Source: a virus (lineage: Duplodnaviria; Heunggongvirae; Uroviricota; Caudoviricetes). Taken from it: a stretch of 64,000 bases of DNA. The position numbers were made by a program, and so were the translations under genes. Each line of letters begins with the position of its first letter. The first letter of the stretch is position 1. The stretch lies in the IMG/VR virus record IMGVR_UViG_3300045836_000008; one strand, given 5' to 3'. The notes under the pieces are model-generated. The model was not told where the DNA came from. It saw only the letters and a list, made by a program, of their open reading frames with translations, and did no database searches. Below are positions 1 through 64,000 of the stretch, piece by piece.

Positions 1-844
1 CTCGGAATTCGGTACACCGCAATCGTACTTCGATGCGTTCGGCATCGATACGTCCCGCATCCTTCACGTGCCGATCACGGACATGGAAATGTTCAAGTTC
101 GACGTGATGAACTACTTCGATCCGAAGAACAAAGACGGCATCAAGCGCGGCGACAAGGTACTGATTTCCATCGACTCGCTTGGCAACTTGGCATCGCGTA
201 AGGAAGTCGAAGACGCGGTGAACGAGAAGTCCGTTGCGGACATGACCCGCGCGAAGCAAGCCAAGTCGATCTTCCGCATGATTACCCCGCACCTTCGCAT
301 GAAGGACATCCCGCTGGTCGCGATTCAGCACACGTACCAGACCCAAGAGATGTATTCGAAGACGGTGGTTTCTGGCGGCACTGGCGGCATCTACGCCGCT
401 GACACGATCTTCATCATTGGTCGTCAGCAAGACGCAGAAGGCGAAGGCGCTAAGAAGGTTCTGAACGGCTACGACTTCGTGATTAACGTCGAGAAGTCGC
501 GCTACGTCAAAGAGAAGTCCAAGATTCCGGTCACGATCAGCTTCAGCGGCGGTTTGTCGAAGTGGTCTGCCCTGTTCGATTGGGCGCTCGATGGCGGGTT
601 CATCACCAAGGCCAAGCAGTCGGGTCGATACAACCACGTGGACATCGAAACCGGCGAAATCGTTGGTGACGTGTTCACCAAGAAGGAAACGAATAACGCT
701 GACTTCTGGTTGCCGATCCTGACCAACAAGAAGTTCCAAGAGTACGTCGAGAACACGTACAAGCTTGGTGAAGCGAAGATGTTGACTGACGAAGAAATCG
801 CTGACATCTACGAAGACCTTGAAGAAGTGGAAGTACCCGAATGA
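1..844 (+). CDS. uvsX: RecA-family recombinase UvsX, C-terminal portion (5' end outside window)
   Basis: Open frame from the window edge to the stop at 844. Near-collinear similarity to the C-terminal half of T4 UvsX (SLGNLASRKE..DMTRAKQAKS..AIQHTYQTQEMYSKTV..GGTGGIYAADT.FIIG...NVEKSRYVKEKSK). Synteny uvsX-small gene-gp41 matches T4. Confidence 0.85.
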   Translation, partial: SEFGTPQSYFDAFGIDTSRILHVPITDMEMFKFDVMNYFDPKNKDGIKRGDKVLISIDSLGNLASRKEVEDAVNEKSVADMTRAKQAKSIFRMITPHLRMKDIPLVAIQHTYQTQEMYSKTVVSGGTGGIYAADTIFIIGRQQDAEGEGAKKVLNGYDFVINVEKSRYVKEKSKIPVTISFSGGLSKWSALFDWALDGGFITKAKQSGRYNHVDIETGEIVGDVFTKKETNNADFWLPILTNKKFQEYVENTYKLGEAKMLTDEEIADIYEDLEEVEVPE

Positions 845-1137
845 GTAAGACGCTACCGCGCTATGCGCTGATTGAGTTGGACGGCGAAGAGTCGTGGTGC
901 GTCAGAATCGGTTCCGGTGATTACGCTGATGTGGTGTACAAGTACAACCATGTCCGCGTAGTCGAACCGGATTCAGATGACGGCTATGCCACTCTGAAGT
1001 ACAACTATGAAGTTCTGTACCACGCAGAACTACCCGAAGAGAAGTTTGCAAAGAACCCCGCGTTCGAAAACTTGATCGGGGACATTCTATACGAATTGAT
1101 TATGTCCTTTGAAGAGAAGCAAGACGATCAACAGTAA
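841..1137 (+). CDS. hypothetical acidic protein occupying the T4 gene-40 position between uvsX and the helicase
   Basis: ATG overlaps the uvsX stop (ATGA) and the stop lies 3 nt before the helicase start. No recognisable motif. Confidence 0.5.
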   Translation: MSKTLPRYALIELDGEESWCVRIGSGDYADVVYKYNHVRVVEPDSDDGYATLKYNYEVLYHAELPEEKFAKNPAFENLIGDILYELIMSFEEKQDDQQ

Positions 1138-1140
1138 TAC

Positions 1141-2553
1141 ATGGAACGCATAGAGAAGACTATCCTGCAAAGTCTGATCTACAATGAAGGGTACATGCGC
1201 AAGGTGTACCCTTTCTTGAAGGCTGAATATTTCACCGATCAGATTGATGCGCAGATGTTCAAAACGATTGCCGGGTTCATCAACACGTACAACGCGTGTC
1301 CGAGCAAAGAAGCAATCGAGATTTCGCTACAGAACGACAAGACAGTAGGAGAAGACAGCTACGAACAGTGCATCGAAGAACTGCGTGAATATTCGGCATC
1401 CGAATCAGTCGATCAGTTCTTGATTGACGAGACGGAGAAGTTCTGTAAAGACAAGGCCGTGTTCAATGCCATCACACGATCCATCAAGATCATGGACGGC
1501 AAGGACAAGGAAATCGGACAGGACGGCATCCCGCAGCTTCTACAAGATGCCTTGGCTGTCGCGTTCAATACGAACGTGGGCCACGATTACTTCGAAGATG
1601 CAGAACGACGTTTCGAGTTCTACAACAAGGAAGAAGAACGGATTCCGTTCCACCTTGAACTGTTGAACAAGGTCACGAAGGGTGGACCGCCGAAGAAAAC
1701 CCTGACGTGTGTTCTCGCGCCGACCGGTGCAGGTAAGTCGCTGTTCATGACTGATTGGGCTTCGTACCTTGTCAGCATCGGCTACAACGTCCTGTACATC
1801 ACGGCGGAAATGGCAGAAGAGCGCATCGCAGAACGTAACGATGCGAACCTGCTAGATGTGCCCCTTGACCAACTGAAGAAGATGGACAAGGACGCGTTCC
1901 TTGGACGCATGGGTAAGATTCGTGCGAAGACCCAAGGCCGGATGTTCATCAAAGAGTATCCGACATCGAGCGCACACGTAGGCCACTTCAAGGCGCTGTT
2001 GAACGAACTGAAGGTCAAGCAGAAGTTCGTCCCCGACATCATCTTCGTGGACTACATCAACATCTGTCTGTCGCAACGGTACAAGGCTGGCGGCAATGCC
2101 AATAGCTACACCATCGTCAAGGCAACAGCAGAAGAACTGCGCGGTCTGGCAGTTGAATACAATGTCCCGGTCGTCACGGCCACGCAGGTAAATCGCGATG
2201 GTATGGACAACAGCGACATTGACATGACAAACACATCCGAATCTATGGGCTTGCCGATGTCCCTTGACATCTTCTTCGCACTGATCCCGACTGAAGAGTT
2301 GGAAGCGATGAACCAGATCATGATTAAGCAGTTGAAGAACCGCTTCGGTGACATCAACTACTACAAGCGGTTTGTCGTTGGCATCGACCGATCAAAGATG
2401 CGTCTGTACGATGTCGAGACGAACGCACAAGAGAACGTAGGCAAGGACGTTGGCGAGAAGAAGGGCTACGAGTCCGACACCTTCAAGCAAGCCGCAGAGA
2501 AGGTCGCAGCCAAGCCGAAACCCGGATTCGATTTCGCTGGAATCAAATTCTGA
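1141..2553 (+). CDS. 41: replicative DNA helicase, DnaB family (T4 gp41-like)
   Basis: 470 aa, the same size as T4 gp41. Walker A APTGAGKS, RecA-fold helicase motifs (VDYINI, TATQVNRDG), N-terminal DnaB-like domain. Located downstream of uvsX as in T4. Confidence 0.9.
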   Translation: MERIEKTILQSLIYNEGYMRKVYPFLKAEYFTDQIDAQMFKTIAGFINTYNACPSKEAIEISLQNDKTVGEDSYEQCIEELREYSASESVDQFLIDETEKFCKDKAVFNAITRSIKIMDGKDKEIGQDGIPQLLQDALAVAFNTNVGHDYFEDAERRFEFYNKEEERIPFHLELLNKVTKGGPPKKTLTCVLAPTGAGKSLFMTDWASYLVSIGYNVLYITAEMAEERIAERNDANLLDVPLDQLKKMDKDAFLGRMGKIRAKTQGRMFIKEYPTSSAHVGHFKALLNELKVKQKFVPDIIFVDYINICLSQRYKAGGNANSYTIVKATAEELRGLAVEYNVPVVTATQVNRDGMDNSDIDMTNTSESMGLPMSLDIFFALIPTEELEAMNQIMIKQLKNRFGDINYYKRFVVGIDRSKMRLYDVETNAQENVGKDVGEKKGYESDTFKQAAEKVAAKPKPGFDFAGIKF

Positions 2554-3074
2554 TGCCGAAAGCAAGAGAACTGCCGTCACAAGCAGTTCTTCAGACGATG
2601 TTCCATTACGACCGCGCGACCGGCGAACTGTTCGCCAAGGTTGACGGTCATCTGGAACCGCTGAAGATCAAGGCTGACCGTGACGGCCACACAAGCTTCA
2701 CCCACAACGGTCATTACTGGTCCCTGAAACGCACCATAGCCGCCCTGTTGGGTCTGCCGGTCACGACCGATACACACGTGGCCCTTATCAACGGGAACGC
2801 CTTAGACGCCCGCTATTCGAATCTACAGGTGCTTACGCCTGAAGAGAACGCGGCGATGAAGAAGCGCAACCCGAACGTGGAATATGTCGAACCCGGCATC
2901 ATCTACAGCTACATCATCGACAAGTTCATGGTGCGTACCGGGTATCGAGACGTGAAGCGTCGTCGTGACCGGCACTATGCCACGCTGGAAGAAGCCCGCG
3001 CGCACCGCGATGCACTGATTGCAACCATGCGCAAAGAAATTCAGGCACGCCCGGAACGGTTCGATTTCGAGTGA
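2553..3074 (+). CDS. HNH homing endonuclease with C-terminal AP2 DNA-binding domain
   Basis: HNH_3-type motif (HVALINGNALDARYSNLQVLTPEEN) plus an AP2-like YATLEEARAHRDAL segment. Start overlaps the helicase stop (TGATG). Confidence 0.7.
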   Translation: MPKARELPSQAVLQTMFHYDRATGELFAKVDGHLEPLKIKADRDGHTSFTHNGHYWSLKRTIAALLGLPVTTDTHVALINGNALDARYSNLQVLTPEENAAMKKRNPNVEYVEPGIIYSYIIDKFMVRTGYRDVKRRRDRHYATLEEARAHRDALIATMRKEIQARPERFDFE

Positions 3075-3116
3075 TCGCCCTAAATATTTCCGTCAACAAC
3101 TGCGGGAGTTGCGGAA

Positions 3117-3791
3117 ATGTTTCTGGCACACAAGATCAACAAGCGTGTCGCGCAACTACATCATGCGTTGTCAACCCGGTCAGTGATCGGGCACGACGAA
3201 CTTCAGAAGGTCTTCTACGAAGCGGTCAAACCACTCGGTGTCCGAGTTGTCATGATCCGTGACGATCTACCGAAGAATGCTTTTGCGATTGGTGGTTTTT
3301 ATGAACCGTGGCGAAAGCGCCAACCCATCTGTATCGAATTGTTCGTCAGCAAGAAGACCGATTCACTTCGGATTTCAAAGAAGTGGCTGTCGAACACTCT
3401 GTTCACGTTGTACCAAACTCTGTCGCATGAACTGCTGCACAAACAGCAGTACAGCCATCGCAGACCGGATTCAGTCGTTTGGCTGATCCCGTTGGCCGGT
3501 GGTGTCGAGATGGACGAACAGCAAGCCTATCTCGCAGAAATAGACGAGATTGACGCCTACGCGCATGACATTGCGCTGGAACTGGTCTTCTACCATCCCG
3601 ACGATTGCTTCGAAGTCCTACGGACAATGCAATCGCACAAGATTTCGTCATGGCAGCTTTACGTGGATGCCTTCGACGGCACTGACTGGTCCGAGATTCA
3701 TAACCGGTTGCTGAAGAAAGTGTTCGAACATCTAACCCGTATCCGGGAAAATGGAGAACAATTCTCATGTACGAAAATATCTTTTCGGTGA
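3117..3791 (+). CDS. hypothetical protein with HExxH motif (possible SprT-like zinc metallopeptidase fold)
   Basis: SHELLHKQQ HExxH motif. Otherwise unrecognised. Confidence 0.45.
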   Translation: MFLAHKINKRVAQLHHALSTRSVIGHDELQKVFYEAVKPLGVRVVMIRDDLPKNAFAIGGFYEPWRKRQPICIELFVSKKTDSLRISKKWLSNTLFTLYQTLSHELLHKQQYSHRRPDSVVWLIPLAGGVEMDEQQAYLAEIDEIDAYAHDIALELVFYHPDDCFEVLRTMQSHKISSWQLYVDAFDGTDWSEIHNRLLKKVFEHLTRIRENGEQFSCTKISFR

Positions 3792-3943
3792 TGGACCTGA
3801 TACAATACGCACTCGTTGCCGCGTGTGGGTTTGCGTTGTATCGCGAAGGCTTCAAACGCGGCGCACGTCAAGTCCTTGAAAAACTGGCAGAGATGGGTGT
3901 TGTGCAGTTGCAACAACCTGAACAAGACGAAGAAAACAGTTGA
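3767..3943 (+). CDS. small hypothetical membrane protein (58 aa, one predicted TM)
   Basis: ATG-initiated ORF overlapping the end of the previous gene with a hydrophobic LIQYALVAACGFALY segment. Below the 60-aa ORF-track cutoff. Confidence 0.3.
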   Translation: MYENIFSVMDLIQYALVAACGFALYREGFKRGARQVLEKLAEMGVVQLQQPEQDEENS

Positions 3944-3968
3944 CCAACCTTGGGAATGACTGTATAAT
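3940..3968 (+). promoter_or_regulatory. sigma70-type promoter (TTGACC-17-TATAAT) with CCTTGGGAA half-site in the spacer, driving the tRNA
   Basis: TTGACC aaccttgggaatgactg TATAAT read directly. Member of the window-wide promoter family. Confidence 0.6.
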
Positions 3969-4039
3969 GTGGTTTCACAGTTGATGATGTCGATCAACAC
4001 CGGTTCTTGTAGATTTGTCCGGGCAAAACAATCTCCGAT

Positions 4040-4112
4040 GGGTCGGTAGTTTATCTGGCTAAAACGGCGGACTCCAAACCCGCAGTGCAAGGTTCAAGTC
4101 CTTGTCGGCCCG
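4040..4112 (+). tRNA. tRNA, anticodon CCA (tRNA-Trp)
   Basis: Manual cloverleaf: acceptor GGGTCGG/TCGGCCC (two G-U pairs), U8, D-stem GTTT/AAAC with GG in the D-loop, anticodon loop CTCCAAA (U33, CCA, A37), T-arm CAAGG-TTCAAGT-CCTTG, discriminator G, encoded CCA at 4113-4115. One A-C mismatch at 31-39. Confidence 0.6.
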
Positions 4113-4167
4113 CCACATACTTGACCGCCAAGAGCGCGGAACTAAAACCTGAAGAGAAGTAGAGAAG

Positions 4168-4425
4168 ATGACTAAACAAGTTGCACCCCTGTCGCAAAAG
4201 GCACAAATCGAAAAGCTGCTTCGCCGTGGTCGCGTCCTGACCGCAGCGCAACTGCGTGAACTCGGTGTCACCAAGCCGTCCGCGCGCATCTGCAATCTGC
4301 GCGACGATGGTCTGCGCATCGTCAGCACGAAGAACAAGCAAGGCACCCCGGCATGGAAGCTGGACAAGGCGTTCTACAACGGCCTTGATGCTCGATCAAC
4401 ACCGGCATACGCATTCAGCGTCTAA
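4168..4425 (+). CDS. small DNA-binding protein with helix-turn-helix / winged-helix character
   Basis: 85 aa, basic, with a LTAAQLRELGVTKPSARICNLRDDGL HTH-like segment. Immediately downstream of the tRNA. Confidence 0.5.
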   Translation: MTKQVAPLSQKAQIEKLLRRGRVLTAAQLRELGVTKPSARICNLRDDGLRIVSTKNKQGTPAWKLDKAFYNGLDARSTPAYAFSV

Positions 4426-4447
4426 GCGCCACAACGACCAAACATCC

Positions 4448-4463
4448 GTGGGCTTCGGCCCAC
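4448..4463 (+). other. GC-rich stem-loop with UUCG tetraloop (GUGGGC-UUCG-GCCCAC), no U-tract
   Basis: Read directly. Lies between the HTH gene and the next ORF. Confidence 0.4.
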
Positions 4464-4488
4464 TTGAGAACTCTCTAAGACATCCTAC

Positions 4489-4977
4489 ATGCACGCAGAC
4501 AACCTGAAAGCCCTTCTTTTCGCACAACTTGACGCTTGCGAAGACGCCACAACCCTTCGCACGCTGGTGAAGATCGCTGACGAAGTGATCGAGCATCAAG
4601 GCAACGAACTCAACGCTGCACACGAAGTGTTCGAAATCCTGACGGGCCAACTTGCCGAACTCGGTGATGACGCCGACCGCTACCAACTGCTGAAGCGCAT
4701 CATCGGTGACATGCTGGTTGTCGCGGCATATACCGGCGCACAGGCCGGTCACAAGGCCGTCGAAGCCTTCAAGAAGTTCGATGTCGCTTTGCTCGATTCG
4801 ACGCTGGACAACCTGATCGAAGCTGGTCTTCTCGATGAACTCGAAGAGCGCGAGACGGCCCAAGCAGCGGCAGATGCCGGTGTCGAACTCGATGATGAAC
4901 CGGTCGGTTATGCCGCAGCCGGTCCCGCATACCGCGACGAACTTCTGCCGCAAGGCGTGCTGTCGGACGAGTATTGA
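4489..4977 (+). CDS. hypothetical acidic protein
   Basis: 162-aa ORF with coding-like composition. No motif recognised. Confidence 0.5.
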   Translation: MHADNLKALLFAQLDACEDATTLRTLVKIADEVIEHQGNELNAAHEVFEILTGQLAELGDDADRYQLLKRIIGDMLVVAAYTGAQAGHKAVEAFKKFDVALLDSTLDNLIEAGLLDELEERETAQAAADAGVELDDEPVGYAAAGPAYRDELLPQGVLSDEY

Positions 4978-5099
4978 ATCACGCGTGACGTGTAGGTAGG
5001 GAAAGCAAACGGAGCATGGGAAGCGATGGTCTTGAAAACCTAGCGGATACCGCACCGGCCTACACAAACAAGCCCAACGTTGGACATCTGAAAAAGGTG

Positions 5100-5129
5100 T
5101 TGACAACGTTGGGCTTTTTCGTTTATGAT
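5100..5129 (+). promoter_or_regulatory. promoter of the conserved family (TTGACA-acgttgggctttttcgt-TTATGAT, leader TTCACTCAC...GGAG)
   Basis: Read directly. Conserved leader and GGAG precede the ATG at 5163. Confidence 0.5.
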
Positions 5130-5162
5130 TCACTCACTGGCACACACCACGGAGCGCAAGAC

Positions 5163-6344
5163 ATGAAAATCGCTGAATTCAACGCCGAAAAGTTCCTGAA
5201 GAAGATCGCGACGTTCAACCGTAAGGCAAAGAAGCTGCAACTGCCGGAAGTCAAGGCCGTCAAGATCGGTTCGGAACTCGTTGAACAGAAGCACAAGGAC
5301 GATGAAGGTAACGTCGAGACGTACTTCATCCAAGTCGATGAATACGACATTCAGGGCGAAATCCCGCGCGTCGGTGGTTGGGCGATTCACTCGAAGGTGC
5401 AGCCCGCCGAACAAGAAGCCGGTAACTTCGTGTACACGAACAAGGGCTTCGAACCGCGTGAATCGCTGCGCACGGTCGGTATGGTCTGCCAGCACTGCAA
5501 CATGGCCCGCCGTCGCGGCACGGTGTACCTGCTTCAGAACAGCGAGACGGGCGAAGAAAAGCTGGTCGGCAAGTCATGCCTGAAGGACTTCTTGCCGGAA
5601 CTGAATATCCTTGAAGTGCTGGCGTATCTGGAAGGCATCGAAAAGCTGTCGTCGGAAGGCAACGTGTACTGCGACGAAGACGGCGAACCGATTGACGGTG
5701 GCTGGCCGCGTAGCGCATGGGTGTACCCGACTTGGGACTTGGTTGCAGAATCGCTGGTCCTGATCCGCAAGTGGGGTTTTGTGTCGAAGGCCGCAGCGCG
5801 TGACAGCTTCGACACCACGGCCACGGCTGACCTGCTTGGCCGTACCGGAAAGGCCCGCAAAGAACTGTACAGCGACGCAGAAATCGAAGCTGTACGCGAT
5901 CAGGTCGAACAGTGCATCGAGTGGATCACGACGCAGGACGCCAAGTCGGACTTCTTCTACAATCTGCAACTGGCATTCAAGCAGAAGGGCGCTGGTTACA
6001 AGATGTTCTCTTTTGTTGCAGCCGGTGTGTTCCAGTGGATCAAGCATCTCGGTGAACTGGAAGCGAAGAAGAACACGAACAAGCGCAACGAGTTCGTAGG
6101 CGAGATTGGCGAGCGCCGGGTGTTCGCAGATGTCAAGATCGTCCGCGAATACGTCAGCGAAGGCCAGTGGGGTTCGACCTTCATCACGACGCTCGAAATG
6201 GTTGACGGGCAATCGCTGGTGTGGTTTGCTTCGAAGCGCGTAGGTGAGATTGGCGAGACGATGACGATCAAGGCAACGATCAAGGAACACAAGATGTACA
6301 ACGATCTTCACCAGACGGTCATCACGCGCGGCGCAAAGATTTGA
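5163..6344 (+). CDS. hypothetical protein (393 aa)
   Basis: Start chosen at the ATG after the family promoter/leader and GGAG. The ORF track extends upstream to 5016. Confidence 0.55.
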   Translation: MKIAEFNAEKFLKKIATFNRKAKKLQLPEVKAVKIGSELVEQKHKDDEGNVETYFIQVDEYDIQGEIPRVGGWAIHSKVQPAEQEAGNFVYTNKGFEPRESLRTVGMVCQHCNMARRRGTVYLLQNSETGEEKLVGKSCLKDFLPELNILEVLAYLEGIEKLSSEGNVYCDEDGEPIDGGWPRSAWVYPTWDLVAESLVLIRKWGFVSKAAARDSFDTTATADLLGRTGKARKELYSDAEIEAVRDQVEQCIEWITTQDAKSDFFYNLQLAFKQKGAGYKMFSFVAAGVFQWIKHLGELEAKKNTNKRNEFVGEIGERRVFADVKIVREYVSEGQWGSTFITTLEMVDGQSLVWFASKRVGEIGETMTIKATIKEHKMYNDLHQTVITRGAKI

Positions 6345-6365
6345 CGGGGGAGAAGCAGGGAGTTT

Positions 6366-6391
6366 AAGGGGACTTCGGTCCCCTTCTTTTT
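6366..6391 (+). terminator. rho-independent terminator, UUCG tetraloop (AAGGGGAC-UUCG-GUCCCCUU + CUUUUUG)
   Basis: Perfect 8-bp stem, UUCG loop, U-tract. Confidence 0.8.
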
Positions 6392-6410
6392 GACCTATGA
6401 CGGAGAAAAC

Positions 6411-6827
6411 ATGATCGTAAAAGCAGTCGAACGCGCGTATCGGGTGAAGGCCGAACGTAATTGGGACTACGTATATTGGGCCGTCGATCTTCATGGCGTG
6501 TGCCTGAAGTCGAACTACAACGCTGGCGGGTATCAGTGGATCACCGAAGACGCACCGCGTGTACTGAAGCTGCTGTCAGATCGACCCGAGACACGGATCA
6601 TTCTGTGGTCGTCGGTGTATCGAGAAGAGAAGTCCGACATCATCGGCTTCTTCCGCAAGCACGGCATTGAAGTGTGGGATTTCAACGGCAATCTGAGCGA
6701 GCCGAACACCATCGTGTCGTGCTTTGAAGAGAAGTTCTACTTCTCGATCCTGCTTGACGACAAGGCCGGGTTCGATCCTGAGACGGACTGGCGAGCCATC
6801 GAACAATTTGTTACATCGATGGACTGA
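6411..6827 (+). CDS. hypothetical protein
   Basis: ATG 5 nt after GGAG (gacGGAGaaaacATG). The ORF track extends to a TTG at 6390. Confidence 0.5.
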   Translation: MIVKAVERAYRVKAERNWDYVYWAVDLHGVCLKSNYNAGGYQWITEDAPRVLKLLSDRPETRIILWSSVYREEKSDIIGFFRKHGIEVWDFNGNLSEPNTIVSCFEEKFYFSILLDDKAGFDPETDWRAIEQFVTSMD

Positions 6828-7064
6828 TAGGAAGGACCGGGAACGCTAAATAGTAGTGTTCCCGTTGTTGACTCTTTGAGTACGGGACCGGGTTGTAGAT
6901 AGTTGAACATCATGTTCCGCGCTTCGCGCGTCGTGCTTCGCACGAAACATCATTCATGGACTTGTTACCAATGACCATGAACCCCGAAAAACCATTATAC
7001 CAACGTCCCAAAGTTGTGTCAAGCTAAATAAATTGACGCAACCCAAACACAAGGATTCACAACA

Positions 7065-7586
7065 ATGTCAAATTGGTCCCTAAAGAACCCGCCTACGTAC
7101 CGCCCGGATGCTGTTGCTGGTCCTGAAGGCTGGAAAGACCCGGTAACGGGCGAAGTGCTGGTCGCAATCGGCGGTCTGACGACGAAGAAGGCACCGCTGG
7201 CAAGCTGGCCTACCTTCACCCTTGCCGTCCCCGCAAACGGCACGTATCCGGCTGGTACGACCCTGACGTTCACCGTCACGGCATCGTCAGTCGTCGCAGT
7301 CGCAGGTACGCCGTCAATCGACGTGACGTTCGGCACGACTGTCCGACAGGCGCAATTCACTGGCATCGATTCAACGAAGAAGATTCTGACGTTCGCCTAC
7401 ACGACCGTCGCGGGCGATGACGCACCGTCTGGCATCGTGGTCAACAACACCATCGACCTGAACACGGTTGGCAAGGGCAAGTCCCGCGTGGTGGACGAAC
7501 TGACGCTGAACAGCGGCGAGACGATCCCGGCTGCTTCGCTGACGTTCACGGTCCCGGCCACGACTGGCATCATCACTACGGGCTAA
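7065..7586 (+). CDS. hypothetical Thr/Val-rich beta-rich protein (possible Ig-like/structural decoration domain)
   Basis: TLTFTVTASSVVAVAGTPSIDVTFGTTV-type beta-strand repeats. Confidence 0.5.
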   Translation: MSNWSLKNPPTYRPDAVAGPEGWKDPVTGEVLVAIGGLTTKKAPLASWPTFTLAVPANGTYPAGTTLTFTVTASSVVAVAGTPSIDVTFGTTVRQAQFTGIDSTKKILTFAYTTVAGDDAPSGIVVNNTIDLNTVGKGKSRVVDELTLNSGETIPAASLTFTVPATTGIITTG

Positions 7587-7593
7587 TTGAACG

Positions 7594-8028
7594 ATGGATC
7601 AGAAAGTTAGCGGGCTTCCACAAGCCACGTCAGTTCTGGCCGCTGACAACCTGATCCTGAACCAGAATGGCATTACGAAGCGTATTGCCATCTCTGACTT
7701 CTTTGGATCGGGTTTGCCGGTCACGATCAATGCCGCTGGTCAGATCGTCTTGGGTTCAACGCCCGAAGTCGTGAATACCGGCGCAGTATCACTGACGGTT
7801 CTCCGAACGCACATCAATCTGTCGGGTTCGCAATCCATCACCATTCCGAACGGCGTAGACGGCCAGATGAAGGTCATCATCGCGGCGGTCGGCACTGGTG
7901 GTGTCACAACCCTGACCGGTTCTTTGTACGCAAACACAATTCAGTTCTCCAAACTTGGCGATACCGCATTGCTGCTATTCACTGGCGGCAAATGGGCGCA
8001 AGTCGGCGGAACTGCTGTTTCACTGTAA
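7594..8028 (+). CDS. hypothetical Thr/Gly/Val-rich beta-rich protein
   Basis: 144-aa ORF with composition similar to the preceding gene. Confidence 0.5.
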   Translation: MDQKVSGLPQATSVLAADNLILNQNGITKRIAISDFFGSGLPVTINAAGQIVLGSTPEVVNTGAVSLTVLRTHINLSGSQSITIPNGVDGQMKVIIAAVGTGGVTTLTGSLYANTIQFSKLGDTALLLFTGGKWAQVGGTAVSL

Positions 8029-8031
8029 AAG

Positions 8032-8436
8032 ATGATTAAAGTCGATTTGTCCGAAGACAACTTCGAGTATTTCGCGATTCGGCACTACGATGACCCGAAC
8101 TGTCAAGGGCTGCATGAATTCAAGGAAGACATGCAGCGGTTCAAGTACCTGAATCGACTCCTGAACAAGTACGAAGAGTGCGGCGAGATGCGTACCAACC
8201 TTGTGTTGAACCATATCGTCGTTCTCTACAACCTATTCAACGATGCGGCGACAAACATGCTGTTCTATCGCGTTGCCGAGAAACACTGGCCGATCTTGGT
8301 CCCGTTCCTGATCTATATCAACCGGTTGCCGAACGACATCCACCTGTCGGCCACGCGGACCATCAAGGACAGCGACATTCAGATCGACATGAATGTTGTC
8401 TCGATTCTGCGCGAATTCAACCGACAAGGTTGCTAA
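8032..8436 (+). CDS. hypothetical protein
   Basis: 134-aa ORF with lower GC than its neighbours. Confidence 0.5.
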   Translation: MIKVDLSEDNFEYFAIRHYDDPNCQGLHEFKEDMQRFKYLNRLLNKYEECGEMRTNLVLNHIVVLYNLFNDAATNMLFYRVAEKHWPILVPFLIYINRLPNDIHLSATRTIKDSDIQIDMNVVSILREFNRQGC

Positions 8437-8444
8437 GGAAACCT

Positions 8445-8621
8445 ATGGAATACGACATCAAGACGTTCCGCCAGTTCTGTGAAGATGGCGGCGCAGCCGG
8501 TGCAGCAAGTGGTGTAGCGGCAAACAGTACGGGTACGGCAGTGGCCGGAACTGGTGATGATAAATCTACTGTAGTGGTTAAGAAGAAACCAACAATCATC
8601 ACAAGGACCAAACCCGAATGA
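8445..8621 (+). CDS. small hypothetical protein (58 aa)
   Basis: ATG-initiated, in frame with the long track ORF 8178-8621. Stop overlaps the next start (GAATGA). Confidence 0.35.
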   Translation: MEYDIKTFRQFCEDGGAAGAASGVAANSTGTAVAGTGDDKSTVVVKKKPTIITRTKPE

Positions 8622-8890
8622 AACTGTTCCACAAAATCAAACAGTGGTTCAAGCGCTCACATCATGACGCAGCTACAGTAGCCGAACTGAAGGACATCGC
8701 GAAGTATGAGACAGAAGCAAGTCTCGAAGTCCTTCCGGTGATCCCCGCGCCAAAGCCGAAGAGCAACCGCAAACCGGGACCGAAGAAGCAAGTCCCCGGA
8801 CAGCCCGCAGTGAAAACGGGTGCGCCGAAGAAAACCGGTAGCACATCGAAGAAGCCGCGTCAGTACAACAAACCAAAACCGAAGGTCTGA
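8618..8890 (+). CDS. hypothetical Lys/Pro-rich basic protein
   Basis: PKPKSNRKPGPKKQVPGQPAVKTGAPKKTGSTSKKPRQYNKPKPKV tail. Translationally coupled to the preceding ORF. Confidence 0.5.
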   Translation: MKLFHKIKQWFKRSHHDAATVAELKDIAKYETEASLEVLPVIPAPKPKSNRKPGPKKQVPGQPAVKTGAPKKTGSTSKKPRQYNKPKPKV

Positions 8891-8892
8891 TT

Positions 8893-9399
8893 ATGCCCGA
8901 AGCCGAAGACGTAACAATCGCATTGCTGCAACGGGACTATGAACAGACGCAGCAGATCGTGTCCAAGATGGACACGGCAATCGAGAAGCTAACTGATCTT
9001 GGCGTTGACATGAAGCAGATGTTGGCGCTGCATGAACAACGAATTAACCGGCTTGAACAGATCGACAACGAAATTCATGGTCTTGTTGAAAAACGTCGAA
9101 CAGAACTACAGACGGACATCAAGGACGTGGATGCGAAATTGGCGAACACTATCAAGGAAATTACGGGCGACCTAGCCAACGTCGAGACACGCATCATGAA
9201 GGCCATCGCTGACGTGAAGGAAGACATCAAGTCCGACATCAAGACCGACAAGGAAGAGAAGGCCGAGTCCGACAAGGAACTGGTCAAGCGTGTCGAAAAG
9301 CTAGAGAAGTGGCGCTGGATGATGCTAGGCGGCGGTTTCGTCGTGGGCTTCATCATCGAGAAGGTTCTGCCCCTGCTTCTACCACACGTAGGTGGTTGA
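8893..9399 (+). CDS. hypothetical coiled-coil protein with C-terminal transmembrane segment
   Basis: Heptad-rich middle region and C-terminal WRWMMLGGGFVVGFIIEKVLPLLL segment. Confidence 0.5.
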   Translation: MPEAEDVTIALLQRDYEQTQQIVSKMDTAIEKLTDLGVDMKQMLALHEQRINRLEQIDNEIHGLVEKRRTELQTDIKDVDAKLANTIKEITGDLANVETRIMKAIADVKEDIKSDIKTDKEEKAESDKELVKRVEKLEKWRWMMLGGGFVVGFIIEKVLPLLLPHVGG

Positions 9400-9486
9400 C
9401 AAAACTCCCAGACTTGGGTATAAAGACGGCTTCGGTCGTCTTTTTGCATTTTGGGGCTTGCAAAATTCCCAAGCTTGTGAGATAAT
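9396..9486 (+). promoter_or_regulatory. two tandem family promoters flanking a UUCG-loop terminator
   Basis: TTGACA aaactcccagacttggg TATAAA, then terminator AGACGGC-UUCG-GUCGUCU + UUUUGCAUUUU (about 9424-9446), then TTGCAA aattcccaagcttgtga GATAAT. Precedes the primase. Confidence 0.6.
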
Positions 9487-9523
9487 ACGGTTTCGTTAGT
9501 CAAGCAACACCACGGAGTACCAC

Positions 9524-10576
9524 TTGCTGTACATTGACGTGAAATACGTCAGCTTCCTTGCATCACGGCTGCAACAGTTCAAGAAGAAGGACGCAAGTCT
9601 GTGGAACTGTCGCTGCCCCATCTGTCTCGATTCCGCAACGAACAAGACCAAGGCGCGTGGCTACATCTACATGCGCGAACAGCGTCTTTACTACATGTGC
9701 CACAACTGCGGCACATCGATGACGTTCGGAAGCTTCCTAGAGTCGGTCGATCCCGTTCTGTACGGCGAATACCGGCTGGAAGTCTATCGCGAGAAGAACA
9801 CCACGCAGATCGACCGGCGAAAGAAAGAACCGGAAGAGAAGGAAGTTGACGCGAGCCTGTTTAAGACCGATACAGCGTCCCGCCTGAAGGCGAAGGTGTC
9901 AATCCCCCAACCGTCCCTTCTGGACGGCCTGATGGACCGTTTAGACACGTTGCCGCCCGATCATGAAGCGGTGCGCTATGTGACTGGCCGGATGATCCCC
10001 AAGGACCAATTCCACAAGATGTACTTCATTCCGAACATGCTGGACATCGTTCAGCTATCGGATAAGTACGAAGGGCGCATCAAGACGCAAGAACCGCGCA
10101 TCGTCTTGCCCTTCTTCGATCTGAAGGGACAACTGACCGGCGTGACCTGTCGGGCCATACGCGGCGAATCGCTGCGCTACGTGGTTGTGAAGGTCAAGGA
10201 AGATGCGCCGCTGATCTTCGGCATCAACGACATCGACCGATCCAAGAAGGTGTACGTCTGCGAAGGCCCAATCGACAGCTTGTTCCTACCTAACGCAATC
10301 GCTGTCGGCGGCACATCGATGGGGAAGATCAACTTCCTTGGCCTGAAGGACACGACCATCATCTTCGACAATCAGCCGCGAAACAAGGATGTCTGCCGCA
10401 TCATGGAACGGGCCATCGACCACGGTTCAAACGTGGTCATCTGGAACAGCCGCATCGGCCCCAAGGACATCAACGCGATGCACGAAGCTGGCATCGACTA
10501 CCTGAAGGAAATCGAATCGAGTACGTATTCTGGACTCGAAGCGAAACACAAATTCATCAACTGGAAGAAATGTTGA
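9524..10576 (+). CDS. 61: DNA primase (T4 gp61-like) with N-terminal zinc ribbon
   Basis: 350 aa against T4 gp61's 342. CRCPICLDS...CHNCG zinc finger, TOPRIM-like acidic motifs (CEGPIDSLF, IIFDNQ). Apparent TTG start 9 nt after GGAG; an alternative GTG lies at 9539. Confidence 0.85.
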   Translation: MLYIDVKYVSFLASRLQQFKKKDASLWNCRCPICLDSATNKTKARGYIYMREQRLYYMCHNCGTSMTFGSFLESVDPVLYGEYRLEVYREKNTTQIDRRKKEPEEKEVDASLFKTDTASRLKAKVSIPQPSLLDGLMDRLDTLPPDHEAVRYVTGRMIPKDQFHKMYFIPNMLDIVQLSDKYEGRIKTQEPRIVLPFFDLKGQLTGVTCRAIRGESLRYVVVKVKEDAPLIFGINDIDRSKKVYVCEGPIDSLFLPNAIAVGGTSMGKINFLGLKDTTIIFDNQPRNKDVCRIMERAIDHGSNVVIWNSRIGPKDINAMHEAGIDYLKEIESSTYSGLEAKHKFINWKKC

Positions 10577-10740
10577 AGTACAAAACCATTAGCGTCTACA
10601 ACGACACTGACACGTTCGATTGGAAGATCGAACAGCATGTCGATGAAGGCTGGTACGTGAACGGAAATATCGTCGTGGCTATCGACTGTGACGGCAACGT
10701 TCTGTACTCGCTGTTGATGTCAAAGAACGTGGCCGTATAA
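10570..10740 (+). CDS. small hypothetical protein (56 aa)
   Basis: ATG overlapping the primase stop (ATGTTGA). Below the ORF-track cutoff. Confidence 0.3.
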   Translation: MLKYKTISVYNDTDTFDWKIEQHVDEGWYVNGNIVVAIDCDGNVLYSLLMSKNVAV

Positions 10741-10742
10741 CC

Positions 10743-10991
10743 ATGCAAGCACGAATCATCAAACACTTCCCGCGTGACGAAGACACCGGGAAACTTCTGA
10801 GTGATGGCGACTACTATTACGTCACCGTCGAAATCCACGGCCACAAGGTCAAGAACTACGGCGACTCGTACCACGAAAAGGGTTTCGAACGTGCGCAAGC
10901 CTTCATCGAAGGTTACGCCCATGCCATCGGAATGACCAAGGGCGTCAGCATCACGTACAGTGAAGCCGAAGTCGAGTATGGCAACGCGTAG
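10743..10991 (+). CDS. hypothetical protein
   Basis: 82-aa ORF. Confidence 0.45.
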   Translation: MQARIIKHFPRDEDTGKLLSDGDYYYVTVEIHGHKVKNYGDSYHEKGFERAQAFIEGYAHAIGMTKGVSITYSEAEVEYGNA

Positions 10992-11316
10992 CCTACTCAA
11001 ACAGGCAATCGCATCGATGGCCGAATCGAACATCTTGGCATCGTGTTCGTACCTGTCAGACCCTTTGATTGCCGACGCGTACCGAAACAACGACAGATTT
11101 CAGGAACATGTGAAGTGGGACATGGCGCACCGTCTCACGGAACTGATCTTCGAACGCATGGATTACCGCGTCGATCACGACCATCCTTCAGGCGGAACAT
11201 GCTACACGGCATCAATCCGCGCATTCAATCAAAAACAGTGGGAAGACCTTGAACGTCAGCTAGACGACAAAGCCGCCCACAATCAAATCGTAGTCCTGAA
11301 CACGCATGACCATTGA
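10978..11316 (+). CDS. hypothetical protein
   Basis: ATG at 10978 in frame with track ORF 10960-11316 (the track start is GTG). Confidence 0.45.
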   Translation: MATRSLLKQAIASMAESNILASCSYLSDPLIADAYRNNDRFQEHVKWDMAHRLTELIFERMDYRVDHDHPSGGTCYTASIRAFNQKQWEDLERQLDDKAAHNQIVVLNTHDH

Positions 11317-12139
11317 AGCAAAAGTCGTTGCCGATTCCGTATGGGTCGATAACAAAAACAAGCCGCACCGAATCACCACACTGCAACTGAAGTACCCGCG
11401 ATTCATTCACGCGGAATTCATGACGCACCGCGTGTTCTCTCGCAATGCTTCGTCGTCCCGCGCGATTCCGGTGAAGAAGATTCTGTCGGCCATTTGGAAA
11501 GACCCGGCGATGCCGATCCATTGGGGCGCGAATCAAGCCGGTATGCAAGCGAAGGCCGAAGTATCGGACTTCAAACAATACGTCGCAGAAAAGCTGTGGC
11601 GTGGTTGCGGCAAGCTGGCCTGTACGTTCGCCTACGGCATGACCCTGATCGGTCTACACAAGCAGGTAGCGAACCGCATCACTGAACCGTGGCAACACAT
11701 CTCGGTCATCGTCACGGCGACCGAATGGAAGAACTTCTTCGACCTTCGCGATCACCCGGACGCACAACCCGAGATTCGCGAACTCGCGACGCAGATCAAG
11801 ATCGCGATGGAAGAGTCCGAACCCGAAGAACTGAAGAAGGGTGAATGGCATCTTCCGTATGTGTCCGAAGCCGAACGCACGATGTATTCGGACGAAGACC
11901 TGAAGAAGATTTCGGCGGCACGCTGCGCACGCGTCTCGTACCTGACGCATGATGGTCAGAAGCCGAATCCTGAAGCCGACATCAAGCTGCACGACCGTCT
12001 GGTTGGCTCGATCCCGATCCACGCATCACCAGTCGAACACCAAGCAACCCCGTCGATGACGAACAACTGGTACAAGAACTTCCGTGGTTGGATTCAGTAC
12101 CGCGTCGAAGTCGAAAAGATGAACTTGAAAACACGATGA
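11306..12139 (+). CDS. thyX: FAD-dependent thymidylate synthase ThyX
   Basis: ThyX signature RHRxxSxxxxSxR (MTHRVFSRNASSSRAIP), 277 aa. Confidence 0.9.
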   Translation: MTIEAKVVADSVWVDNKNKPHRITTLQLKYPRFIHAEFMTHRVFSRNASSSRAIPVKKILSAIWKDPAMPIHWGANQAGMQAKAEVSDFKQYVAEKLWRGCGKLACTFAYGMTLIGLHKQVANRITEPWQHISVIVTATEWKNFFDLRDHPDAQPEIRELATQIKIAMEESEPEELKKGEWHLPYVSEAERTMYSDEDLKKISAARCARVSYLTHDGQKPNPEADIKLHDRLVGSIPIHASPVEHQATPSMTNNWYKNFRGWIQYRVEVEKMNLKTR

Positions 12140-12489
12140 TAGACAAAGAAGAAATATTGAACCGTGCCGTCGAAGAAGCACGCGCGGCACTCGCGAAAGC
12201 AGAAGCAGAACTCGAAGCATTCCTTCGTAGCCCGGAACGATTCCGCTACGAAGACCTTGACGAAGCATATGAACTCGAATGGGACTTGCTGGAACGCGCT
12301 GGCGAAGATTGTGAAGGGTCTTACAACGTAGGCCACGACGAGTACCGTCAAGAGTTCTACATCGGTGACAAGAAGTACGTCGCGATCCTGTTCAAGATCG
12401 AATACAACCGTCACGACAAGCGCTACTACTACGTTGATGGTCACAAGTTCCGCATCGAAGACGAAGATGGCAACGTACAGGCAACGTAA
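12136..12489 (+). CDS. hypothetical protein
   Basis: ATG overlaps the thyX stop (ATGA). 117 aa. Confidence 0.45.
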   Translation: MIDKEEILNRAVEEARAALAKAEAELEAFLRSPERFRYEDLDEAYELEWDLLERAGEDCEGSYNVGHDEYRQEFYIGDKKYVAILFKIEYNRHDKRYYYVDGHKFRIEDEDGNVQAT

Positions 12490-12751
12490 CGTACCGACCA
12501 TCGAAGCATTCCAACTTCCCGACCCGGACGATGATGACGGCATTGCAGCCTTCCACGACTGGTCGGAGAAGTGGAACTTCGAGTGGGAATCAGATCGTGA
12601 CTGCACGATCAGCTTCAGGAAGAAGCAAACGATGGCCGCTGAAGAGTGGGTCAACGTGAAGGCCGGTGACTGGATCATCTTCAGTCCGTTTGACTTCTAC
12701 ACAATGGATGACAAGTCCTTCCGTCAATACTACGAACAAATCGAAGAGTAA
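12467..12751 (+). CDS. hypothetical protein
   Basis: ATG at 12467. The upstream part of the track ORF is out-of-frame overlap with the previous gene. Confidence 0.45.
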   Translation: MATYRQRNVPTIEAFQLPDPDDDDGIAAFHDWSEKWNFEWESDRDCTISFRKKQTMAAEEWVNVKAGDWIIFSPFDFYTMDDKSFRQYYEQIEE

Positions 12752-12818
12752 TGGGTTTCCGCTACTACACCAAGAAGCTTGACATCTTCGAAGCAACCTA
12801 CGACATCGTTTAAAGCAA

Positions 12819-13262
12819 ATGCAAATCAAGATTGAACGCGAAAGCGCAGATGTGAAAGTCCCGACCTACGGCACTGCTGGTGCAGCATGCTTCGACATCG
12901 CAGCCTACATGCCCGGTGAAGACCGTCGATTCATTGCACCCGGTGGTGCAGAGTTCTTCAAGACGGGCCTGAAGTTTGAAGTGCCCGAAGGCTATGTGAT
13001 GCTGGCCTTCTCGCGCAGTGGTCACGGCTTCAAAGATGGCATCCGTCTGGTCAACTGCGTCGGTGTGATCGACAGCGACTATCGCGGCGAACTCGGTGTC
13101 AAGCTGCACAACGACAGCAAGAAGATGTTCAGTGTTGCTGACGGTGATCGTGTCGCACAAGCGATGATTCTGCCGGTCGCACAAGTCACGTTCGTTGAAG
13201 GTGAAGAACTGACGGCTACGGTGCGTGGCGAAAACGGTTATGGGTCAACCGGCGTCCAATAA
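12819..13262 (+). CDS. dut: dUTP diphosphatase (trimeric dUTPase)
   Basis: dUTPase motifs AGAACFD, GVIDSDYRGELGVKLHN and a C-terminal motif-5-like segment. Confidence 0.9.
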   Translation: MQIKIERESADVKVPTYGTAGAACFDIAAYMPGEDRRFIAPGGAEFFKTGLKFEVPEGYVMLAFSRSGHGFKDGIRLVNCVGVIDSDYRGELGVKLHNDSKKMFSVADGDRVAQAMILPVAQVTFVEGEELTATVRGENGYGSTGVQ

Positions 13263-13276
13263 ATAGTTCTCCCAAT

Positions 13277-13310
13277 AAAGCCAAAGTTAAACGCCTTTTC
13301 TTTGGCTTTA
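13277..13310 (+). terminator. putative terminator (AAAGCCAAAG...CUUUGGCUUU stem, 13-nt loop)
   Basis: 10-bp perfect inverted repeat immediately after the dut stop. U-rich but without a clean U-tract. Confidence 0.5.
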
Positions 13311-13338
13311 TGAAGATTCTTGAATAACAAACCACACC

Positions 13339-13722
13339 ATGTTCACACTCTCTGAACTCAAATTTGCCGTTGTGTCGCTTGCACTGATCGCTGCTATCGG
13401 TGGTTCTTTCTTCTACGGTCAGCATACGCAGAAGGAATTCGACGGCCTGTTGGCTGCGAAGCAACAACAAGTCATGCAGACGAAGATCGACGCGGAGACG
13501 GATCGACGCAACCAGATTGCCAGTGTCTTCGAAGACAAGCTGGACAACCTGCACATCGTCAACACAACGATCAACCGCACGGTGAAGACCGAACTTCAGA
13601 AGCAAATCTACACGGACTGCAAACTGCCGGATTCCGGCGTTGCACTTATCAACAACAATGCTGACCTGTTGAACGCATCACGTCACGGATCGGCATCTGC
13701 ACCTGTAGCTGCATCCCAATGA
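13339..13722 (+). CDS. inner-membrane spanin (Rz-like i-spanin)
   Basis: N-terminal TM (FAVVSLALIAAIGGSFFY) plus a periplasmic coiled-coil. Adjacent to a lipoprotein gene, as in T4 pseT.3/pseT.2. Confidence 0.6.
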   Translation: MFTLSELKFAVVSLALIAAIGGSFFYGQHTQKEFDGLLAAKQQQVMQTKIDAETDRRNQIASVFEDKLDNLHIVNTTINRTVKTELQKQIYTDCKLPDSGVALINNNADLLNASRHGSASAPVAASQ

Positions 13723-13994
13723 AAAAGCTGATCGCATCCCTTTCGATTTGCGCGGCGCTGGCCGCGTGCGGTACTGCACCGCCAAAGCCAGAACTTGCGC
13801 CTATCGCGACACCGGCTGACCTGACCCGTCAGTGCCCGGACCTGCAACACATCGACTCACAAGCAACACTCGGTACGGCGATGACCTACATCACCGACCT
13901 TCAGAAGCAGTACACCGTCTGTGCCACGCGCAATGACTCCCTTCGTGAAGTGACAACCCCTGTGCAACAAACGTCCACTTCACAAGGCAAGTGA
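13719..13994 (+). CDS. outer-membrane lipoprotein spanin (Rz1-like o-spanin)
   Basis: Lipoprotein signal with lipobox LAAC-G, Pro-rich mature part. Start overlaps the i-spanin stop. Confidence 0.6.
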   Translation: MKKLIASLSICAALAACGTAPPKPELAPIATPADLTRQCPDLQHIDSQATLGTAMTYITDLQKQYTVCATRNDSLREVTTPVQQTSTSQGK

Positions 13995-15016
13995 TGGCAA
14001 CACCGAACATTCAAAAGAAGACAGACAGTCTCATTACGCAGTACCCCGAAGTAGAACAGTTCACGAAGAAGCAACTCTCTATCTTCTGGCTTCCTGATGA
14101 ACCCAAGGTCGAAAAGGACGTGCAGGATGTCTTGGTCAACATGACTAAGGCTGAAAAGCATGGCGTCACGACGACCCTGAAGCTGTTCACGAAGTACGAA
14201 CTGAAGGCCGGTGCTGAATACTGGTCTGGACGCTTCAAACGGCGCTTCCCGCGCCCCGAATTTCAAGAGATGGCATCCACGTTCGCCATGTTCGAACTGG
14301 CCGTCCACAAGCGCTTCTATCAGCGCATCAACGAACTGACGTTCCTTCACACGGACGAGTTCTATAACAGCTACACCGAAGACCCTATCCTGAAAGCACG
14401 GATGGACTTCATTGACGAAATCATCTCGGACAAAGACGACTTGGTTTCGCTCGCAGGGTTCGCATTGGTTGAAGGCGCGATCCTGTACACATCGTTCGCA
14501 TTCCTGAAGCACTTCCAGCAGCAAGGCAAGAACAAGCTGCTGAACGTGGTACGTGGCATCAACTTCAGTGTGCGTGACGAGAACCTTCACTCGCTGGCCG
14601 GTGCATGGGTCTTCCTGAAGTTGCTGGAAGAACTGAACCCCGATCCCGAGTATCGCGCGAAGCTGAAGGAACGCATCTTCGCGATGGCACGTGCGCTGTA
14701 TGAACACGAATGTCGCATCGTGGACATGATCTTCGAAGAAGGCAACATCCCCGGCATCACCGCCCACCAGTTGAAGAACTTCGCGATGTCGCGGATCAAC
14801 GAAGTGCTGGCGAATCTGGGCTTCGAGAAGCTTGAAAAGGTCGAGTACAACCCGATTGCTGAATGGTTCTACAAGGCCATCAACAGCTACACCTTCAACG
14901 ACTTCTTCAGCGGCATGGGTGCGCAGTATCACCGCGATTGGGACGAAGACGCCTTCGTGTGGAAAACAAAAGCAGTACGAGAAGCAGAAGAAGCAGAACA
15001 ACAGGTGCAAGCATGA
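13994..15016 (+). CDS. nrdB: ribonucleotide reductase class I beta (R2) subunit
   Basis: Ferritin-like diiron ligands (FALVEGAILYTSF, VRDENLHS, E..H pairs) and a radical Tyr region. C-terminal tail reaches the nrdA start. Confidence 0.85.
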   Translation: MATPNIQKKTDSLITQYPEVEQFTKKQLSIFWLPDEPKVEKDVQDVLVNMTKAEKHGVTTTLKLFTKYELKAGAEYWSGRFKRRFPRPEFQEMASTFAMFELAVHKRFYQRINELTFLHTDEFYNSYTEDPILKARMDFIDEIISDKDDLVSLAGFALVEGAILYTSFAFLKHFQQQGKNKLLNVVRGINFSVRDENLHSLAGAWVFLKLLEELNPDPEYRAKLKERIFAMARALYEHECRIVDMIFEEGNIPGITAHQLKNFAMSRINEVLANLGFEKLEKVEYNPIAEWFYKAINSYTFNDFFSGMGAQYHRDWDEDAFVWKTKAVREAEEAEQQVQA

Positions 15017-16710
15017 GTACGAACATCTACGAACAACTAAGCGAAGAGCGCAAAGAACTTCAAGCGCAAGGTCTTGTGCCCGAGTGGTACACGACTGCCG
15101 GTTGGCAGATGTTCAAAGACAAGTACATGTACGAGACGACGCATGTACGCGGTCAGTTCCAACGTATCGCTGACACGGCTGCTTCGCATCTCCCGGAGAC
15201 GATGCAACCGCTGGCCCGCGAGAAGTTCATGTGGCTTCTGTGGGACGGCATCCTGTCACCATCGACGCCTGTTCTCGCGAACACTGGCACGAATCGCGGC
15301 ATGTCCGTTTCGTGTTCGGGCGGCAAGATCGGTGATTCGGTCTACGACTTCTACAAGCACAAGCTTGAAGTCGCAATGCTGACGAAGAACGGGTTCGGCA
15401 CATCTGGCTATCTCGGTGGTATCCGTCCGCGTGGTTCGAAGATCAGCACTGGCGGCAAAGCGTCTGGCGTTCTCGATGTCTTCACTGGCATCATTGACGA
15501 CATGCGCAAGATCGCACAAGGCACGGCACGTCGCGGTGCATACGCGGGCTACCTTGAAGCAGACCACGGCGACTTTGATGAAGTGTGCGACTTCATCTAC
15601 AACAACCCCGACGACGCCAATATCGGTTGGGTCATCACCGACGAGTTCATCGACCGTCTTGAACAAGGTGATGCAGATACGCACCGTCGCTTCCGCAAGA
15701 TGCTGAAGCTGAAGATGGTACATGGTAAGGGCTACTTCTTCTTCGTGGACAAGGCGAACCGCCATCGTCCCGAGATGTATGTGAAGCACAACCTGTTCAT
15801 CAACAACAGCAACCTGTGCAGCGAAATCATGCTGTTCAACGATGAAGACCATACGTTCACGTGTGTGCTTTCTTCGATGAACGTGGCGAAGTACGACGAG
15901 TGGAAAGACACTGACGCGGTGTATTGGGCGACGATCTTCTTGGATTGTATTGCCGAAGACTTCATCAAGAAGGCACGCAACGTCCCCGGTCTTGAAGCTG
16001 CTGTCCGGTTCACTGAAAAGGGTCGTGCGCTTGGTCTAGGCCAGTGCGGTTTCCACACCTACCTTCAGCAAAACATGATCGCCTTCGAGTCCTTCGAAGC
16101 GCACATGAAGAACCTTGAAATCGCGAAGCACATCCACGACGAAAGTCTGCGTGCGTCGCAGTTCATGGCAGTCGAACTTGGTGAACCGGAATGGTGTAAG
16201 GGCTTCGGCGTTCGCAATACTCACCGTATCGCAATCGCGCCCACGAAGTCCACGGCGAACCTGATGGGCGGTGTGTCCGAAGGTATCAACCCGGACCCGG
16301 CATACGTCTACACGGCGTCTGGTGCAGCCGGTGAGATGGACCGCATCAACCCGGTGCTTCTGAAGCTGATGAAGGAACGTGGCGTCTATAACAAGCGCAC
16401 CGTTGCCGACATCGCAGACAAGCAGGGTTCCGTGCAGCACGTCACGTGGCTGAATGACGAAGAGAAGAAAGTCTTCAAGACCGCCTTCGAAATCGACATG
16501 ATGGCCGTGATCCGCATGGCATCCGCGCGTGGCCGTTACGTTGACCAGTGGCAGTCAGTGAACCTGTTCTTTGCTGCTGAAGAAGACGAAGCGTACATCG
16601 CGTACATCCACCAACAAGCCTTCCTTGACCCGAACATGCTGGCGCTGTACTACATCTACACGCAAGCCGGTGTGCAAGCCGCCAAGGGCGAATGCGAAGC
16701 GTGCCAGTAA
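15013..16710 (+). CDS. nrdA: ribonucleotide reductase class I alpha (R1) subunit, short form without N-terminal ATP-cone
   Basis: Active-site NxCSEI (NSNLCSEIML), C-terminal CEAC redox pair. ATG at 15013 overlaps the nrdB stop. 565 aa. Confidence 0.85.
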   Translation: MSTNIYEQLSEERKELQAQGLVPEWYTTAGWQMFKDKYMYETTHVRGQFQRIADTAASHLPETMQPLAREKFMWLLWDGILSPSTPVLANTGTNRGMSVSCSGGKIGDSVYDFYKHKLEVAMLTKNGFGTSGYLGGIRPRGSKISTGGKASGVLDVFTGIIDDMRKIAQGTARRGAYAGYLEADHGDFDEVCDFIYNNPDDANIGWVITDEFIDRLEQGDADTHRRFRKMLKLKMVHGKGYFFFVDKANRHRPEMYVKHNLFINNSNLCSEIMLFNDEDHTFTCVLSSMNVAKYDEWKDTDAVYWATIFLDCIAEDFIKKARNVPGLEAAVRFTEKGRALGLGQCGFHTYLQQNMIAFESFEAHMKNLEIAKHIHDESLRASQFMAVELGEPEWCKGFGVRNTHRIAIAPTKSTANLMGGVSEGINPDPAYVYTASGAAGEMDRINPVLLKLMKERGVYNKRTVADIADKQGSVQHVTWLNDEEKKVFKTAFEIDMMAVIRMASARGRYVDQWQSVNLFFAAEEDEAYIAYIHQQAFLDPNMLALYYIYTQAGVQAAKGECEACQ

Positions 16711-16711
16711 C

Positions 16712-17095
16712 ATGTTGCTAACCCCAGAACGAATGCTCTGGGTTCAAGCGCCATACTCGAAAGAGCGTGGCGCTTTTTCACGTGCGGCGTTTGCAACTAG
16801 CATCGACGTGAGAACCCTAGAAAGTCTGTACAACGAATCATCGCCGCGACCGTTGAATGAGATGGTCTGGCGTCGCCTGAAGAACTCGGATTCATGGAAC
16901 GTGCGCAAGCCCGCTGACGTGAAGGAAGACGTATCCGCGATGATCGACCTATTCAACACCGGTCGAGTCACGGCCCCGATCATCCTGAATCACGCAAGGG
17001 ACAAATACTGGCTTGTTGCGGGAGAACAACAGTTGCTTGTGGCCCGAGTTTCGGGTATCACTCCCAATGTCGTATTTGTTCGCACGTACCGATGA
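16712..17095 (+). CDS. hypothetical protein with ParB/sulfiredoxin-like N-terminal-domain character
   Basis: VTAPIILNHARDKYWLVAGEQQLLVARVSG resembles the ParB-like nuclease-domain core. Weak call. Confidence 0.35.
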   Translation: MLLTPERMLWVQAPYSKERGAFSRAAFATSIDVRTLESLYNESSPRPLNEMVWRRLKNSDSWNVRKPADVKEDVSAMIDLFNTGRVTAPIILNHARDKYWLVAGEQQLLVARVSGITPNVVFVRTYR

Positions 17096-17133
17096 CTTTG
17101 TGGTATAATGCGAACATTCCCAACAACGAGAGT

Positions 17134-17700
17134 ATGAACGCAGTGACGTATAGGCAATACATCAACATCGACATGGATGGCGTCCTTGTCGATTTCGACT
17201 CGCACTTCTATGACGTTCATGGCAAGTGGCCGCACGAAGTAGGCGAAGAGAACTTCTGGAAGGTCTTTGACACCAAGCGTGACGGTTTCTTCCGCGAGTG
17301 TCAGCCCTACGAAGGGCACAAAGAGTTCATGAAGGCCGTCTACCGGCTGGCCGACATCAAGGGCTATGGCGTCCGCATCCTGACCGCTTTGCCGCGCCGC
17401 AGCACACATCCCAAGGCCGCAGAAGAGAAGCAAGACTGGTGCAACATGCACGGACTGTCACACGTCCCGATGTGTACTGGCCCCTATGCCATCGACAAGC
17501 AGAAGTGGGTCAAGCATCCGCACGACATTCTGATCGATGACAAGCTTCTGAATATCGAACAGTGGCGAGCCAAAGGCGCGGTCGGCATCCACCACGAACC
17601 GGGCGACTTCGACGCGTCGTTGGAGAAGCTTCACCTGTTGTCCAGTTTCGCTGACTGCCCGCTGGTGGATCGAGCCAACCCGCACGTCCGCTTTCCGTGA
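17134..17700 (+). CDS. HAD-family 5'(3')-deoxyribonucleotidase-like phosphatase
   Basis: N-terminal DMDGVLVDF (HAD motif I), later ILIDDK (motif IV). ATG after AACGAGAGT. Confidence 0.65.
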   Translation: MNAVTYRQYINIDMDGVLVDFDSHFYDVHGKWPHEVGEENFWKVFDTKRDGFFRECQPYEGHKEFMKAVYRLADIKGYGVRILTALPRRSTHPKAAEEKQDWCNMHGLSHVPMCTGPYAIDKQKWVKHPHDILIDDKLLNIEQWRAKGAVGIHHEPGDFDASLEKLHLLSSFADCPLVDRANPHVRFP

Positions 17701-17978
17701 AAACCCTAATCTCGTACAACGATGACGGGACGTTGGTCCTGTACAACGCTGACGGGCTGATCGCGGTCATCAAGAAGTGCCCTTGGCAAGTGGCCCACTT
17801 GATGAGTGACGGGATGAAGGAAGCCCGCAACATCACCAAGTACAACCCCGAGAAGAGTCTATCCGAGATTCTTTCACATATTAACGAAGTCCCGACCGAT
17901 ATTCGCGAGTGGACTGACCAACACCCAGATAATGAACGCGATTCAAGAAATCCTGACTGTCTCCAACCGAATCCATAA
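17697..17978 (+). CDS. hypothetical protein (GTG start)
   Basis: ORF-track call. GTG overlaps the previous stop (GTGA). Confidence 0.35.
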   Translation: MKTLISYNDDGTLVLYNADGLIAVIKKCPWQVAHLMSDGMKEARNITKYNPEKSLSEILSHINEVPTDIREWTDQHPDNERDSRNPDCLQPNP

Positions 17979-18225
17979 TGACCGTGACCTTGATACGATT
18001 TTCTCGCATCTCGAAGGCGAAGTCGAAGAACTGATGTCAGAAATCGACAAGGTGTACTATGGTGACGAACCGGGCGAAGATGGCATTCTCGGTGAAGCCG
18101 TTGACGTTGCATTATGTGCGCTTGATGCCGCGATTATCGCAAACCCCGGCATTACCGAAGCGCAAATCAACGAAGTGGTCAGCCGGAAACTCGCCAAGTG
18201 GGAACGCATTTACGGCGCAAAATGA
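17932..18225 (+). CDS. MazG-like all-alpha NTP pyrophosphohydrolase
   Basis: EGEVEELMSEID...GDEPGEDGILGEAVDVALCAL matches the MazG/HisE-type EExxE...E...D metal-binding helices. Confidence 0.5.
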   Translation: MNAIQEILTVSNRIHNDRDLDTIFSHLEGEVEELMSEIDKVYYGDEPGEDGILGEAVDVALCALDAAIIANPGITEAQINEVVSRKLAKWERIYGAK

Positions 18226-18677
18226 AAGAGAATATGATTCTGGCGCATATGGATTGCGCCGAACGCTATGCCCGGTTGTCCACGGCACGTCGCATGAAGG
18301 TAGGTGCGCTGGTTGTCCAAGGTGATCGGGTAATCTCCATCGGCTACAACGGGACCGAACCCGGCGCAGACAACAACTGCGAGATTGAACCCGAGAATTG
18401 GGACGGCGACATCCAGAAGCTTGTCTCGAAGCCTGATGTGATCCATGCCGAAGCGAACGCCCTGAACAAGCTGGAAGCTGAATACGAAGCCGGAAGGTTG
18501 GTCTGGACAGAAGGGTTCGGCGCAGACCTGTTCTGCAACTATTCCTGTTGCGTGTCGTGCGCTACGAAGATGGTCCAGCACGGCATCCGGCGCTTCTTCT
18601 ACCGGCACAAATATCGTGACCTGTCTGGGCTGGACTACCTAGCAGATCACGGCGTGGAAGTCAAGCAGATCGTTTGA
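18222..18677 (+). CDS. cd: dCMP deaminase (T4 cd-like)
   Basis: Zinc-dependent deaminase motifs HAEANAL and CCVSCATKM. ATG overlaps the upstream stop (ATGA). Confidence 0.8.
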   Translation: MKENMILAHMDCAERYARLSTARRMKVGALVVQGDRVISIGYNGTEPGADNNCEIEPENWDGDIQKLVSKPDVIHAEANALNKLEAEYEAGRLVWTEGFGADLFCNYSCCVSCATKMVQHGIRRFFYRHKYRDLSGLDYLADHGVEVKQIV

Positions 18678-18722
18678 CCTAAATACCATGCAGATGAACT
18701 AAGAAATAAGGAGAACATCTGC

Positions 18723-18878
18723 ATGGCAACCACTCACTTCGAGTGCAATGAATGCGAAGCTTCATTCGCGATCAAGCACACCCTAGACAAGAATTATTAT
18801 CAGGTTCTTCATTGTCCCTTTTGTGGGTCAGAATTAGACAACGAGAACTATGATGTTGATGACAACGTAGACGAATGA
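18723..18878 (+). CDS. small zinc-ribbon protein (51 aa)
   Basis: CNEC...16 aa...CPFC. AT-rich region. Stop overlaps the next start (GAATGAAG). Confidence 0.35.
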   Translation: MATTHFECNECEASFAIKHTLDKNYYQVLHCPFCGSELDNENYDVDDNVDE

Positions 18879-19066
18879 AGATAATCAAGCAAGTCGTGAT
18901 TTACTACACGGACGGCACGTATCAAGCGATTGATTCCGCCGCTGTCGCACCGGTCCTGATCCCGAAGATTCGCGATGTCGAACCAGACGACTTCTGGAAG
19001 CATCCCGGACGAATCGGCACATGGCCTACCCCGCCATTCGATACCGGCACGACCATCGTGGATTGA
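18875..19066 (+). CDS. hypothetical protein
   Basis: 63-aa ORF. Confidence 0.4.
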   Translation: MKIIKQVVIYYTDGTYQAIDSAAVAPVLIPKIRDVEPDDFWKHPGRIGTWPTPPFDTGTTIVD

Positions 19067-19075
19067 CCACGCATA

Positions 19076-19110
19076 AATACCCGTACAACTCACACTGTAC
19101 GGGTATTTTT
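19076..19110 (+). terminator. rho-independent terminator (AAUACCCGUACA-loop-UGUACGGGUAUU + UUUUU)
   Basis: 12-bp perfect stem followed by a U-tract. Confidence 0.8.
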
Positions 19111-19112
19111 CT

Positions 19113-19514
19113 ATGTGGCTTTACCAAGGTCAAGAACAGACCGAAATTCCTGAAGGCATGGTCGGATTCGTTTATCTGATTACCGATCACGTCAACGACA
19201 AGCTGTATATCGGCAAGAAGCTGTACCATTTTACCAAGACGAAACAGGTCAATCTCAAAAAGAAGAAGTATAAGGCCGAGTCCGATTGGAAAGAATACTT
19301 CGGGTCGAATGATGCCCTGAAGGCTGAAGTGGAAAAACACGGCCCCGAGAAGTTCACCCGCGAAATCCTGCACCAGTGCAAGGGTAAGGGCGAGATGGGC
19401 TATTGGGAAGCCTACGAGCAATTTTCGCGCCATGTACTGCTTTCCGACCGCTACTACAACGGTTGGATCAGCGCAAAAATTACCAAGGCACATGTTGCAA
19501 AGTTGCGGACCTAG
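19113..19514 (+). CDS. GIY-YIG homing-endonuclease-like protein (Seg-like, nuclease domain only)
   Basis: GFVYLITDHVNDKLYIGKK...(GIY-YIG), downstream R/E/N catalytic residues. Lower local GC. Flanked by terminators. Confidence 0.65.
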   Translation: MWLYQGQEQTEIPEGMVGFVYLITDHVNDKLYIGKKLYHFTKTKQVNLKKKKYKAESDWKEYFGSNDALKAEVEKHGPEKFTREILHQCKGKGEMGYWEAYEQFSRHVLLSDRYYNGWISAKITKAHVAKLRT

Positions 19515-19530
19515 TATGTAGAATCCTGAC

Positions 19531-19554
19531 ACGCCGTGCTGTGGCGGCGTTTTC
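19531..19554 (+). terminator. putative terminator (ACGCCG-loop-CGGCGU + UUUCU)
   Basis: 6-bp GC stem plus a U-rich tail after the GIY-YIG gene. Confidence 0.5.
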
Positions 19555-19570
19555 TGACAGGAGAACAACC

Positions 19571-20107
19571 ATGCAAGCTGCAACCGTCCATACCATGCAG
19601 TCCCCGATGCAAGCCGCGTTCGCCCCTTGGAACGTCATCGAGAAGTGGCTGAAGGAAGCTAAAGGCCACGCTCTTCCCATCTCGATCAACGGGCTATTCG
19701 GATTGGATGAAGTCAAGAAGGTCGTGCGGGACCAACAACAGGTCCGGGACATCGTGAAGACCTTCATCACAAAGGGTATGGCTACCCAACATGATCTTCC
19801 CGCCGAGATGCGAACCGGGAACAAGCGGGACCGTGTTGGGTACATGTGGAACCCCGAGTACAAAGGGGAATCCTACCGCCCATCGGCCCGCGTCGTAGCC
19901 AACCAAGGCAAGAAGGCCAGCAAGGGCACCACAACCCGCCATAGCGCTCCCAAGGGGTTGACCCAAGTCATCCGGTCGGACAAGGCAGTTCTCACTGAAC
20001 TTCCCAAGGCCGTCGAACTCACCTTCCAAGGCATGATGATTACCGTCTCCCGGAATCCCGAGAACGGCAACATGCGTTTACAGATCGACACAACCGACAT
20101 TCTGTAA
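19571..20107 (+). CDS. hypothetical protein
   Basis: ATG after CAGGAGAACAACC. The track ORF extends upstream in the same frame. Confidence 0.5.
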   Translation: MQAATVHTMQSPMQAAFAPWNVIEKWLKEAKGHALPISINGLFGLDEVKKVVRDQQQVRDIVKTFITKGMATQHDLPAEMRTGNKRDRVGYMWNPEYKGESYRPSARVVANQGKKASKGTTTRHSAPKGLTQVIRSDKAVLTELPKAVELTFQGMMITVSRNPENGNMRLQIDTTDIL

Positions 20108-20137
20108 AAACGCTAACACTCGCGCAAAATTGATTAC

Positions 20138-20183
20138 AAACAGCCCGTTTCGTTGAAAAACGATTACGGGCTGTTTGCGTTTA
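20138..20183 (+). terminator. rho-independent terminator (AAACAGCCCGU...ACGGGCUGUUU + GCGUUU)
   Basis: 11-bp stem with a U-rich tail. Confidence 0.7.
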
Positions 20184-20186
20184 TGC

Positions 20187-20216
20187 TTGACAAATTCCCA
20201 ACCTTGGGTTTATGAT
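20187..20216 (+). promoter_or_regulatory. family promoter TTGACA-aaattcccaaccttgggtt-TATGAT
   Basis: Palindrome CCCAACCTTGGG in the spacer. Conserved leader TTCTCTCATCG...GGAG. Confidence 0.65.
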
Positions 20217-20253
20217 TCTCTCATCGTTGGACATTCAACACGGAGTGACAAAC

Positions 20254-20664
20254 ATGACGAACCTGTTCCGCATCTCGCTGACGAACGCAACCGGTCATCA
20301 CATCGAAGACAAGCCGTTCCCGAGTATCGAAGCTGCGCAAGCCTATGCCGACGAAGAAGGTAAGAAGTACGGCGCGACGCACTGCATGGCGGCGCTGATG
20401 GGCGAAGCCGTTCTAATGAAGGTCGAAGTCACCGACACGTTTGGCGGCGAAGCGAACTACTGTTGGGTCCATCGTCACGAACGCTGGATTCTGAAGGACA
20501 CATCCGACCGTGAGTGTGTCCGCATCGCCAAGGAACTCGAAGGCTGGACCGGCCATCCCTGCATGACCGAAAACTTCGGCGGCAAGTCTGGCTTCACGAT
20601 CCGCCCGCGTCACATGGCGCAGATCATGTTCATCAATTTCGACTACGATGTTGAAAATGCTTGA
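20254..20664 (+). CDS. hypothetical protein
   Basis: ATG after the leader GGAGTGACAAAC. Confidence 0.5.
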   Translation: MTNLFRISLTNATGHHIEDKPFPSIEAAQAYADEEGKKYGATHCMAALMGEAVLMKVEVTDTFGGEANYCWVHRHERWILKDTSDRECVRIAKELEGWTGHPCMTENFGGKSGFTIRPRHMAQIMFINFDYDVENA

Positions 20665-20689
20665 CAAGAATTCCCAAGCTTGGTAAGAT
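20661..20689 (+). promoter_or_regulatory. family promoter TTGACA-agaattcccaagcttgg-TAAGAT
   Basis: Palindrome CCAAGCTTGG. Leader TTCTTCCATCGACAACG...AGGAG. Confidence 0.65.
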
Positions 20690-20728
20690 TCTTCCATCGA
20701 CAACGCAGCACAAACAGGAGATTCAAAC

Positions 20729-21004
20729 ATGGCACATACGACGAAAGGTCACATCCTGAACCCGGCACAGGCGAAGCACGTGTACGACGCGATGGTGACG
20801 CTGAACAATATCAGCGGCGTCATCCACGCGCGTGTTCCGGCTGGCTTCGGCCACATCGTCACCGTGCATCAAGAAATCATGAGCGATGATGTTGTCGTGC
20901 GTCAGTACATGCGCGGGCGTGGCCCGGACGGCGAAGACGAACTCACGTTGGTCGAGACGTTCGCGGACCAGAACGCATTCGCTGAAGCATACGGCGTAGC
21001 GTAA
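20729..21004 (+). CDS. hypothetical protein
   Basis: 91-aa ORF after a family promoter. Confidence 0.5.
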   Translation: MAHTTKGHILNPAQAKHVYDAMVTLNNISGVIHARVPAGFGHIVTVHQEIMSDDVVVRQYMRGRGPDGEDELTLVETFADQNAFAEAYGVA

Positions 21005-21040
21005 ACTACACAAACGACAGGTCCACTCAGGGAGAAAACC

Positions 21041-21238
21041 ATGTCACTCACTCGCTCGGAACGAGAACTGATGGAAGCACGCGAAGGTGAACTCAACGAT
21101 GCCGAACGCGGCGTCATCGATGCAACCTTCGACGCGATCTACGAAGCCGCAGCACAACGCGGCGTGAAGCTGGCGAAGGACGACCGCGCCGCTGCATTCG
21201 AAGCGGCGATGATTCAGTTCATTCTCAAGTCACGGTGA
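21041..21238 (+). CDS. small hypothetical protein
   Basis: ATG after GGGAGAAAACC. Confidence 0.45.
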   Translation: MSLTRSERELMEAREGELNDAERGVIDATFDAIYEAAAQRGVKLAKDDRAAAFEAAMIQFILKSR

Positions 21239-21242
21239 AATC

Positions 21243-21698
21243 ATGAACAAGAACCCCAAAAGTATTTTTGACGCTGAAACCATCATAGTCGTCTCGCAAG
21301 AAGAAGCCGAGAAGATGGTGTTCTGGGAATGGGTCGCACGGCACTTCTTCAAGCTGTTCTTTGTGTGTATGGCGCTGCTGGCCGTCGCGTATTTCGGCAT
21401 GAAGTATCTCGATCAGCAAGAGAAGCGTACCGATCCGCTCTCGTACTACAAAGAAAACCCGGTGGAAGCGCTTAAGGACGGCTACAAGCCAACCGAAGCT
21501 GAACTGACGGCAAGATACGGCCCGAAGACCGAAGTGACGGCTGACGGCCAGCTATGCTCGTCGGGCCGTTGTCCGGGCGGTTATGCCACGATGGAAGACT
21601 ACCACAAGGCCAATGACGCGAAGGATGCCGAATTCGCAGCCGAGTACGAGCGTCAACGGCAAGCCCGCTACAACGCGCTGCACGCAAACGATCAGTGA
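21243..21698 (+). CDS. hypothetical membrane protein (one TM) with Cys-containing periplasmic/cytoplasmic domain
   Basis: TM segment HFFKLFFVCMALLAVAYFG. Confidence 0.5.
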   Translation: MNKNPKSIFDAETIIVVSQEEAEKMVFWEWVARHFFKLFFVCMALLAVAYFGMKYLDQQEKRTDPLSYYKENPVEALKDGYKPTEAELTARYGPKTEVTADGQLCSSGRCPGGYATMEDYHKANDAKDAEFAAEYERQRQARYNALHANDQ

Positions 21699-21741
21699 CC
21701 GTGTGGTATGGTGTAGGTTTCTTTTGAAAATGGGGGACAGT

Positions 21742-21900
21742 ATGGCAGAGCAACGACCGGTATTTGACATCGTGCGGCACATGGTTCGCATCGGAGAACA
21801 CCCGGAACACAAGGCGCTGCGCGAGCGCACCGAAGCCCGTCTCGCAGCCCTGAAGCAATCCGGGAAGCTGTATGAAGAACGCAAGAACACCCGCGATTGA
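21742..21900 (+). CDS. small hypothetical protein (52 aa)
   Basis: ATG after AAATGGGGGACAGT. In frame with track ORF 21583-21900. Confidence 0.35.
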   Translation: MAEQRPVFDIVRHMVRIGEHPEHKALRERTEARLAALKQSGKLYEERKNTRD

Positions 21901-21945
21901 CCAAACCTGACGGCGTTGTAGTGTATTCGCAACGCCGTCTGTCTG

Positions 21946-21974
21946 TTGCACAATTCCCAAAGTTGGTGTATAAT
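21946..21974 (+). promoter_or_regulatory. family promoter TTGCAC-aattcccaaagttggtg-TATAAT preceded by a 10-bp hairpin (GACGGCGUUG...CAACGCCGUC)
   Basis: Read directly. Hairpin at about 21909-21939. Drives rnh. Confidence 0.6.
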
Positions 21975-22038
21975 ACGCAGTATTGTTTGAGCAGTTTCTA
22001 CATGATGGCCGAACAACCACAAACATCATGTAAAGAGA

Positions 22039-22989
22039 ATGATTGTAGTAGATTACTCTGGCGTCTGTATCACGCAGATTATGGGCGCACTTGGCGGCGA
22101 CAACACCGCGAAGATTGAACCGGACATGTTCCGACATCTGTTCCTGTTCAATCTGCTGGAACTCCGCAAGAAGTACGGTTCACGGTTTGGCGAAGTGGTA
22201 TTTGCCGTGGACAACAAGCAGTATTGGCGCAAGGCGATGTACCCTTGGTACAAAGTTTTCCGCAAGAAGCAGAAAGAAGACGCTGGTTACGATTGGGACA
22301 TGATTCATCACTGCATGGACGTGATGAAGGCCGAACTGACCGAATTCTTCCCGTACCCGGTGATTGATGCCCCGTTCGCAGAAGCGGATGACGTGATCGC
22401 GACGATGGCCGAATACAGTCAGACTCATGACGTGAAGACGGACATGTTTGGCGAGACTGAAGCCAAGCCGTTCCTGATCGTGGCGTCTGACACGGACCTG
22501 ACGCAATGTCAGAAATATCCGAATGTCAAGCAAATCTCCCCGTACACGAAGGAACAGGTCTTGCCGAAGCTGGAAAAGAGTGGCGAGAAGGTGAAGGTTC
22601 CGCTTCAGGAATACATTCTCGATCACCTGTTGACCGGCGATAGCGGCGACTCGATCCCGAACATTTTGACGGAAGATGACTTCTTCCAGAAGAAGTTCGA
22701 CAATCCCGATGTGAAGGTGCGCCAGAAGTCCGTGACGGCGAAGATCAAGGACTTCTATCTTCCGCAGTGGATGGAACACGGCGAGATTCGCGAGTTCCGC
22801 GACGAGACGGAAGAGAAGCGCTTCAAGCGCAACTTCAAGATGATTCACTTCGATGCAATCCCGGATCGCGTGAAGAACAACGTGATCGCAGCCTACGAAG
22901 GCCAGCTTGGCAAGGACCGGTCGCAGTTGCTTGATTACTTCGTGCGCAACCGGCTGAAGAACTTGATGGATGAACTAGAGAACTTCTGA
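22039..22989 (+). CDS. rnh: RNase H / 5'-3' flap exonuclease (T4 rnh-like, FEN-1 family)
   Basis: Collinear similarity to T4 RNase H (DxSxI N-terminus, FAVDN..YWR, ADDVIA, ASDTDLTQ..KYPNVKQ.SP, C-terminal NRLKNLMDELENF). 316 aa against 305 for T4. Confidence 0.9.
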   Translation: MIVVDYSGVCITQIMGALGGDNTAKIEPDMFRHLFLFNLLELRKKYGSRFGEVVFAVDNKQYWRKAMYPWYKVFRKKQKEDAGYDWDMIHHCMDVMKAELTEFFPYPVIDAPFAEADDVIATMAEYSQTHDVKTDMFGETEAKPFLIVASDTDLTQCQKYPNVKQISPYTKEQVLPKLEKSGEKVKVPLQEYILDHLLTGDSGDSIPNILTEDDFFQKKFDNPDVKVRQKSVTAKIKDFYLPQWMEHGEIREFRDETEEKRFKRNFKMIHFDAIPDRVKNNVIAAYEGQLGKDRSQLLDYFVRNRLKNLMDELENF

Positions 22990-22991
22990 AC

Positions 22992-23387
22992 ATGAAGACA
23001 CCCGGAATCAAATACGGCCACGACCGTAACGGCAACGAGATTTACCCGCGAGATGGTGAACGCATTCTCGAAGAAGGCGAACCCCTACCCGCAGTCTATC
23101 GACCTTGGCTGAATGGTTCCGGGTGGTTGGGTCCGACCAAGCTGCACACGCATCCGGGCGCAAACCTGACCGCGTGCGTATTCGGCAACTATTGGGCCTA
23201 TGCGGTCCCGGAACGTCAGCCGGTACAACCAGTCATCCAAGAAGTCGAGAAGCCCGCAGAACCGATTCTGGTGGTTCCTGAAGCCATCCCGGACCCGGTT
23301 CCCGAACCAACCCCGGTCGTGAAGACGAAGAAGCGCCGCGCGCAAGAACGTCCCATTACCAACGAACTTATGTTTGACGACGAATGA
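22992..23387 (+). CDS. hypothetical protein with Pro/Glu-rich C-terminal region
   Basis: 131-aa ORF. Confidence 0.5.
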   Translation: MKTPGIKYGHDRNGNEIYPRDGERILEEGEPLPAVYRPWLNGSGWLGPTKLHTHPGANLTACVFGNYWAYAVPERQPVQPVIQEVEKPAEPILVVPEAIPDPVPEPTPVVKTKKRRAQERPITNELMFDDE

Positions 23388-23629
23388 CGACACTCAAAAT
23401 CTCACTGTCCGAACCTTGGGACATCAAGACGAAGGCCGCTGCGGCGAAGTACATCTCCGACAAGATTGAAGAGATGCAAACGCTGTACCAGAACATCATC
23501 TCAGTGGCCGACACGCACGATGTTCGCGTGTCTGAGATGCTTGACTGGCCGGAAGACATCGGCCGCACTGGTCACAACGAAAGCATGCGTGCAGAAGTCT
23601 ACTGGAACCCATCGAGCAAGTATTGCTGA
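23384..23629 (+). CDS. hypothetical protein
   Basis: Start overlaps the previous stop (ATGA). Confidence 0.45.
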   Translation: MTTLKISLSEPWDIKTKAAAAKYISDKIEEMQTLYQNIISVADTHDVRVSEMLDWPEDIGRTGHNESMRAEVYWNPSSKYC

Positions 23630-23630
23630 C

Positions 23631-23831
23631 ATGAAAAAGTACCGAATCGTACAGCGCGGGAACGGCAAGTTCTATGCGCAAGAGCGTTGCTTCCTGTTCT
23701 TCTGGCGCGACGCGTCGTGGTCGTCCGGGTCCGCGAATCAGTATCACTCGATGCGCGACATCGAGAATCGCCAAGCACAAGACGACCGTATCCGCAACTT
23801 CAAAACAATCAAGAAGGTCATTGAAGTCTGA
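23631..23831 (+). CDS. small hypothetical protein (66 aa)
   Basis: ATG at 23631 in frame with track ORF 23466-23831. Confidence 0.4.
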   Translation: MKKYRIVQRGNGKFYAQERCFLFFWRDASWSSGSANQYHSMRDIENRQAQDDRIRNFKTIKKVIEV

Positions 23832-24427
23832 TGTCGAATCAATTTCTCGCAGCCGATCTACACCTTGGTCATAAGGGCGTGACAACGTTCCTTGCGCCGA
23901 ACGGTGTAGACAAGCTTCGTCCGTGGGACAACCCCGACGAGATGGACGAAGCCCTGATCGAAAACTGGAACAGCGTCGTGCGTCCACAAGACAAGGTGTA
24001 CGTGCTTGGTGACGTGGTGCTGAACCGCAAGCATCTTCACAAGGTAGGACGCCTGAATGGCAAGAAGCATCTCGTCAAGGGCAACCACGACATTTGCAAG
24101 CTGAAGGAATACGAACCGTACTTCTACGAAGTGTCGGCGTGCCGCGCGTTGAAGGACATGATCCTGACACACATCCCCATTCACCCGGCCAACATCGGTC
24201 GATTTGGTGTGAACGTCCACGGCCATACGCACGCACACAAGGTCATGATCGACTACGAAGTTCATGATCGTGTATTCGAAAAGATTCCCGACCCGCGTTA
24301 CTTCTGTGTGTCGATGGAACAGATCATGTTTCACCCGATCACGCTCGAAGAAGTACGCGAGCAATGCGACCGCCGTCGCCAAGCGTTTCCCGAACTGTTC
24401 GATGTGAACGAGTGGCACGACAACTAA
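23831..24427 (+). CDS. calcineurin-like metallophosphoesterase
   Basis: Motifs DLHLGH, GDVV, GNHD, GHTH. Confidence 0.75.
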   Translation: MSNQFLAADLHLGHKGVTTFLAPNGVDKLRPWDNPDEMDEALIENWNSVVRPQDKVYVLGDVVLNRKHLHKVGRLNGKKHLVKGNHDICKLKEYEPYFYEVSACRALKDMILTHIPIHPANIGRFGVNVHGHTHAHKVMIDYEVHDRVFEKIPDPRYFCVSMEQIMFHPITLEEVREQCDRRRQAFPELFDVNEWHDN

Positions 24428-24458
24428 ATAGACGATTCAACTCGTTTAAGAAACACCA

Positions 24459-25175
24459 ATGCGTTTCACTATCCCCGAAATTCTGCAAGCTGTGTCGGAT
24501 GCAAAGACACATGAAAAGAAGGTAAGCATCCTTCAGAACTGCCAGACCGAAGTGCTGGAACAGGTTCTTCAGTACAACTTCCATCCCGACATCTCGTTCG
24601 ACTTGCCGGAAGGTGAAGCGCCGTACAAGAAGGAAACGGATGTCCCGGTCGGCAAGTCGCACACCAACCTGTACAAAGAAGGCCGTCGCCTGTATCTGTT
24701 CCTGAAGGGTCAAGCGCCGAATCTGAAGCCGTACAAGCGCGAGCAAATCTTCATCGAGATGCTTGAAGGTCTGCACTACACCGAAGCTGACCTGATCGTT
24801 GCTGTGAAGGACAAGCGCCTTCAAGACCTGTATCCGGGCGTGACGTATGAATGCGCCCGCGATGCGTTCGACCGTCTGCTACCGCAAGAGAAGCCCGCCG
24901 AGAAGCCGAAGGCCAAACCGGTGAAGCTGGCAATCCCGGAACTACCGAAGCTGGAATACGACTTCGATATGCCTGAAGTTGCGGTGAAGGAACAGGTGAA
25001 CGACCCTTTGGCACAACCGGCTTCTTCTACGAAGACGACAGCGGATTCGCCTTCGGTTCCAAAAGAGAAGAAGCCGATGTCGGAAAAGCAACTGGCGGGT
25101 ATCCGCAAGGCGCAAGAAGCACGACGCGCGAGCGCCGCCGCCAAACGAGCCGCAGCGGCACAATCGAAAGAGTAA
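24459..25175 (+). CDS. hypothetical protein with Lys/Pro/Ala-rich C-terminal tail
   Basis: 238-aa ORF. C-terminus AQEARRASAAAKRAAAAQSKE. Confidence 0.5.
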   Translation: MRFTIPEILQAVSDAKTHEKKVSILQNCQTEVLEQVLQYNFHPDISFDLPEGEAPYKKETDVPVGKSHTNLYKEGRRLYLFLKGQAPNLKPYKREQIFIEMLEGLHYTEADLIVAVKDKRLQDLYPGVTYECARDAFDRLLPQEKPAEKPKAKPVKLAIPELPKLEYDFDMPEVAVKEQVNDPLAQPASSTKTTADSPSVPKEKKPMSEKQLAGIRKAQEARRASAAAKRAAAAQSKE

Positions 25176-25296
25176 CCGGCTGGTTACTCGATAAACTGAA
25201 TTCGTTATTTGGTAAGGACGACTGGACAACGGTCGATCCTAACGTTGAACTTAAAGAATGGCTTGATACAAAACATGACAACTACCAAGGTCTTGA

Positions 25297-26844
25297 ATGA
25301 CAACATGTCCACACTGCGACAGCACAAACGTGCAAAGTCGCGGGACCAAAACAAATCAAGCTGGTGTATCACGTAATCGTTATCAGTGCATGCGCTGCCG
25401 AAAGTGGTTCAGTCATGTAGTGGGTGTAACGGTTTCGAGTGCTGGTTCGAATTTCGTTCCAGCGAAACCTGATCGGTTCTCTTCAAAGACGCCCGAAGAC
25501 TTCAAGCAGTACGAACGATTCGTTATCAGCGCGGTACAGAACGACACGCCAGTGAACGAAGAGTTCTTGGTTACGCTTCAGTCGTACTGCCGGATGAACA
25601 ACGCCAAGCTGATTCTGGTCCCGATCAAGTACAAGTACACACAAGAATCGACGTTCGATGTGGACGAAGACTTCCTGTACACGCGTGATGTCCAACTGTC
25701 CAAGAAGCTGCGTCTACTGGCACACGTCCAGATCACGCCGACCATCGCAACACCGCTGTCGGGTTTGGATGAACAGAGCAAGGGCAACAGCTTGATTATC
25801 GCGCACCCGCAGCTACAGATGCGGACCCTTGCAACACTCGATAGTTCACCCGCACAACTCTGGACCACTGGCGCTATCACCTATGCCAACTACGCAGAAA
25901 CCAAGACAGGCGAAAAAGCCCGCTTCAACCATTCACTCTCTGCACTTGTCGTTGAAAAAGACGGCGATCAGTTCTACGCTCGCGTTCTCAATTGTGACGA
26001 CGCCAATGGATTTTATGACGTTGACGGCTACTATGTGGCCGACGAGTATCATCCGGGCGCAGAAGTAGAAGCGTTGATCGTTGGTGATGAACACGCGATG
26101 TTCATTGACCCGAAGGTGAAGGGCGCAACGTACACGAACCGCGATTCCATCGTCAACGTGTTGCGACCGGCGCAGATTGTCCGTCACGATGTACTGGACT
26201 TCTTCAGCGGTTCACACCATCACCAACACTCGTTCCTGTTGCAATACGCGAAGCACAAGACGACCACGAATCATATCGAGTCCGAACTGTCGCTGACGCT
26301 GAAGCACATCGCAGAGACGACGCCCGATTGGTCACACACCGTCATGGTTGCGTCCAATCACGTCGAACACATGAACAAGTGGCTGGACACGATTGATCCG
26401 AAGCAGGAAGTATGGAATGCGAAGCTGTACTATCGCATGATGTACCTGATGCTGGAACACATCGATCAGAACGGCATCGACATCCCGAACGCGTTTCAGG
26501 TCTGGACGGAGAACACGGAACACGATTTCGATGTCCCTGAAATGACATGGCTTGGTCGGAACGAATCGTACAAGATTCATGGCATCGAACTGTCGAACCA
26601 CGGTGACATGGGTATCAACGGTTCGCGTGGTAGTCCCGCACAGTTCTCGCGTCTGCCCGACAAGATGGTTGTTGGTCACTCGCACTCACCTTCGATCATG
26701 AAGGGCTGCTACACGGTAGGCACATCTACCGGTCGTCTGGAATACACGCGTGGTCCGTCTTCATGGGCGAACACTCACTGCGTGATCTATGCGAACGGCA
26801 AGCGCCAGTTGCTAACGATCATCAATGGGAAGTGGAAGAAGTGA
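25297..26844 (+). CDS. hypothetical protein with N-terminal zinc ribbon and phosphoesterase-like His/Asp motifs
   Basis: CPHCDS...CMRCRKW zinc ribbon. GDEHAMFID, ASNHVEH, GHSHSP resemble metallophosphoesterase motifs. Confidence 0.5.
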   Translation: MTTCPHCDSTNVQSRGTKTNQAGVSRNRYQCMRCRKWFSHVVGVTVSSAGSNFVPAKPDRFSSKTPEDFKQYERFVISAVQNDTPVNEEFLVTLQSYCRMNNAKLILVPIKYKYTQESTFDVDEDFLYTRDVQLSKKLRLLAHVQITPTIATPLSGLDEQSKGNSLIIAHPQLQMRTLATLDSSPAQLWTTGAITYANYAETKTGEKARFNHSLSALVVEKDGDQFYARVLNCDDANGFYDVDGYYVADEYHPGAEVEALIVGDEHAMFIDPKVKGATYTNRDSIVNVLRPAQIVRHDVLDFFSGSHHHQHSFLLQYAKHKTTTNHIESELSLTLKHIAETTPDWSHTVMVASNHVEHMNKWLDTIDPKQEVWNAKLYYRMMYLMLEHIDQNGIDIPNAFQVWTENTEHDFDVPEMTWLGRNESYKIHGIELSNHGDMGINGSRGSPAQFSRLPDKMVVGHSHSPSIMKGCYTVGTSTGRLEYTRGPSSWANTHCVIYANGKRQLLTIINGKWKK

Positions 26845-27026
26845 TGACGCCAGAAGAATTGGCGATCATCGATAAGCTGGCGGATGTCTTCAATGACTTC
26901 TGTAACTTGGAGAACAGGCATCCGTCAGACGTTGGCGAATTCGCACATCACATCCACATCCTTCAGCGTCACGTGATGGCTAGATTAGCGCGCCGCACTC
27001 ACCCAGAAGTATTTCCGCAACGATGA
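26844..27026 (+). CDS. small hypothetical protein (60 aa)
   Basis: ATG overlaps the upstream stop (TGATG). The stop overlaps the next start. Confidence 0.35.
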   Translation: MTPEELAIIDKLADVFNDFCNLENRHPSDVGEFAHHIHILQRHVMARLARRTHPEVFPQR

Positions 27027-27754
27027 CGATCCTATCTCTCAAAGAGTTCAAGACCGGCCTTGAATATCACGACACGTTGAACCCCGTTCTGTGGAATGGG
27101 GACCAACTGAAGCCGGAAGTGCTACTGAAGCTGACGATGATCGCGGACAACTTCATCGAGTTCGTTGGACTCGATCCGAAGCTGATTCACGACATCGTGA
27201 TTACGGGTAGCAGTGCGAACTACAACTACAGCGCACTTTCTGACATAGACCTGCACGTGATCGCGCAGTATCAGCCAGAACACCGGAATGGTGCTGGCAT
27301 CTCGGTGCAGGATGCGTTTGATGCGTTCAAGACGCTGTACAACGAACAGCGTCACATCACGATCTATGGGTATCCGTTGGAAGTGTACGTCCAGCCGACA
27401 AGCGAACACTTCACGTCCAATGCGGGCGTGTATTCGTTGAAGCGGCACGTATGGATTCAGCGACCCGTCAAGCAGCACGTCGATCTTGATGACCGCGAGA
27501 TTCAGTTGAAGGCCCGCCCGATCATGCGCGACATCAATCAGGTCGTGCATGGGAAGATGGCGACAGCGCTCGCGAAGCCGCGTATCGATGCCATCAAGGC
27601 GAAGATACGGCAACTGCGAAACGCAGGTTTGCAGAGTGGTGGTGAGTTCGGCGTCGAGAACCTTGCGTTCAAGGCGATCCGCAACGCCGGGTACTTGGAT
27701 AAGCTTTCGAAGTATTCAAGTGTCCTGAAGGATTCTAGCTTGTCCCTTTCATAA
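27023..27754 (+). CDS. Pol-beta-superfamily nucleotidyltransferase
   Basis: Minimal NTase signature GS-x9-SDIDL (ITGSSANYNYSALSDIDLHV) and a downstream acidic strand (EVYVQ). Confidence 0.55.
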   Translation: MTILSLKEFKTGLEYHDTLNPVLWNGDQLKPEVLLKLTMIADNFIEFVGLDPKLIHDIVITGSSANYNYSALSDIDLHVIAQYQPEHRNGAGISVQDAFDAFKTLYNEQRHITIYGYPLEVYVQPTSEHFTSNAGVYSLKRHVWIQRPVKQHVDLDDREIQLKARPIMRDINQVVHGKMATALAKPRIDAIKAKIRQLRNAGLQSGGEFGVENLAFKAIRNAGYLDKLSKYSSVLKDSSLSLS

Positions 27755-28241
27755 GGTCAGCACGTTTGCCTTCGTATTTTACTGGTACGTCATGGTGGTT
27801 CAGAACGACTGCCATGCCACGGTTCACATAGCCGTGATACCCATGATCGACCACGGCACGTTCAAATGCGTTGCTGTGGTCTTCCCCGTTGTACACGTGC
27901 TTCGCAGCCGTGTCGCGGATTTCCTTGCTATGTTCAGGTGAAGCCTTTTCCGGGTTGTACATCTTGTGCAGCGTTGCGCTGTACGTGTGCTGTCCGAGTC
28001 CACTTTCGTGTACCTTCGATACTTTCTCGCCAGCATCGGCGTGATAAAAGTAGACACGTTTCTTGATGCGTTCGTCCTTGGTTTCACCCAGACGCTTCGC
28101 TTCCGCACCCTTGATCCCCGTCCCGTATTTGTTGCCGTCCAGACTTGACAGACCTTCCTTGTGGGAGTAGTGCAGTCCGTGGATAGTGTCGCCCTTGATC
28201 GGTTCTTCCCGCTCGGACAGAAATTGTTTGAATGTTTGCAT
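27735..28241 (-). CDS. hypothetical protein on the minus strand (168 aa from MQTFKQ...)
   Basis: The only minus-strand ORF with coding-like composition in the + strand block. His/Gly/Lys-rich. Start codon abuts the -35 of the divergent + strand promoter. The longer track ORF upstream is antisense to the + gene 28305-28547. Confidence 0.4.
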   Translation of the reverse strand: MQTFKQFLSEREEPIKGDTIHGLHYSHKEGLSSLDGNKYGTGIKGAEAKRLGETKDERIKKRVYFYHADAGEKVSKVHESGLGQHTYSATLHKMYNPEKASPEHSKEIRDTAAKHVYNGEDHSNAFERAVVDHGYHGYVNRGMAVVLNHHDVPVKYEGKRADLMKGTS

Positions 28242-28270
28242 TGACAGATTCCCAACGTTGTTGGTACTAT
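28241..28270 (+). promoter_or_regulatory. family promoter TTGACA-gattcccaacgttgttgg-TACTAT
   Basis: Read directly. Drives 28305-28547. Confidence 0.55.
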
Positions 28271-28304
28271 TTAGGCTCTGACAACGACTAGGGAGTGCCC
28301 TAAC

Positions 28305-28547
28305 ATGACGACGAATCAATTCCTTCTTTCCGATGTTGGCTCGGATGCAACCGGCCAGACCAAGACCTTCGTGAACCTGCACGATGACGTGATCGCACCG
28401 AAGGGCGCGGTGTCTCTGTCGATTTCGACGGTCTACAACAAGGCCCGGAACCCGGACGCCCACATCTCGAAGCTGGCCCTGACGGTCGGTTCCAAGGACA
28501 AGCTGCGTGAACTCGGTCAGTTCTTGATCGACTTTGCGAATGCTTGA
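28305..28547 (+). CDS. hypothetical protein
   Basis: 80-aa ORF after a family promoter. Confidence 0.5.
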   Translation: MTTNQFLLSDVGSDATGQTKTFVNLHDDVIAPKGAVSLSISTVYNKARNPDAHISKLALTVGSKDKLRELGQFLIDFANA

Positions 28548-28573
28548 CGACATTCCCAAGGTTGGTGTATCAT
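28544..28573 (+). promoter_or_regulatory. family promoter TTGACG-acattcccaaggttggtg-TATCAT
   Basis: Palindrome CCAAGGTTGG. Leader AGCGATTCATCAACCTTGG repeats the half-site. Confidence 0.6.
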
Positions 28574-28599
28574 AGCGATTCATCAACCTTGGAAAGACT

Positions 28600-28818
28600 A
28601 TGAGAGAAGAAGATATGTTGGACCTTCGCGAAGGTCTATGGGTGATCGTTGCACCGGCTGCTGGCCTGTCGCGTCACTCCATCTTCGCGAAGGTCCGTGG
28701 TATTGCGACCAACCCGCTTCCTGTGATCGGACGCAACGTCATCGTTGAACCTGAATTTCCGCTTGGCAAGTTTTCGTGCCACTCGGTGTTTGAACTGCAC
28801 CTGACACCCATCGAATGA
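28600..28818 (+). CDS. small hypothetical protein
   Basis: 72-aa ORF. Confidence 0.45.
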   Translation: MREEDMLDLREGLWVIVAPAAGLSRHSIFAKVRGIATNPLPVIGRNVIVEPEFPLGKFSCHSVFELHLTPIE

Positions 28819-29384
28819 ATTCTGTAGTCTGCTATCCGCCGCTGCGTCGCTGGAAGAAACCCGGCAATGTTGAACTGTCGGTGTTCCTTGCTGGAACTAT
28901 CGAGATGGGAAATTCCCACGACTGGCAGCAAGAGATGATCGACACGATTCAGGATCGGGCGTCCGTCATCTACAACCCGCGTCGCGCCGAATGGGACGCA
29001 TCATGGGTGCAGTCGATTCACGCCGTGCCGTTCAACAACCAAGTCAATTGGGAACTCGATTTCATCGAAGCTGCTGACCGCGTGTACATGTTTCTCGATC
29101 CCGCGTCGAAGTCGGTAATTTCGATGCTCGAATTGGGGTTCCTTGCCGCGTATGCACCTGATAAGCTATGGGTTTGCTGTCCCGATGGTTTCTGGCGCAA
29201 GGGCAACGTCGAAATCGTCTGCAATCGGTACGGCATCAAGCTGTACGAGTCCTTCAATGTGTTCAAGAACGCCGCACGGCTGGACCTTGAACGCGCCTAC
29301 GACAACTTCAAGATCAAAAAGGTGACAGATGAAGAAAGGCGAAGCCCTATCGAAGATGCTGCTGCTTGTCACGACCCGCTTTGA
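28815..29384 (+). CDS. nucleoside 2-deoxyribosyltransferase-like protein
   Basis: N-terminal VFLAGTIEMG (the NDT-family LAG motif) and a conserved acidic residue later. 189 aa. Confidence 0.5.
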   Translation: MNSVVCYPPLRRWKKPGNVELSVFLAGTIEMGNSHDWQQEMIDTIQDRASVIYNPRRAEWDASWVQSIHAVPFNNQVNWELDFIEAADRVYMFLDPASKSVISMLELGFLAAYAPDKLWVCCPDGFWRKGNVEIVCNRYGIKLYESFNVFKNAARLDLERAYDNFKIKKVTDEERRSPIEDAAACHDPL

Positions 29385-29796
29385 CGGCGTTTTCGACAAG
29401 TCCGGGCAACCGTACATCCTGCATCTGTTGAAGGTCATGCACTACTGCAAGACCGACGACGAAGAACTTCAGTGCATCGCACTCGGTCATGACTTCGTTG
29501 AAGACATCTTCCCGAACGACCACTTGGCCGGGTATGCACTGCTGCGCCGCGAAGGCTTCAGCGAACGGGTCATTCAGGGCATCCGCCGCATGACGAAGGT
29601 CGAAGGCGAGACGGAAGAAGCCTACATCGCCAAGGTGTCGGAATCCATCGACTCGATCACCGTCAAACTAGCCGATCTTCGCCATAACAGCGACATCCGC
29701 CGTTTGAAAGGTCTGCGCGAGAAGGACTTCGAGCGCATGCAGAAGTACCATCGGATGTACCTGAAGCTGAAGGAAGCTGAACTTGAATACGCCTAA
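29329..29796 (+). CDS. HD-domain (p)ppGpp-hydrolase-like protein (SpoT/Mesh1-type)
   Basis: HLLKV...ALGHDFVED HD motif and a downstream DLRHN helix. Confidence 0.6.
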   Translation: MKKGEALSKMLLLVTTRFDGVFDKSGQPYILHLLKVMHYCKTDDEELQCIALGHDFVEDIFPNDHLAGYALLRREGFSERVIQGIRRMTKVEGETEEAYIAKVSESIDSITVKLADLRHNSDIRRLKGLREKDFERMQKYHRMYLKLKEAELEYA

Positions 29797-30010
29797 GATC
29801 ATCGTCTTGACGCTGGCTGCTTGCTTTGTGGCCCTGATCGGATGGGGCATCTACGGCGACATCGAACACCACAAGTACCTTGAAGCGCACGGTTGCCAGT
29901 TGTACTTCAAGGCTGAGACTGGCCGAACGTACATGTCTGGGAAGACGCAGCACTACGAAAGAGTGTACGTCTACGAGTGCGCTGATGGTCGAAAGGTTGA
30001 ACTTGATTAG
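29783..30010 (+). CDS. small hypothetical membrane protein (TTG start)
   Basis: ORF-track call. TM segment IIVLTLAACFVALIGWGIYG. Confidence 0.35.
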   Translation: MNTPKIIVLTLAACFVALIGWGIYGDIEHHKYLEAHGCQLYFKAETGRTYMSGKTQHYERVYVYECADGRKVELD

Positions 30011-30013
30011 CGC

Positions 30014-30042
30014 TTGACAGAATTCCCAAGTCTGGGTATAGT
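30014..30042 (+). promoter_or_regulatory. family promoter TTGACA-gaattcccaagtctggg-TATAGT
   Basis: Leader TACATCCATCGCAGCGCACTTGGAG repeats the CTTGG half-site. Confidence 0.6.
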
Positions 30043-30073
30043 TACATCCATCGCAGCGCACTTGGAGCAAGAC

Positions 30074-30265
30074 ATGACGAAGACGCAATACGAAGCTGGT
30101 CAAGAAATCGTAGTCCACGGCCAGAAGTTCTTCATCGTCAAGGTGCGTGAATTCAATGCGCTCGGTGGTGTCATCCGTTCGGCGCTGACCCTTCGCAAAC
30201 CGCGCGGGCGTCGCACCTACGAAATGATCGTCTACGAGAACGGCGCGTTCTCTTCCGTCATCTAA
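30074..30265 (+). CDS. small hypothetical protein (63 aa)
   Basis: ATG after GGAGCAAGAC. Confidence 0.45.
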   Translation: MTKTQYEAGQEIVVHGQKFFIVKVREFNALGGVIRSALTLRKPRGRRTYEMIVYENGAFSSVI

Positions 30266-30277
30266 GGGAGTTACATC

Positions 30278-30664
30278 ATGGGTCTGACTGCAAGCATCTT
30301 CGTGAACAAGGAACCGGGCTACGAGAACTGTTCGAACGGCGGCATCTCCGCGCAGTTCCGACAGGTCTGCATCGTGAACGCGAGTGGTCCGAGTGAACCA
30401 CGTCCCGACTGCCCCGCCGTCATCATCGAGTCGCACGTGAAGGGTATCGTGCGGGCCATCCCGGCGCAGAACGTGCAAGGCGAATGGCGTGCCGTCGAGA
30501 TGGCACATTGTGTGGGGCCGATGGCCGGTGGTGCGTACATCGCCACATCGGACAGCCGGTTCGGTGAACTGGTCGAAAAGCTGATCGGTGGTCGGTTCTA
30601 TGGTGCAGTCGCGCTGCATGACCGCTTCGAATCGACGGAAGACTACAGCAGAAATTTCGATTAA
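30278..30664 (+). CDS. hypothetical protein
   Basis: 128-aa ORF. Confidence 0.5.
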   Translation: MGLTASIFVNKEPGYENCSNGGISAQFRQVCIVNASGPSEPRPDCPAVIIESHVKGIVRAIPAQNVQGEWRAVEMAHCVGPMAGGAYIATSDSRFGELVEKLIGGRFYGAVALHDRFESTEDYSRNFD

Positions 30665-30667
30665 CGC

Positions 30668-30718
30668 TTGACGAATTCCCAACGTTGCGATATGATTCAC
30701 ACATGCCGCAACGTTGGG
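30668..30718 (+). promoter_or_regulatory. family promoter TTGACG-aattcccaacgttgcga-TATGAT with a perfect 12-bp inverted repeat (CCCAACGTTGCG / CGCAACGTTGGG) bracketing the -10
   Basis: The two arms are exact reverse complements about 17 nt apart and flank TATGATTCACACATGC. Confidence 0.65.
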
Positions 30719-30741
30719 CGAACAAAACAGGAGAGTAGAAC

Positions 30742-31053
30742 ATGGGTATGACTGTCACGCCGAAGTACGCACTGGAAATCTTCACGAACAAACTGGTGAA
30801 CGGCAAGTGGGTGCAAGTCCCGGCGCTGGACTGCGCGACGTGGGACATCAAGCGCTATGGCCGTCCGACCGCAGAGAACTTGGAGAAGTACGTGATGGCG
30901 TATGCCAAGTCGCTCGAAGCCGGTGGCGTCAACGAAGGCATCTCGAAGGATTTGGGCTACATCCCGTATCCGACGAAGGCCGTGATCCGCTACAACCACA
31001 CCCACGGTGCAGAAGTCGCAGTGTGGAAGGCCGCAGCATTCCAAGTCTGGTAA
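30742..31053 (+). CDS. hypothetical protein
   Basis: 103-aa ORF. Confidence 0.5.
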   Translation: MGMTVTPKYALEIFTNKLVNGKWVQVPALDCATWDIKRYGRPTAENLEKYVMAYAKSLEAGGVNEGISKDLGYIPYPTKAVIRYNHTHGAEVAVWKAAAFQVW

Positions 31054-31063
31054 GGGGAACGTC

Positions 31064-31300
31064 ATGAACAAGGCAAAGCTGATCGAAGACTTGCGCAGCA
31101 TCAAGAAGGACGCCACGATGAATACGGCAGACTTCAGCCGCATCTCAACGGGCGAAATCTTCACGTACCCGACCAACGAAGCGGAAGTCACGGCGTTCAT
31201 CGAAGAGCGCACGCGAATCTGGCGGGAAACGTGGATCGTCGGGATGCTTGGTGAAGTGATCCGCGATCTGGAAGAGAACACCGCCCGTTACCGCGACTAG
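31064..31300 (+). CDS. small hypothetical protein (78 aa)
   Basis: ATG after GGGGAACGTC. Confidence 0.45.
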   Translation: MNKAKLIEDLRSIKKDATMNTADFSRISTGEIFTYPTNEAEVTAFIEERTRIWRETWIVGMLGEVIRDLEENTARYRD

Positions 31301-31307
31301 GCATCCC

Positions 31308-31553
31308 ATGAAGACGAATACGATTGGCCCGCACGATCAGCTTCCCAACAAGACGCGCGTGCGGGTCGGTATGAGACTTGGTGTGGTGGTGGACTCGAAG
31401 ATCGTGTCTGCCATCCCATCCGGTTTGATCGTGGTCCACACGATTGAATTCACCCATCGCATAGTTCGATGGCCCGCCAGAAGGTTCATCGAACTGAACC
31501 GTCCGATTCGGATGGAAGTGAACTATTCGGGTATCAGCGTCATACAGGATTAA
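31308..31553 (+). CDS. small hypothetical protein
   Basis: 81-aa ORF. Confidence 0.4.
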   Translation: MKTNTIGPHDQLPNKTRVRVGMRLGVVVDSKIVSAIPSGLIVVHTIEFTHRIVRWPARRFIELNRPIRMEVNYSGISVIQD

Positions 31554-31745
31554 ATGCTTCTCCGCGTCATCATTCTGTTTCTTCTGTTTGCTGGTGGATG
31601 TTGGGGCTTCATCACGATTGCCCCGCGTGTCACCGGCAAGCAGTGGTTGACGGTCGGCAAGATCGTCTCCAAGGCTGCAATCTGCGCAGTGGTCGCAGCC
31701 TGTTGTCTCGCCACACTCGCACTTCTACAACAAGCAACGAACTAA
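31554..31745 (+). CDS. small membrane protein with two predicted TM helices (holin-like topology possible)
   Basis: LLRVIILFLLFAGGCWGFITIA and AAICAVVAACCLATLALL. Confidence 0.4.
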   Translation: MLLRVIILFLLFAGGCWGFITIAPRVTGKQWLTVGKIVSKAAICAVVAACCLATLALLQQATN

Positions 31746-31759
31746 AGGTTCCACACGAT

Positions 31760-32557
31760 ATGAAAATTTTGAAGTCGCTGTTTCTCGTCATGATGATCGC
31801 GGCACTGGCCGCATGTGGCCGCATCGATACCGGTCATACCGGTGTCCGCACAAGCTGGAACAAGCAGGTTCAGCAAGAAGTCGTGCATCCGGGCATGTAC
31901 ATCGCAGTCACGGACTCGGTTCAACAGTACGTCACCAACGAAGTGACGTTCGAAATCAAAGACCTTCAGCCACAAACGCTGGACAAGTCGTACCTGAAGG
32001 ACTTGGACTTCTCGTACACGTACAAGGTCGATTCGTCGGACCTTCCGAACCTTGTCACCACGTTCAAGAACCGCACGGCGGTCAATGGTGACGACTACTA
32101 CCCGATGGGCCTGTACGTCGATACGCAGATTCGTGCAGCCGCCTACACCGCTGCTGGCAAGTTCAACGCGATGGACGCGAACTCGCACCGCAGCGACATC
32201 GAGAAAGACATCAAGACCATCGTCCAGTCGAAGTTCGCTGAAGAAGGTCTGGACAAGGTGATCCACGTGTCGCAGGTGACGATCCGCAACATCGAAGTCG
32301 ATCAGAAGCTTCAAGACGCCGTGGTGCGCCAGTTGAACGCCCAGACCGACAACAAGACCAAAGACATCGAAATCGACACGGCACAGAAAGAAGCCAAGCG
32401 TATGCAGATGTTGACCGAAAACAGTGGCGGTCAGACGTACATCAACCTGCTGAACGCCCAAGCGAACATGAAGATCGCAGAAGGCATCGCGAACGGTCGC
32501 GTCAACACCATCGTCGTGCCGACTGACTTCAAGGGCATCGTCAACACGGCGCACTGA
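31760..32557 (+). CDS. SPFH/band-7 (prohibitin-like) domain lipoprotein
   Basis: Lipoprotein signal LAAC-G followed by an SPFH-like region (long alpha-helical segment QKLQDAVVRQLNAQTDNKTKDIEID...). Confidence 0.55.
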   Translation: MKILKSLFLVMMIAALAACGRIDTGHTGVRTSWNKQVQQEVVHPGMYIAVTDSVQQYVTNEVTFEIKDLQPQTLDKSYLKDLDFSYTYKVDSSDLPNLVTTFKNRTAVNGDDYYPMGLYVDTQIRAAAYTAAGKFNAMDANSHRSDIEKDIKTIVQSKFAEEGLDKVIHVSQVTIRNIEVDQKLQDAVVRQLNAQTDNKTKDIEIDTAQKEAKRMQMLTENSGGQTYINLLNAQANMKIAEGIANGRVNTIVVPTDFKGIVNTAH

Positions 32558-32558
32558 C

Positions 32559-32792
32559 ATGGCAACAGCAACAACCGTCTACGCAGTGAAGCGCCGCAGC
32601 GATGGCGCATGGTACGGCCCGACATGGGGCAAGTCGTTCGGGTTCGGTGGTCTGCGTGTCTCGATGTTCGACACGCCCGGTAAGGCGAAGACCTGTATCA
32701 GCCGGAAAAGCGGTTATGGTGGTGTGAAGCCGGAAGACTTCGCCATCATGGTGATCGACCTGAACCAAGCAACAGAGTACGTGCCGAACTGA
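32559..32792 (+). CDS. small hypothetical protein
   Basis: 77-aa ORF. Confidence 0.4.
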   Translation: MATATTVYAVKRRSDGAWYGPTWGKSFGFGGLRVSMFDTPGKAKTCISRKSGYGGVKPEDFAIMVIDLNQATEYVPN

Positions 32793-33046
32793 TGGGCTAC
32801 TCGTACCGGTTCGGAACCCAGATTCAGACCTTCTGGCCGGATGACGACGAGAAGACCCTGTACTTCTCGTCGGATTCATACCTGACGGTTTCTGACATGC
32901 TGGAACAGGCCCGCGACCATTGGGGCCAAGATGTCAAGCTGGAAGACATCAACATCGGAGCCGAACACATCCACACGGATTGTCTCGGTTACGACAGGTA
33001 CGATGCTGGTGACTACACGAACTTCATCGTCCTGACACGCAAGTAA
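32792..33046 (+). CDS. small hypothetical protein
   Basis: 84-aa ORF. Confidence 0.4.
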   Translation: MGYSYRFGTQIQTFWPDDDEKTLYFSSDSYLTVSDMLEQARDHWGQDVKLEDINIGAEHIHTDCLGYDRYDAGDYTNFIVLTRK

Positions 33047-33120
33047 TCCCAAGGTTGGGAATGCTTGACAAGACTCCCGGTTGCGCGTATGATTCAACTC
33101 ATACCAACGCACCGGGAGTT
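33047..33120 (+). promoter_or_regulatory. family promoter: palindrome TCCCAAGGTTGGGA upstream, TTGACA-agactcccggttgcgcg-TATGAT, and inverted repeat ACTCCCGGTTGCG / CGCACCGGGAGT bracketing the -10, followed by UUUUC
   Basis: Read directly. The second arm plus the U-run could terminate read-through transcripts. Confidence 0.6.
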
Positions 33121-33125
33121 TTCAC

Positions 33126-33518
33126 ATGGACAACAAGATCGTTGACATCCGCATCGAAGGCGACTTGTATGTTGCCGGTCGCACGGAAGACGGTGAAGAC
33201 TACATCGCAGAGAACTTCATGGTATGCGTCGAGTTCGCCTACGGGGAAGTCTACCGTCACAAAACGATGTGGCTCGGTTGCAAGGTTCATGAAGCGGACC
33301 CCGAAGACGACTGGTATGGCATCGGCTTCGAAGACATCCGGGAAGCTTCCCGCGCATCCGCTGAACGTCTTCTCGCGCGTGTCACGGAACATGTGGGAAA
33401 AGGTGGTACTCTGAACATGGACCACTGGACCTTTCGTCGTACAAGTTACGGATCGCGCGCTTATCTGGACGAGTGCGCTATGATGACCCCGGCGCAACTG
33501 GCCGGAGAAAATGAATAA
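33126..33518 (+). CDS. hypothetical protein
   Basis: 130-aa ORF. Confidence 0.5.
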   Translation: MDNKIVDIRIEGDLYVAGRTEDGEDYIAENFMVCVEFAYGEVYRHKTMWLGCKVHEADPEDDWYGIGFEDIREASRASAERLLARVTEHVGKGGTLNMDHWTFRRTSYGSRAYLDECAMMTPAQLAGENE

Positions 33519-33555
33519 AATCAATCAGTTAGACCACGCGAAAAGGAGAAATTAC

Positions 33556-33753
33556 ATGAGCCACAAACTGACCATCACCATCGAGACGGGAAACGCCGCT
33601 TTCGAATACCATGACGGGGAAGAAATCGCCCGCATCCTTCGAGAACTGGCGGCGCGCTCGCAGTACGTGCCCTTGGCAACCGAACTGCACGATCTGGCGC
33701 TTTTCGACACCAACGGCAACAAGGTCGGAACGGTCAAGGTCGAACCATGCTGA
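33556..33753 (+). CDS. small hypothetical protein (65 aa)
   Basis: ATG after AAAAGGAGAAATTAC. Confidence 0.45.
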   Translation: MSHKLTITIETGNAAFEYHDGEEIARILRELAARSQYVPLATELHDLALFDTNGNKVGTVKVEPC

Positions 33754-33998
33754 CATTCAACGAATGGGGTGAACAGGTGCGCGAACAGTTGGCGGTCTTG
33801 GGTATGGCCGCTGACAAGCACGCGCTGTATCTCAACATAGAAGCCGCTGGAAGGCTTCTCGATGATGGGGAATATCCAACCGTTCTCGCAATGTTGCAGG
33901 GCGTCTGTGAAGGTCTACAGGCCGTCCCTGAAGCATTTGCCGAAGCCGCCCACGTCTGCGAAATCGTGAAGAAATATCCACATGAAGAAACGCAGTGA
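33747..33998 (+). CDS. small hypothetical protein
   Basis: 83-aa ORF. Confidence 0.4.
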   Translation: MLTFNEWGEQVREQLAVLGMAADKHALYLNIEAAGRLLDDGEYPTVLAMLQGVCEGLQAVPEAFAEAAHVCEIVKKYPHEETQ

Positions 33999-34257
33999 TC
34001 CCAAATACTTCCAAGAGAAAATCGTGACTTCGGCGTATGCCTACCGTGGTCACGAAATCTGGAAGAACGCCGCCCTTCAGAAGTGGGTCATCAATGGCCT
34101 ACCTGAAGGGCAATTTCCAACCTTGAAAGAAGCCAAGGCATACGTTGATCGTGTGCTGAAGTATGGCGTCCGTTTCACCAAAAAGAAGAAACAGTGTTCT
34201 ACGACAGCAACCGCGAACCCGGCATCGGATTCGTCACACTCCCCATCTCTGAAGTAA
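33982..34257 (+). CDS. small hypothetical basic protein
   Basis: 91-aa ORF. Confidence 0.4.
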   Translation: MKKRSDPKYFQEKIVTSAYAYRGHEIWKNAALQKWVINGLPEGQFPTLKEAKAYVDRVLKYGVRFTKKKKQCSTTATANPASDSSHSPSLK

Positions 34258-34592
34258 TCTCCCGCGCTGAATTAGCCCTTGCGGACCTTCTTGCCAAACG
34301 AGAAGAGTCCCGCAAGGCGTTCATCTCCCACTTCACCCAAGAACCTACCGGTTGGCGCAAATGGCTCGGTCGCAAGGCATGGACCGAAGAAGAAGCCATC
34401 AAGCACATCAACGAAGACATGTGGCTTGGGTACGAGTATCACTACATGACGCCCGAGTACCAATCTCCAAAGAAGACCAAGCTTGAACAGCTTATCAAGG
34501 TCGGCAATGGGATGCTGGAAGACAACGTGTACGTGAAGGAAATGACCGTCAGCATCGAAATGGCAAACATGTTGTATTCGTGCAACATGTGA
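34194..34592 (+). CDS. hypothetical protein (GTG start)
   Basis: ORF-track call. Overlaps the previous ORF by 63 nt. Confidence 0.4.
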   Translation: MFYDSNREPGIGFVTLPISEVISRAELALADLLAKREESRKAFISHFTQEPTGWRKWLGRKAWTEEEAIKHINEDMWLGYEYHYMTPEYQSPKKTKLEQLIKVGNGMLEDNVYVKEMTVSIEMANMLYSCNM

Positions 34593-34610
34593 CAAAGTTG
34601 GAAATAAGTG

Positions 34611-34753
34611 TTGACAAGCCCACGTATGTCTGTATAATTCGTTCTCAGGTTGTGACGCAAAACGAAACGCCGAAACGACCTGAACGATAACCAACCCCGT
34701 AGAAGAATCTACATCGTGTAGTTCTCTACTTTTCTTGATAAAGGAAATACATC
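34611..34753 (+). promoter_or_regulatory. promoter TTGACA-16-TATAAT followed by an unusually long (about 115 nt) structured 5' leader
   Basis: The leader contains hairpins (for example AGAAUCUACAUCGUGUAGUUCU) and a GGAAAUACAUC RBS region before the ATG at 34754. Confidence 0.5.
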
Positions 34754-35278
34754 ATGAAGAATATCGCACTCATCGCCGCAATCGCCGCAGCATTCGCAAT
34801 CAACGCACAAGCAGCCGACTTCAGCGGCGCAGTGACCGGTTCGGCATCGGCCTACCAAGGCGCAATCACCGGTTCGGTCGGCAGCGTGTCGCAGGGCAAC
34901 GCCGTGACTTCGGCGGAAGTGGTCGGCAACGGCAGTTCGTACCAGTCGGCCCAGAACGTGACCGGTGGTACGGCGACGGTCGGCGGCACGATCAACGCCG
35001 CTGGCGCATCGGTCGGCACGCAGACGACGCAGTACAGCAACTCGGTCGTGGTCGGCAAGACTTCGGGCGACGCCCCGGCCATGTCGGGCAACAGCATCGT
35101 GAACGGCGGTTCGGCATTCGGCCAGACCAACACGACCGCGACCGGCAACGCGACGTTCGGCAGCGGCGCAATCGGCGGCACGCTCGCCATCGCTGGTGTC
35201 GGCAGCATCGGCCCGGTCGCGCCGATTGGCGGCACGGATAACGGTGTCGGCAACGGCGGTCAGAACCACGGCAAGTAA
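34754..35278 (+). CDS. Sec-secreted Gly/Ser/Thr/Gln/Asn-rich repeat protein
   Basis: Signal peptide MKNIALIAAIAAAFAINAQA|AD. Mature protein is low-complexity with quasi-repeats (SxxxQGxxxGxxxxxxQGN...). No Cys. Confidence 0.7.
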   Translation: MKNIALIAAIAAAFAINAQAADFSGAVTGSASAYQGAITGSVGSVSQGNAVTSAEVVGNGSSYQSAQNVTGGTATVGGTINAAGASVGTQTTQYSNSVVVGKTSGDAPAMSGNSIVNGGSAFGQTNTTATGNATFGSGAIGGTLAIAGVGSIGPVAPIGGTDNGVGNGGQNHGK

Positions 35279-35395
35279 GCCACGGCTGTCTGAGTAGTAC
35301 CTACATGAAGTAAGGGTCCGCGTCCAGCAGAGATGCGAGCGTTAGCCAGAAATCTACGCGGACCCGCAACACCTGAAATCGTTTTGGAGTCCTAT

Positions 35396-35917
35396 ATGAA
35401 AAAGATCATCGCCGCCGCACTGTTCTCGTTCGCAACCGTTTCCGCATTCGCACAAGTCAACGCATCGACAAACGCCACGACCAACAGTTCGTCCGGTGCG
35501 ACGAACCAAGGCGTCAACCAAGGCATCACGTTCAACAGCGCGGCGCAGCCGACCACGACGACCGTCAAGACGACCGGCAACGCTGTCGTGTCGGGTTTCG
35601 CGGGTTCGTTCTCGTCGGACTACTGCGGTGGAACCGCTGGTCTGGCTGTTGGCGGTCCCGGCTTCGCGGTCAGCGCGGGCGCACCCAAGATCGACCACGG
35701 CTGCACGCTGCTGCGTTCGTTCGAACGTCTGCAACAGGCCGCAGCATCGGACCCGGCTGACGCACCGGCACTGCACGCCGCAGCGCTCGATGTGCTGGCG
35801 GAAGTCGATCCGGCAGTCCGCAAGGCGCTGGAAAAGCACAAGCTGATCGCAGTCGCAGACGACAAGGTACGCGAAAATGACCAAGGCCAACTGGTGTACG
35901 CGAAAGCACAGCCCTGA
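35396..35917 (+). CDS. Sec-secreted protein: Asn/Thr/Ser-rich N-terminal region plus alpha-helical C-terminal domain
   Basis: Signal peptide MKKIIAAALFSFATVSAFA|QV and two Cys (CGG...HGC). Confidence 0.65.
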   Translation: MKKIIAAALFSFATVSAFAQVNASTNATTNSSSGATNQGVNQGITFNSAAQPTTTTVKTTGNAVVSGFAGSFSSDYCGGTAGLAVGGPGFAVSAGAPKIDHGCTLLRSFERLQQAAASDPADAPALHAAALDVLAEVDPAVRKALEKHKLIAVADDKVRENDQGQLVYAKAQP

Positions 35918-35919
35918 TG

Positions 35920-35968
35920 TTGACAGGGATTCCCAGACTTGATATAATGTTTGCTTCAAGTCTGGGAA
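35920..35968 (+). promoter_or_regulatory. family promoter TTGACA-gggattcccagacttga-TATAAT with a perfect 12-bp inverted repeat (TTCCCAGACTTG / CAAGTCTGGGAA) bracketing the -10
   Basis: Read directly. Confidence 0.65.
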
Positions 35969-35977
35969 CGCAGCAAG

Positions 35978-36139
35978 ATGAAGAAGAAAAAGAAGAACTT
36001 CAAGAATCACAAGAGCAACAAGATCGTGATCGAGTTCGAAACCACGAAGCCGCGAATTGGTGTGATCTTCACCAAAGTCGTGTCCAACAAAAACTTGAAG
36101 AAGCACAAGATCAAGCACAAGCACAAGGTTGTTGATTGA
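35978..36139 (+). CDS. small extremely Lys-rich basic protein (53 aa)
   Basis: MKKKKKNFKNHKSNKIVIEFETTKPRIGVIFTKVVSNKNLKKHKIKHKHKVVD. Low GC. The alternative-frame Glu/Gln-rich ORF 35917-36135 is the same sequence in another frame. Confidence 0.4.
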   Translation: MKKKKKNFKNHKSNKIVIEFETTKPRIGVIFTKVVSNKNLKKHKIKHKHKVVD

Positions 36140-36507
36140 AACCCCTGATACACGCAAAGATTTCGGTGAAGACCTATGGCGGCAAAGTGGAAGATTATCT
36201 GCCTATTCATAACTTCATTGATAGTAGTAAGTCTGCTCACCCAGACATCCGCCATCGCGCAATTCTGCATTCAGCTTTTGGATGCTTTATCGTTGAGCGC
36301 GTATTCGGGACTTACCTGACCAACAGTGACGGTAAGGATGTGTCCGTTCGCGACATCGCTGAAGAACACATTTTGCAGGACTTGGGATTCATTCCCACGA
36401 TGGAACAGTATTTGAACAACATGACGATTCAGCCGTGGATGTCCGGTACTGAGAAACGCAACAAGAGCGCAACAACGAAGTTCATATCATTAGACGATGC
36501 TGACTAA
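36136..36507 (+). CDS. hypothetical protein (low-GC island)
   Basis: 123-aa ORF, TTG start per the track. Confidence 0.45.
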   Translation: MKPLIHAKISVKTYGGKVEDYLPIHNFIDSSKSAHPDIRHRAILHSAFGCFIVERVFGTYLTNSDGKDVSVRDIAEEHILQDLGFIPTMEQYLNNMTIQPWMSGTEKRNKSATTKFISLDDAD

Positions 36508-36790
36508 AGAAGATGTAGACCAATGGTGTCGTGATCGCGGTTACACCGTCCACTCGCGTAGTGGTGACGGCAATATCCGCACGTACAGCAAGCACTTTGA
36601 CAAGTTCTTCCTGTCGATCACCGTGGACATCCAACGCCAAGACATGCAATTGCAAGCATTCCCCGGTCTGTTCACCCTTTCGACCGGAAACATGCAACTG
36701 TGTCATCCCAAGTTCGAAGACTTCTTCGAAAAACGTATGGTCCAGATGATGTCGGCCATCGAGAACGATTCCCCAACCCCGATTTTCTGA
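36497..36790 (+). CDS. hypothetical protein
   Basis: 97-aa ORF. Confidence 0.45.
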   Translation: MLTKEDVDQWCRDRGYTVHSRSGDGNIRTYSKHFDKFFLSITVDIQRQDMQLQAFPGLFTLSTGNMQLCHPKFEDFFEKRMVQMMSAIENDSPTPIF

Positions 36791-36793
36791 TTC

Positions 36794-37279
36794 ATGGCAA
36801 ACGCACTACAAGAACTGATCGCAGCACATGCAGCCGCCAAGGCTGAATTCAAGGCCAAGGCCGAAGCAGCGTTCAAGGTCGCAGTGAAGCAACTGTTCGA
36901 AGCTGTTCCCGACCTGACGATGATCCGATGGGTGCAGTACACGCCGTACTTCAACGATGGCGAAGAATGCGTGTTCAGCATGCGCGAACCGATCTTCACG
37001 AACGCCAACGAAGATGACCGCGAGTACATCACGTCCTACGGCGAATTCGACGGCGACATCGAAGACTGCACGACCGAAGGCATCTGGTTCTTCGGCCAGA
37101 ACGTCTACAGTTCGGAACCGAAGCCGACCGACCCGAAGGTGTACAAGCTACTTGACGAGTTCGATGACATGATGGCGACGGCAGAGTTCCAAGAACTTGC
37201 CCGCGACATGTTTGACGATCACGTTCAGGTCACGGTGACGCGCGCTGGCATCGACATCCAAGAATACGACCACGACTAA
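36794..37279 (+). CDS. hypothetical acidic protein
   Basis: 161-aa ORF. Confidence 0.5.
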   Translation: MANALQELIAAHAAAKAEFKAKAEAAFKVAVKQLFEAVPDLTMIRWVQYTPYFNDGEECVFSMREPIFTNANEDDREYITSYGEFDGDIEDCTTEGIWFFGQNVYSSEPKPTDPKVYKLLDEFDDMMATAEFQELARDMFDDHVQVTVTRAGIDIQEYDHD

Positions 37280-37289
37280 CAGGTAGAAC

Positions 37290-37601
37290 ATGGACACGGT
37301 AGAAGAGAAGAAGGTTAGCAGTACGAAGCTTGTGGTTATCGACACGCAGAAGCGTGTGGCGCATAGCTACGTTGGCACGTACAAGTGTGGCGAAGCGCAT
37401 CTGCCCGACCCGAACGAAGATGACTACACGGCAGTCGAAATGACGGAACAGTTGAGTGCGTTCCTTCATGCTGCTGATGAAGCCCGCTACCGTGCCATTG
37501 CTGCAAAAGAACTGGCCGAGAAGAACGGCAAGGCGATGGTAGAAGCCACGAAGGAATACGATGCGTGGTTTGAACGTCTGGTTCGCAAGTCCCCGGTCTA
37601 A
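37290..37601 (+). CDS. hypothetical protein
   Basis: 103-aa ORF. Confidence 0.5.
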   Translation: MDTVEEKKVSSTKLVVIDTQKRVAHSYVGTYKCGEAHLPDPNEDDYTAVEMTEQLSAFLHAADEARYRAIAAKELAEKNGKAMVEATKEYDAWFERLVRKSPV

Positions 37602-37628
37602 ACGAAGTAGAACAAGAAGAGAGTGAAG

Positions 37629-38741
37629 ATGAAGCAATATGATGTCGTGGTGTACCGTGGGCGCTTTCAAGGAATGCACGAAGCGCACCTGAAGACTATT
37701 CTGATGGGTCTGCAACTCGCCAAGAAGGTCGTCGTGGTCATCGGTAGTGCGAACGAACCGCGCACCTACTACCGCAACCCGTTCTTCGAGAACGAACGTA
37801 TCGAGATGATCCGTGCGGCACTGGCCGATCACTTCCGGCACGATGACGTGGTATTCACGACCGTCGAAGATCATCCCGACGACAACGTATGGGCTGAAAT
37901 GGTCGCAGAGAACGTGCAAATAATGATCGATGCACTAGACCACGAAGGCGCATTTGGTGACAAGCTGAATCGTCTGCGCATCGGTCAGATTGGCTACAAG
38001 AAGGACGACAATTGCGTTCGTGACGTGGACCTGTTCCCGCAGTGGGAATACATCGATACGCCGCACTTCGAACCGCTCGATGCCACGAAGGTCCGCGAAA
38101 TCTACTTCAGCAAGACGCCGCTGACGTACCTGATGGGTGTGTGCCCCGCACCTGTAATCCGATGGCTGTCCGACTTCCGTGCAACGGAAGCGTTCGACCT
38201 GATGATGCAGGAAAAGGAATACTGCGACAACTACAAGAAGCAGTTCGAACATCTCGAATATGCGCCTACGTTCGTGACTGGTGACAACGTGCCGTTCCAA
38301 GACGACACGATCCTTCTGGTGAAGCGCAAGAACCATCCGGGCAAGGGTCTGTGGGCTTTCGCTGCTGGCTTCTTCAACGCTGCTGACCGTCTGACCAAGA
38401 ACGGCGAACTGGTCAAGGCCGACAAGTCCGTGTTCGACTGCGCCGTTCGTGAACTGTTCGAAGAGACGAACGCGAGTCTCACGAAAGAAGAACTGAAAGA
38501 AGCGTGCATCGCTGAAGGTCTGTTCGACGCAGAAGGTCGCGATCCGCGTGGCCGCATCGTGACGCAAGCATATGTCTACAACTTCGACGGTCGTGAAGTC
38601 TTCTCGGTCGAAGCATCGGACGATGCAGAAGAAGTGCGCCGCTTCCACATCTCGGAAGTGAATCGCCGCATGATGTATGCCGACCACTACAGCATCTTCT
38701 TGCAAGCGCTCGAATCCTATCGCAATTCGAAGTACAACTGA
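37629..38741 (+). CDS. nadM: bifunctional nicotinamide-mononucleotide adenylyltransferase / Nudix hydrolase (NadM-Nudix)
   Basis: N-terminal cytidylyltransferase-fold motif YRGRFQGMHEAH (the HxGH variant) and C-terminal Nudix box (GKGLWAFAAG...AVRELFEETNASL). Confidence 0.8.
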   Translation: MKQYDVVVYRGRFQGMHEAHLKTILMGLQLAKKVVVVIGSANEPRTYYRNPFFENERIEMIRAALADHFRHDDVVFTTVEDHPDDNVWAEMVAENVQIMIDALDHEGAFGDKLNRLRIGQIGYKKDDNCVRDVDLFPQWEYIDTPHFEPLDATKVREIYFSKTPLTYLMGVCPAPVIRWLSDFRATEAFDLMMQEKEYCDNYKKQFEHLEYAPTFVTGDNVPFQDDTILLVKRKNHPGKGLWAFAAGFFNAADRLTKNGELVKADKSVFDCAVRELFEETNASLTKEELKEACIAEGLFDAEGRDPRGRIVTQAYVYNFDGREVFSVEASDDAEEVRRFHISEVNRRMMYADHYSIFLQALESYRNSKYN

Positions 38742-38766
38742 AAACTCTCTACAGGAATCAAACCAC

Positions 38767-40128
38767 ATGCTGCAAACGAAAAACATCCAACTGTCGCAAA
38801 ACTTCGTTCTCGAATCGGATTCGTACAAGTTCAGCCACAACCCGGAAATCTACCCGGAAGGCGCAGAAGCGCTGCACTCGTATCTGTCGGCCCGCGTGAA
38901 GGGTTCGCGCGTGGTGCAGTTCGGCCTTCAGATGTGGATCAAGAAGAAGCTGCTGGCCCCGATCACGCTCGCGATGATCGATGAAGCCGAAGACTTCATC
39001 ACTCGTCACATCGGCCCCGGTGGTTTCGACCGTGGCTTCTGGGAACACATCCTGCACACGTACAACGGCTACATCCCGCTGGTGATCCGTGGTCTGCCGG
39101 AAGGCACTGTGACCGACAGCTACGACACGCTGGTGACGGTTGACTGTTTCGACCCGCGCGTGTTCCCGCTGGCGCAGCACATCGAAGCATCGCTGCAATC
39201 TGACCTGTGGTACAGCACGACCATCGCGACGAACGATCTGGAAAACTACGAAGTCGCGAAGTCGCACTTCGATCTGTTCTCGGACAACCCGGTTCTTCTC
39301 GCGTTCATGCTTCACGACTTCGGCGCACGCGGTGTGACCTGTGAAGAACAACGCCAGATTGGCGGCGCAGCGCACCTGATCTTCTTCCAAGGTTCGGACA
39401 CGATCAGCGGCATCCGTGCGGCAAACCTGTTCTACAACTGCGAGATGGCCGCGTATTCGGTTCGCGCCACGGAACATAGCATCCAGTGCGCCTACGGCCC
39501 CGAAGGGCAAGAAGAGTACATCCGGCGCGTCCTGAAGGCACATGCGAAACCGGGCAACATCGTGTCGCTGGTTCTCGACGGCTACAACGTGTGGCGCGAA
39601 GCCGAACTTCTCTGCACGAAGTTCAAAGACCAAATCATCGAAAGCGGCGCGAAGATCGTCTTCCGTCCCGATTCGGGTGACATGTTCGAAGTGGTTCCGC
39701 GCATTCTCGAAATGCAAGCGCAACACTTCGGCTTCACCGTGAACTCGAAGGGCAAGAAGGTCATCAACAACGTTGGTGTCATCCAAGGTGACGGCATCGA
39801 CAAGATCACGTTCATGCTGCTGATGCAGAAGGTCGTGGCCCTTGGCTATGCCCCTGAATGCGTCGTGATGGGTTCCGGTGGCGGTTTGCTTCAGAAGGTC
39901 AACCGTGACACGCTGAAGTTCGCGCAGAAGGCCGCAGCCATCAAGATCAATGGTGTCTGGGTTGACATGTTCAAAGACCCGATCACCGATCCGGGCAAGA
40001 AGTCGAAGACCGGTCGTCAAGACGATCCGCGCTTCGTCACGTTCTACGACCACGGCGAACTGTTGGTCGATGAATCGCTCGACGTGATCCGGGCACGTGC
40101 GCTCGAAGGCGCAAAAATTCGCAAGTAA
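38767..40128 (+). CDS. nadV: nicotinamide phosphoribosyltransferase (NadV/NAMPT)
   Basis: 454 aa. Family-typical segments (SDSYKFSH, GARGV, QGDGI, VMGSGGGLLQK). Adjacent to nadM as in KVP40-type phages. Confidence 0.85.
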   Translation: MLQTKNIQLSQNFVLESDSYKFSHNPEIYPEGAEALHSYLSARVKGSRVVQFGLQMWIKKKLLAPITLAMIDEAEDFITRHIGPGGFDRGFWEHILHTYNGYIPLVIRGLPEGTVTDSYDTLVTVDCFDPRVFPLAQHIEASLQSDLWYSTTIATNDLENYEVAKSHFDLFSDNPVLLAFMLHDFGARGVTCEEQRQIGGAAHLIFFQGSDTISGIRAANLFYNCEMAAYSVRATEHSIQCAYGPEGQEEYIRRVLKAHAKPGNIVSLVLDGYNVWREAELLCTKFKDQIIESGAKIVFRPDSGDMFEVVPRILEMQAQHFGFTVNSKGKKVINNVGVIQGDGIDKITFMLLMQKVVALGYAPECVVMGSGGGLLQKVNRDTLKFAQKAAAIKINGVWVDMFKDPITDPGKKSKTGRQDDPRFVTFYDHGELLVDESLDVIRARALEGAKIRK

Positions 40129-40141
40129 TCCCAAGTCTGGG

Positions 40142-40190
40142 TTGACGTAACACGAACCGACAGGTATGATATGCCTGTCGGTTTCTTTTT
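40142..40190 (+). promoter_or_regulatory. promoter TTGACG-17-TATGAT whose -10 lies in the loop of a terminator hairpin (ACCGACAGG-UAUGAUAU-CCUGUCGGU + UUCUUUUU). An upstream CCCAAGTCTGGG half-site palindrome abuts the -35
   Basis: Read directly. Combined terminator for nadV and promoter for the next gene. Confidence 0.6.
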
Positions 40191-40202
40191 GGAGTGAATC
40201 AC

Positions 40203-40493
40203 ATGGCTACTACATTCGAAGAAATCGTGAAGTTCATGTCGGGACTCACGATCAATACGGACCACGGCGTTATCATCAAGACTGCGACCGGCGAACATCG
40301 GGTCGTGATCCGCATCCCGGCGCGTGGTTATCCGCGCGTGGTGATGAAGGGTACGAACGGGCTACTGGTCGTCTACCGCCTGAAGGGCAACGTGTTGGAG
40401 AAATTAGGGTACAAGGGTACGGTCTACAGCGTCGCAGAGTTCGACAAGCTGGCGGCAAACCCGGTAGCAACAATCGAGTGGCATTCCCGGTAA
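40203..40493 (+). CDS. hypothetical protein
   Basis: ATG after GGAGTGAATCAC. Confidence 0.5.
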   Translation: MATTFEEIVKFMSGLTINTDHGVIIKTATGEHRVVIRIPARGYPRVVMKGTNGLLVVYRLKGNVLEKLGYKGTVYSVAEFDKLAANPVATIEWHSR

Positions 40494-40499
40494 AAGTAG

Positions 40500-40528
40500 T
40501 TGACACGAATTCCCAAGGTCGGTATAAT
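40500..40528 (+). promoter_or_regulatory. family promoter TTGACA-cgaattcccaaggtcgg-TATAAT
   Basis: Leader TCTCTTCATCGGTTGGACATCACTAGGAG. Confidence 0.65.
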
Positions 40529-40563
40529 TCTCTTCATCGGTTGGACATCACTAGGAGCGAAAC

Positions 40564-40809
40564 ATGACCAAGTTTGCTGAATGGTTCAAGACCTTCAACG
40601 AAGAAAAGGGCATCGACCCGGAAACCAACATCGAAGTTGAAGGGCCGAGTGGCACGAACTTCATGACGTTGCAGAACGTGTTCGACGCAATCCTGTCCAC
40701 GTCCGAAGCCGAACAGGCCGCGATCAAGACGATGATCGTCAAGATCGACTTCCGCAACGGCGACGTGGTTGACTACTACAAGCATCTGGCAAAGGCCATC
40801 GCGCAATGA
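40564..40809 (+). CDS. hypothetical protein
   Basis: 81-aa ORF. Confidence 0.5.
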   Translation: MTKFAEWFKTFNEEKGIDPETNIEVEGPSGTNFMTLQNVFDAILSTSEAEQAAIKTMIVKIDFRNGDVVDYYKHLAKAIAQ

Positions 40810-40982
40810 CGACTCTCGTCAACGGCAAGATTCCGGCGAACACCGTGTGTCCCTATCGGGCACGGTGTCCGTTCGCAGAGAAAGGCACCTGTCATCACAA
40901 GGGTGTCGATCACAACTGTGCGTTTTCGTGTGGTGCAGCCCGCGCATACGCCATCATCGACCGGTCCCCGGTCTGCAACTAA
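40806..40982 (+). CDS. small Cys/His-rich putative zinc-binding protein (58 aa)
   Basis: MTTLVNGKIPANTVCPYRARCPFAEKGTCHHKGVDHNCAFSCG... ATG overlaps the upstream stop (ATGA). Preferred over the Ser/Arg-rich alternative frame 40769-41002. Confidence 0.4.
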   Translation: MTTLVNGKIPANTVCPYRARCPFAEKGTCHHKGVDHNCAFSCGAARAYAIIDRSPVCN

Positions 40983-41030
40983 GCAGTATTTCCCAAACCT
41001 GAAGTAGAAATCTAAAGGAAGTAGAAAAGA

Positions 41031-42113
41031 ATGAAGAAGTGGCTTTTGGGTCTTGTACTCGCAGTCTCGTCGGCAGTCGCATTCGCACTCCCGTCCCCGC
41101 ATCAAATCGAAGACGCACTCGCAACGCAGCACTACAGCGATGCTCGTTCGATGGTCCAACAGGTACTTGAAGAGAAGCCGGATTCCGCCCGCGCTCACCT
41201 TCTCGATGCCTACATCCTGATCCACGTCGATCACAACAAGCAAGCCGCATCGCAAGAACTCGACAACGCGCGCCGTCTCGACAAGAAGGGCGATGTCGCC
41301 AACAGTCCGTTGTTCGGTCGCACCGCAGCCGAAATCGACATGACGAAGGCATCGGCCAAGCCCGCACCGGCACAACAGCAAGCGCAACCGGCGCAAGTCG
41401 TCGTGCAAGACGGTACGCAGTTCCAGCCGCAGCCGAAGCATGAAGGCCATCCGTTCCTGACCTTCCTGTTGTTCGCAGCGATCATCGGCTTGATCGGCTA
41501 CATCCTGTACCTGATCTTCCGCCGACCGCGTGTCGTCGTGCAAGAGCGTCATGTCTACCATGCGCCGACCTATGACACCGGCAGTGTCGCAAGCGCCCCG
41601 GCCATCTCGGTTTCGTCGGCCCCGCGTGTGACTTCCACGGTGGTTGAACGCCAAGTCGTCGGCAGTGCCTACGTGTCGCCTTCCCCGGCCCCGGTCATCA
41701 TCAACAACGGCGGTGGTTATGGTCGCGGTTACGGCAACGATGGCTTCGTTGAAGGCATGTTGATCGGTGAGATGATGGAAGAGAACCGCGAGACTCGCCG
41801 CGAACTCGATGCAGACCGCTACGAACGTCGCCGTGAACGCGACAGCTACAGTTCGTCGTCTTCGTCCAGCTACGACGCATCGCCTTCGAGTTCGGAACCT
41901 TCCACGTCCTACGCATCCGACCGTCAGTCGTTCTCGTCGGGCAGCGACGATAGCTGGTCCAGCCGCAGCAGTTCGTCGTATAGCTCGTCATCGTCGGATT
42001 CGTCGTCAAGCTGGTCGTCGGGTTCTTCGTCGTCGGACTACAGTTCGTCCAGCTACGACAGCGGTTCGTCGTCATCGTGGGACAGCGGCAGTTCGTCGGG
42101 TAGCGACTGGTAA
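41031..42113 (+). CDS. membrane protein: signal/TM, TPR-like helical region, a second TM, and an extreme Ser-rich C-terminal low-complexity tail
   Basis: N-terminal hydrophobic LGLVLAVSSAVAFA, internal TM FLTFLLFAAIIGLIGYILYLIF, C-terminal 100 aa about 60% Ser with W/Y/D punctuation (SSSSWSSGSSSSDYSSSSYDSGSSSSWDSGSSSGSDW). Confidence 0.65.
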   Translation: MKKWLLGLVLAVSSAVAFALPSPHQIEDALATQHYSDARSMVQQVLEEKPDSARAHLLDAYILIHVDHNKQAASQELDNARRLDKKGDVANSPLFGRTAAEIDMTKASAKPAPAQQQAQPAQVVVQDGTQFQPQPKHEGHPFLTFLLFAAIIGLIGYILYLIFRRPRVVVQERHVYHAPTYDTGSVASAPAISVSSAPRVTSTVVERQVVGSAYVSPSPAPVIINNGGGYGRGYGNDGFVEGMLIGEMMEENRETRRELDADRYERRRERDSYSSSSSSSYDASPSSSEPSTSYASDRQSFSSGSDDSWSSRSSSSYSSSSSDSSSSWSSGSSSSDYSSSSYDSGSSSSWDSGSSSGSDW

Positions 42114-42162
42114 ATCGTACCTGAACGAATTCCCAAAGCTGAGAATAGTTCGCAAAAGTTGC

Positions 42163-42226
42163 TTGACATGTAAAAGACACATCTGTAGAATGTTTCATTA
42201 TTGAAACACCAGATGTGTCTTTTCAA
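42163..42226 (+). promoter_or_regulatory. promoter TTGACA-17-TAGAAT embedded in a 13-bp-stem hairpin (AAAAGACACAUCU ... AGAUGUGUCUUUU) whose 26-nt loop contains the -10 and an inner hairpin. A weaker family-like element (CTGAAC-gaattcccaaagctgag-AATAGT) lies just upstream at 42121
   Basis: Read directly. Confidence 0.55.
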
Positions 42227-42247
42227 CCCCTTCTCGGAGAAGTAACC

Positions 42248-42499
42248 ATGAAGTTTCAGTGCAATGACGTACATGGTGTATTCGAGTACGATTTCTCGGA
42301 TATGTCCGGTTGGTCGATGAAGGTCAAGAACTACCACAACAAAGGTGACATCATCGACGTGGATTTCGATGTCGTTGTCGAATCCCACTTCGAAGCCGAT
42401 TTCCTGAACGGCAAGTTCACGGCAATCGATCAAGAAGCCCAAGCATGGGCGAAGACGCTGCAAGAGTTCATGCAAACCGAATCGTTGGCTATCGCGTAG
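42248..42499 (+). CDS. hypothetical protein
   Basis: ATG after CTCGGAGAAGTAACC. Confidence 0.5.
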   Translation: MKFQCNDVHGVFEYDFSDMSGWSMKVKNYHNKGDIIDVDFDVVVESHFEADFLNGKFTAIDQEAQAWAKTLQEFMQTESLAIA

Positions 42500-42564
42500 T
42501 CCCGGTCGTGGTGTTGCAGTACCAGATGTAAATTCCCACTGACCTGACTATGAGACAAAGCTGA

Positions 42565-42855
42565 ATGTTTATCCGCAACTACTCCAACGAAGAACTGATC
42601 GCAGAACTCGAAGCACGTGGCTTTACCATCCTGTCGGATGAAGAAGCCGATGAAGTAAACGACTCCATCGACGCGGGCAATGTCCTGATGGGCCTGACCG
42701 TGGCGATTCACACGGCGCTCGAACAGAGCAACGACATCCTGTTGAACAAACTGCTGGAAGCGCTGATCTTCAGTGCAACTGGCGAAAACGTCGAAATCGA
42801 CAACTACGAAGAAATCGCAGCAAGCAATGGCACTGGCAATCATCAACACCCCTGA
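42565..42855 (+). CDS. hypothetical acidic protein
   Basis: 96-aa ORF. Confidence 0.45.
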   Translation: MFIRNYSNEELIAELEARGFTILSDEEADEVNDSIDAGNVLMGLTVAIHTALEQSNDILLNKLLEALIFSATGENVEIDNYEEIAASNGTGNHQHP

Positions 42856-43129
42856 AGCAAAGCGCCGGATCAACGGCGCGTTCCAAGACATCTCGGACGT
42901 TCTGACTCAAATCGAAGCTGGCCGCGATACGATCAAGCAAATCGTGGCCGACTTCTCGGAAGAGTTCCAGATTGACAAGGCGACGTTCAAAGCCTTGGCG
43001 AATACGTATCACAAGCAGAACTTCGGTGACAAGACGAAGAAGAATACGGAATTCGAAATCCTGTATGAAACGCTGACCGGCGAAAAGGCCGATGGCGCAG
43101 AACTCGTTGATGGCGACGAGAACGAATAA
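42827..43129 (+). CDS. hypothetical protein
   Basis: ATG at 42827 in frame with track ORF 42773-43129. Confidence 0.45.
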   Translation: MALAIINTPEAKRRINGAFQDISDVLTQIEAGRDTIKQIVADFSEEFQIDKATFKALANTYHKQNFGDKTKKNTEFEILYETLTGEKADGAELVDGDENE

Positions 43130-43153
43130 CTGGCACTACCCGGTACTACCTGA

Positions 43154-43531
43154 ATGACGACGAACGGAACTGGCATCACCCGCGAAGAAGCTGAATCGAT
43201 TCTCAACATGATGAAGTTCAGCGAAGCAGAACAAAGCAGTGGCAGTATCGCGGTCCTGAAGAAGTTGCAGAAGGCTTACCCCGACCTGATCCCGGCATCA
43301 TCGGAATTCGGCAAGATCATCGCCCAAGCTGACGCGCAAGCGAAGGTCACGAAGGCAGAAGCATCGAAGCAAATCAGCGAGAAGATCAAGTCGATCTACG
43401 CGCTGTTCGAAGAATGCGAGAAGATCGCAGACAAAGCGGGTGTCAGTTTCACGTTCGACATGAACGGCACCTACGGCATGGGCGGCACGTACCGCGAAGG
43501 CGAATGGATGTCGTCTTCCGACCAGTGCTGA
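43154..43531 (+). CDS. paralog family member 1: small protein with conserved amphipathic helix (I.E.AG[VI].F.F) and C-terminal ...SSSDQC ending in Cys
   Basis: Shares the KIADKAGVSFTFDM core and the W..SS..C C-terminus with the five genes below. Confidence 0.55.
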   Translation: MTTNGTGITREEAESILNMMKFSEAEQSSGSIAVLKKLQKAYPDLIPASSEFGKIIAQADAQAKVTKAEASKQISEKIKSIYALFEECEKIADKAGVSFTFDMNGTYGMGGTYREGEWMSSSDQC

Positions 43532-43541
43532 ACACAACATC

Positions 43542-43802
43542 ATGAACAACAACCTTGAAGAACGAAGAATGACGATCCAAGCACAACAAGACGCACGCCG
43601 TTCGGCACTGGCCCAAATCTCGGAACAGACCCAGATTGCGCGCGACGCACTGGCAAAGGCCGAACAAATCGCGAAGGAAGCCGGTGTTGGCTTCGACTTC
43701 GACATCGGTGACGGCTATGGCAGCTACTACACCGGCGAGAACCGCGACGGCATGAAGTACGGCTATTGGGACTGGGACGGCTGGGAAGGCTCGGCCTGCT
43801 AA
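43542..43802 (+). CDS. paralog family member 2 (C-terminus ...DWDGWEGSAC)
   Basis: EQIAKEAGVGFDFDIGDGYG core. Last residue Cys. Confidence 0.55.
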   Translation: MNNNLEERRMTIQAQQDARRSALAQISEQTQIARDALAKAEQIAKEAGVGFDFDIGDGYGSYYTGENRDGMKYGYWDWDGWEGSAC

Positions 43803-43842
43803 GAAGTCCTTAAGATCAACTACATCAACAAGAGAAGAACAA

Positions 43843-44124
43843 GTGGCAGCAATTGATTTGAACGAACGCGCCAAGAAGGTCGCAGAACTTGCGGCGCTGA
43901 CTGCGAACATTCAGAAGCAACTCACTGAAGCCGAGAACATCGCAGACGCGTTCGGTATCGAGTTCGTGATGCGTCTCGCTGGTCGTCGCAACACCTACGT
44001 CCCGACCCGTCCCGATGGTGTCACGGAAGAAGACATCGAAGGAACCGATTGGGTTGAATCGGAATCCGATGACGGCTACTACGGCACTGTCACCGGCTGG
44101 ACCAACTCTTCGACGTACTGCTAA
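43843..44124 (+). CDS. paralog family member 3 (C-terminus ...TGWTNSSTYC, GTG start)
   Basis: ENIADAFGIEFVMRL core. Last residue Cys. Confidence 0.5.
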   Translation: MAAIDLNERAKKVAELAALTANIQKQLTEAENIADAFGIEFVMRLAGRRNTYVPTRPDGVTEEDIEGTDWVESESDDGYYGTVTGWTNSSTYC

Positions 44125-44127
44125 ACG

Positions 44128-44415
44128 ATGACCGAACTTCGCAAAATTGATCCGGCCAAGCGTCAAGAAGCCGTTGCCCGCATCGCGAGCAATCTTGACC
44201 GCATGAAGGAACTGATCGCAGAGAACGTGGCGCTTGCCAACGAGTTCGGCATCAACTTCAGCGTCGAAAGCCCGATGCGGTACGAAAGCGGTGTGACGTA
44301 TCTCCCGCCTGTGCCTGAAGATGTCGATCCCGAAGGTACGGATTGGGAAGAATCCCGATACGAAGACTACGATGGTGAGACGGACGGCTGGAAGAACAGT
44401 TCGTCGTACTGCTGA
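44128..44415 (+). CDS. paralog family member 4 (C-terminus ...DGWKNSSSYC)
   Basis: ENVALANEFGINFSVES core. The internal GTDWEES segment is shared with member 3. Last residue Cys. Confidence 0.55.
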   Translation: MTELRKIDPAKRQEAVARIASNLDRMKELIAENVALANEFGINFSVESPMRYESGVTYLPPVPEDVDPEGTDWEESRYEDYDGETDGWKNSSSYC

Positions 44416-44642
44416 TGTCAAAGAAACCGACTAAGGCCGTTGAAATGGCGACGGCCCAACTCGCAGAGAAGGTCGAAAGCATCCGCCAGACTTTGAAGGA
44501 CGCGTGCGATATTGCGGACGCATATGGACTCGAATTCACGTTGCTTGATGAATTCGGGAACTACCTTCGCTATACGGGTCGTGTGTACGATGTTGAATCG
44601 GACTATCACGAAGATGGTGGTTGGTATAGCTCCCACTGCTAA
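44415..44642 (+). CDS. paralog family member 5 (C-terminus ...GGWYSSHC)
   Basis: CDIADAYGLEFTLLDEFG core. Last residue Cys. Start overlaps the previous stop. Confidence 0.55.
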   Translation: MSKKPTKAVEMATAQLAEKVESIRQTLKDACDIADAYGLEFTLLDEFGNYLRYTGRVYDVESDYHEDGGWYSSHC

Positions 44643-44657
44643 CTGAGAAAGAACAAG

Positions 44658-45584
44658 ATGATCGTAATTGGAAGTGAAGCGCTGCGCAAACATGGTATCG
44701 AGACTGGCCGTAAGAAGCTAGACATCGATGTGGTTGGTGAGTACGACGACATTGTTGAATTCGCCAAACAGTTCGGCAACATCCGTGCATGCTACCCGGT
44801 CAGCGATGGCAACAAGCTGGTCGTGAAGACGGACACGATGATCGTTGAAGGCGAAATCACGTGGGAAGGATCGAACGCGGCACAACTGCGTGACCTGATC
44901 CTGAATGATCCGGGCACGGCCATCGAGAAGCGCCCGAACGGCTACGTGATCCCTTCAGTGAATCTGCTGTACATGCTGAAGATGTCGCATCGGTATCTGC
45001 GCAACAGCCCGCACTTCCTGAAGACGATGCGTGACATTCAGATGCTTCGCCTATTCGGCGCAAAGATCGAAGAACGTCACGAAGAGTTCTACAAGGAACG
45101 CATGCGCGTCACCTACGATTACGGTCATCCGAAGCTGGACCAGTCGAAGAAAGATTTCTTCAGCGATGACGGTATCAAGTACGTCTACGATCACGACTCG
45201 ATCCACGAAGCAGTGAAGCAACTGGACCGACCGGCCTACACGTACTACAAGCCGGATCAAAGCGAAGTGAACTGTTCGAAGGACATGTTCTTCGCTGCAC
45301 CGGAGATGGTTCGCCTTCTCGGTGGTCTGGAAGAGTCCTACGTGCTGGCGCTGGAACGGTCGCAGATTCCGTTCCCCGGCAAGTGGACGCCGCAGCGTTC
45401 GTTCGACTTCGCACTGATGAAGGTCTGCACGTCGATCACTAGCGGATGGTTCCGCGAATACTGTTGGGAAAACTATGACAAGATTCGCGAACTGTACGAC
45501 GACAGCTACGTTGATCGGTTCTGGCAGAAGGTTCAAGAAGGTGTGGTGATTCACCACGATCCACAACAACGAGTATATGGCTAA
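44658..45584 (+). CDS. hypothetical protein (308 aa)
   Basis: Long ORF with coding composition. No motif recognised. Confidence 0.55.
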   Translation: MIVIGSEALRKHGIETGRKKLDIDVVGEYDDIVEFAKQFGNIRACYPVSDGNKLVVKTDTMIVEGEITWEGSNAAQLRDLILNDPGTAIEKRPNGYVIPSVNLLYMLKMSHRYLRNSPHFLKTMRDIQMLRLFGAKIEERHEEFYKERMRVTYDYGHPKLDQSKKDFFSDDGIKYVYDHDSIHEAVKQLDRPAYTYYKPDQSEVNCSKDMFFAAPEMVRLLGGLEESYVLALERSQIPFPGKWTPQRSFDFALMKVCTSITSGWFREYCWENYDKIRELYDDSYVDRFWQKVQEGVVIHHDPQQRVYG

Positions 45585-45909
45585 CGAAATTACAGCGGAC
45601 CAGATTGTTCACGCTGGCAACATCAAGTTCTACTTCGAAGACCTTGGCGAAACGCTGACGGTTCGGGGCTATCTGGTCAACCTTCTGCGCAGTCTGTGGG
45701 CGGAAGGTGAAGGGTTCAACAGCAAGCGCCCATACGGCAACAGCGGATGGGAATTCGATCTGTACCGCGCGCTGGTTGACGGTGGCGCGATCAAGGGCAC
45801 GCTGGACGAAGATGGGTATCTCGAAGACTTCGACCGACAAGCGGGCATCGACATGATCTACGCGATCATTGATTCGCTCGAAGGCAACGACGACGATGAA
45901 GACGACTAA
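45577..45909 (+). CDS. hypothetical acidic protein (C-terminus DDDEDD)
   Basis: 110-aa ORF. Confidence 0.45.
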   Translation: MANEITADQIVHAGNIKFYFEDLGETLTVRGYLVNLLRSLWAEGEGFNSKRPYGNSGWEFDLYRALVDGGAIKGTLDEDGYLEDFDRQAGIDMIYAIIDSLEGNDDDEDD

Positions 45910-46162
45910 GCAGGAAGCCGCCAAGATCATCGATGACAAGCTGAAACAGGCTTGGCAATTGGTCGAAGATTGCGTGAAGCTGGCCGAACATTCCGGCTGT
46001 TGCTTCGAACTTCCGTGGGGTGGTGAAGGCACGGATCAGCGCGGCATGGGTGCGACGTATGTGCCCGAGAGTGCGAGCGAGCAAGACAAGAAGTGGATGT
46101 GTAATGACGGTTGGGGTGGTAACTACTACACCGGCTGGCAACCTTCGGCTGGCACATGCTGA
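45896..46162 (+). CDS. paralog family member 6 (C-terminus ...TGWQPSAGTC)
   Basis: ATG at 45896 in frame with track ORF 45869. VKLAEHSGCCFELPW core and WGGNYYTGW. Last residue Cys. Confidence 0.5.
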   Translation: MKTTKQEAAKIIDDKLKQAWQLVEDCVKLAEHSGCCFELPWGGEGTDQRGMGATYVPESASEQDKKWMCNDGWGGNYYTGWQPSAGTC

Positions 46163-46338
46163 AGCATCGCGAGTTCTTTGACGACGAGTTCTATCGCTTC
46201 ATGCTTCGAGAGTACGAAGCGATCCGCGTGCGTCGCAAGTCCCGAAAGGGCAAACCCGACGAGTATGAGAGAATCGAACTCACACTCGACAAGCTGTTCG
46301 AAAATTTTTACAAGCAGTTCATCGACTAAGGTCACAAC

Positions 46339-46746
46339 ATGTTCAAGAAGTTCGCAGTAGCAGTAGCAGGTATGGCGCTTGCAATGTCGGCCCACGCATT
46401 CAGCGCGGCAGCGGGTCACGCATCGGTATCCGTGGCACACGTCAGTGTCGTGTCGTCGGCCCATCCGGTCGCAGTGGCCGCACCGCACGTATCGGTCGTA
46501 GAACCGGTCGCGACGGCCCACGTAGCACCAACCCCCGCCGCGAAGCCAGCAACCCCGCCTGTGGCCGCTAAACCGGCTGCAACGGCAACGTCGCAGGTTG
46601 CGAAAGAAGCGACGGTCGCAAAGACGACGCTGGTTCCGAAGGCAACCGTTCCGCACACGCCGATCACGGTGGTTCGTGGCAAGACGGCAACCGCAGCAGC
46701 GTATGCTTCGGAAGCCAGTGCAGCATCGGCGGCACGCGCGAAGTAA
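46339..46746 (+). CDS. Sec-secreted His/Val/Ser/Ala/Pro-rich low-complexity protein
   Basis: Signal peptide MFKKFAVAVAGMALAMSAHA|FS. Repeats AHVSVVSSAHPVAVAAPHVSVVEPVATAHVAP. Ala/Pro/Lys-rich tail. Confidence 0.6.
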   Translation: MFKKFAVAVAGMALAMSAHAFSAAAGHASVSVAHVSVVSSAHPVAVAAPHVSVVEPVATAHVAPTPAAKPATPPVAAKPAATATSQVAKEATVAKTTLVPKATVPHTPITVVRGKTATAAAYASEASAASAARAK

Positions 46747-46756
46747 GTAGCAGTAG

Positions 46757-46792
46757 TTGACAAGGTTGGGAATGCGCGATAGTATTCCCAAC
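46757..46792 (+). promoter_or_regulatory. family promoter TTGACA-aggttgggaatgcgcga-TAGTAT with inverted repeat TTGGGAAT / ATTCCCAA bracketing the -10
   Basis: Read directly. Confidence 0.6.
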
Positions 46793-46807
46793 AAACAAGA
46801 GTCAAAG

Positions 46808-46939
46808 ATGAAGATTGAACGCTGTCCCCGGTGCGAGAAGAACCGATACAACGATTCGCCATACAACTACGTGTGGTGGTCCGTGATGGGTGTTGGGTAT
46901 ATGTGCTGGCACTGCTTCAAGTGCCTGAAAGCTAAATAG
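46808..46939 (+). CDS. small zinc-ribbon protein (43 aa)
   Basis: MKIERCPRCEKNRYNDSPYNYVWWSVMGVGYMCWHCFKCLKAK. ATG after CAAGAGTCAAAG. Confidence 0.4.
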   Translation: MKIERCPRCEKNRYNDSPYNYVWWSVMGVGYMCWHCFKCLKAK

Positions 46940-46958
46940 TTGATCCACAATTACGCCT

Positions 46959-47852
46959 ATGGGACTGCACCCAATGAAATCATTCTCGGAACTTCGGCGC
47001 TATCTGAACGATATGCCGATCATTAGCGAAGAAATCCACCAAGACATCCACAACGTGCTGAACGGCCCACAAGACGCGCGGTTCAAGCTGAAGTCGATGT
47101 CGGATCGTATTCGCAGTCTCGTTAAGTCCGGTCAAGATCACGGTCTGGAAGACGCGAAGCCCAAGAAGGGTTCGTCGCGCGCTGTCTTCTTCCCGAAAGA
47201 ACCGATGAAGCTGAAGATCGACGGCCAAGACACGCACATGCACACGGCGCTGAAGGTTGCGTTCCCCGGCGAACTCGACAAGTACGCCAAGCACGGCGAA
47301 TCGCTTCTCGGTGAAGAACAGAACCGCGTGGAAGGCGATCATTGGGCTAACAGCCAGTACGGCGTGCTGCGCCAAGGTGATCGTCACGACGAGTTCCACA
47401 CGAACGAACACGGCTTCCTTGCGCCTGTCCTGCACTCTCACGAAGAAGGCCACTACGTTCACATGGGGAAGATCGAACCCATCAAGGCAGGTGAGTTCAA
47501 GCAGCACACCAAGGCACCGGGCTTCGAGAAGGGCATCACGCACGACGAGATGTACGACTACCTGCATCATCACTACAACGCGGCGCACGGTCAGTCCTAC
47601 GGCGGCAAGACGAAGCCCGAACGTCTGGAACAGCTTGAAGAACACCCGATGTTGGAGCGCATGCACGACTGGATGCTGAACACTGGCGCACATCCGGGCG
47701 ATCTGAACAAGCGCAACATGGGTGTATGGACGCACCCGGTGACGCAGAAGAAGCACATCGTTGTTTCTGACTTCGGCTTCACTGGTGACGTTGCCAAGAT
47801 GTACGGCGAGCGCCGCAAGCGCATGTCCCAAGCGAAGTACGGACGCTATTGA
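46959..47852 (+). CDS. His-rich hypothetical protein (about 12% His)
   Basis: 297-aa ORF with many HxH/HH pairs (HMHTALK, HSHEEGHYVHMG, YLHHHYNAAHG). Confidence 0.55.
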   Translation: MGLHPMKSFSELRRYLNDMPIISEEIHQDIHNVLNGPQDARFKLKSMSDRIRSLVKSGQDHGLEDAKPKKGSSRAVFFPKEPMKLKIDGQDTHMHTALKVAFPGELDKYAKHGESLLGEEQNRVEGDHWANSQYGVLRQGDRHDEFHTNEHGFLAPVLHSHEEGHYVHMGKIEPIKAGEFKQHTKAPGFEKGITHDEMYDYLHHHYNAAHGQSYGGKTKPERLEQLEEHPMLERMHDWMLNTGAHPGDLNKRNMGVWTHPVTQKKHIVVSDFGFTGDVAKMYGERRKRMSQAKYGRY

Positions 47853-47876
47853 TTTCTGATGTTTGTTTTTGTATTT

Positions 47877-47905
47877 GGCCCGCCCTGTGCGGGCCTTTTT
47901 ATTTT
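47877..47905 (+). terminator. rho-independent terminator (GGCCCGC-CCUGU-GCGGGCC + UUUUUAUUUU)
   Basis: 7-bp GC stem plus a U-tract, immediately followed by a family promoter. Confidence 0.8.
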
Positions 47906-47909
47906 GTGC

Positions 47910-47938
47910 TTGACATCCATTCCCAAGCTTGGTAGTAT
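47910..47938 (+). promoter_or_regulatory. family promoter TTGACA-tccattcccaagcttgg-TAGTAT
   Basis: Palindrome CCAAGCTTGG. Leader TAGCACATACCAACATGGAG. Confidence 0.65.
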
Positions 47939-47966
47939 TAGCACATACCAACATGGAGTGCTGAAC

Positions 47967-48179
47967 ATGACCAAACTCGATGACGCAGTGCAGACGATCC
48001 GCGAAACTCTCGACTGCGACCGCAGTGATGCCTTGCGCTACATCGCGCGAAAGGTCGATAAGGACGGCGCGTTCCAATTCGCCAAGACGTTCGAAGTGCT
48101 GGACTCCAACAATTCCGCCGAAGAGTTCATGCTGGAATTCATGGAGACGTACAACAACGAAATCGAGCGTCGTTACTGA
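47967..48179 (+). CDS. small hypothetical protein (70 aa)
   Basis: ATG at 47967 in frame with track ORF 47859. Confidence 0.45.
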   Translation: MTKLDDAVQTIRETLDCDRSDALRYIARKVDKDGAFQFAKTFEVLDSNNSAEEFMLEFMETYNNEIERRY

Positions 48180-48544
48180 TGGACGCGCTGATCGATGGTT
48201 TCTGGGCCGGTGTCGGGATTGCATTCTTCCTGTTCACACCGGTTTTTCTTGGCTGTTTGCGATGGGAGAAGAAGGCTATGAAAACTGTGTACATCGTGCC
48301 CGCGTGGTCGGATCAAGCAGGACAGTGCAGGATCGTCGCCACGGTCACGGCGCAGAAGTTGTCGAACGTGGCGCGCGACTACGACCACTACCCGGACAAG
48401 TGGCGTGAAGTCGGCATCATGAACAGCCAAGGCAAGCTGGTCTGCTATGACGGCAAGCCGGAAGAGCGCGCTGAAATCCTGTCGTGCGAACCGCTGGCCG
48501 CTGGTATGGTCTTCGAGTTCGAAGGAATTCATCAACCCGCTTGA
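48179..48544 (+). CDS. hypothetical membrane protein (N-terminal TM)
   Basis: GFWAGVGIAFFLFTPVFLGCL segment. ATG overlaps the upstream stop (TGATG). Confidence 0.5.
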   Translation: MDALIDGFWAGVGIAFFLFTPVFLGCLRWEKKAMKTVYIVPAWSDQAGQCRIVATVTAQKLSNVARDYDHYPDKWREVGIMNSQGKLVCYDGKPEERAEILSCEPLAAGMVFEFEGIHQPA

Positions 48545-48598
48545 CAACGAACTCCCAAGTGTGTAAGATTCTCACATCGACAACGCACTTGGGAGTTC
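48541..48598 (+). promoter_or_regulatory. family promoter TTGACA-acgaactcccaagtgtg-TAAGAT with a perfect 13-bp inverted repeat (GAACTCCCAAGTG ... CACTTGGGAGTTC) spanning the -10 and conserved leader TCTCACATCGACAACG
   Basis: The arms are exact reverse complements separated by about 24 nt. Confidence 0.65.
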
Positions 48599-48602
48599 AG
48601 AC

Positions 48603-48812
48603 ATGGCAAACTACATCGTCCACCTTCAAAACGAACTGAAGGACGCGAACGCCAAGCTGGCCGCGATGCAGGAAGAGATTCAGAACTTCCGCCGTCACCT
48701 TCAGTCCAGCAAGTTCCAGAACGTCGAAGGTCAAGAACGCAACGACTGGATCGCAGTCGCGGACGTGCAACGCTGGCTCGATAATATCGTCAACGCCGAA
48801 CAAAGCAGTTGA
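48603..48812 (+). CDS. small hypothetical coiled-coil protein
   Basis: 69-aa ORF. ATG after GGAGTTCAGAC. Confidence 0.45.
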   Translation: MANYIVHLQNELKDANAKLAAMQEEIQNFRRHLQSSKFQNVEGQERNDWIAVADVQRWLDNIVNAEQSS

Positions 48813-48837
48813 CAAGTATTCCCATTCTTGGTAATAT
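48809..48837 (+). promoter_or_regulatory. family promoter TTGACA-agtattcccattcttgg-TAATAT
   Basis: Leader CCTTCCATCGACAAACG...ACGGAG. Confidence 0.6.
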
Positions 48838-48870
48838 CCTTCCATCGACAAACGAAACGGAGTGAAGAAC

Positions 48871-49185
48871 ATGTCCAACACCAACAAGATCGTTGAAATG
48901 AACTTCCCGCAAGAAGCGCTGGCACACCGGGCGTTCGACCGTGCGATCCTGAACGACAAGGACGCATCGACCCAAGGTCGTGCTGTGTCGGCCCTGAAGA
49001 TCGTGGAAGAAGAGTTCATGCAGCGTCGCAACTATGCACGCGAGACGGGCAACATGGTCCACTTCGAACGTGCGTGCAAGAAGCTGCTGGAAATCCGTGC
49101 AGCAATCAACCTGATCGAATACGGTCTGGACGAAGGCGACTATCCGAAGAACAAGACCACGCCGCACAAGATCAGCGTCGAATAA
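48871..49185 (+). CDS. hypothetical protein
   Basis: ATG after AACGGAGTGAAGAAC. The track ORF starts at a GTG at 48862. Confidence 0.5.
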   Translation: MSNTNKIVEMNFPQEALAHRAFDRAILNDKDASTQGRAVSALKIVEEEFMQRRNYARETGNMVHFERACKKLLEIRAAINLIEYGLDEGDYPKNKTTPHKISVE

Positions 49186-49186
49186 G

Positions 49187-49216
49187 CTTGACACGAATTC
49201 CCAGACATGGGATAAT
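49187..49216 (+). promoter_or_regulatory. family promoter TTGACA-cgaattcccagacatggg-ATAATA
   Basis: Leader GCTTCACATCAACGAACCGGGAG. Confidence 0.6.
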
Positions 49217-49246
49217 AGCTTCACATCAACGAACCGGGAGTCAAAC

Positions 49247-49765
49247 ATGAGCCAACAATTCCAACTGATCGACGCAGACAAGGCACGCGAACAACTGACC
49301 ACGGAAATCGGTCGTCGCGGCGCTCGGTTGATGGTCCTGAAGCTGGTCCTGAAGACGCTGAAGGAACTCGAAGGCTCGAAGCTGACGTGGCATCTCGCGA
49401 AGAAGCTGGCGAAGGCGCATCCGCACCAGAAGTTCGATCTGGACACGTCGCATTCGTGGTACAGCCTTGTCATCACTGGCGAAGGCATGGACGCCCTGAA
49501 CCTGAATCTGGGCTACAAGGGTCGCACGGATGTCGTGGATTACGCGGTCATCAACGAGCAGAACCAAGCGTATCTTCTCGATGAACAACGCATCCCGAAG
49601 ATGAAGGCAGAACTGAAGGACATCGATGCGCGCGTGAAGCGATACAACGATGCGCTGATCGAAGTGAATCGGGCACACAATGCCCTTGGCGAAGGCCGCT
49701 ATTCGTTCACGGACAATAGCTCCCTGAGTATCAAAGACGCGAAAGGACGCTGGTTTCAAGAATGA
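49247..49765 (+). CDS. hypothetical protein
   Basis: 172-aa ORF. Confidence 0.5.
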   Translation: MSQQFQLIDADKAREQLTTEIGRRGARLMVLKLVLKTLKELEGSKLTWHLAKKLAKAHPHQKFDLDTSHSWYSLVITGEGMDALNLNLGYKGRTDVVDYAVINEQNQAYLLDEQRIPKMKAELKDIDARVKRYNDALIEVNRAHNALGEGRYSFTDNSSLSIKDAKGRWFQE

Positions 49766-49983
49766 ATCCAATCTGCATCGAGTTTTACCGCTACCTGAAC
49801 GGTGCATGGCAAATCATGCACCGTAATGTTGACATCAACGAACGCACCATCATTCCGCAAGTCGGAATGCGGTTGAAGTTCGGTGATGGTCGCACATGCG
49901 ATTATTGGGAAGTCATCGGTGTCTGTATGAACTTCGAAGACGGTTCGTATGAAGTCCGTCTTGCCGAAAAGTGGGAGAACTGA
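49762..49983 (+). CDS. small hypothetical protein
   Basis: 73-aa ORF. Start overlaps the upstream stop (ATGA). Confidence 0.45.
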   Translation: MNPICIEFYRYLNGAWQIMHRNVDINERTIIPQVGMRLKFGDGRTCDYWEVIGVCMNFEDGSYEVRLAEKWEN

Positions 49984-50169
49984 ATGAGAATCGAATACTG
50001 GTGTCAAGATCGGTATGAACGTCTTCGTCACGAGCAATACGATCATCGCTTCACGGTCATTCCGCGCATCGGTGAGTTCGTTAAACTCCCCAACTACAAC
50101 AACCGGATGGTGGCGAATATCGTCCATGATCCAATCAACGAATTCGTGAAGGTCTGGCTACACGTATGA
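49984..50169 (+). CDS. small hypothetical protein
   Basis: 61-aa ORF. Confidence 0.4.
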   Translation: MRIEYWCQDRYERLRHEQYDHRFTVIPRIGEFVKLPNYNNRMVANIVHDPINEFVKVWLHV

Positions 50170-50450
50170 AGAAACTGATCCTGTCGGCGCTGTTGTTCGC
50201 AGCGCTGGCCGGGTGTAAGTACAACCGCACACCCGAACAACTAGAACAAGAAAAGATACAACAGGCGTATGAACACCAACTGCGCCAGCAACGCGACGTA
50301 GAATCCGCGAAACACCAAATCGACGCCCAAAACCAGTGGTTGCATTCGTGCGATTCCAATGGCGGTGTCGTCTCCATCTCGCATAGTCGGTATGACACAA
50401 CGCTGACCTGCGCCAACAAACTCGAATCAAAACTCTCGTCTTTCCAGTAA
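50166..50450 (+). CDS. small lipoprotein
   Basis: Lipobox LAGC (MKKLILSALLFAALAGC|KY). Confidence 0.55.
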   Translation: MKKLILSALLFAALAGCKYNRTPEQLEQEKIQQAYEHQLRQQRDVESAKHQIDAQNQWLHSCDSNGGVVSISHSRYDTTLTCANKLESKLSSFQ

Positions 50451-50902
50451 TGGCAGTCTACGAATTTGATGCACCGTTCGCGTTGATCGTGAACACCGAC
50501 CAATACGCGGGCAACTTCGAGCGCGAGTTCTGCGCATACGTTACAGGCGCTATTGGCGAATGCGGTGTCGGTGAAGAACTCGCTGAAGAGTTCCAAGAAG
50601 AAGAGCCGTCATCCGGCCTGTTCGACCTGACCAGTCAAGTCATGGACGATAACGGCTGTCGGCGTCCAGTGTCGATCTACGATGATGGCGACAAGTACAA
50701 TTCGATCATCATCTTCTTCGACAGCGAACCCGACGAAGACGACTACGCAATTATCGTTCGTCGTGCGAAGCAATTTGCCGAAGAACGTCCCGACTGGCGC
50801 AGCTACATGGGAACGAAAAAACCCTTGAAGCTGAAGGGCATGCGCCTGATCCGAAATGAAGTAGTCCGTACCATCACAACCCTGAAGCAATTCGAAATCT
50901 GA
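50450..50902 (+). CDS. hypothetical acidic protein
   Basis: 150-aa ORF. Confidence 0.5.
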   Translation: MAVYEFDAPFALIVNTDQYAGNFEREFCAYVTGAIGECGVGEELAEEFQEEEPSSGLFDLTSQVMDDNGCRRPVSIYDDGDKYNSIIIFFDSEPDEDDYAIIVRRAKQFAEERPDWRSYMGTKKPLKLKGMRLIRNEVVRTITTLKQFEI

Positions 50903-52278
50903 TGTCCATCCTTGAAATTCTGAATCAAGTCGCAGCAACGACGAAGAAGACCGAAAAAGAAGCAATCCTGAAAGAGAACGCGAAGAACGAAACGCTGCAA
51001 CGCGTGTTCTATCTCGCCTATCAGCCGACGATCAACTTCTTCATGAAGAAGATTCCGCCGATCATGCCGAAGTCTGGCGCTGGTTCGGTGTTCGAAGAAG
51101 AAGCCTTCACGCTCGATCACGCGCTGGCAAATCTGGTCGAAGTCATCTCGAAGCGCAAGCTGACCGGCAACGCGGCAATCGGCTACGTTGGCAACCTTCT
51201 CGCGCAACTGTCGGCAGACGATGCCGAAGTGCTGGCCCGCGTCATCGGTCGCGATCTGCGCATCGACTGCGGCGCAAGCACGGCAAACAAGGTCTGGAAG
51301 GGGCTGATTCTCGATGTCCCATACATGCGGTGCAGTCTCCCCAAGGAAGTCGATCTGAAGGCGTTTCCGTGGGTGCAAGGGCTATTCTCGCAACTGAAGT
51401 CCGATGGCAGCTTCACGAACGTCAACTACTACGCCGATGGTGCGGTCGAATTCATGACCCGCAACGGCAATGTGTACCCGAATGACGAGTTCGGTGAAGT
51501 GGTCGCAGCGGTCCAGCGTGTCCCGGCGCAAGCACACCAGTTCCACGGCGAACTGCTGATCCTTGGCCCCGATGGCAACGTGCTGGAACGTGCTGAAGGC
51601 AACGGCATCCTGAACAAGCTTCAGAAGGGCGGCAAACTGCCCGAAGGCCACAAGATCAAGTTCGTCGCATGGGACATGATCCCGCTCGATGAAGCACGCC
51701 CGAAGAACAAGTACGAAGTCCCGTACCGTGTCCGTCTCGCGACGCTGGAACAGCTTGGCTTGTCCGGTGCAATCGAAGTCGTTGAAACGCGCGTCGTTCA
51801 CTCGATCCGCGAAGCCTACGAACACTACCAAGAGATGCTTGCGCTTGGTCTTGAAGGCACGATCCTGAAGCACCCTGACGCGATCTGGGAAGACACCACT
51901 TCCAAGAAGCAAGTCAAGTTCAAGCTTGATGTCACGGTCGATCTGGAAATCATTGGCTTCACGGCTGGCAAAGGCAAGAACGCCAACACGTTCGGCGCGA
52001 TCATGATGCGTAGTTCGGACGGCCAACTGACCGTGAACTGTTCCGGCATGAAGGACGATCTGCGCAAGCATATCTCCGAGAACCGTGACGACTACCTGAA
52101 CACCATCGCAGCGGTCACGTCGAACGCAATGACGAAGGTCCGTAAGGACGGCACACGAAGCCTGTTCCTTCCGCGTCTGACCGAACTTCGCAACGACAAG
52201 AACGAAGCCGACTCGTTGGAAAAGGTCGTGCTGCAATTCGAATCCGCCGTGACCGATCTGGAAAAGCTTCTGGCCTAA
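50902..52278 (+). CDS. 30: ATP-dependent DNA ligase (T4 gp30-like)
   Basis: Adenylation motif I KxDG (QLKSDGSF), downstream nucleotidyltransferase and OB-fold motifs (HGELLIL, VAWDMI, EGTILK, KFKLD). 458 aa. Confidence 0.85.
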   Translation: MSILEILNQVAATTKKTEKEAILKENAKNETLQRVFYLAYQPTINFFMKKIPPIMPKSGAGSVFEEEAFTLDHALANLVEVISKRKLTGNAAIGYVGNLLAQLSADDAEVLARVIGRDLRIDCGASTANKVWKGLILDVPYMRCSLPKEVDLKAFPWVQGLFSQLKSDGSFTNVNYYADGAVEFMTRNGNVYPNDEFGEVVAAVQRVPAQAHQFHGELLILGPDGNVLERAEGNGILNKLQKGGKLPEGHKIKFVAWDMIPLDEARPKNKYEVPYRVRLATLEQLGLSGAIEVVETRVVHSIREAYEHYQEMLALGLEGTILKHPDAIWEDTTSKKQVKFKLDVTVDLEIIGFTAGKGKNANTFGAIMMRSSDGQLTVNCSGMKDDLRKHISENRDDYLNTIAAVTSNAMTKVRKDGTRSLFLPRLTELRNDKNEADSLEKVVLQFESAVTDLEKLLA

Positions 52279-52565
52279 TGGAACACGATCTTTCCCACTA
52301 CAGCGTGGTCGCAGTCCAACACAATCGCACTGGCCGTGACTACTGGTTCTTCCTTCGCAAAGGTAGTCAACTGTCTATCCGTACCGATTCATTCGAACGT
52401 GGACATCTGAACACCAGTGAATTGATGAAGATGTCTGACTTTGTGTTCGGTAGAGAAGGTTGGCAATTCTCATACACTCTGATGAAGTCTATCTCATCGG
52501 ATAGTGAAGCCGCGATGAAGTTGCTGTCCGACCATCTAACTCGGTCGAAACAATCCATCTGTTGA
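52278..52565 (+). CDS. hypothetical protein
   Basis: 95-aa ORF with lower GC. Confidence 0.45.
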   Translation: MEHDLSHYSVVAVQHNRTGRDYWFFLRKGSQLSIRTDSFERGHLNTSELMKMSDFVFGREGWQFSYTLMKSISSDSEAAMKLLSDHLTRSKQSIC

Positions 52566-52619
52566 CCTTTGGAAGTGCTAAATAATTTCGTGGTCAGCAC
52601 TTCCTTCAAATAATCAGCA

Positions 52620-52883
52620 ATGCCAATCTATGACTTCGCGTGCAATGATTGTGGTCACACATTCGAACGCACACTCAAAATTGCGGACATGAAACAGCCG
52701 GAAGGCGAACCGTGCCCGTCCTGCCAGAAAGAAGGCACCGTCCAAAAGCAACTTGCGGGCGCACCTGCACTTGGCGATCCGACACGACTTGGCGACACCA
52801 AGAAACTCCCCGGCGATTTCAAAGACGTACTCCGCAAAATCCATGAACGCACACCACGTAGCAACCTGAACTTGAAGTTCTAA
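52620..52883 (+). CDS. FmdB-family zinc-ribbon protein
   Basis: MPIYDFACNDCGHTFE...CPSC. Classic FmdB N-terminus. Confidence 0.65.
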   Translation: MPIYDFACNDCGHTFERTLKIADMKQPEGEPCPSCQKEGTVQKQLAGAPALGDPTRLGDTKKLPGDFKDVLRKIHERTPRSNLNLKF

Positions 52884-52931
52884 GTCGGTTCAGGCCGATC
52901 ATCCCATCTCCCTAAGCAGGAGCAAAGTAGC

Positions 52932-53708
52932 ATGGCAAAGAAGAACAGGGCACAACGCCCAAACGCCGTGAATGCAGCACAAGCACAACAAAGTGTTCAA
53001 CGTCAGTACACCGACCATCCGACGAACCGCTTGAAGCTGCGCATAGATGATCTGAAGGTATTCGAACCCCTGACGGCCAATCAGGGTGTGTTCTTCGAAG
53101 AATACCAAGACCAACGAAATATGGCCTTCATCCTGCACGGTGTTGCGGGTTCAGGCAAGTCGTTCATTGCGCTGTACAAGGCGCTCGAAACCGTGATGGA
53201 CCCTAGCAACCCGATGGACGGTGTTGTGATTGTCCGAAGCGCTGTGTCGGGTCGTGACATCGGTCACTTGCCGGGTACTGAAGAAGAGAAGTTGGCCGTC
53301 TACGAACAGCCCTACATCGGCATCTGTGCCGACCTGTTTGGCCGTCGCGACGCCTACCAACGACTGAAGGAACAAGGCGCAATCGACTTCATCTCGTCGT
53401 CGTTCATTCGTGGCACGACACTCGATAACAAGATCGTTATCGTGGACGAAATGCAGAACTATTCGTGGGAAGAACTGTACACCATCGCGACCCGCGTGGG
53501 CCATCGGACCAAGATCATCTTTGCCGGTGACTTGCGCCAGACAGACCTTCGCAAGCGCGGTGATCCTTCCGGTCTGGTGAAGTTCCTTGATGTGATGGCG
53601 ACGTTGGAAGATGTCGCACTGATCGAATTTGGTGTCCCTGACATCGTTCGTTCGGCTTTCGTAAAGGCTGTCATCGTCGCAACAATGGCTTACGACGACG
53701 CGCACTAA
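52932..53708 (+). CDS. phoH: PhoH-family ATPase
   Basis: Walker A GVAGSGKS, Walker B IVIVDEMQN, family motif IIFAGDLRQTDL. Confidence 0.85.
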   Translation: MAKKNRAQRPNAVNAAQAQQSVQRQYTDHPTNRLKLRIDDLKVFEPLTANQGVFFEEYQDQRNMAFILHGVAGSGKSFIALYKALETVMDPSNPMDGVVIVRSAVSGRDIGHLPGTEEEKLAVYEQPYIGICADLFGRRDAYQRLKEQGAIDFISSSFIRGTTLDNKIVIVDEMQNYSWEELYTIATRVGHRTKIIFAGDLRQTDLRKRGDPSGLVKFLDVMATLEDVALIEFGVPDIVRSAFVKAVIVATMAYDDAH

Positions 53709-53764
53709 GCGCTGAAGGGTTCCTGTGGACTAAATATTCATTGTTTAGTCTTTAGGAACCCTAA

Positions 53765-54277
53765 ATGTCTTATACCCTGTCACAAGCGGGCGCACAAATG
53801 ATTGGTCAGTTTGAAGGTCTTCGGCTGACAGCGTATTACGATCAAGTAGGCGTCCTAACAATCGGCTACGGCACGACGAATGCGGTACTTCCGCCGTCGA
53901 TGCAATTCGGCCCCGGCACTACCATCACGCAAGCGCAAGCGGTGCAATACCTGCAATACGCAGTGAACACGAAGTTCGCACCCGCCGTGAACAATCTGGT
54001 CAAAGTGCCGATCACTCAAAACGAATTCGATTCGCTAGTCTCTTTCGCCTACAACTTGGGTGCAGGGTCGCTGGCGAGTTCTACATTGCTGCGTCTTTTG
54101 AATGCGGGCCAGTATGGCGCTGCGCAGAAGCAGTTCCTTGTCTGGAACAAAGCCGGTGGTGTAGCAGTGCGCGGACTCACGAACCGCCGTCTTGGTGAAG
54201 CTGCAAACTTTGGCCCGCTTTCGCGTTCGGCCCTAATCGCACAATGCTTGAACGGCGTTGATCCCGCAAACCCATAA
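53765..54277 (+). CDS. e: phage lysozyme (GH24, T4 e-type endolysin)
   Basis: N-terminal catalytic motif EGLRLTAYYDQVGVLTIGYG and a downstream conserved Thr/Asn region. Confidence 0.85.
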   Translation: MSYTLSQAGAQMIGQFEGLRLTAYYDQVGVLTIGYGTTNAVLPPSMQFGPGTTITQAQAVQYLQYAVNTKFAPAVNNLVKVPITQNEFDSLVSFAYNLGAGSLASSTLLRLLNAGQYGAAQKQFLVWNKAGGVAVRGLTNRRLGEAANFGPLSRSALIAQCLNGVDPANP

Positions 54278-54289
54278 TCACAACAATCC

Positions 54290-55573
54290 ATGAGTACGAA
54301 AAACTTTTGGCAAATGCGTTCGCAGCTTGATGCCCTGAAGCTGGTCACTGAAGGTCTGACTTCGGTGGACAAGGGCGATCATCTGGAAATCACGCCAGAC
54401 CACATGAAGAAGCCGATGTACAAGGGCACGGCCATCGAGCATCGCGGCAACCCGGAACACTACGGCCCGGACGGTCATGCAGCGCTCGATAAGCACGTCT
54501 CCGAAGTCGTGAAGAACCCCGAGAAGAACACGGCGTTCAAGTCGGCTGACAGCTACACCAAGCAGCACCTTGGCACTGGCTACGAGTTCCATGACGAGAA
54601 GCCGAAGTCATCGCTGCGCAAGCAGTACGTGATCGGCAAGACGTATGACCTAGCAACCCAGAATCATCCCGACTACAAGAAGGCGGTGTTCGACGGCTAC
54701 GCAAAGCATCGTCCCGACATCGTGAAGCAGACCAAGGCAACGGACTACGATTCGCTGGTGCAAGGATCGTACAAGCACGTCGCCAAGGAAACGAACAAAC
54801 AGTTCGAACACCTACCGGTCAAGACGCAGTTCCATGATGGTCACATGGGCTATCACAACAGCGGCGAGATGATGCGCGACATCCACGGTCACAACAACCT
54901 GACTGTGTATCGTGGTGGCGACAAACACGAATTCCTGCATCATACCGACAAGACTGGCCTGAACGAGAACGAGAAGTTCCGTGCAGTTCATGACTACTAC
55001 GGTCACGCGATCCACGGCAACCAGTTCGGCCCGAAGGGCGAAGAAGTTGCATGGCACTCGCACAAGAAGATGTTCTCGCACGGCGCATCGGTCGCAATGA
55101 CGGCAGAAACGCGCGGTCAGAACAGCTACGTGAACTACACGCATGCGAACCTATCAACGCAGAAAGAGATGGAAGGCCATCGTGCATCGAAGCGTGCTGC
55201 ATTGAACGCGGGCGATCACGCTGGTGCGGCGCAAGCTGACGCACATCTGCGTGAAGCTGGTGGCAAGTGGAACTACGCGAAGCAAGCATCGGTAGCACTG
55301 CCACACGAAATGCTTCACCCGCACTTCGACGGTCACGCACCGGACAGCATCAAGCATCTACTGCATGATCCGGCTGCGAAGGCATCTGGCGGCGTCTATG
55401 ACGTTCACAAGGACCATCTGGGACTTGCGGACCTTGCCCGTCACCACAACACGTCATCGCACACCCACATGGGCGGCGGCGTGCTTGACCGTGACAACGC
55501 ACACGCGGACCTGAAGCACATCGCGGCAGTCCACGGCTACACCAAACTTTCACACAACCCGTTCAAGGGCTGA
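54290..55573 (+). CDS. His-rich hypothetical protein (427 aa)
   Basis: Numerous HxxH/HH clusters (HDGHMGYHNSGEMMRDIHGHNN, HAIHGNQFG, HEMLHPHFDGH). Compositionally similar to 46959-47852. Confidence 0.55.
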   Translation: MSTKNFWQMRSQLDALKLVTEGLTSVDKGDHLEITPDHMKKPMYKGTAIEHRGNPEHYGPDGHAALDKHVSEVVKNPEKNTAFKSADSYTKQHLGTGYEFHDEKPKSSLRKQYVIGKTYDLATQNHPDYKKAVFDGYAKHRPDIVKQTKATDYDSLVQGSYKHVAKETNKQFEHLPVKTQFHDGHMGYHNSGEMMRDIHGHNNLTVYRGGDKHEFLHHTDKTGLNENEKFRAVHDYYGHAIHGNQFGPKGEEVAWHSHKKMFSHGASVAMTAETRGQNSYVNYTHANLSTQKEMEGHRASKRAALNAGDHAGAAQADAHLREAGGKWNYAKQASVALPHEMLHPHFDGHAPDSIKHLLHDPAAKASGGVYDVHKDHLGLADLARHHNTSSHTHMGGGVLDRDNAHADLKHIAAVHGYTKLSHNPFKG

Positions 55574-55575
55574 TC

Positions 55576-55613
55576 TTGACAACGCTGGCCGTCTGTGATA
55601 CTTTCAGACGGCC
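55576..55613 (+). promoter_or_regulatory. TTGACA followed by a 9-bp hairpin (GGCCGUCUG-UGAUACUUU-CAGACGGCC) whose loop carries a weak -10-like TGATACT
   Basis: Same architecture as 40142 and 42163, with a weaker -10. Confidence 0.4.
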
Positions 55614-55659
55614 TTAACCTTAACTTACATCATGATCGATATTGAAAGGAAACCCAAAC

Positions 55660-55836
55660 ATGGCAAACAGCACCAACGTTACCCCAAAGGCGAAAGCGGT
55701 CCTTGACGACATCCTTGAAGACATCAAGGCGTCGGACGAACCGACTGAATCGCATCTTCCACAAGAAATTTTCGACCTTGACAAAGCAACACTGTTGGCA
55801 GTTATCTACCGATTGGTTGCACGTGTGCGTGATTGA
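55660..55836 (+). CDS. small hypothetical acidic protein (58 aa)
   Basis: ATG in frame with track ORF 55642. Confidence 0.4.
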   Translation: MANSTNVTPKAKAVLDDILEDIKASDEPTESHLPQEIFDLDKATLLAVIYRLVARVRD

Positions 55837-55865
55837 TGTTATAATCACGTCTGTCGATCCGGGAA

Positions 55866-55893
55866 AGGGGGCTTCGGCCCCCTTTTCTTTTTC
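55866..55893 (+). terminator. rho-independent terminator with UUCG tetraloop (AAGGGGGC-UUCG-GCCCCCUU + UUCUUUUU)
   Basis: Perfect 8-bp stem. Preceded by a second small hairpin (GUGAUU...AAUCAC). Confidence 0.85.
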
Positions 55894-55926
55894 CCAAGCT
55901 TGTAAAATCAATAAGGACCGATTACA

Positions 55927-56424
55927 ATGAAGACCATCCTTGCAGCAATCCTGATCGCACTGTCAATCCAGACCGCGATTCCCATGACTCACCCGCCTAC
56001 GCAGCTTCAGGCAAACGTCCAGCACGACATCAACTGTCTGGCCGAGAACGTCTACTACGAAGCACGTGGCGAACCCGAAGACGGCCAGATTGCCGTCGCT
56101 GACGTGACCCTGAACCGGACTGAAGCGAACGGCTTCCCGAAGACGGTGTGCGGTGTGGTGCATGAGAAGCGGGAACACAAGTGTCAATTCTCGTGGGTGT
56201 GCTGGCTGAAGCGCCCGCCCATCGACAAGAATTCCCAACAGTGGGAGAAGGCACAAAGTATTGCCACGACAGTGTTGCTTTTTCGTTCAGGAAAGGATAT
56301 AATGCAGAAACAGTCAGCGTTGTTCTACCACGCTGACTACGTTCACCCGGTATGGGCGAAGAAGATGAAGCTTGTCAAGAAGATCGGCAAGCATGTGTTC
56401 TACACGAAGACGACCAAAGCATGA
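55927..56424 (+). CDS. SleB/CwlJ-family cell-wall hydrolase with N-terminal signal/anchor
   Basis: NVYYEARGEP...GQIAVADVTLNR family signature. N-terminal hydrophobic ILAAILIALSIQTAIPM. Confidence 0.7.
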   Translation: MKTILAAILIALSIQTAIPMTHPPTQLQANVQHDINCLAENVYYEARGEPEDGQIAVADVTLNRTEANGFPKTVCGVVHEKREHKCQFSWVCWLKRPPIDKNSQQWEKAQSIATTVLLFRSGKDIMQKQSALFYHADYVHPVWAKKMKLVKKIGKHVFYTKTTKA

Positions 56425-57077
56425 TTTTCCAAAGTGAGATGTATGTCCGTGGTGCATTCGCGAGCGAGTACCCGGACAGCGCAGTGAAAAATGAACCGAT
56501 GTTCTTCAACTGCGACCTAGAGTATGCGTACAAGAACGGCCACGACATCACCCGCCACTTCCTTGACGGTCTTCCCGAAGACTGGAAGCTGGATGATGTC
56601 GTGTTGGACAGCCGAGTTCACATGCTGATGCCGGGTTGGTATCCGTGCATTCCCGGCTGGCATCATGACGATGTGCCGCGCAGCACGCCGTCCGGCCAAC
56701 CGAACTACGAGAACCCCGAATACCATTCGGAACACCTGTGTGGACTGGTGAACGCGCATCTCGCGCCGACCATGTTTGCCATTGGTGAATTCTTCATGTC
56801 GGAACCGGACATCAACAAGACGATCTACAAGGTCTGGAATGATGAAGTCGAACATAAGGTATGGAAAGCTTCCAACGACATATCTGTTGTTTCGGCCCGA
56901 TCCGGCGAGTACATCCAATTCGATGCACACACGTTCCACACCGGGACCAAAGCTGTTGGTAACGGCTGGCGCTGGTTCATCCGTCTGTCTCGCAACACCA
57001 ACCGCGTGAAGTTCATCACCAACGAAGTCCGTCACCAAGTTCAGGTGTACATGGACGACCCAACCCAAGGCTGGTAA
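56421..57077 (+). CDS. 2OG-Fe(II)-oxygenase-like protein
   Basis: HxD...H candidate iron ligands (WHHDDVP, FDAHTFHTG) in a beta-rich context. Moderate confidence. Confidence 0.45.
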   Translation: MIFQSEMYVRGAFASEYPDSAVKNEPMFFNCDLEYAYKNGHDITRHFLDGLPEDWKLDDVVLDSRVHMLMPGWYPCIPGWHHDDVPRSTPSGQPNYENPEYHSEHLCGLVNAHLAPTMFAIGEFFMSEPDINKTIYKVWNDEVEHKVWKASNDISVVSARSGEYIQFDAHTFHTGTKAVGNGWRWFIRLSRNTNRVKFITNEVRHQVQVYMDDPTQGW

Positions 57078-57401
57078 ATGACGTACAAGACCCAAGAAGA
57101 GATTGTCAACGAACTCGTTGCAGCCCTGACGGACGACGACAAATCGGCACTGAAGACGTACTACAAGTCCGAAGACGAACTCGGAATCTTGCATCACGGC
57201 TACGGCACGCACATCCGCAATACGTACAAGCTGTGGGAAGCGGCGAACCCGCTGACCCATGACTGGTTCAAGGACTGTGCGTTCGCAGAGAACGGGCAGC
57301 ACGAACACATGATTGATGGTGTCGATCATCACCCGCAACATCCCGATCAGGTGTCGTTTGAAATCATCAAGGCCGTCTGGCGCAGGGCTGTCGATGTCTG
57401 A
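57078..57401 (+). CDS. hypothetical protein
   Basis: 107-aa ORF. Confidence 0.5.
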   Translation: MTYKTQEEIVNELVAALTDDDKSALKTYYKSEDELGILHHGYGTHIRNTYKLWEAANPLTHDWFKDCAFAENGQHEHMIDGVDHHPQHPDQVSFEIIKAVWRRAVDV

Positions 57402-57618
57402 CGAGAAGTGGCACGATGCCGGTTCACTGCCGAACGGGCATCATCTGTTCTACAAAGAAAACGAAGTCGGTGGTCGCACCTACTGCACGGACGAGTGTGG
57501 TTGTGGCGTCATCATCTGGGACACCGCAATCACCGACTATCACACCCTGTTGGCCGCAATTGTTCATGAAGAGCATTTGCGCATCAAAGAGTTTTACGAG
57601 AAGAAGTATGCAAGCTGA
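57394..57618 (+). CDS. small hypothetical Cys/His-containing protein (74 aa)
   Basis: ATG in frame with track ORF 57313. Contains CTDECGCG. Confidence 0.4.
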   Translation: MSDEKWHDAGSLPNGHHLFYKENEVGGRTYCTDECGCGVIIWDTAITDYHTLLAAIVHEEHLRIKEFYEKKYAS

Positions 57619-57883
57619 AGTCCACGCAGTACCCGCAACAGACGAATTCATCATCACCAAGGAATTCGCTTCGGCCAACGAATTTTCGATGTTCATCGAA
57701 GAGACGGCCATCAAAGAAGGCATGGACCTGATTGATGTCATCCTGAACTACTGTGAAGAGAAAGACATCGACGTGGACGTGACCGCAAAACTCGTCACCA
57801 AATCCCTGAAGGAAAAGCTTGCCATCGAGTTCCAGCAACGCAAGATGCTGCGATCAGAGACGGGCACGCTCGAAGACCTGTGA
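57608..57883 (+). CDS. small hypothetical acidic protein (91 aa)
   Basis: ATG in frame with track ORF 57416. Confidence 0.4.
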   Translation: MQAEVHAVPATDEFIITKEFASANEFSMFIEETAIKEGMDLIDVILNYCEEKDIDVDVTAKLVTKSLKEKLAIEFQQRKMLRSETGTLEDL

Positions 57884-58007
57884 GTTGGAACAACGTTCTT
57901 CCGTGGTGGATATGGTGTCACCTTGCATGGGAACGCGCGGCGCTCGGATCATGCGCCTTCAATGACGAGTTCCATCTAAGCGAATTCCGATCCGACTACT
58001 TCCCCTG

Positions 58008-58505
58008 ATGTACACGCTGAAACAATACATTGTAGAGAAACAAGAAGGCAAAAGTGGTACATACGCTGCGATGAACTTTGCGCCGATTTCGGCGTATCAA
58101 ATCGCGAAGTACGTGTCCGAACATCGGATACCTTCACCCGTTCCGCCCGAGAAGCTTCACGTGACGCTGATGTACTCGCGTCGCACGCTGGTCGGATATA
58201 CGGCGCAAGGCGAAATCAAGCCTATGCCGGTTCGCGTGATCGGGTTCGATGTCTGGGATACCCATGACGGCAAGAAGGCGCTGGTGGCCCGTTTAGACGC
58301 CCCAGAACTCGAAGCACGTCACCGGTATCTGATGGACACGTACAACGGGACGTATGACTTCCCCGAATACAAACCCCACTTCACGATGTCATATGACGTT
58401 GGACCGGGTTGGGCTGCATCCAAGATGCCCTTGTTCGAACATCCGCTGTACCTGAACCATGAGTACAGCAAACCCCTTGACCTTGAATGGACCCCTGACA
58501 AGTGA
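58008..58505 (+). CDS. 2H-phosphoesterase-superfamily protein (LigT / 2'-5' RNA ligase / cyclic phosphodiesterase-like)
   Basis: Two H-x-T/S-x motifs (HVTLMYS and HFTMSY) spaced about 85 aa apart. 165 aa. Confidence 0.7.
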   Translation: MYTLKQYIVEKQEGKSGTYAAMNFAPISAYQIAKYVSEHRIPSPVPPEKLHVTLMYSRRTLVGYTAQGEIKPMPVRVIGFDVWDTHDGKKALVARLDAPELEARHRYLMDTYNGTYDFPEYKPHFTMSYDVGPGWAASKMPLFEHPLYLNHEYSKPLDLEWTPDK

Positions 58506-58954
58506 CATTCCTTGATTATTTGCTCGGTCGCAACAAGCAACCCGAAAAGCCAAAGGCGCTGGTCTACGAACTGGCCGACCTGAAGGCAACGTCCGTCGAA
58601 CGTGCAGCCGCACGACAGGCGAAGATGGAAGAACAGCAACGCCAGTGGTCCGAAGATCAGCGCAAGCGCGGTCAAGAAGCCGCTGTCGAACAGTTCGCGC
58701 AGTATCGTGCCCGGATTCTCAAACAGGCCGAGTACGATGACGATCTGAAGCAGTACGAAATCAACATCGCCTTTCACGAACACTCGAAAGAACTGGACGA
58801 CTACACCGAAGCGTTGGCCGATCTGCTGCGTGACCTGTTCATTCTCGAAGGCGTGAATGCCGAACTGGTGTGGGAAGAACACCCCATCGGTGAAGGTAGC
58901 TACTACGCATCCGACCGTATCCGTTATTCCGCAAAGCTGGTGGTGTCATGGTAA
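58502..58954 (+). CDS. hypothetical coiled-coil protein
   Basis: 150-aa ORF. Confidence 0.5.
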   Translation: MTFLDYLLGRNKQPEKPKALVYELADLKATSVERAAARQAKMEEQQRQWSEDQRKRGQEAAVEQFAQYRARILKQAEYDDDLKQYEINIAFHEHSKELDDYTEALADLLRDLFILEGVNAELVWEEHPIGEGSYYASDRIRYSAKLVVSW

Positions 58955-59349
58955 GTGCAATGAAGCTGATCGACCGTATCCGCATCGCAGAAGAGACGCT
59001 TGAAGCCCGTCTCGAAGAAGTGCAACGCCAGATTGCAGAAGCCCACAAGAAGCTTGATGATGAAGATCGCAAGCGTGGCAAGCAAGACGGCTACAACACC
59101 ATCTCGGTGATCGATGCGAAGATTCTGGCCGCTGTCGATGACAAACAAACGACCTACCTACACCCGGTTGGCCGTGGCCGCGCAACCAGTACCTTGTCGC
59201 CGTATGAAGAAGGTCTGTCGAACTACCTGATCGAACACTTCCGTTGGGAAGGTCTTCAGGTGACGCTCGAAAAGATGCCGCTGTACCAAGGCAAGCAGAC
59301 CGTACAGGCATACGATTTCATCCTGAAATTTTCGTGGCAACACGTGTAG
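58948..59349 (+). CDS. hypothetical protein
   Basis: 133-aa ORF. Confidence 0.5.
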   Translation: MVSAMKLIDRIRIAEETLEARLEEVQRQIAEAHKKLDDEDRKRGKQDGYNTISVIDAKILAAVDDKQTTYLHPVGRGRATSTLSPYEEGLSNYLIEHFRWEGLQVTLEKMPLYQGKQTVQAYDFILKFSWQHV

Positions 59350-59621
59350 TTAATGTCGCCAAGACCAAGAACTACGATGTCTACATTGGTCGTGGCGGCA
59401 AGTGGGGAAACCCGTTCATCATCGGTCGTGATGGCACTCGCGAAGAAGTGATTGCCAAGCACGCCGAATGGATCGAACACGGCGAAGGACGATACCTTCT
59501 CGATTCGATCCATGAACTGTACGGCAAGACTCTCGGTTGCCACTGCGCACCGAAACCCTGTCACGGCTGCACTCTTGCACGTCTGGCAGTCAAGTATCAC
59601 ATTCCTTCGTTCTTCTCATGA
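59334..59621 (+). CDS. DUF4326-family protein
   Basis: YDVYIGRGGKWGNPF...GKTLGCHCAPKPCHG signature. Start uncertain (GTG at 59334, or upstream ATG at 59244 overlapping the previous gene). Confidence 0.55.
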   Translation: MATRVVNVAKTKNYDVYIGRGGKWGNPFIIGRDGTREEVIAKHAEWIEHGEGRYLLDSIHELYGKTLGCHCAPKPCHGCTLARLAVKYHIPSFFS

Positions 59622-60211
59622 CACCCATCCAAGTCTGCAAAGCTTATCTCGCGCTGAAGCAACACTTCACGTCAGACCGGTACGATGTTTTCAAGTATCG
59701 CGGACGATGGAGCCTGTCCCGCGAAGCGTTCGACAAGCGCAAAGACAAGGGTAGGTGCGAGAAGATCGCGCGGACGATGACCGACGAAGAGATTGTCCAA
59801 ATGTTCGTCGCGAACTTCACGCGCAAGGCCGACTATTCCGGCCTGTTTGACGACCAAACAGAGACGCGCTATCGGGAATGGTTGGGCTACAATCAAGCAC
59901 TCTCGTACAACTTTGGGAATGAAGTGAAATCACTTCTGACCGTTGCACAAGAAGACGGAATATGCTATAATGACGTTTTCTTCAGTAGTGAATGTCAACA
60001 CCCACCTGTCCTGATGGCGTACATGGGGAAGCAAATCTCCATCGAGACGTTCCTGATTCTGGACCGCCTAAATAGGTTTACAGAGAAGTTGGTTAGTGAT
60101 GTGGTAACAGAGAACATCCTGCGTACCGCACGCAAGTACGATCCTTTCCTAAAGGTCGATCTGGAAACCTATGACAACATCACCCGACGAGTCAGAGAGC
60201 AAGTCTTCTGA
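59618..60211 (+). CDS. hypothetical protein
   Basis: ATG overlapping the upstream stop (ATGA). In frame with track ORF 59537. Confidence 0.5.
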   Translation: MTPIQVCKAYLALKQHFTSDRYDVFKYRGRWSLSREAFDKRKDKGRCEKIARTMTDEEIVQMFVANFTRKADYSGLFDDQTETRYREWLGYNQALSYNFGNEVKSLLTVAQEDGICYNDVFFSSECQHPPVLMAYMGKQISIETFLILDRLNRFTEKLVSDVVTENILRTARKYDPFLKVDLETYDNITRRVREQVF

Positions 60212-60380
60212 CGAGACAATCAAGGCGTTGCAGCAAGATGTGATGTACTTGCAGCGCGAGAACGATCAGCTATGGGCGAAGATTGAAGAGATTGAAGGCA
60301 ACTATACTTCGCTCTTCGAACGAATCCGTTCTTGGCCGTTCATCAAGATAAACGTTCCAGCATTAAGCAGTAATGGGTAA
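60171..60380 (+). CDS. small hypothetical coiled-coil protein
   Basis: 69-aa ORF. Confidence 0.4.
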   Translation: MTTSPDESESKSSDETIKALQQDVMYLQRENDQLWAKIEEIEGNYTSLFERIRSWPFIKINVPALSSNG

Positions 60381-60636
60381 GACACGGCACTACCGACCCG
60401 AAGAACGCAGCATCCATCGGGTCAAACCGGTCGCAGAAAAGGCGACTAAATATAAGCATGACATCTTCAAAGTTGAAGACGATGAAGACGATGAAGATGA
60501 CGACCCTGACTATCTGGATTACCCGGACGATCAGGACTGAAGTACCAACCGTGAGAACTTGCTATATGAAATCCACCAAACACGTCGAATATAAGTCGAT
60601 ACAACCAAAATACGCTGAAATAGGTAGAAACTCAAA

Positions 60637-61644
60637 ATGGCAAAAAGCATCTCGGAACTCCGCAAGGCACGTGGCAACTTTGAATCGCTGACGAAAGAAA
60701 TCGAAAAGCAGAACAAGAAGGGCTACGACAAAGAAGATGATCGTTTCTGGCAATGTGCAGTTGACAAAGCCGGTAACGGTAGCGCGGTGATCCGCTTCCT
60801 GCCCGCACCGCAAGGCGAAGACATTCCTTGGGTGAAGATGTACACGCACGGCTTCAAAGGCCCAACCGGCAAGTGGTACATCGAAAACAGCCGCACCACG
60901 ATTGGCGAAGCTGATCCGGTGACGGAACTGAACAACGAACTCTGGTCTTCGAAGGTTAAGGAAAACGAAGACATCGCACGCGCCCAAAAGCGCAAGCTGA
61001 ACTACTACAGCAACGTTCTGATTATCTCGGACCCGGCGAACCCGGAAAACGAAGGTAAGGTGAAACTCTTCCGCTACGGCGCGAAGATTTTCGAAAAGCT
61101 GAACGCCGCGATGGAACCGGAATTCGAAGACGATCCGCGTTTCAACCCGTTCGACTTCTGGGAAGGTGCAAACTTCCGCCTGAAGATCACGCGTGTTGAT
61201 AAGTACGCAAACTTCGACAAGTCGTCGCTCGCAGCACAGACGCCCGTCAGCGATGACGACGCAGAACTGCAAAAGATTTGGGACCAGTGCGCAAGCCTGA
61301 AGGCAATCATCGCCCCGGACCAATTCAAGAGCTACGAAGAACTTCAGAAGCGCTTGAACTTCGTGCTGGCAACATCGGCACCGGGCAAGAACGCTGAACA
61401 GTCCGAAGTGTCGGAAGAAGATCAAGAATTCATCCGCCAACAGTCGAATCGCACCGCCGACCGCCTGAAGGGCGCATCGAAGGCGAAAGACGCACCGAAT
61501 GCTGAACAGTTCGATGACGTTCCGCCGTTCGACGTAGACGAGAAGCCCACTGCCGCGAAGGCATCGGCCAAGTCCACGGCAAAGCAGGTTGAGTCCGAAG
61601 AAGACGACGACCTTGACTACTTCCGCAAGCTTGCTGGCGAATAA
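60637..61644 (+). CDS. 32: single-stranded DNA-binding protein (T4 gp32-like)
   Basis: Collinear similarity to T4 gp32 (DKAGNGSAVIRFLP, HGFKGPTGKWYIE, NVLIISDPANPENEGKVKLFRYGAKIFEKLNA, WEGANFRLKI, acidic C-terminal tail). Confidence 0.9.
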   Translation: MAKSISELRKARGNFESLTKEIEKQNKKGYDKEDDRFWQCAVDKAGNGSAVIRFLPAPQGEDIPWVKMYTHGFKGPTGKWYIENSRTTIGEADPVTELNNELWSSKVKENEDIARAQKRKLNYYSNVLIISDPANPENEGKVKLFRYGAKIFEKLNAAMEPEFEDDPRFNPFDFWEGANFRLKITRVDKYANFDKSSLAAQTPVSDDDAELQKIWDQCASLKAIIAPDQFKSYEELQKRLNFVLATSAPGKNAEQSEVSEEDQEFIRQQSNRTADRLKGASKAKDAPNAEQFDDVPPFDVDEKPTAAKASAKSTAKQVESEEDDDLDYFRKLAGE

Positions 61645-61736
61645 TCTGTATAACAGATAAACGCCGAATATCCGTGTAGCAGATACAGTCCACAAGCTGT
61701 ATCTGACGGATACAGACTACAAGCTGTAGAAACACA

Positions 61737-61765
61737 AAAGCCCGCTTTCGCGGGCTTTTTCTTTT
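61737..61765. terminator. bidirectional rho-independent terminator (AAAGCCCGC-UUUC-GCGGGCUUU flanked by A- and U-tracts) between convergent genes
   Basis: Perfect 9-bp stem. U-tract on + strand, A-tract upstream. Confidence 0.8.
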
Positions 61766-61770
61766 GGTGA

Positions 61771-63783
61771 TTAGAACATCACCGTGTTCATCATCTGTCG
61801 ATCAAAGTACGATTCGCGACTACGCGGTTCGGCCTTCACTGGAACGATTGCTGGCTTGTCTGAAGCTGCTGGCGCTGCATGGTTCTGCTGCACGACCACG
61901 GTAGGCTTGCTTGTCTGCGCTGAATGCTGCGCGACTTGATGCACTTCCTTGGTCTTGTCGCTGGCGGGTTTCGCCCACCATGAACCAATCTCGTCACCGA
62001 TCCATTCACCGGCACGTGCGCCAAGCATAGAACCGGCTGCACCGCCCGCGAGAGTACCGACACCCGGTGCAACGAACGAACCCGCGATACCGCCGAGTGC
62101 GCCGCCCGCATATCCGCCGATCACCGAACCCAGACCGCCGCCAACTGCATGTGCCTTCTGTTCCTTCGCTTGCTGCGCCGTGATCTTACCGGCCTTCAGC
62201 TTCGCGTCTGCATCGGCATAGTCTTCGTATGACGTGTACGCCGTGATGGCCGTGCCCGCGATACCCGCAACCTTGCCAAGCTTTGCTGCACCCTTCAGAA
62301 GCTTCGAACCGGCACGTGCTTCACCGGCCAAACCCTTCCCGCCTTCTTCAAGCAGACCTTCCTTCGGACCCTTGGCTTTGACGCCTTCTTCTTCGACTGC
62401 GCCTTTGGTCTTCTCTTCTGTCGCACCTTTCTCTTTGGCGTTTTCCTTCGGACCCTTCTCGCGAGTCAAGAACTCGGTTGCCGCCGTGAGTGCTGCACCG
62501 GCCAGACTTCCGCCAATACCCGACCCTGAATCCTTGTCGTCACCATCGTCAATCTGCTTGGTTGCATCGGCGCTGCGCGGATCGATGTCGTTCGATACCA
62601 GTGCGTCATCGGGCTTAATCGCCCCTACAACGCCTTCTGACGGCTTGAATGATGGGTAGGCATCGACTGCACCTGCAACGGCTGATGCAAGCGGTGTAAG
62701 GCCCGTTTTCAGCTTTGCATGCGGGTTGCGTTGCTTGACCTGAATCGGGTCCGGTGATTCCTTGAACTCGACATCTTCTGCTTCATGCTTCGGACCCGCA
62801 AGACGGAACGGTAGCTGATTCTCTTGCTGCTTGGCACGATGGTCTTCCAGCATCGGTGTCGGATTGTGCGGCAACGCCGGAACCAGTTCTGCGTGTGCGC
62901 CGCCCGACGACGGACCCGGCAACATTGGCGAACCGACTGCGATAGCTGATCGACCTGTCGCATTACCCGGCAACGTAGGCGGCATGTAGCGCGGTGATTT
63001 CTGACCATCTTCGTCAGCTTTCCTAACCATCTTGACGATCAGGTTTTCGACGTGAAGGTTTTCGACCTTCGATGGGAATCCGCCACTGCCGCCAGAACCC
63101 TTCACACCGCCCGCGATTTCCGAAGCCATCGCGTTCGCCTTATCCTTCACGTCTTCACCAGTGATCTTCTCACCGGCCTGACGGATCAGCTTTTCTGCCG
63201 TGCCTTCGTTCTGAAGTTCATGTAGCGGATTCAGACCGCCCGGACCCTTCTTGTCCAGACCCGCAGCCCAACGGAACAGCGGGCTTTCAAGATCGTCCTT
63301 GGTCGGCTTGAAGTAGTTCTTTGCTCGATGATTCAGTTCACCCTTCAGCGCACCGGCCAGACCCTTCGGCTTCGCCTTGCTGATGTCGGTGTGCTTCATG
63401 CCGAGTGCAGCAACCCTTTCGAGTTCGCCCTTGGCCGGATGGTCGCCATCGATTTCGTTCAGTCGTACAACTGCCGCCTTGAATTCCTTGTGCAGCGATT
63501 CAAGATCGTCTTTGTCGGCACGACGAAGCTTGTAGAAGTTCTCAGTGACACCACGGAACACTTCCTTCTGTTCGTCCGTGGCCTTCTTCATCCATTCTTC
63601 CTGATCCTTCACGGACTCAGTGAATTGACGATACGCTTCATCGATCTGCTTGATGAAGGCATCGTCCTTGCCGCCATTCTTCGAAACTTGGTTGCGGCGA
63701 AGCAAGTTCCCGATCTTCCCGATATATGCGTTCATATCCGCATTCGAGATTCCTGCTGTTTGTGTTGGTTGCATCGCCGCCAT
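61771..63783 (-). CDS. large minus-strand protein (670 aa): Lys/Glu-rich helical N-terminal region plus C-terminal glycine-zipper hydrophobic domain
   Basis: C-terminal GGGLGSVIGGYAGGALGGIAGSFVAPGVGTLAGGAAGSMLGARAGEWIGDEIGSWW (GxxxG repeats). First minus-strand gene of the window. Confidence 0.65.
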   Translation of the reverse strand: MAAMQPTQTAGISNADMNAYIGKIGNLLRRNQVSKNGGKDDAFIKQIDEAYRQFTESVKDQEEWMKKATDEQKEVFRGVTENFYKLRRADKDDLESLHKEFKAAVVRLNEIDGDHPAKGELERVAALGMKHTDISKAKPKGLAGALKGELNHRAKNYFKPTKDDLESPLFRWAAGLDKKGPGGLNPLHELQNEGTAEKLIRQAGEKITGEDVKDKANAMASEIAGGVKGSGGSGGFPSKVENLHVENLIVKMVRKADEDGQKSPRYMPPTLPGNATGRSAIAVGSPMLPGPSSGGAHAELVPALPHNPTPMLEDHRAKQQENQLPFRLAGPKHEAEDVEFKESPDPIQVKQRNPHAKLKTGLTPLASAVAGAVDAYPSFKPSEGVVGAIKPDDALVSNDIDPRSADATKQIDDGDDKDSGSGIGGSLAGAALTAATEFLTREKGPKENAKEKGATEEKTKGAVEEEGVKAKGPKEGLLEEGGKGLAGEARAGSKLLKGAAKLGKVAGIAGTAITAYTSYEDYADADAKLKAGKITAQQAKEQKAHAVGGGLGSVIGGYAGGALGGIAGSFVAPGVGTLAGGAAGSMLGARAGEWIGDEIGSWWAKPASDKTKEVHQVAQHSAQTSKPTVVVQQNHAAPAASDKPAIVPVKAEPRSRESYFDRQMMNTVMF

Positions 63784-63796
63784 TTAGGATACCTTG

Positions 63797-63991
63797 TTAT
63801 GAGAATTGGGCTTGCTTGCGCAATAGTTCGTTACGTTCAGACTCTTCCCTGATGTGTTGGACTAGCATGCCGACATAGATTTCCCGCTCCCACGGCAACA
63901 TCTCGTCCAGTTCTGTCAACGAATATTTATGGAACTGGACGAGACTGAAGTTCAACTTGTAGTAGTTGAACAACGTGTCATGTGAGAGCAT
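63797..63991 (-). CDS. small hypothetical protein (64 aa), minus strand
   Basis: ORF-track call. Lower GC. Lies upstream of the large minus-strand gene. Confidence 0.4.
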   Translation of the reverse strand: MLSHDTLFNYYKLNFSLVQFHKYSLTELDEMLPWEREIYVGMLVQHIREESERNELLRKQAQFS

Positions 63992-64000
63992 TATCCGAAA

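What the first reader, a model, noticed from the sequence alone, without database searches (positions are those of the whole stretch)
37629..40128. NadM-Nudix plus NadV: phage-encoded NAD+ salvage pair (NARP2-type counter-defence)
Adjacent genes encode a bifunctional NMN adenylyltransferase/Nudix hydrolase and a nicotinamide phosphoribosyltransferase. Together they rebuild NAD+ from nicotinamide. The same pair is known in KVP40-like phages and was recently shown, as the NAD+ reconstitution pathway 2, to overcome NAD+-depleting defences (Thoeris, DSR, SIR2-HerA, some CBASS effectors). Its presence indicates that this phage's hosts deploy NADase-based immunity. The Nudix domain may additionally hydrolyse ADP-ribose.
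Basis: partly seen in the sequence, partly recalled or inferred. Interest (0 to 1): 0.7.

Follow-up and report, generated by a model that had tools for sequence, protein, structure and literature searches.

The report
Phage NAD+ salvage gene pair (NARP2-type)
An uncultured T4-like phage carries two adjacent, intact genes that together should rebuild the cofactor NAD+ from nicotinamide. This is a known phage trick against NAD+-destroying bacterial defences, so the find is a solid but ordinary new example.

Summary

- **nadM (37629-38741, +)** encodes a 370-aa two-domain NadM-type protein: an NMN adenylyltransferase fused to a Nudix hydrolase.
- **nadV (38767-40128, +)** encodes a 453-aa nicotinamide phosphoribosyltransferase.
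- **Function looks intact.** All checked catalytic residues are present, and both genes are under purifying selection (dN/dS 0.08-0.28).
- **Conservation.** The pair is syntenic in related ~170-kb metagenomic phage contigs.
- **Pathway type.** The transferase groups with KVP40 NadV (the NARP2 enzyme). It does not group with the Adps-linked Namat enzymes of NARP1. No PRPS-like gene was found in the window.
- **Expression.** The pair ends a six-gene unit between a perfect sigma-70 consensus promoter (35920-35948) and a strong hairpin terminator (40154-40184). This suggests early expression.

- In the papers I read, NARP2 was tested against type I Thoeris, DSR2 and aRES. SIR2-HerA and CBASS are extrapolations.
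- In KVP40 the two genes lie 43 kb apart, not side by side.
- What the host's immunity looks like cannot be tested here.

Departures from the norm are small: an HxAH motif in place of HxGH, and an 11-residue hairpin inserted in the Nudix box. This is a new member of a known kind.

The parts
35920..35948 (+). Perfect sigma-70 consensus promoter (TTGACA-17-TATAAT with an extended TG). Likely early promoter of the unit that ends with nadM-nadV.
   Evidence: scores it 12/12. It belongs to a promoter family with 9 hits at up to 1 mismatch in the window against 0.11 expected, 8 of them on the coding strand, sharing a TTCCCA spacer motif. The equivalent perfect promoter is conserved in relative L003 at 4730-4758. 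Function is inferred.
36136..37601 (+). Four small co-oriented genes between the promoter and nadM: 36136-36507 (DUF6915), 36497-36790, 36794-37279 (phrog_9564) and 37290-37601. Function unknown. They are context, with no shown link to NAD+ metabolism.
   Evidence: ORFs. DUF6915 matches at E 6.8e-43. PHROG families of unknown function appear. The same block precedes nadM in L001, L003, L005 and L014.
37629..38741 (+). nadM (natV-like): bifunctional NMN adenylyltransferase (about residues 1-205) fused to a Nudix ADP-ribose pyrophosphatase-type domain (about residues 212-357). 370 aa.
   Evidence: Family and PDB matches. The AF2 model has pLDDT 89.2 and pTM 0.83. Foldseek's top hits are 2r5w, 2qjt and 2qjo, with TM 0.79-0.90. 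Invariant residues are G11, R12, H17, H20, R156, R274, E275, E278 and E279. Identity to KVP40 NatV is 29%, E 3e-33. dN/dS is 0.16-0.28.
38385..38417 (+). Lineage-specific 11-residue insertion (D253-K263, DRLTKNGELVK) inside the Nudix box, between the conserved Gly and the Nudix helix.
   Evidence: Alignment A1 shows it in P0001-P0018 and in P0022 and P0023. It is absent from P0019-P0021, P0024-P0025 and the NCBI-genome relatives aligned (P0028, P0038, P0059, P0063, P0106). It is also absent from the PDB proteins 2qjo and 2qjt and from KVP40 NatV. The model folds it as a small beta-hairpin (strands 254-255 and 261-262) with block pLDDT 84-91.
38767..40128 (+). nadV: nicotinamide phosphoribosyltransferase (Nampt), 453 aa.
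   Evidence: Family and PDB matches. The 14 checked positions (human numbering) are Y18, F193, R196, D219, H247, R311, D313, G353, D354, G383, G384, R392, K415 and K423, all conserved. Identity to KVP40 NadV is 32%, E 4e-71. The protein is on the Nampt side of the tree. dN/dS is 0.08-0.20.
40154..40184 (+). Intrinsic-terminator-like hairpin (14-bp stem, 3-nt loop, then TTTCTTTTT), 26 nt after the nadV stop. Likely end of the transcription unit.
   Evidence: Found. The RNA fold is -25.4 kcal/mol, z = -3.1, and 0 of 200 shuffles fold as well. An equivalent 15-bp hairpin follows nadV in L003 at 8532-8567.

Best explanation
The two genes form a phage-encoded two-enzyme NAD+ salvage pathway of the NARP2 type.

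Proposed steps:
1. NadV (Nampt) condenses nicotinamide with host PRPP to give NMN.
2. The N-terminal domain of NadM (Nmnat) adenylylates NMN with ATP to give NAD+.
3. The C-terminal Nudix domain most likely hydrolyses ADP-ribose (and possibly NAD(H)) to AMP plus ribose-5-phosphate. Host Prs can turn ribose-5-phosphate back into PRPP. Both NADase products, nicotinamide and ADPR, would then be recycled.

The pair appears to be transcribed early from a host-type sigma-70 promoter, as the last two genes of a six-gene unit. The likely benefit is keeping NAD+ available during infection. That includes hosts whose defences (TIR, SIR2, SEFIR or RES NADases) deplete NAD+.

Shown here: gene identity, fold, intact catalytic residues, Nampt-clade placement, purifying selection, conserved synteny, and promoter and terminator signals.

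Inferred from characterised homologues: enzyme activities, timing of expression, and the counter-defence role.
For: Family, PDB and fold matches:
- NadM.
- NadV.

Catalytic residues:
- NadM keeps R12, H17, H20 and R156. I infer from motif position that these match R11, H16, H19 and R136 of the archaeal NMNATs, whose mutant structures appear.
- NadM keeps the Nudix REUXEE core, R274 to E279.
- NadV keeps all 14 checked NAMPT positions.

Pathway type:
- NadV is on the KVP40/Nampt side. The Adps-adjacent Namat clade is separate in 40 of 40 bootstraps. At two positions (G384, K423) the window matches KVP40 and not Namat.
- Direct BLASTP to the experimentally characterised KVP40 NadV gives E 4e-71, and to NatV E 3e-33.

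Conservation:
- dN/dS is 0.08-0.28.
- The pair and its flanks are conserved in 168-177-kb phage contigs.
- More distant phage-like contigs keep the nadM..nadV order.

Expression and context:
- Promoter and terminator bracket the unit in the window and in L003.
- No PRPS/Adps, NadR or PnuC was found among window ORFs of 200 aa or more or in the precomputed Pfam of L014.

Literature:
- KVP40 Nampt plus Nmnat make NAD+ and abolish type I Thoeris and DSR2 defence (10.1101/2024.02.11.579819).
- The same pair cancels aRES defence (10.64898/2026.01.28.702374).
- Every NadM-encoding phage surveyed also has NadV (PMC9503650).
Against: - No biochemical or infection data exist for these proteins.
- Identity to the tested KVP40 enzymes is only 29-32%.
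- NadM scores well below NCBIfam's equivalog cut-offs (226 against 397 bits).
- NadM has HxAH instead of HxGH. It has Asp-Lys where the first Nudix-box Glu normally sits, and an 11-residue insertion in the Nudix box. Nudix substrate preference in particular could differ.
- The host and its defences are unknown.
- NARP2 produces NAD+ regardless of defence, so a general metabolic role is not excluded.
- Only 64 kb of a ~172.5-kb genome was examined for Adps or other NAD+ genes.
Confidence: 0.78

Rival explanations
1. The enzymes are the same, but the selected role is general metabolic support, not counter-defence. They would raise the NAD+ pool for phage nucleotide metabolism and replication, or replace NAD+ used by phage enzymes.
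For: NARP2 raises NAD+ even in cells without a defence system. The genes sit in a nucleotide-metabolism-rich early region with RNR, Thy1, NT5C, PhoH and a Nuc_deoxyri_tr2 protein. No defence or anti-defence gene was recognised next to the pair.
Against: The KVP40 pair demonstrably cancels Thoeris, DSR2 and aRES. It is costly and toxic, which argues for strong selective benefit. The phage's DNA ligase is the ATP-dependent type, so ligation creates no obvious extra NAD+ demand. The two roles are not mutually exclusive.
Confidence: 0.3
2. The transferase is a NARP1-type Namat. It would use ADPR-pyrophosphate and nicotinamide to make NAD+ directly, with NadM as an accessory.
For: Namat and Nampt are homologous, and both are annotated 'nicotinamide phosphoribosyltransferase' in phage records. 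KVP40 Nampt shows weak activity on ADPR-PP in vitro.
Against: There is no PRPS-like Adps next to it or anywhere in the window, whereas all four NARP1 reference loci have one directly upstream. The window protein is outside the Adps-adjacent clade in 40 of 40 bootstraps, and it carries G384 and K423 like KVP40 and human NAMPT. It passes the NCBIfam PRK09198 cut-off. It is paired with an Nmnat, the NARP2 signature.
Confidence: 0.03
3. The Nudix domain of NadM is not an ADP-ribose pyrophosphatase. It could be inactive or regulatory, as in the ligand-sensing Nudix domain of NrtR. Alternatively its altered Nudix box could give it a different substrate.
For: The Nudix box is non-canonical. Asp265-Lys266 replaces the first Glu, and an 11-residue hairpin is inserted between the Gly and the helix. 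A weak NCBIfam match to the ADPR-responsive repressor NtrR (E 1.2e-8) and Foldseek hits to the NrtR Nudix domain show how close sensing and catalytic versions are.
Against: The metal-binding catalytic core R274-E275-L276-x-E278-E279 is invariant across the subfamily. The Asp-Lys/Arg replacement is also present in the more distant relatives aligned (P0019-P0021, P0028, P0038 and others). Those come from phage-like contigs too where checked. So it is a subfamily trait, not decay. Family-specific residues outside the box (F299, R304, R307-G308-R309, D331-D332-A333, D352-H353) are invariant. The whole protein superposes on ADPR- and AMP-bound NadM structures. dN/dS is 0.16-0.28. There is no DNA-binding domain.
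Confidence: 0.12
4. The transferase is specific for nicotinate (NAPRT/PncB-like), and the pair makes deamido-NAD.
For: NCBIfam names PRK09198 'nicotinate phosphoribosyltransferase', and several phage records use that label.
Against: The NAMPT-specific N-terminal domain PF18127 is present. The best solved relatives are all NAMPTs. Asp at the position of human D219 is conserved. From my own knowledge, unchecked here, that residue is the one usually credited with nicotinamide over nicotinate preference. The homologous KVP40 enzyme uses nicotinamide. No NAD synthetase (NadE) was seen in the window.
Confidence: 0.04

Closest known systems
Vibrio phage KVP40 NadV (KVP40.0264) + NatV (KVP40.0162): the experimentally defined NARP2 pathway
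   Same: Same two protein families and domain architectures: a Nampt, and an Nmnat fused to Nudix. Both are in T4-like phages. The window NadV groups with KVP40 NadV and not with Namat. BLASTP gives E 4e-71 for NadV and 3e-33 for NatV.
   Different: Identity is only 32% and 29%. The KVP40 genes are 43 kb apart, whereas here they are 25 nt apart in one apparent transcription unit. KVP40 NatV has the canonical HxGH motif (GRFRPFHNGH) and lacks the Nudix-box insertion.
Bacterial NadM bifunctional NMNAT/ADP-ribose pyrophosphatase (Synechocystis slr0787, PDB 2qjo; Francisella tularensis, PDB 2qjt and 2r5w)
   Same: Full-length two-domain match at E 9e-44 and 5.5e-41. The predicted fold superposes with TM 0.79-0.90. 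The nucleotidyltransferase and REUXEE motifs are shared.
   Different: About 29-30% identity. The window protein scores below NCBIfam's equivalog cut-offs. It has HxAH in place of HxGH, GRFQG in place of GRFQP, Asp-Lys in place of the first Nudix-box Glu, an 11-residue Nudix-box insertion, and a longer variable loop at residues ~98-117.
Adjacent nadM-nadV modules of isolated phages (Rhodobacter phage RcXuper, Xanthomonas phage LucasX, Stenotrophomonas DLP_6 and others)
   Same: Same gene order and strand, either adjacent or separated by one small ORF. These are the best matches in the isolate database.
   Different: Only 33-35% (NadM) and 39-43% (NadV) identity. They belong to unrelated phage types: large siphoviruses and jumbo phages, against a T4-like replication module here.
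NARP1 (Adps + Namat), e.g. Felixounavirus, Kayvirus, Pakpunavirus, Bromdenvirus
   Same: The transferase is a homologue at 29-32% identity. The outcome is the same: NAD+ is rebuilt during infection.
   Different: NARP1 pairs the transferase with a PRPS-like Adps directly upstream and uses ADPR-PP. Here there is no Adps but an Nmnat partner instead, and the transferase sits in the other clade.
NARP3 (PnuC + NadR-like), Escherichia phage TrudiRoth Bas30_86/87
   Same: A phage two-gene NAD+-restoring module that includes an NMNAT domain (PMC13464706).
   Different: NARP3 starts from imported nicotinamide riboside. Its NMNAT is fused to a ribosylnicotinamide kinase, not to Nudix, and it includes a transporter. 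Nothing of that kind was found in the window.

Membership tests
NARP2 (phage NAD+ reconstitution pathway 2) | The phosphoribosyltransferase belongs to the Nampt clade (KVP40 NadV-like), not the Adps-associated Namat clade. | tested here: met
   In an NJ tree of 14 sequences, the four Adps-adjacent proteins form a separate clade in 40 of 40 bootstraps, and the window protein sits on the KVP40 side. G384 and K423 match KVP40. PRK09198 is passed at 432.5 bits against a cut-off of 405. The sample is small and the method simple.
NARP2 (phage NAD+ reconstitution pathway 2) | An Nmnat homologue is encoded in the same phage genome. | tested here: met
   nadM lies 25 nt upstream on the same strand.
NARP2 (phage NAD+ reconstitution pathway 2) | No Adps (PRPS-like ADPR-pyrophosphate synthetase) partner. 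| tested here: inconclusive
   None is adjacent, and none was found among window ORFs of 200 aa or more or in the precomputed Pfam of the 21-kb identical locus L014. About 108 kb of the 172.5-kb genome was not available.
NARP2 (phage NAD+ reconstitution pathway 2) | Encoded by a phage. | tested here: met
   T4-like replication and recombination genes and a tail protein are in the window. The window is 100% identical over 21 kb to a 172,555-bp contig.
NARP2 (phage NAD+ reconstitution pathway 2) | Makes NAD+ from nicotinamide, PRPP and ATP, and rescues phage from NAD+-depleting defence. | not testable with these tools
   This needs enzyme assays and infection assays. It has been shown only for the KVP40 pair.
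NadM bifunctional NMNAT/Nudix (PRK05379) | N-terminal HIGH-superfamily nucleotidyltransferase with GRFQPxHxGH and a second SxTxxR-type motif. | tested here: met
   The window has G11-R12-F-Q-G-M-H17-E-A19-H20 and D-A-T-K-V-R156. R12, H17, H20 and R156 are invariant in A1. There is one variation: Ala replaces Gly in HxGH, in all 24 aligned subfamily members.
NadM bifunctional NMNAT/Nudix (PRK05379) | C-terminal Nudix domain with the Nudix box GX5EX7REUXEEXGU. | tested here: inconclusive
   The catalytic REUXEE core (R274, E275, L276, F277, E278, E279) is intact and invariant. The upstream half is non-canonical: Asp265-Lys266 replaces Glu, and there is an 11-residue insertion. Pfam NUDIX is passed at 42.4 bits against a cut-off of 21.1.
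NadM bifunctional NMNAT/Nudix (PRK05379) | Score above NCBIfam's equivalog cut-off. | tested here: not met
   The best score is 225.8 bits against a cut-off of 397, though it covers the full length at E 8.7e-67. By sequence and fold it is a divergent relative, not an NCBI 'equivalog'.
NadM bifunctional NMNAT/Nudix (PRK05379) | Two-domain fold of the solved NadM structures. | tested here: met
   The AF2 model has pLDDT 89.2. Foldseek matches 2qjo, 2qjt and 2r5w at E about 1e-33 and TM 0.79-0.90 over the whole chain.
NAMPT (NadV; PF18127 + PF04095; PRK09198) | NAMPT_N plus the type II PRTase barrel, above curated cut-offs. | tested here: met
   Pfam scores are 62.3 bits against 25, and 141.1 against 20.8. 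NCBIfam scores 432.5 against 405.
NAMPT (NadV; PF18127 + PF04095; PRK09198) | Active-site residues (human numbering): Y18, F193, R196, D219, H247, R311, D313, G353, D354, G383, G384, R392, K415, K423. | tested here: met
   All 14 are conserved in the window protein. See the alignments to human NAMPT 3dgr and to KVP40. The choice of residues comes from my knowledge of the NAMPT literature.

The most novel reading that the evidence does not exclude
The lineage-specific 11-residue beta-hairpin in the Nudix box (D253-K263) sits alongside the Asp-Lys replacement of the first Nudix Glu. Together they might retune the Nudix domain towards a substrate other than plain ADP-ribose. Candidates are ADPR-1''-phosphate made by RES-type NADases, or ADPR-derived immune signals such as Thoeris cyclic ADPR isomers. 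The single protein would then both rebuild NAD+ and destroy a defence product or signal.
Probability: 0.05. Interest if true: 0.6.

Novelty: new member of a known kind. Interest (0 to 1): 0.22.

Why it matters
The find adds a well-supported, divergent NARP2-type module to the record. It shares at most 43% identity with any isolated phage's version. It comes from an uncultured lineage of ~170-kb T4-like phages, where it is fixed and under purifying selection.

The apparent early sigma-70 transcription unit gives a concrete, testable expression context. The tight nadM-nadV operon would be convenient to clone as a compact NARP2 cassette.

It does not change what is known about phage NAD+ counter-defence. 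The pair was characterised in KVP40, catalogued across phages in 2022, and named NARP2 in 2024.

Tried and rejected
- **Megablast of 36000-42000 against isolated phages.** Only 48-60-nt chance-level matches came back, so there are no close relatives among isolates.
- **nadV start.** I first set it at 38764. Translation showed that codon is His, and the ATG is at 38767. Corrected. Searches used the 454-aa version with one extra N-terminal residue, which does not affect the results.
- **Neighbouring ORFs.** PHROG and Pfam scans of ten neighbours found only DUF6915 and families of unknown function. Nothing NAD-related or anti-defence was recognised.
- **Nearest NCBI-sourced homologues.** The listing of cluster members returned no organism names. 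Their contigs turned out to be phage-like, not bacterial, so no host or donor lineage could be inferred.
- **KVP40 35-80 kb.** Fetched on a guess, and it contained neither gene. The genes were then located through a protein search.
- **First bootstrap script.** It timed out and was rerun with a lighter distance model.
- **NARP1/Namat, nicotinate specificity and a dead Nudix domain.** Considered and rejected; see the rival explanations.
- **Not attempted:** host assignment by CRISPR spacers, a scan of the full 172.5-kb genome, and the large representative-protein search. None would have changed the verdict.
Full report
**1. What is at the coordinates**

Two ORFs lie on the + strand.

- nadM runs from ATG 37629 (an alternative GTG is at 37623) to the stop at 38741, giving 370 aa.
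- The second ORF opens at 38677, but its sensible start is ATG 38767. That is 25 nt after the first stop and is preceded by AGGA. It gives 453 aa ending at 40128.
- This is the same gene model as on a metagenomic contig that is 100% identical to window 28767-50128 (L014).

**2. Identity of the first gene (nadM)**

- Pfam finds CTP_transf_like plus NUDIX.
- Seven NCBIfam 'bifunctional NMN adenylyltransferase/Nudix' models match end to end (best E 8.7e-67). All fall below their equivalog cut-offs, 226 against 397 bits.
- The solved NadM proteins of Synechocystis (2qjo) and Francisella (2qjt) match at 9e-44 and 5.5e-41.
- An AlphaFold model built on 24 homologues is confident (pLDDT 89.2, pTM 0.83). 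Its best PDB matches are those same bifunctional NMNAT/ADP-ribose pyrophosphatases, over the whole chain, with TM 0.79-0.90.

Findings from the alignment of 24 relatives (A1):

- The nucleotidyltransferase residues G11, R12, H17, H20 and R156 are invariant. By motif position I infer that R12, H17, H20 and R156 correspond to R11, H16, H19 and R136 of the archaeal NMNATs, whose mutant structures appear.
- The catalytic Nudix core R274-E275-L276-x-E278-E279 is invariant.
- Every aligned member of this subfamily has HxAH instead of HxGH. Every member also has Asp-Lys/Arg where the first Nudix-box Glu normally sits.
- The window's own lineage, plus two other branches, carries an 11-residue insertion (D253-K263) inside the Nudix box. 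The model folds it as a small beta-hairpin just before the Nudix helix.

These are subfamily or lineage traits, not decay. dN/dS against three relatives is 0.16-0.28.

**3. Identity of the second gene (nadV)**

- Pfam finds NAMPT_N plus NAPRTase.
- NCBIfam PRK09198 is passed at 432.5 bits against a cut-off of 405.
- A bacterial NAMPT (7yqo) matches at 7e-95 and human NAMPT at about 1e-68.
- Fourteen active-site positions are all conserved. In human numbering they are Y18, F193, R196, D219, H247, R311, D313, G353, D354, G383, G384, R392, K415 and K423.
- dN/dS is 0.08-0.20.

**4. NARP2 or NARP1?**

The NARP1 enzyme Namat is a homologue of Nampt, and phage records give both the same product name.

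I fetched four NARP1-type loci: Felixounavirus, Kayvirus, Pakpunavirus and Bromdenvirus. Each has a PRPS-like gene directly upstream of the transferase. I also fetched KVP40's own nadV and natV and several nadM-linked loci.

- In an NJ tree, the four Adps-adjacent proteins form a separate clade in 40 of 40 bootstraps. The window protein lies on the KVP40 side.
- At two aligned positions (human G384 and K423) the window, KVP40 and most of the other nadM-linked proteins have Gly and Lys. One of them, the P0166 contig protein, has Asp at K423. The four Namat proteins have Ser and Ala or His.
- The window protein is 32% identical to KVP40 NadV (E 4e-71). NadM is 29% identical to KVP40 NatV (E 3e-33).
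- No PRPS-like, NadR or PnuC gene was found among window ORFs of 200 aa or more or in the precomputed Pfam of L014. Only 64 kb of a ~172.5-kb genome was visible.

**5. Context**

- **Phage type.** The window is from a T4-like phage. It holds a gp41-type helicase (best isolate matches are cyanomyoviruses at ~54% identity). It also holds primase, both RNR subunits, Thy1, a UvsX C-terminal domain, gp59, gp32, PhoH, ATP-dependent ligase and a tail protein.
- **Relatives.** No isolated phage is close. Close relatives exist only as 168-177-kb metagenomic contigs. There the nadM-nadV pair and its flanking genes are conserved, with NadM identity from 60% to 95%.
- **More distant homologues.** The next-nearest homologues of both proteins also sit in phage-like contigs with the same nadM..nadV order.
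- **Isolated phages.** Among isolates, NadV-family genes occur in 2015 records and NadM-Nudix genes in 464.

**6. Expression signals**

- A perfect TTGACA-17-TATAAT promoter with extended TG lies at 35920-35948.
- A 14-bp hairpin followed by a T-run lies at 40154-40184, 26 nt after nadV. Its fold is -25.4 kcal/mol, z = -3.1.
- Between them lie six co-oriented genes, the last two being nadM and nadV.
- The promoter belongs to a family with 9 near-perfect copies in the window against 0.11 expected. Eight are on the coding strand, and they share a TTCCCA spacer motif.
- The same promoter and terminator bracket the homologous unit in L003, whose NadM is only 60% identical.

Early, host-RNA-polymerase-driven expression is therefore a reasonable inference. 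It has not been shown.

**7. Mechanism proposed**

1. Nicotinamide plus PRPP gives NMN (NadV).
2. NMN plus ATP gives NAD+ (NadM N-terminal domain).
3. ADPR gives AMP plus ribose-5-phosphate (NadM Nudix domain). Host Prs can then feed ribose-5-phosphate back as PRPP.

The first two steps are those shown for the KVP40 homologues. The Nudix step rests on homology to the solved NadM ADP-ribose pyrophosphatases.

**8. Comparison with the literature**

- NadM plus NadV as a phage NAD+ salvage pair was catalogued in 2022 (PMC9503650).
- It was named NARP2 in 2024 (10.1101/2024.02.11.579819). There the KVP40 pair abolished type I Thoeris and DSR2 defence, and raised NAD+ even without a defence system.
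- A 2026 preprint shows that NARP2, unlike NARP1, also cancels aRES.
- In KVP40 the two genes are 43 kb apart. The adjacency here is like RcXuper and LucasX.

**9. Verdict**

This is a new, divergent member of a known kind.

The only unusual details are the HxAH motif and the Nudix-box insertion, and neither has known significance. The counter-defence role, the Nudix substrate and anything about the host remain inferences.

Noticed in passing
window 3940, 9396, 30014, 33065, 35920, 40500, 42163, 49188 (+) and 6994 (-): A family of near-perfect sigma-70 consensus promoters (TTGACA-N17-TATAAT). There are 9 hits at up to 1 mismatch against 0.11 expected, and most share a conserved spacer motif such as GAATTCCCAAG. 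This probably marks the phage's early promoters.
   Followed up: partly
window 9407, 30027, 35932, 35957, 40132 (exact) plus 7 one-mismatch sites: The 10-mer CAAGTCTGGG or its complement is over-represented, with 12 hits against 3.45 expected. It lies inside or beside promoter spacers. At 35932 and 35957 it forms an inverted repeat that brackets the -10 box of the promoter upstream of the NAD+ unit.
   Followed up: partly
window 40142-40184; L003 8522-8567: A promoter-like element (TTGACG-17-TATGAT) overlaps the terminator hairpin after nadV, with the -10 hexamer spanning the 5' stem arm and loop. The same overlap is conserved in the 60%-identity relative L003. It may be a combined terminator and promoter.
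   Followed up: no
between window 34576 and 34631; L001 and L002 2309-2911 (-): Relatives that are 98-99% identical carry an extra ~700-bp segment. It holds a 200-aa minus-strand ORF with a weak GIY-YIG hit, and it is absent from the window. This is probably a homing-endonuclease presence/absence polymorphism.
   Followed up: no
window 37920-37980 (NadM residues ~98-117): The loop after the long NMNAT helix is hypervariable in sequence and length, even between the window and its 95%-identical relative P0001 (IDALDHEGAFGDKLNRLRIG against IDALYQNGAVFN--YPARVG). Most of the differences between those two proteins are concentrated there.
   Followed up: no
window 41031-42113 (+): A 360-aa protein with a signal-peptide-like N-terminus, an internal hydrophobic segment and an extremely Ser-rich C-terminal tail. 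The window copy has no family hit. The homologue in L003 hits DUF2076 and, faintly, TPR.
   Followed up: no
window 34754-35278 and 35333-35917 (+): Two adjacent Gly/Ala/Thr/Asn-rich proteins with signal-peptide-like N-termini and no family matches. They lie just upstream of the promoter of the NAD+ unit.
   Followed up: no
window 28815-29384 (+): A nucleoside 2-deoxyribosyltransferase-like protein (PF15891, E 7.3e-29) in the same early region. It may be relevant to nucleotide or nucleoside handling.
   Followed up: no
window 13991-15016 and 14863-16710 (+): The RNR small-subunit ORF and the longest large-subunit ORF overlap by ~150 nt. The family match to the large subunit starts at residue 57-75, so its real start is probably near 15030-15080.
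   Followed up: no
window 4040-4115 (+): A single tRNA-Trp (CCA) gene, directly downstream of one of the consensus promoters at 3940.
   Followed up: no

What the first reader, a model, noticed from the sequence alone, without database searches (positions are those of the whole stretch)
40128..40190. Promoters whose -10 hexamer sits in the loop of a rho-independent terminator hairpin
At 40142-40190 the -10 TATGAT lies between arms ACCGACAGG and CCTGTCGGT, followed by UUUCUUUUU. At 42163-42226 the -10 TAGAAT lies within a 13-bp-stem hairpin followed by UUUU. At 55576-55613 a weaker TGATACT lies within a 9-bp hairpin. This compact terminator/promoter fusion ends the upstream transcript and restarts transcription within the same 50 nt. 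The arrangement could also make promoter activity sensitive to DNA supercoiling or to read-through transcription.
Basis: seen in the sequence. Interest (0 to 1): 0.7.

Follow-up and report, generated by a model that had tools for sequence, protein, structure and literature searches.

The report
Early promoters straddled by RNA hairpins
In this T4-like phage, about a third of the strong early promoters sit inside an RNA hairpin that can form only in transcripts arriving from upstream; this is a real and conserved design, but it matches the composite promoter/terminator cassettes (PeSLs) already described in other T4-like phages.

Summary
All three sites are in the sequence as described. They belong to a larger set. 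The window has 23 strong sigma-70-type promoters on the + strand. In 8 of them a perfect stem of at least 9 bp encloses the -10 hexamer (null 0.04% per promoter, P about 6e-22), and a ninth partly overlaps it. The hairpins persist at orthologous promoters in four related uncultivated phages. Their arm sequences differ, with compensatory changes and G·U pairs, which suggests selection on a + strand RNA structure.

Only site 1 (40155-40190) is a canonical intrinsic terminator, and its U tract is kept in three of four relatives. Site 2 has a marginal UUUU. Site 3 and the six other hairpins have no U tract. In three unflagged cassettes the 3' arm covers the Shine-Dalgarno sequence.

The window comes from a T4-like myovirus (gp41-type helicase). 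The cassettes share a conserved box, ATTCCCA-N4-TGG, precede small genes without known domains, and bound gene replacements between relatives. This fits the published PeSL elements of T4-like phages, where stem-loops overlapping the -10 box are a named subclass. I confirmed that geometry directly in phage phi1.

Interest is moderate to low.

The parts
40128..40141 (+). Conserved box ATCCCAAGTCTGGG (family consensus ATTCCCA-N4-TGGG). It lies directly after the NAMPT stop codon and directly upstream of the -35 of site 1.
   Evidence: The box is in the same place in L001-L003 and L022.
40142..40170 (+). Site 1 promoter: -35 TTGACG (40142-40147), 17-nt spacer, -10 TATGAT (40165-40170). The predicted start is near 40177.
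   Evidence: Both hexamers are invariant in five phages. The start site is inferred from the usual 7-nt distance.
40155..40190 (+). Site 1 hairpin plus U tract: arms 40155-40164 and 40174-40183, the -10 in the loop, then TTTCTTTTT (40182-40190). It looks like an intrinsic terminator for the NAMPT transcript.
   Evidence: -21 kcal/mol, z -4.9. One search lists it as terminator-like. One search gives 93.8% of cells paired, 2 compensatory pairs, and G·U pairs.
42163..42191 (+). Site 2 promoter: TTGACA, 17-nt spacer, TAGAAT.
42172..42223 (+). Site 2 composite hairpin: outer arms 42172-42185 and 42210-42223 (14 bp), -10 at 42186-42191, and an inner hairpin at 42192-42207. The last four bases are UUUU, paired with AAAA.
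   Evidence: -24.9 kcal/mol, z -8.5. Orthologous promoters carry hairpins with different arms and no T tract.
55576..55613 (+). Site 3: -35 TTGACA (55576-55581), extended -10 TGaTACTTT (55596-55604), and arms 55587-55595 and 55605-55613. There is no U tract.
   Evidence: L017 and L020 have GGGAAATGTG/CACATTTCCC-type arms at the same place.
28544..28592 (+). Further promoter with a hairpin round the -10 (arms 28556-28564 and 28584-28592).
30668..30718 (+). Further promoter with a hairpin round the -10 (12-bp arms 30678-30689 and 30707-30718). The left arm is the conserved box.
   Evidence: The orthologue in L013 has different but fully complementary arms.
33065..33119 (+). Promoter with a hairpin round the -10. 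Its 3' arm (33111-33119) contains the Shine-Dalgarno GGGAG of the next gene.
   Evidence: The probability that the SD is unpaired is 0.01 in read-through RNA and 0.46 in the promoter's own RNA. It is conserved in L013.
35920..35968 (+). Promoter with a perfect 13-bp hairpin round the -10 (arms 35930-35942 and 35956-35968).
   Evidence: The hairpin is kept in L022 and is weak in L001-L003.
46757..46792 (+). Promoter whose -10 (46780-46785) lies in the loop and 3' arm of the hairpin GTTGGGAAT/ATTCCCAAC (46765-46773 and 46784-46792).
48541..48598 (+). Promoter with a 13-16-bp hairpin round the -10. The 3' arm (48586-48598) contains the SD GGGAG.
   Evidence: SD unpaired probability is 0.00 versus 0.66. 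The L016 orthologue keeps the hairpin through three G·U pairs.
5070..5129 (+). Sister arrangement. A terminator-like hairpin (arms 5070-5082 and 5104-5116) encloses the -35 (5100-5105), and its U tract lies in the promoter spacer before the -10 (5124-5129).

Best explanation
The three sites are members of a family of about 23 short expression cassettes that tile the early, variable region of an uncultivated T4-like myovirus. Each cassette has a sigma-70-type promoter, the box ATTCCCA-N4-TGG, a conserved start region, GGAG, and an ATG.

In about 40% of the cassettes an inverted repeat straddles the -10 and the start site. RNA that reads in from the upstream gene contains both arms and folds into a 9-16-bp hairpin. 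RNA started at the cassette's own promoter contains only the 3' arm and stays open. The hairpin therefore acts only on read-through RNA and insulates the cassette from upstream transcription.

- At site 1 the hairpin is followed by a U tract and most likely works as an intrinsic terminator.
- At site 2 it is at best a weak terminator or attenuator.
- At site 3 and most other sites it is a U-less hairpin whose effect is inferred. Candidates are attenuation or pausing as reported for PeSL stem-loops, or 3'-end protection.
- At 33065, 48541 and 35920 the 3' arm covers the ribosome-binding site. There the hairpin should block translation of read-through RNA.

Shown: the sequence anatomy, the non-randomness, conservation with covarying arms, and cassette-bounded gene swaps. 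Inferred: promoter activity, the start sites, termination, and translational masking.
For: - **Non-random.** 8 of 23 promoters have a stem of at least 9 bp round the -10, against a null of 0.04-0.4%. Pairing between each spacer and its own 5'UTR is bimodal and exceeds permuted pairings.
- **Stable folds.** RNA folds are -17.6 to -28.9 kcal/mol with z -4.9 to -8.5.
- **Site 1 conservation.** It is kept in L001-L003 and L022 with two compensatory pair changes and several G·U pairs.
- **Other sites.** 30668, 33065, 48541, 42163 and 55576 keep a hairpin round the -10 in relatives, with different arm sequences.
- **Frequency across phages.** 19 of 63 strong promoters in the window plus relatives have such a hairpin. 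Stem mismatches are G·T 8 versus A·C 3 under type-blind scoring, which leans towards a + strand RNA structure.
- **T4-like origin.** The gp41-type helicase is 54% identical to those of T4-like cyanophages. The window also encodes RNR, NAMPT, an NMNAT-Nudix protein and a ligase.
- **Cassette family.** ATTCCCAA occurs 18 times against 1.25 expected. TCCCANNNNTGG occurs 17 times against 1.26 expected.
- **Cassette-bounded gene replacement.** In L022, homology ends right after the site 1 3' arm and resumes at the -35 of the next promoter.
- **Published precedent.** PeSLs are sigma-70-like promoters plus stem-loops. Five subclasses are defined by stem-loop position, most commonly between -35 and -10 or overlapping -10. 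One stem-loop terminated as well as rrnB T1 (PMC2839356, section 14).
- **Direct check in phi1.** GGGGATAT-agcata-ATATCCCC and GGGTGTAT-atcata-ATACACCC overlap the -10 and have no U tract.
- **SD masking.** Calculated for 33065, 48541 and 35920 only.
Against: - There are no transcript data. Promoter firing, start sites and 3' ends are all inferred.
- Only 1 or 2 of the 9 hairpins have a U tract. The phage also uses canonical GC-rich terminators with U tracts elsewhere (6366, 9422, 47877, 55865). The U-less hairpins may therefore not terminate.
- The site 1 covariation test on five sequences is not significant on its own (116 of 500 shuffles reach the observed score).
- The 35920 hairpin is only weakly kept in L001-L003.
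- The G·T versus A·C asymmetry rests on 11 mismatches.
- A hairpin terminator that sits on top of the promoter cannot protect that promoter from occlusion by incoming polymerases.
Confidence: 0.72

Rival explanations
1. The main role is translational gating of the T4 gene e type. [quoted passage not shown] Termination would be incidental.
For: In 33065, 48541 and 35920 the 3' arm covers the SD. The calculated SD accessibility rises from 0.01, 0.00 and 0.26 in read-through RNA to 0.46, 0.66 and 0.78 in the promoter's own RNA. This is conserved in L013 and L016. The principle is established for T4 e, soc, 49 and I-TevI (PMC3014915, section 29).
Against: At the three flagged sites, and at 28544, 30668 and 46757, the 3' arm ends 8-46 nt upstream of the SD. 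SD accessibility does not increase in the promoter's own RNA there (site 1: 0.37 in read-through RNA vs 0.35 in own RNA; site 2: 0.72 vs 0.38; site 3: 0.59 vs 0.61). The T4 examples use late promoters to set timing, whereas these are all early-type promoters.
Confidence: 0.15
2. The inverted repeats act in DNA. They could be binding or cleavage sites for a phage protein, for example an early-promoter shut-off factor or a recombinase or structure-specific nuclease that drives cassette shuffling. They could also be cruciforms that make the promoter sensitive to supercoiling.
For: The box ATTCCCA-N4-TGG is sequence-conserved, partly palindromic, and forms the left arm in five hairpins. Cassette swaps have junctions at the hairpin edge. 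The PeSL authors speculated about a stem-loop-binding recombination protein (PMC2839356, discussion).
Against: The arm sequences of sites 1-3 are unrelated to the box and to each other, and they differ between orthologues. No sequence-specific protein could recognise them all. G·T mismatches are tolerated more often than A·C (L003 and L016), which is an RNA signature. Loops of 9-29 nt make cruciform extrusion costly (established DNA energetics).
Confidence: 0.08
3. The hairpins are 3'-end stabilisers or processing sites for the upstream mRNA. They would protect against 3' exonucleases after Rho-dependent or run-off termination, rather than act as terminators.
For: Most have no U tract. They sit 14-60 nt after stop codons. 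T4 early RNA is known to be shaped by Rho and by nucleases (PMC2988021; PMC3014915).
Against: This does not explain why the hairpin must straddle the -10 rather than sit anywhere in the gap. The stems are too short for classical RNase III sites (own knowledge). Site 1 has a conserved U tract.
Confidence: 0.05

Closest known systems
PeSLs (promoter-early stem-loops) of T4-like phages RB49/phi1, T4/PST and KVP40/nt-1 (Arbiol, Comeau & Krisch 2010, PMC2839356; Comeau et al. 2014, PMC4122927)
   Same: - Repeated intergenic cassettes in the variable regions of T4-like myoviruses.
- A near-consensus sigma-70 early promoter plus a stable stem-loop at variable positions, including overlapping the -10 box.
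- An SD and ATG at the 3' end.
- Located in front of small orphan genes.
- They bound insertions and replacements between related phages.
- The stem-loops are mostly U-less.
- Even the start region is alike: CATCGACAAC here and CATCGAAAC in phi1.
   Different: - The conserved box differs: ATTCCCA-N4-TGG here, GGGG...CCCC in phi1.
- The genome has 53% G+C, and the region upstream of -35 is only mildly A/T-rich (54% vs 46%).
- In phi1 the -10-overlapping stem-loops are 8 bp with a 6-nt loop and lie wholly upstream of the start site.
- Here the stems are 9-16 bp with 9-29-nt loops that hold the whole -10 and the start site, so the 3' arm is part of the 5'UTR.
- One site (site 1) has a canonical U tract.
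- Three sites put the SD in the 3' arm.
T4 genes e, soc, 49 and I-TevI: a promoter placed inside an inhibitory RNA hairpin (McPheeters et al. 1986; reviewed in PMC3014915)
   Same: The promoter lies in the DNA that encodes the 5' half of a hairpin. Long transcripts fold, while transcripts started at the promoter lack the 5' arm.
   Different: The T4 cases use late promoters (TATAAATA) and always sequester the SD or AUG to delay translation. Here the promoters are early sigma-70 type, and only 3 of 9 hairpins touch the SD. None of the three flagged sites does.
Canonical Rho-independent (intrinsic) terminators
   Same: Site 1 has a stable hairpin followed by UUUCUUUUU, 27 nt after a stop codon. 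The U tract is conserved in three relatives.
   Different: Site 2 has only UUUU within the stem. Site 3 and six other hairpins have no U tract. The loops are unusually long because they hold a promoter element.
Hairpin promoters of phage N4 virion RNA polymerase
   Same: A promoter associated with a DNA inverted repeat.
   Different: N4 promoters are 5-7-bp stems with a 3-nt loop, read by a phage polymerase on extruded single-stranded hairpins (own knowledge). Here there are consensus -35 and -10 boxes, 9-29-nt loops, variable arm sequences, and a T4-like genome.

Membership tests
PeSL (promoter-early stem-loop cassette) | Near-consensus sigma-70-type promoter (-35, 16-18-nt spacer, -10) | tested here: met
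   There are 21 sites with at least 10 of 12 matches on the + strand and 2 on the - strand. Sites 1, 2 and 3 score 10/12, 11/12 and 9/12 with TG.
PeSL (promoter-early stem-loop cassette) | Stable stem-loop at a variable position relative to the promoter (upstream of -35, over -35, in the spacer, over -10) | tested here: met
   Over -10: nine sites. Over -35: 5100. In the spacer: the mini-palindrome CCCA-N4-TGGG. Upstream of -35: 20140, 9422, 47877, 55865.
PeSL (promoter-early stem-loop cassette) | A/T-rich tract upstream of the -35 box | tested here: inconclusive
   The 25 nt upstream of -35 are 54% A+T against 46% for the window. This is a mild enrichment, far from the A-tracts of phi1.
PeSL (promoter-early stem-loop cassette) | Shine-Dalgarno sequence and start codon at the 3' end of the motif, with the whole gap between stop and start occupied | tested here: met
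   Gaps of 58-134 nt end in GGAG-N6-8-ATG.
PeSL (promoter-early stem-loop cassette) | Lies in the variable early regions of a T4-like myovirus, in front of small orphan genes | tested here: met
   The gp41-type helicase is 54% identical to those of T4-like cyanophages. Related contigs are about 168 kb. Nine of ten downstream proteins have no Pfam match and one has a weak gp30.8 hit.
PeSL (promoter-early stem-loop cassette) | Cassettes flank insertions, deletions and replacements between related phages | tested here: met
   L022 has a gene replaced between the site 1 hairpin and the next -35. L001 has about 1 kb of extra DNA between two promoters. L016 lacks three genes next to promoter 46757.
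PeSL (promoter-early stem-loop cassette) | Demonstrated promoter and terminator activity; recombination mini-circles | not testable with these tools
   These need reporter assays, transcript mapping and inverse PCR on phage DNA.
Rho-independent terminator | Stable G+C-containing hairpin just downstream of a stop codon, in the sense orientation | tested here: met
   Folds are -21, -24.9 and -17.6 kcal/mol. The hairpins start 27, 59 and 14 nt after the stop codons.
Rho-independent terminator | U tract (at least 5 U in about 8 nt) directly after the stem | tested here: inconclusive
   Met at site 1 (TTTCTTTTT). Marginal at site 2 (TTTT inside the stem, then CAACCCC). Not met at site 3 (TTAACCTTAAC) or at the six other hairpins. 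Lost at the site 1 orthologue in L022.
Rho-independent terminator | Transcript 3' ends at the U tract | not testable with these tools
   No transcriptome is available for this uncultivated phage.
T4 gene e-type translational gating | SD or start codon sequestered in the hairpin of the long transcript and free in the promoter's own transcript | tested here: not met
   For the three flagged sites, SD accessibility does not increase in own RNA (site 1: 0.37 in read-through RNA vs 0.35 in own RNA; site 2: 0.72 vs 0.38; site 3: 0.59 vs 0.61). The feature is met only at 33065, 48541 and 35920.
N4-type hairpin promoter | 5-7-bp stem with a 3-nt loop and no -35/-10 boxes | tested here: not met
   The stems are 9-14 bp, the DNA loops are 9-24 nt, and consensus -35 and -10 boxes are present.

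The most novel reading that the evidence does not exclude
The -10-straddling hairpins may be one general 'transcript-origin discriminator' that makes each orphan-gene cassette autonomous. The same design would kill read-through RNA by termination when a U tract follows (site 1). It would silence read-through RNA translationally when the 3' arm is the ribosome-binding site (33065, 48541). A cassette would then keep its own expression level wherever recombination drops it. The conserved box ATTCCCA-N4-TGG, which can sit either in the spacer or upstream of -35, would be the site of a still unknown phage factor for early shut-off or cassette recombination.
Probability: 0.25. Interest if true: 0.55.

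Novelty: new member of a known kind. Interest (0 to 1): 0.3.

Why it matters
- PeSL-type composite promoter/terminator cassettes are not confined to the low-GC enterobacterial and vibrio T4-like phages where they were defined. They also occur, with a different conserved box, in a 53% G+C lineage known only from metagenomes.
- The covarying arms give comparative evidence that the stem-loop is selected as RNA. The original papers argued this from one reporter assay.
- The cassettes are compact, apparently insulated expression units of about 60-80 nt. They could serve as synthetic-biology parts if their activities are confirmed.
- They mark recombination joints that help explain how orphan genes are swapped between related phages.

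Tried and rejected
- **Chance.** Rejected by random-position and shuffle controls.
- **A known RNA family.** The Rfam gathering search of the whole window found only tRNA-Trp.
- **A close cultured relative with annotation or transcript maps.** Megablast against 50,697 phage records gave only 48-61-nt hits. The 670-aa - strand protein had no tblastn hit.
- **A copied mobile palindrome.** The arm sequences of the nine hairpins are unrelated, apart from those built on the box, so they are not copies of one element.
- **N4-type hairpin promoters.** The geometry does not fit.
- **The box as a general anti-SD.** Spacer-to-own-5'UTR pairing is bimodal. About nine cassettes pair strongly and the rest are at background, so this holds for only a few cassettes.
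- **Site 1 covariation statistics.** The trend is in the right direction but is not significant with five sequences.
- **Collection scan for the promoter+box pattern.** It returned four contigs that are the window's own phage or 98-99% strains of it, plus one 5-kb contig from another sample that shares no detectable DNA similarity with the window and showed no such promoter in the hairpin scan. It added no new diversity.
- **The metagenome scan.** It added one useful relative, L022.
- **ONT-cappable-seq papers on Pseudomonas phages.** A search for described promoter-in-terminator overlaps found none.
Full report
**1. The observation**

*Site 1.*
- The stop codon TAA is at 40126-40128.
- The box ATCCCAAGTCTGGG is at 40128-40141.
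- The -35 TTGACG is at 40142-40147, the spacer is 17 nt, and the -10 TATGAT is at 40165-40170.
- The arms are AACCGACAGG (40155-40164) and CCTGTCGGTT (40174-40183), followed by TTTCTTTTT (40182-40190).
- GGAG is at 40191 and the ATG at 40203.
- As RNA it folds into 14 pairs with a 3-nt loop: -21 kcal/mol, z -4.9.
- It is the only one of the three sites that the terminator scan lists.

*Site 2.*
- TTGACA is at 42163, the spacer is 17 nt, and TAGAAT is at 42186-42191.
- The 14-bp arms are at 42172-42185 and 42210-42223, round an inner hairpin.
- The fold is -24.9 kcal/mol, z -8.5.

*Site 3.*
- TTGACA is at 55576, and TGaTACTTT is at 55596-55604.
- The 9-bp arms are at 55587-55595 and 55605-55613.
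- The fold is -17.6 kcal/mol, z -5.4.
- The tail is TTAACCTTAAC, so there is no U tract.

**2. The sites are part of something larger**

- The overall number of promoter-like matches is at chance level.
- The strong matches are not. Sites with at least 10 of 12 consensus matches number 21 on the + strand and 2 on the - strand.
- Almost all of them lie in the short gaps between + strand genes.
- Most carry a conserved box, ATTCCCAAgnTTGG, between -35 and -10.
  - ATTCCCAA occurs 18 times against 1.25 expected.
  - TCCCANNNNTGG occurs 17 times against 1.26 expected.
- They also share a start region, tcttcCATCGACAAC, and GGAG-N6-8-ATG.
- Among 23 + strand promoters, 8 have a perfect stem of at least 9 bp that encloses the -10: 28544, 30668, 33065, 35920, 40142, 42163, 48541 and 55576.
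  - The comparable rate is 0.4% at random positions.
  - It is 0.04% when each promoter's downstream 50 nt is shuffled, giving a binomial P of 6e-22.
- A ninth promoter, 46757, has the -10 partly in the 3' arm.
- Pairing between each spacer and its own 5'UTR is bimodal. About nine cassettes pair strongly and the rest are at background.
- Other cassettes place the stem-loop elsewhere.
  - At 5100 a terminator-like hairpin encloses the -35 and puts its U tract in the spacer.
  - Conventional terminators sit just upstream of -35 at 9422, 20140, 47877 and 55865.

**3. Origin of the window**

- The window encodes a gp41-type helicase, ribonucleotide reductase, NAMPT, an NMNAT-Nudix protein and an ATP-dependent ligase. 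It also has one tRNA-Trp.
- The helicase is 54% identical to those of T4-like cyanophages.
- No phage record is close at the DNA level.
- IMG/VR holds three relatives of about 168 kb (L001; L002/L017; L003/L013/L020) and a 9.5-kb fragment (L016). A soil-type metagenome contig adds L022.
- The combined promoter+box pattern occurs only in a handful of viral contigs, nearly all of them this phage or close strains.

**4. Conservation**

*Site 1.* It is present in all four relatives with invariant hexamers, and with the box in the same place just upstream of the -35. The arms change in concert:

| Phage | 5' arm | 3' arm | Note |
|---|---|---|---|
| window | AACCGACAGG | CCTGTCGGTT | |
| L002 | GGACCAACAGG | CCTGTTGGTCC | |
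| L003 | GGACCGACAGG | CTTGTTGGTCC | two G·U pairs |

- On the five-sequence alignment, 93.8% of cells pair and two pairs change on both sides.
- The shuffle control is not significant (116 of 500).
- The T tract is kept in L001-L003.

*Other sites.* Orthologous promoters keep a hairpin round the -10, with different arms:
- 30668 versus L013: CCCAACGTTGCG versus TTCCCGCGTTTGG, each fully matched by its own 3' arm.
- 33065 versus L013.
- 48541 versus L016: three G·U pairs.
- 55576 versus L017 and L020.
- 42163: four different arm sets in four lineages.
- 35920: kept in L022 but only weakly in L001-L003.

*Across all loci.*
- In the window plus relatives, 19 of 63 strong promoters have such a hairpin.
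- With mismatch-type-blind scoring, stem mismatches are G·T 8 and A·C 3.
- This suggests selection on a + strand RNA structure, on a small sample.

**5. What the hairpins do**

- The -10 is in the loop, and starts are expected about 7 nt downstream of it. In typical cassettes this is the A of CATCG. At site 1 it is near 40177.
- The promoter's own RNA therefore carries only the 3' arm. Only RNA entering from upstream can fold (inference from the anatomy).
- Site 1 has every sequence feature of an intrinsic terminator.
- The general feature is the hairpin, not the U tract.
  - Site 2 has four U within the stem, and its orthologues have none.
  - Site 3 and six other hairpins have none.
  - L022 keeps the site 1 hairpin but not its T tract.
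- In three unflagged cassettes the 3' arm covers the SD. The calculated SD accessibility in read-through RNA versus own RNA is:
  - 33065: 0.01 versus 0.46
  - 48541: 0.00 versus 0.66
  - 35920: 0.26 versus 0.78
- At the flagged sites it does not increase in own RNA: 0.37 versus 0.35 at site 1, 0.72 versus 0.38 at site 2, and 0.59 versus 0.61 at site 3.
- The most economical reading is that the hairpin acts on read-through RNA only and insulates each cassette. It does so by termination where a U tract follows, by attenuation or 3'-end protection elsewhere, and by SD masking in a subset.
- One caveat is my own inference. An incoming polymerase crosses the whole promoter before it reaches the terminator, so the fusion saves space but does not prevent promoter occlusion.

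**6. Comparison with what is known**

*PeSLs.*
- Arbiol, Comeau and Krisch described PeSLs in RB49 and phi1. [quoted passage not shown]
- Five subclasses are defined by stem-loop position. The most common are between -35 and -10, or overlapping the -10 box.
- One stem-loop reduced lacZ expression as much as rrnB T1.
- PeSLs flank the indels between the two phages (PMC2839356, section 14 and discussion).
- Comeau et al. extended this to T4/PST and KVP40/nt-1 (PMC4122927).

*Direct check in phi1.* I ran my own scan on phi1 (EF437941, 100-150 kb). It shows both classes, with no U tract and a start region, acacaCATCGAAAC, resembling the one here:
- Stem-loop in the spacer: TTGACA-GGGGATC-ggga-GATCCCC-TATAAT.
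- Stem-loop overlapping the -10: GGGGATAT-agcata-ATATCCCC and GGGTGTAT-atcata-ATACACCC.

*Cassette-bounded swaps.* The shuffling signature of PeSLs is also present here.
- In L022 the gene after site 1 is replaced by an unrelated one. Homology to the window stops right after the 3' arm and resumes exactly at the -35 of the next promoter. The gene beyond that promoter is 99% identical.
- L001 has about 1 kb of extra DNA between two promoters.
- L016 lacks three genes next to promoter 46757.

*Downstream genes.* Nine of ten have no Pfam match.

*Differences from the published PeSLs.*
- The conserved box is different.
- The A/T enrichment upstream of -35 is only mild (54% vs 46%).
- The stems and loops are longer and hold the whole -10 and the start site.
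- Site 1 has a canonical U tract.
- Some 3' arms cover the SD. That subset follows the logic of T4 genes e, soc, 49 and I-TevI, where a promoter lies inside an inhibitory hairpin (PMC3014915, section 29). Those cases use late promoters, however.

**7. Verdict**

- The 'terminator' label is well founded for site 1, weak for site 2, and not met for site 3.
- The design is a new instance, in a new high-GC lineage, of an already described kind of element (PeSL).
- The supercoiling idea has no support.
- All activities (promoter firing, termination, translational masking) remain inferred. The tests that would settle them are listed under next steps.

Noticed in passing
window 40128-40141, 42129-42143, and inside most promoter spacers (e.g. 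20194-20208, 20670-20683, 47919-47932): The conserved, partly palindromic box (A)TTCCCA-N4-TGG(G) is strongly over-represented. It usually lies in the -35/-10 spacer, but at site 1 it sits upstream of -35, and it does so in all five phages. Its position is therefore flexible and its role is unknown. It could be an operator, a recombination site, or an element of read-through RNA.
   Followed up: partly
window 5070-5129: A terminator-like hairpin (arms 5070-5082 and 5104-5116, -30 kcal/mol) encloses the -35 box of promoter 5100. Its U tract lies in the promoter spacer. This is the mirror image of the flagged arrangement.
   Followed up: partly
window 9399-9490: Two tandem promoter-like sites surround terminator 9422-9443. 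The first (TGACAA...TATAAA) overlaps the upstream gene's stop codon, and its -10 overlaps the terminator's 5' arm. The second is TTGCAA-17-GATAAT and carries the box.
   Followed up: no
window 6826-7022, - strand: A perfect consensus promoter (TTGACA-17-TATAAT, with TG) points leftwards in a 237-nt gap of an otherwise + strand region. The 163 nt downstream fold at -54 kcal/mol (z -3.4) and contain only a 35-codon ORF without an SD. This is a candidate small or antisense RNA.
   Followed up: partly
L022 4400-4815 versus window 40184-40500; L001 5740-6870; L016 1470-1594 versus window 45896-46974: Gene replacement, insertion and deletion between relatives have their junctions at the promoter cassettes. 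In L022 homology ends at the 3' arm of site 1 and resumes at the next -35.
   Followed up: yes
window, +1 regions of most cassettes (e.g. 20690-20705, 48570-48585, 48838-48853): The conserved start region tcttcCATCGACAAC resembles the phi1 PeSL start region (acacaCATCGAAAC). From my own knowledge it also resembles the T7 A1 start (CCATCGAG). This hints at a shared initial-transcribed-sequence preference among strong early promoters.
   Followed up: no
window 4040-4115: A single tRNA-Trp (CCA) lies about 70 nt downstream of promoter 3940. The spacer of that promoter carries the box in inverted orientation.
   Followed up: no
window 37629-40128: An NAD salvage pair, an NMNAT-Nudix (NadR-like) protein and NAMPT, lies immediately upstream of site 1. 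A similar pair is known from KVP40-type phages (own knowledge).
   Followed up: no
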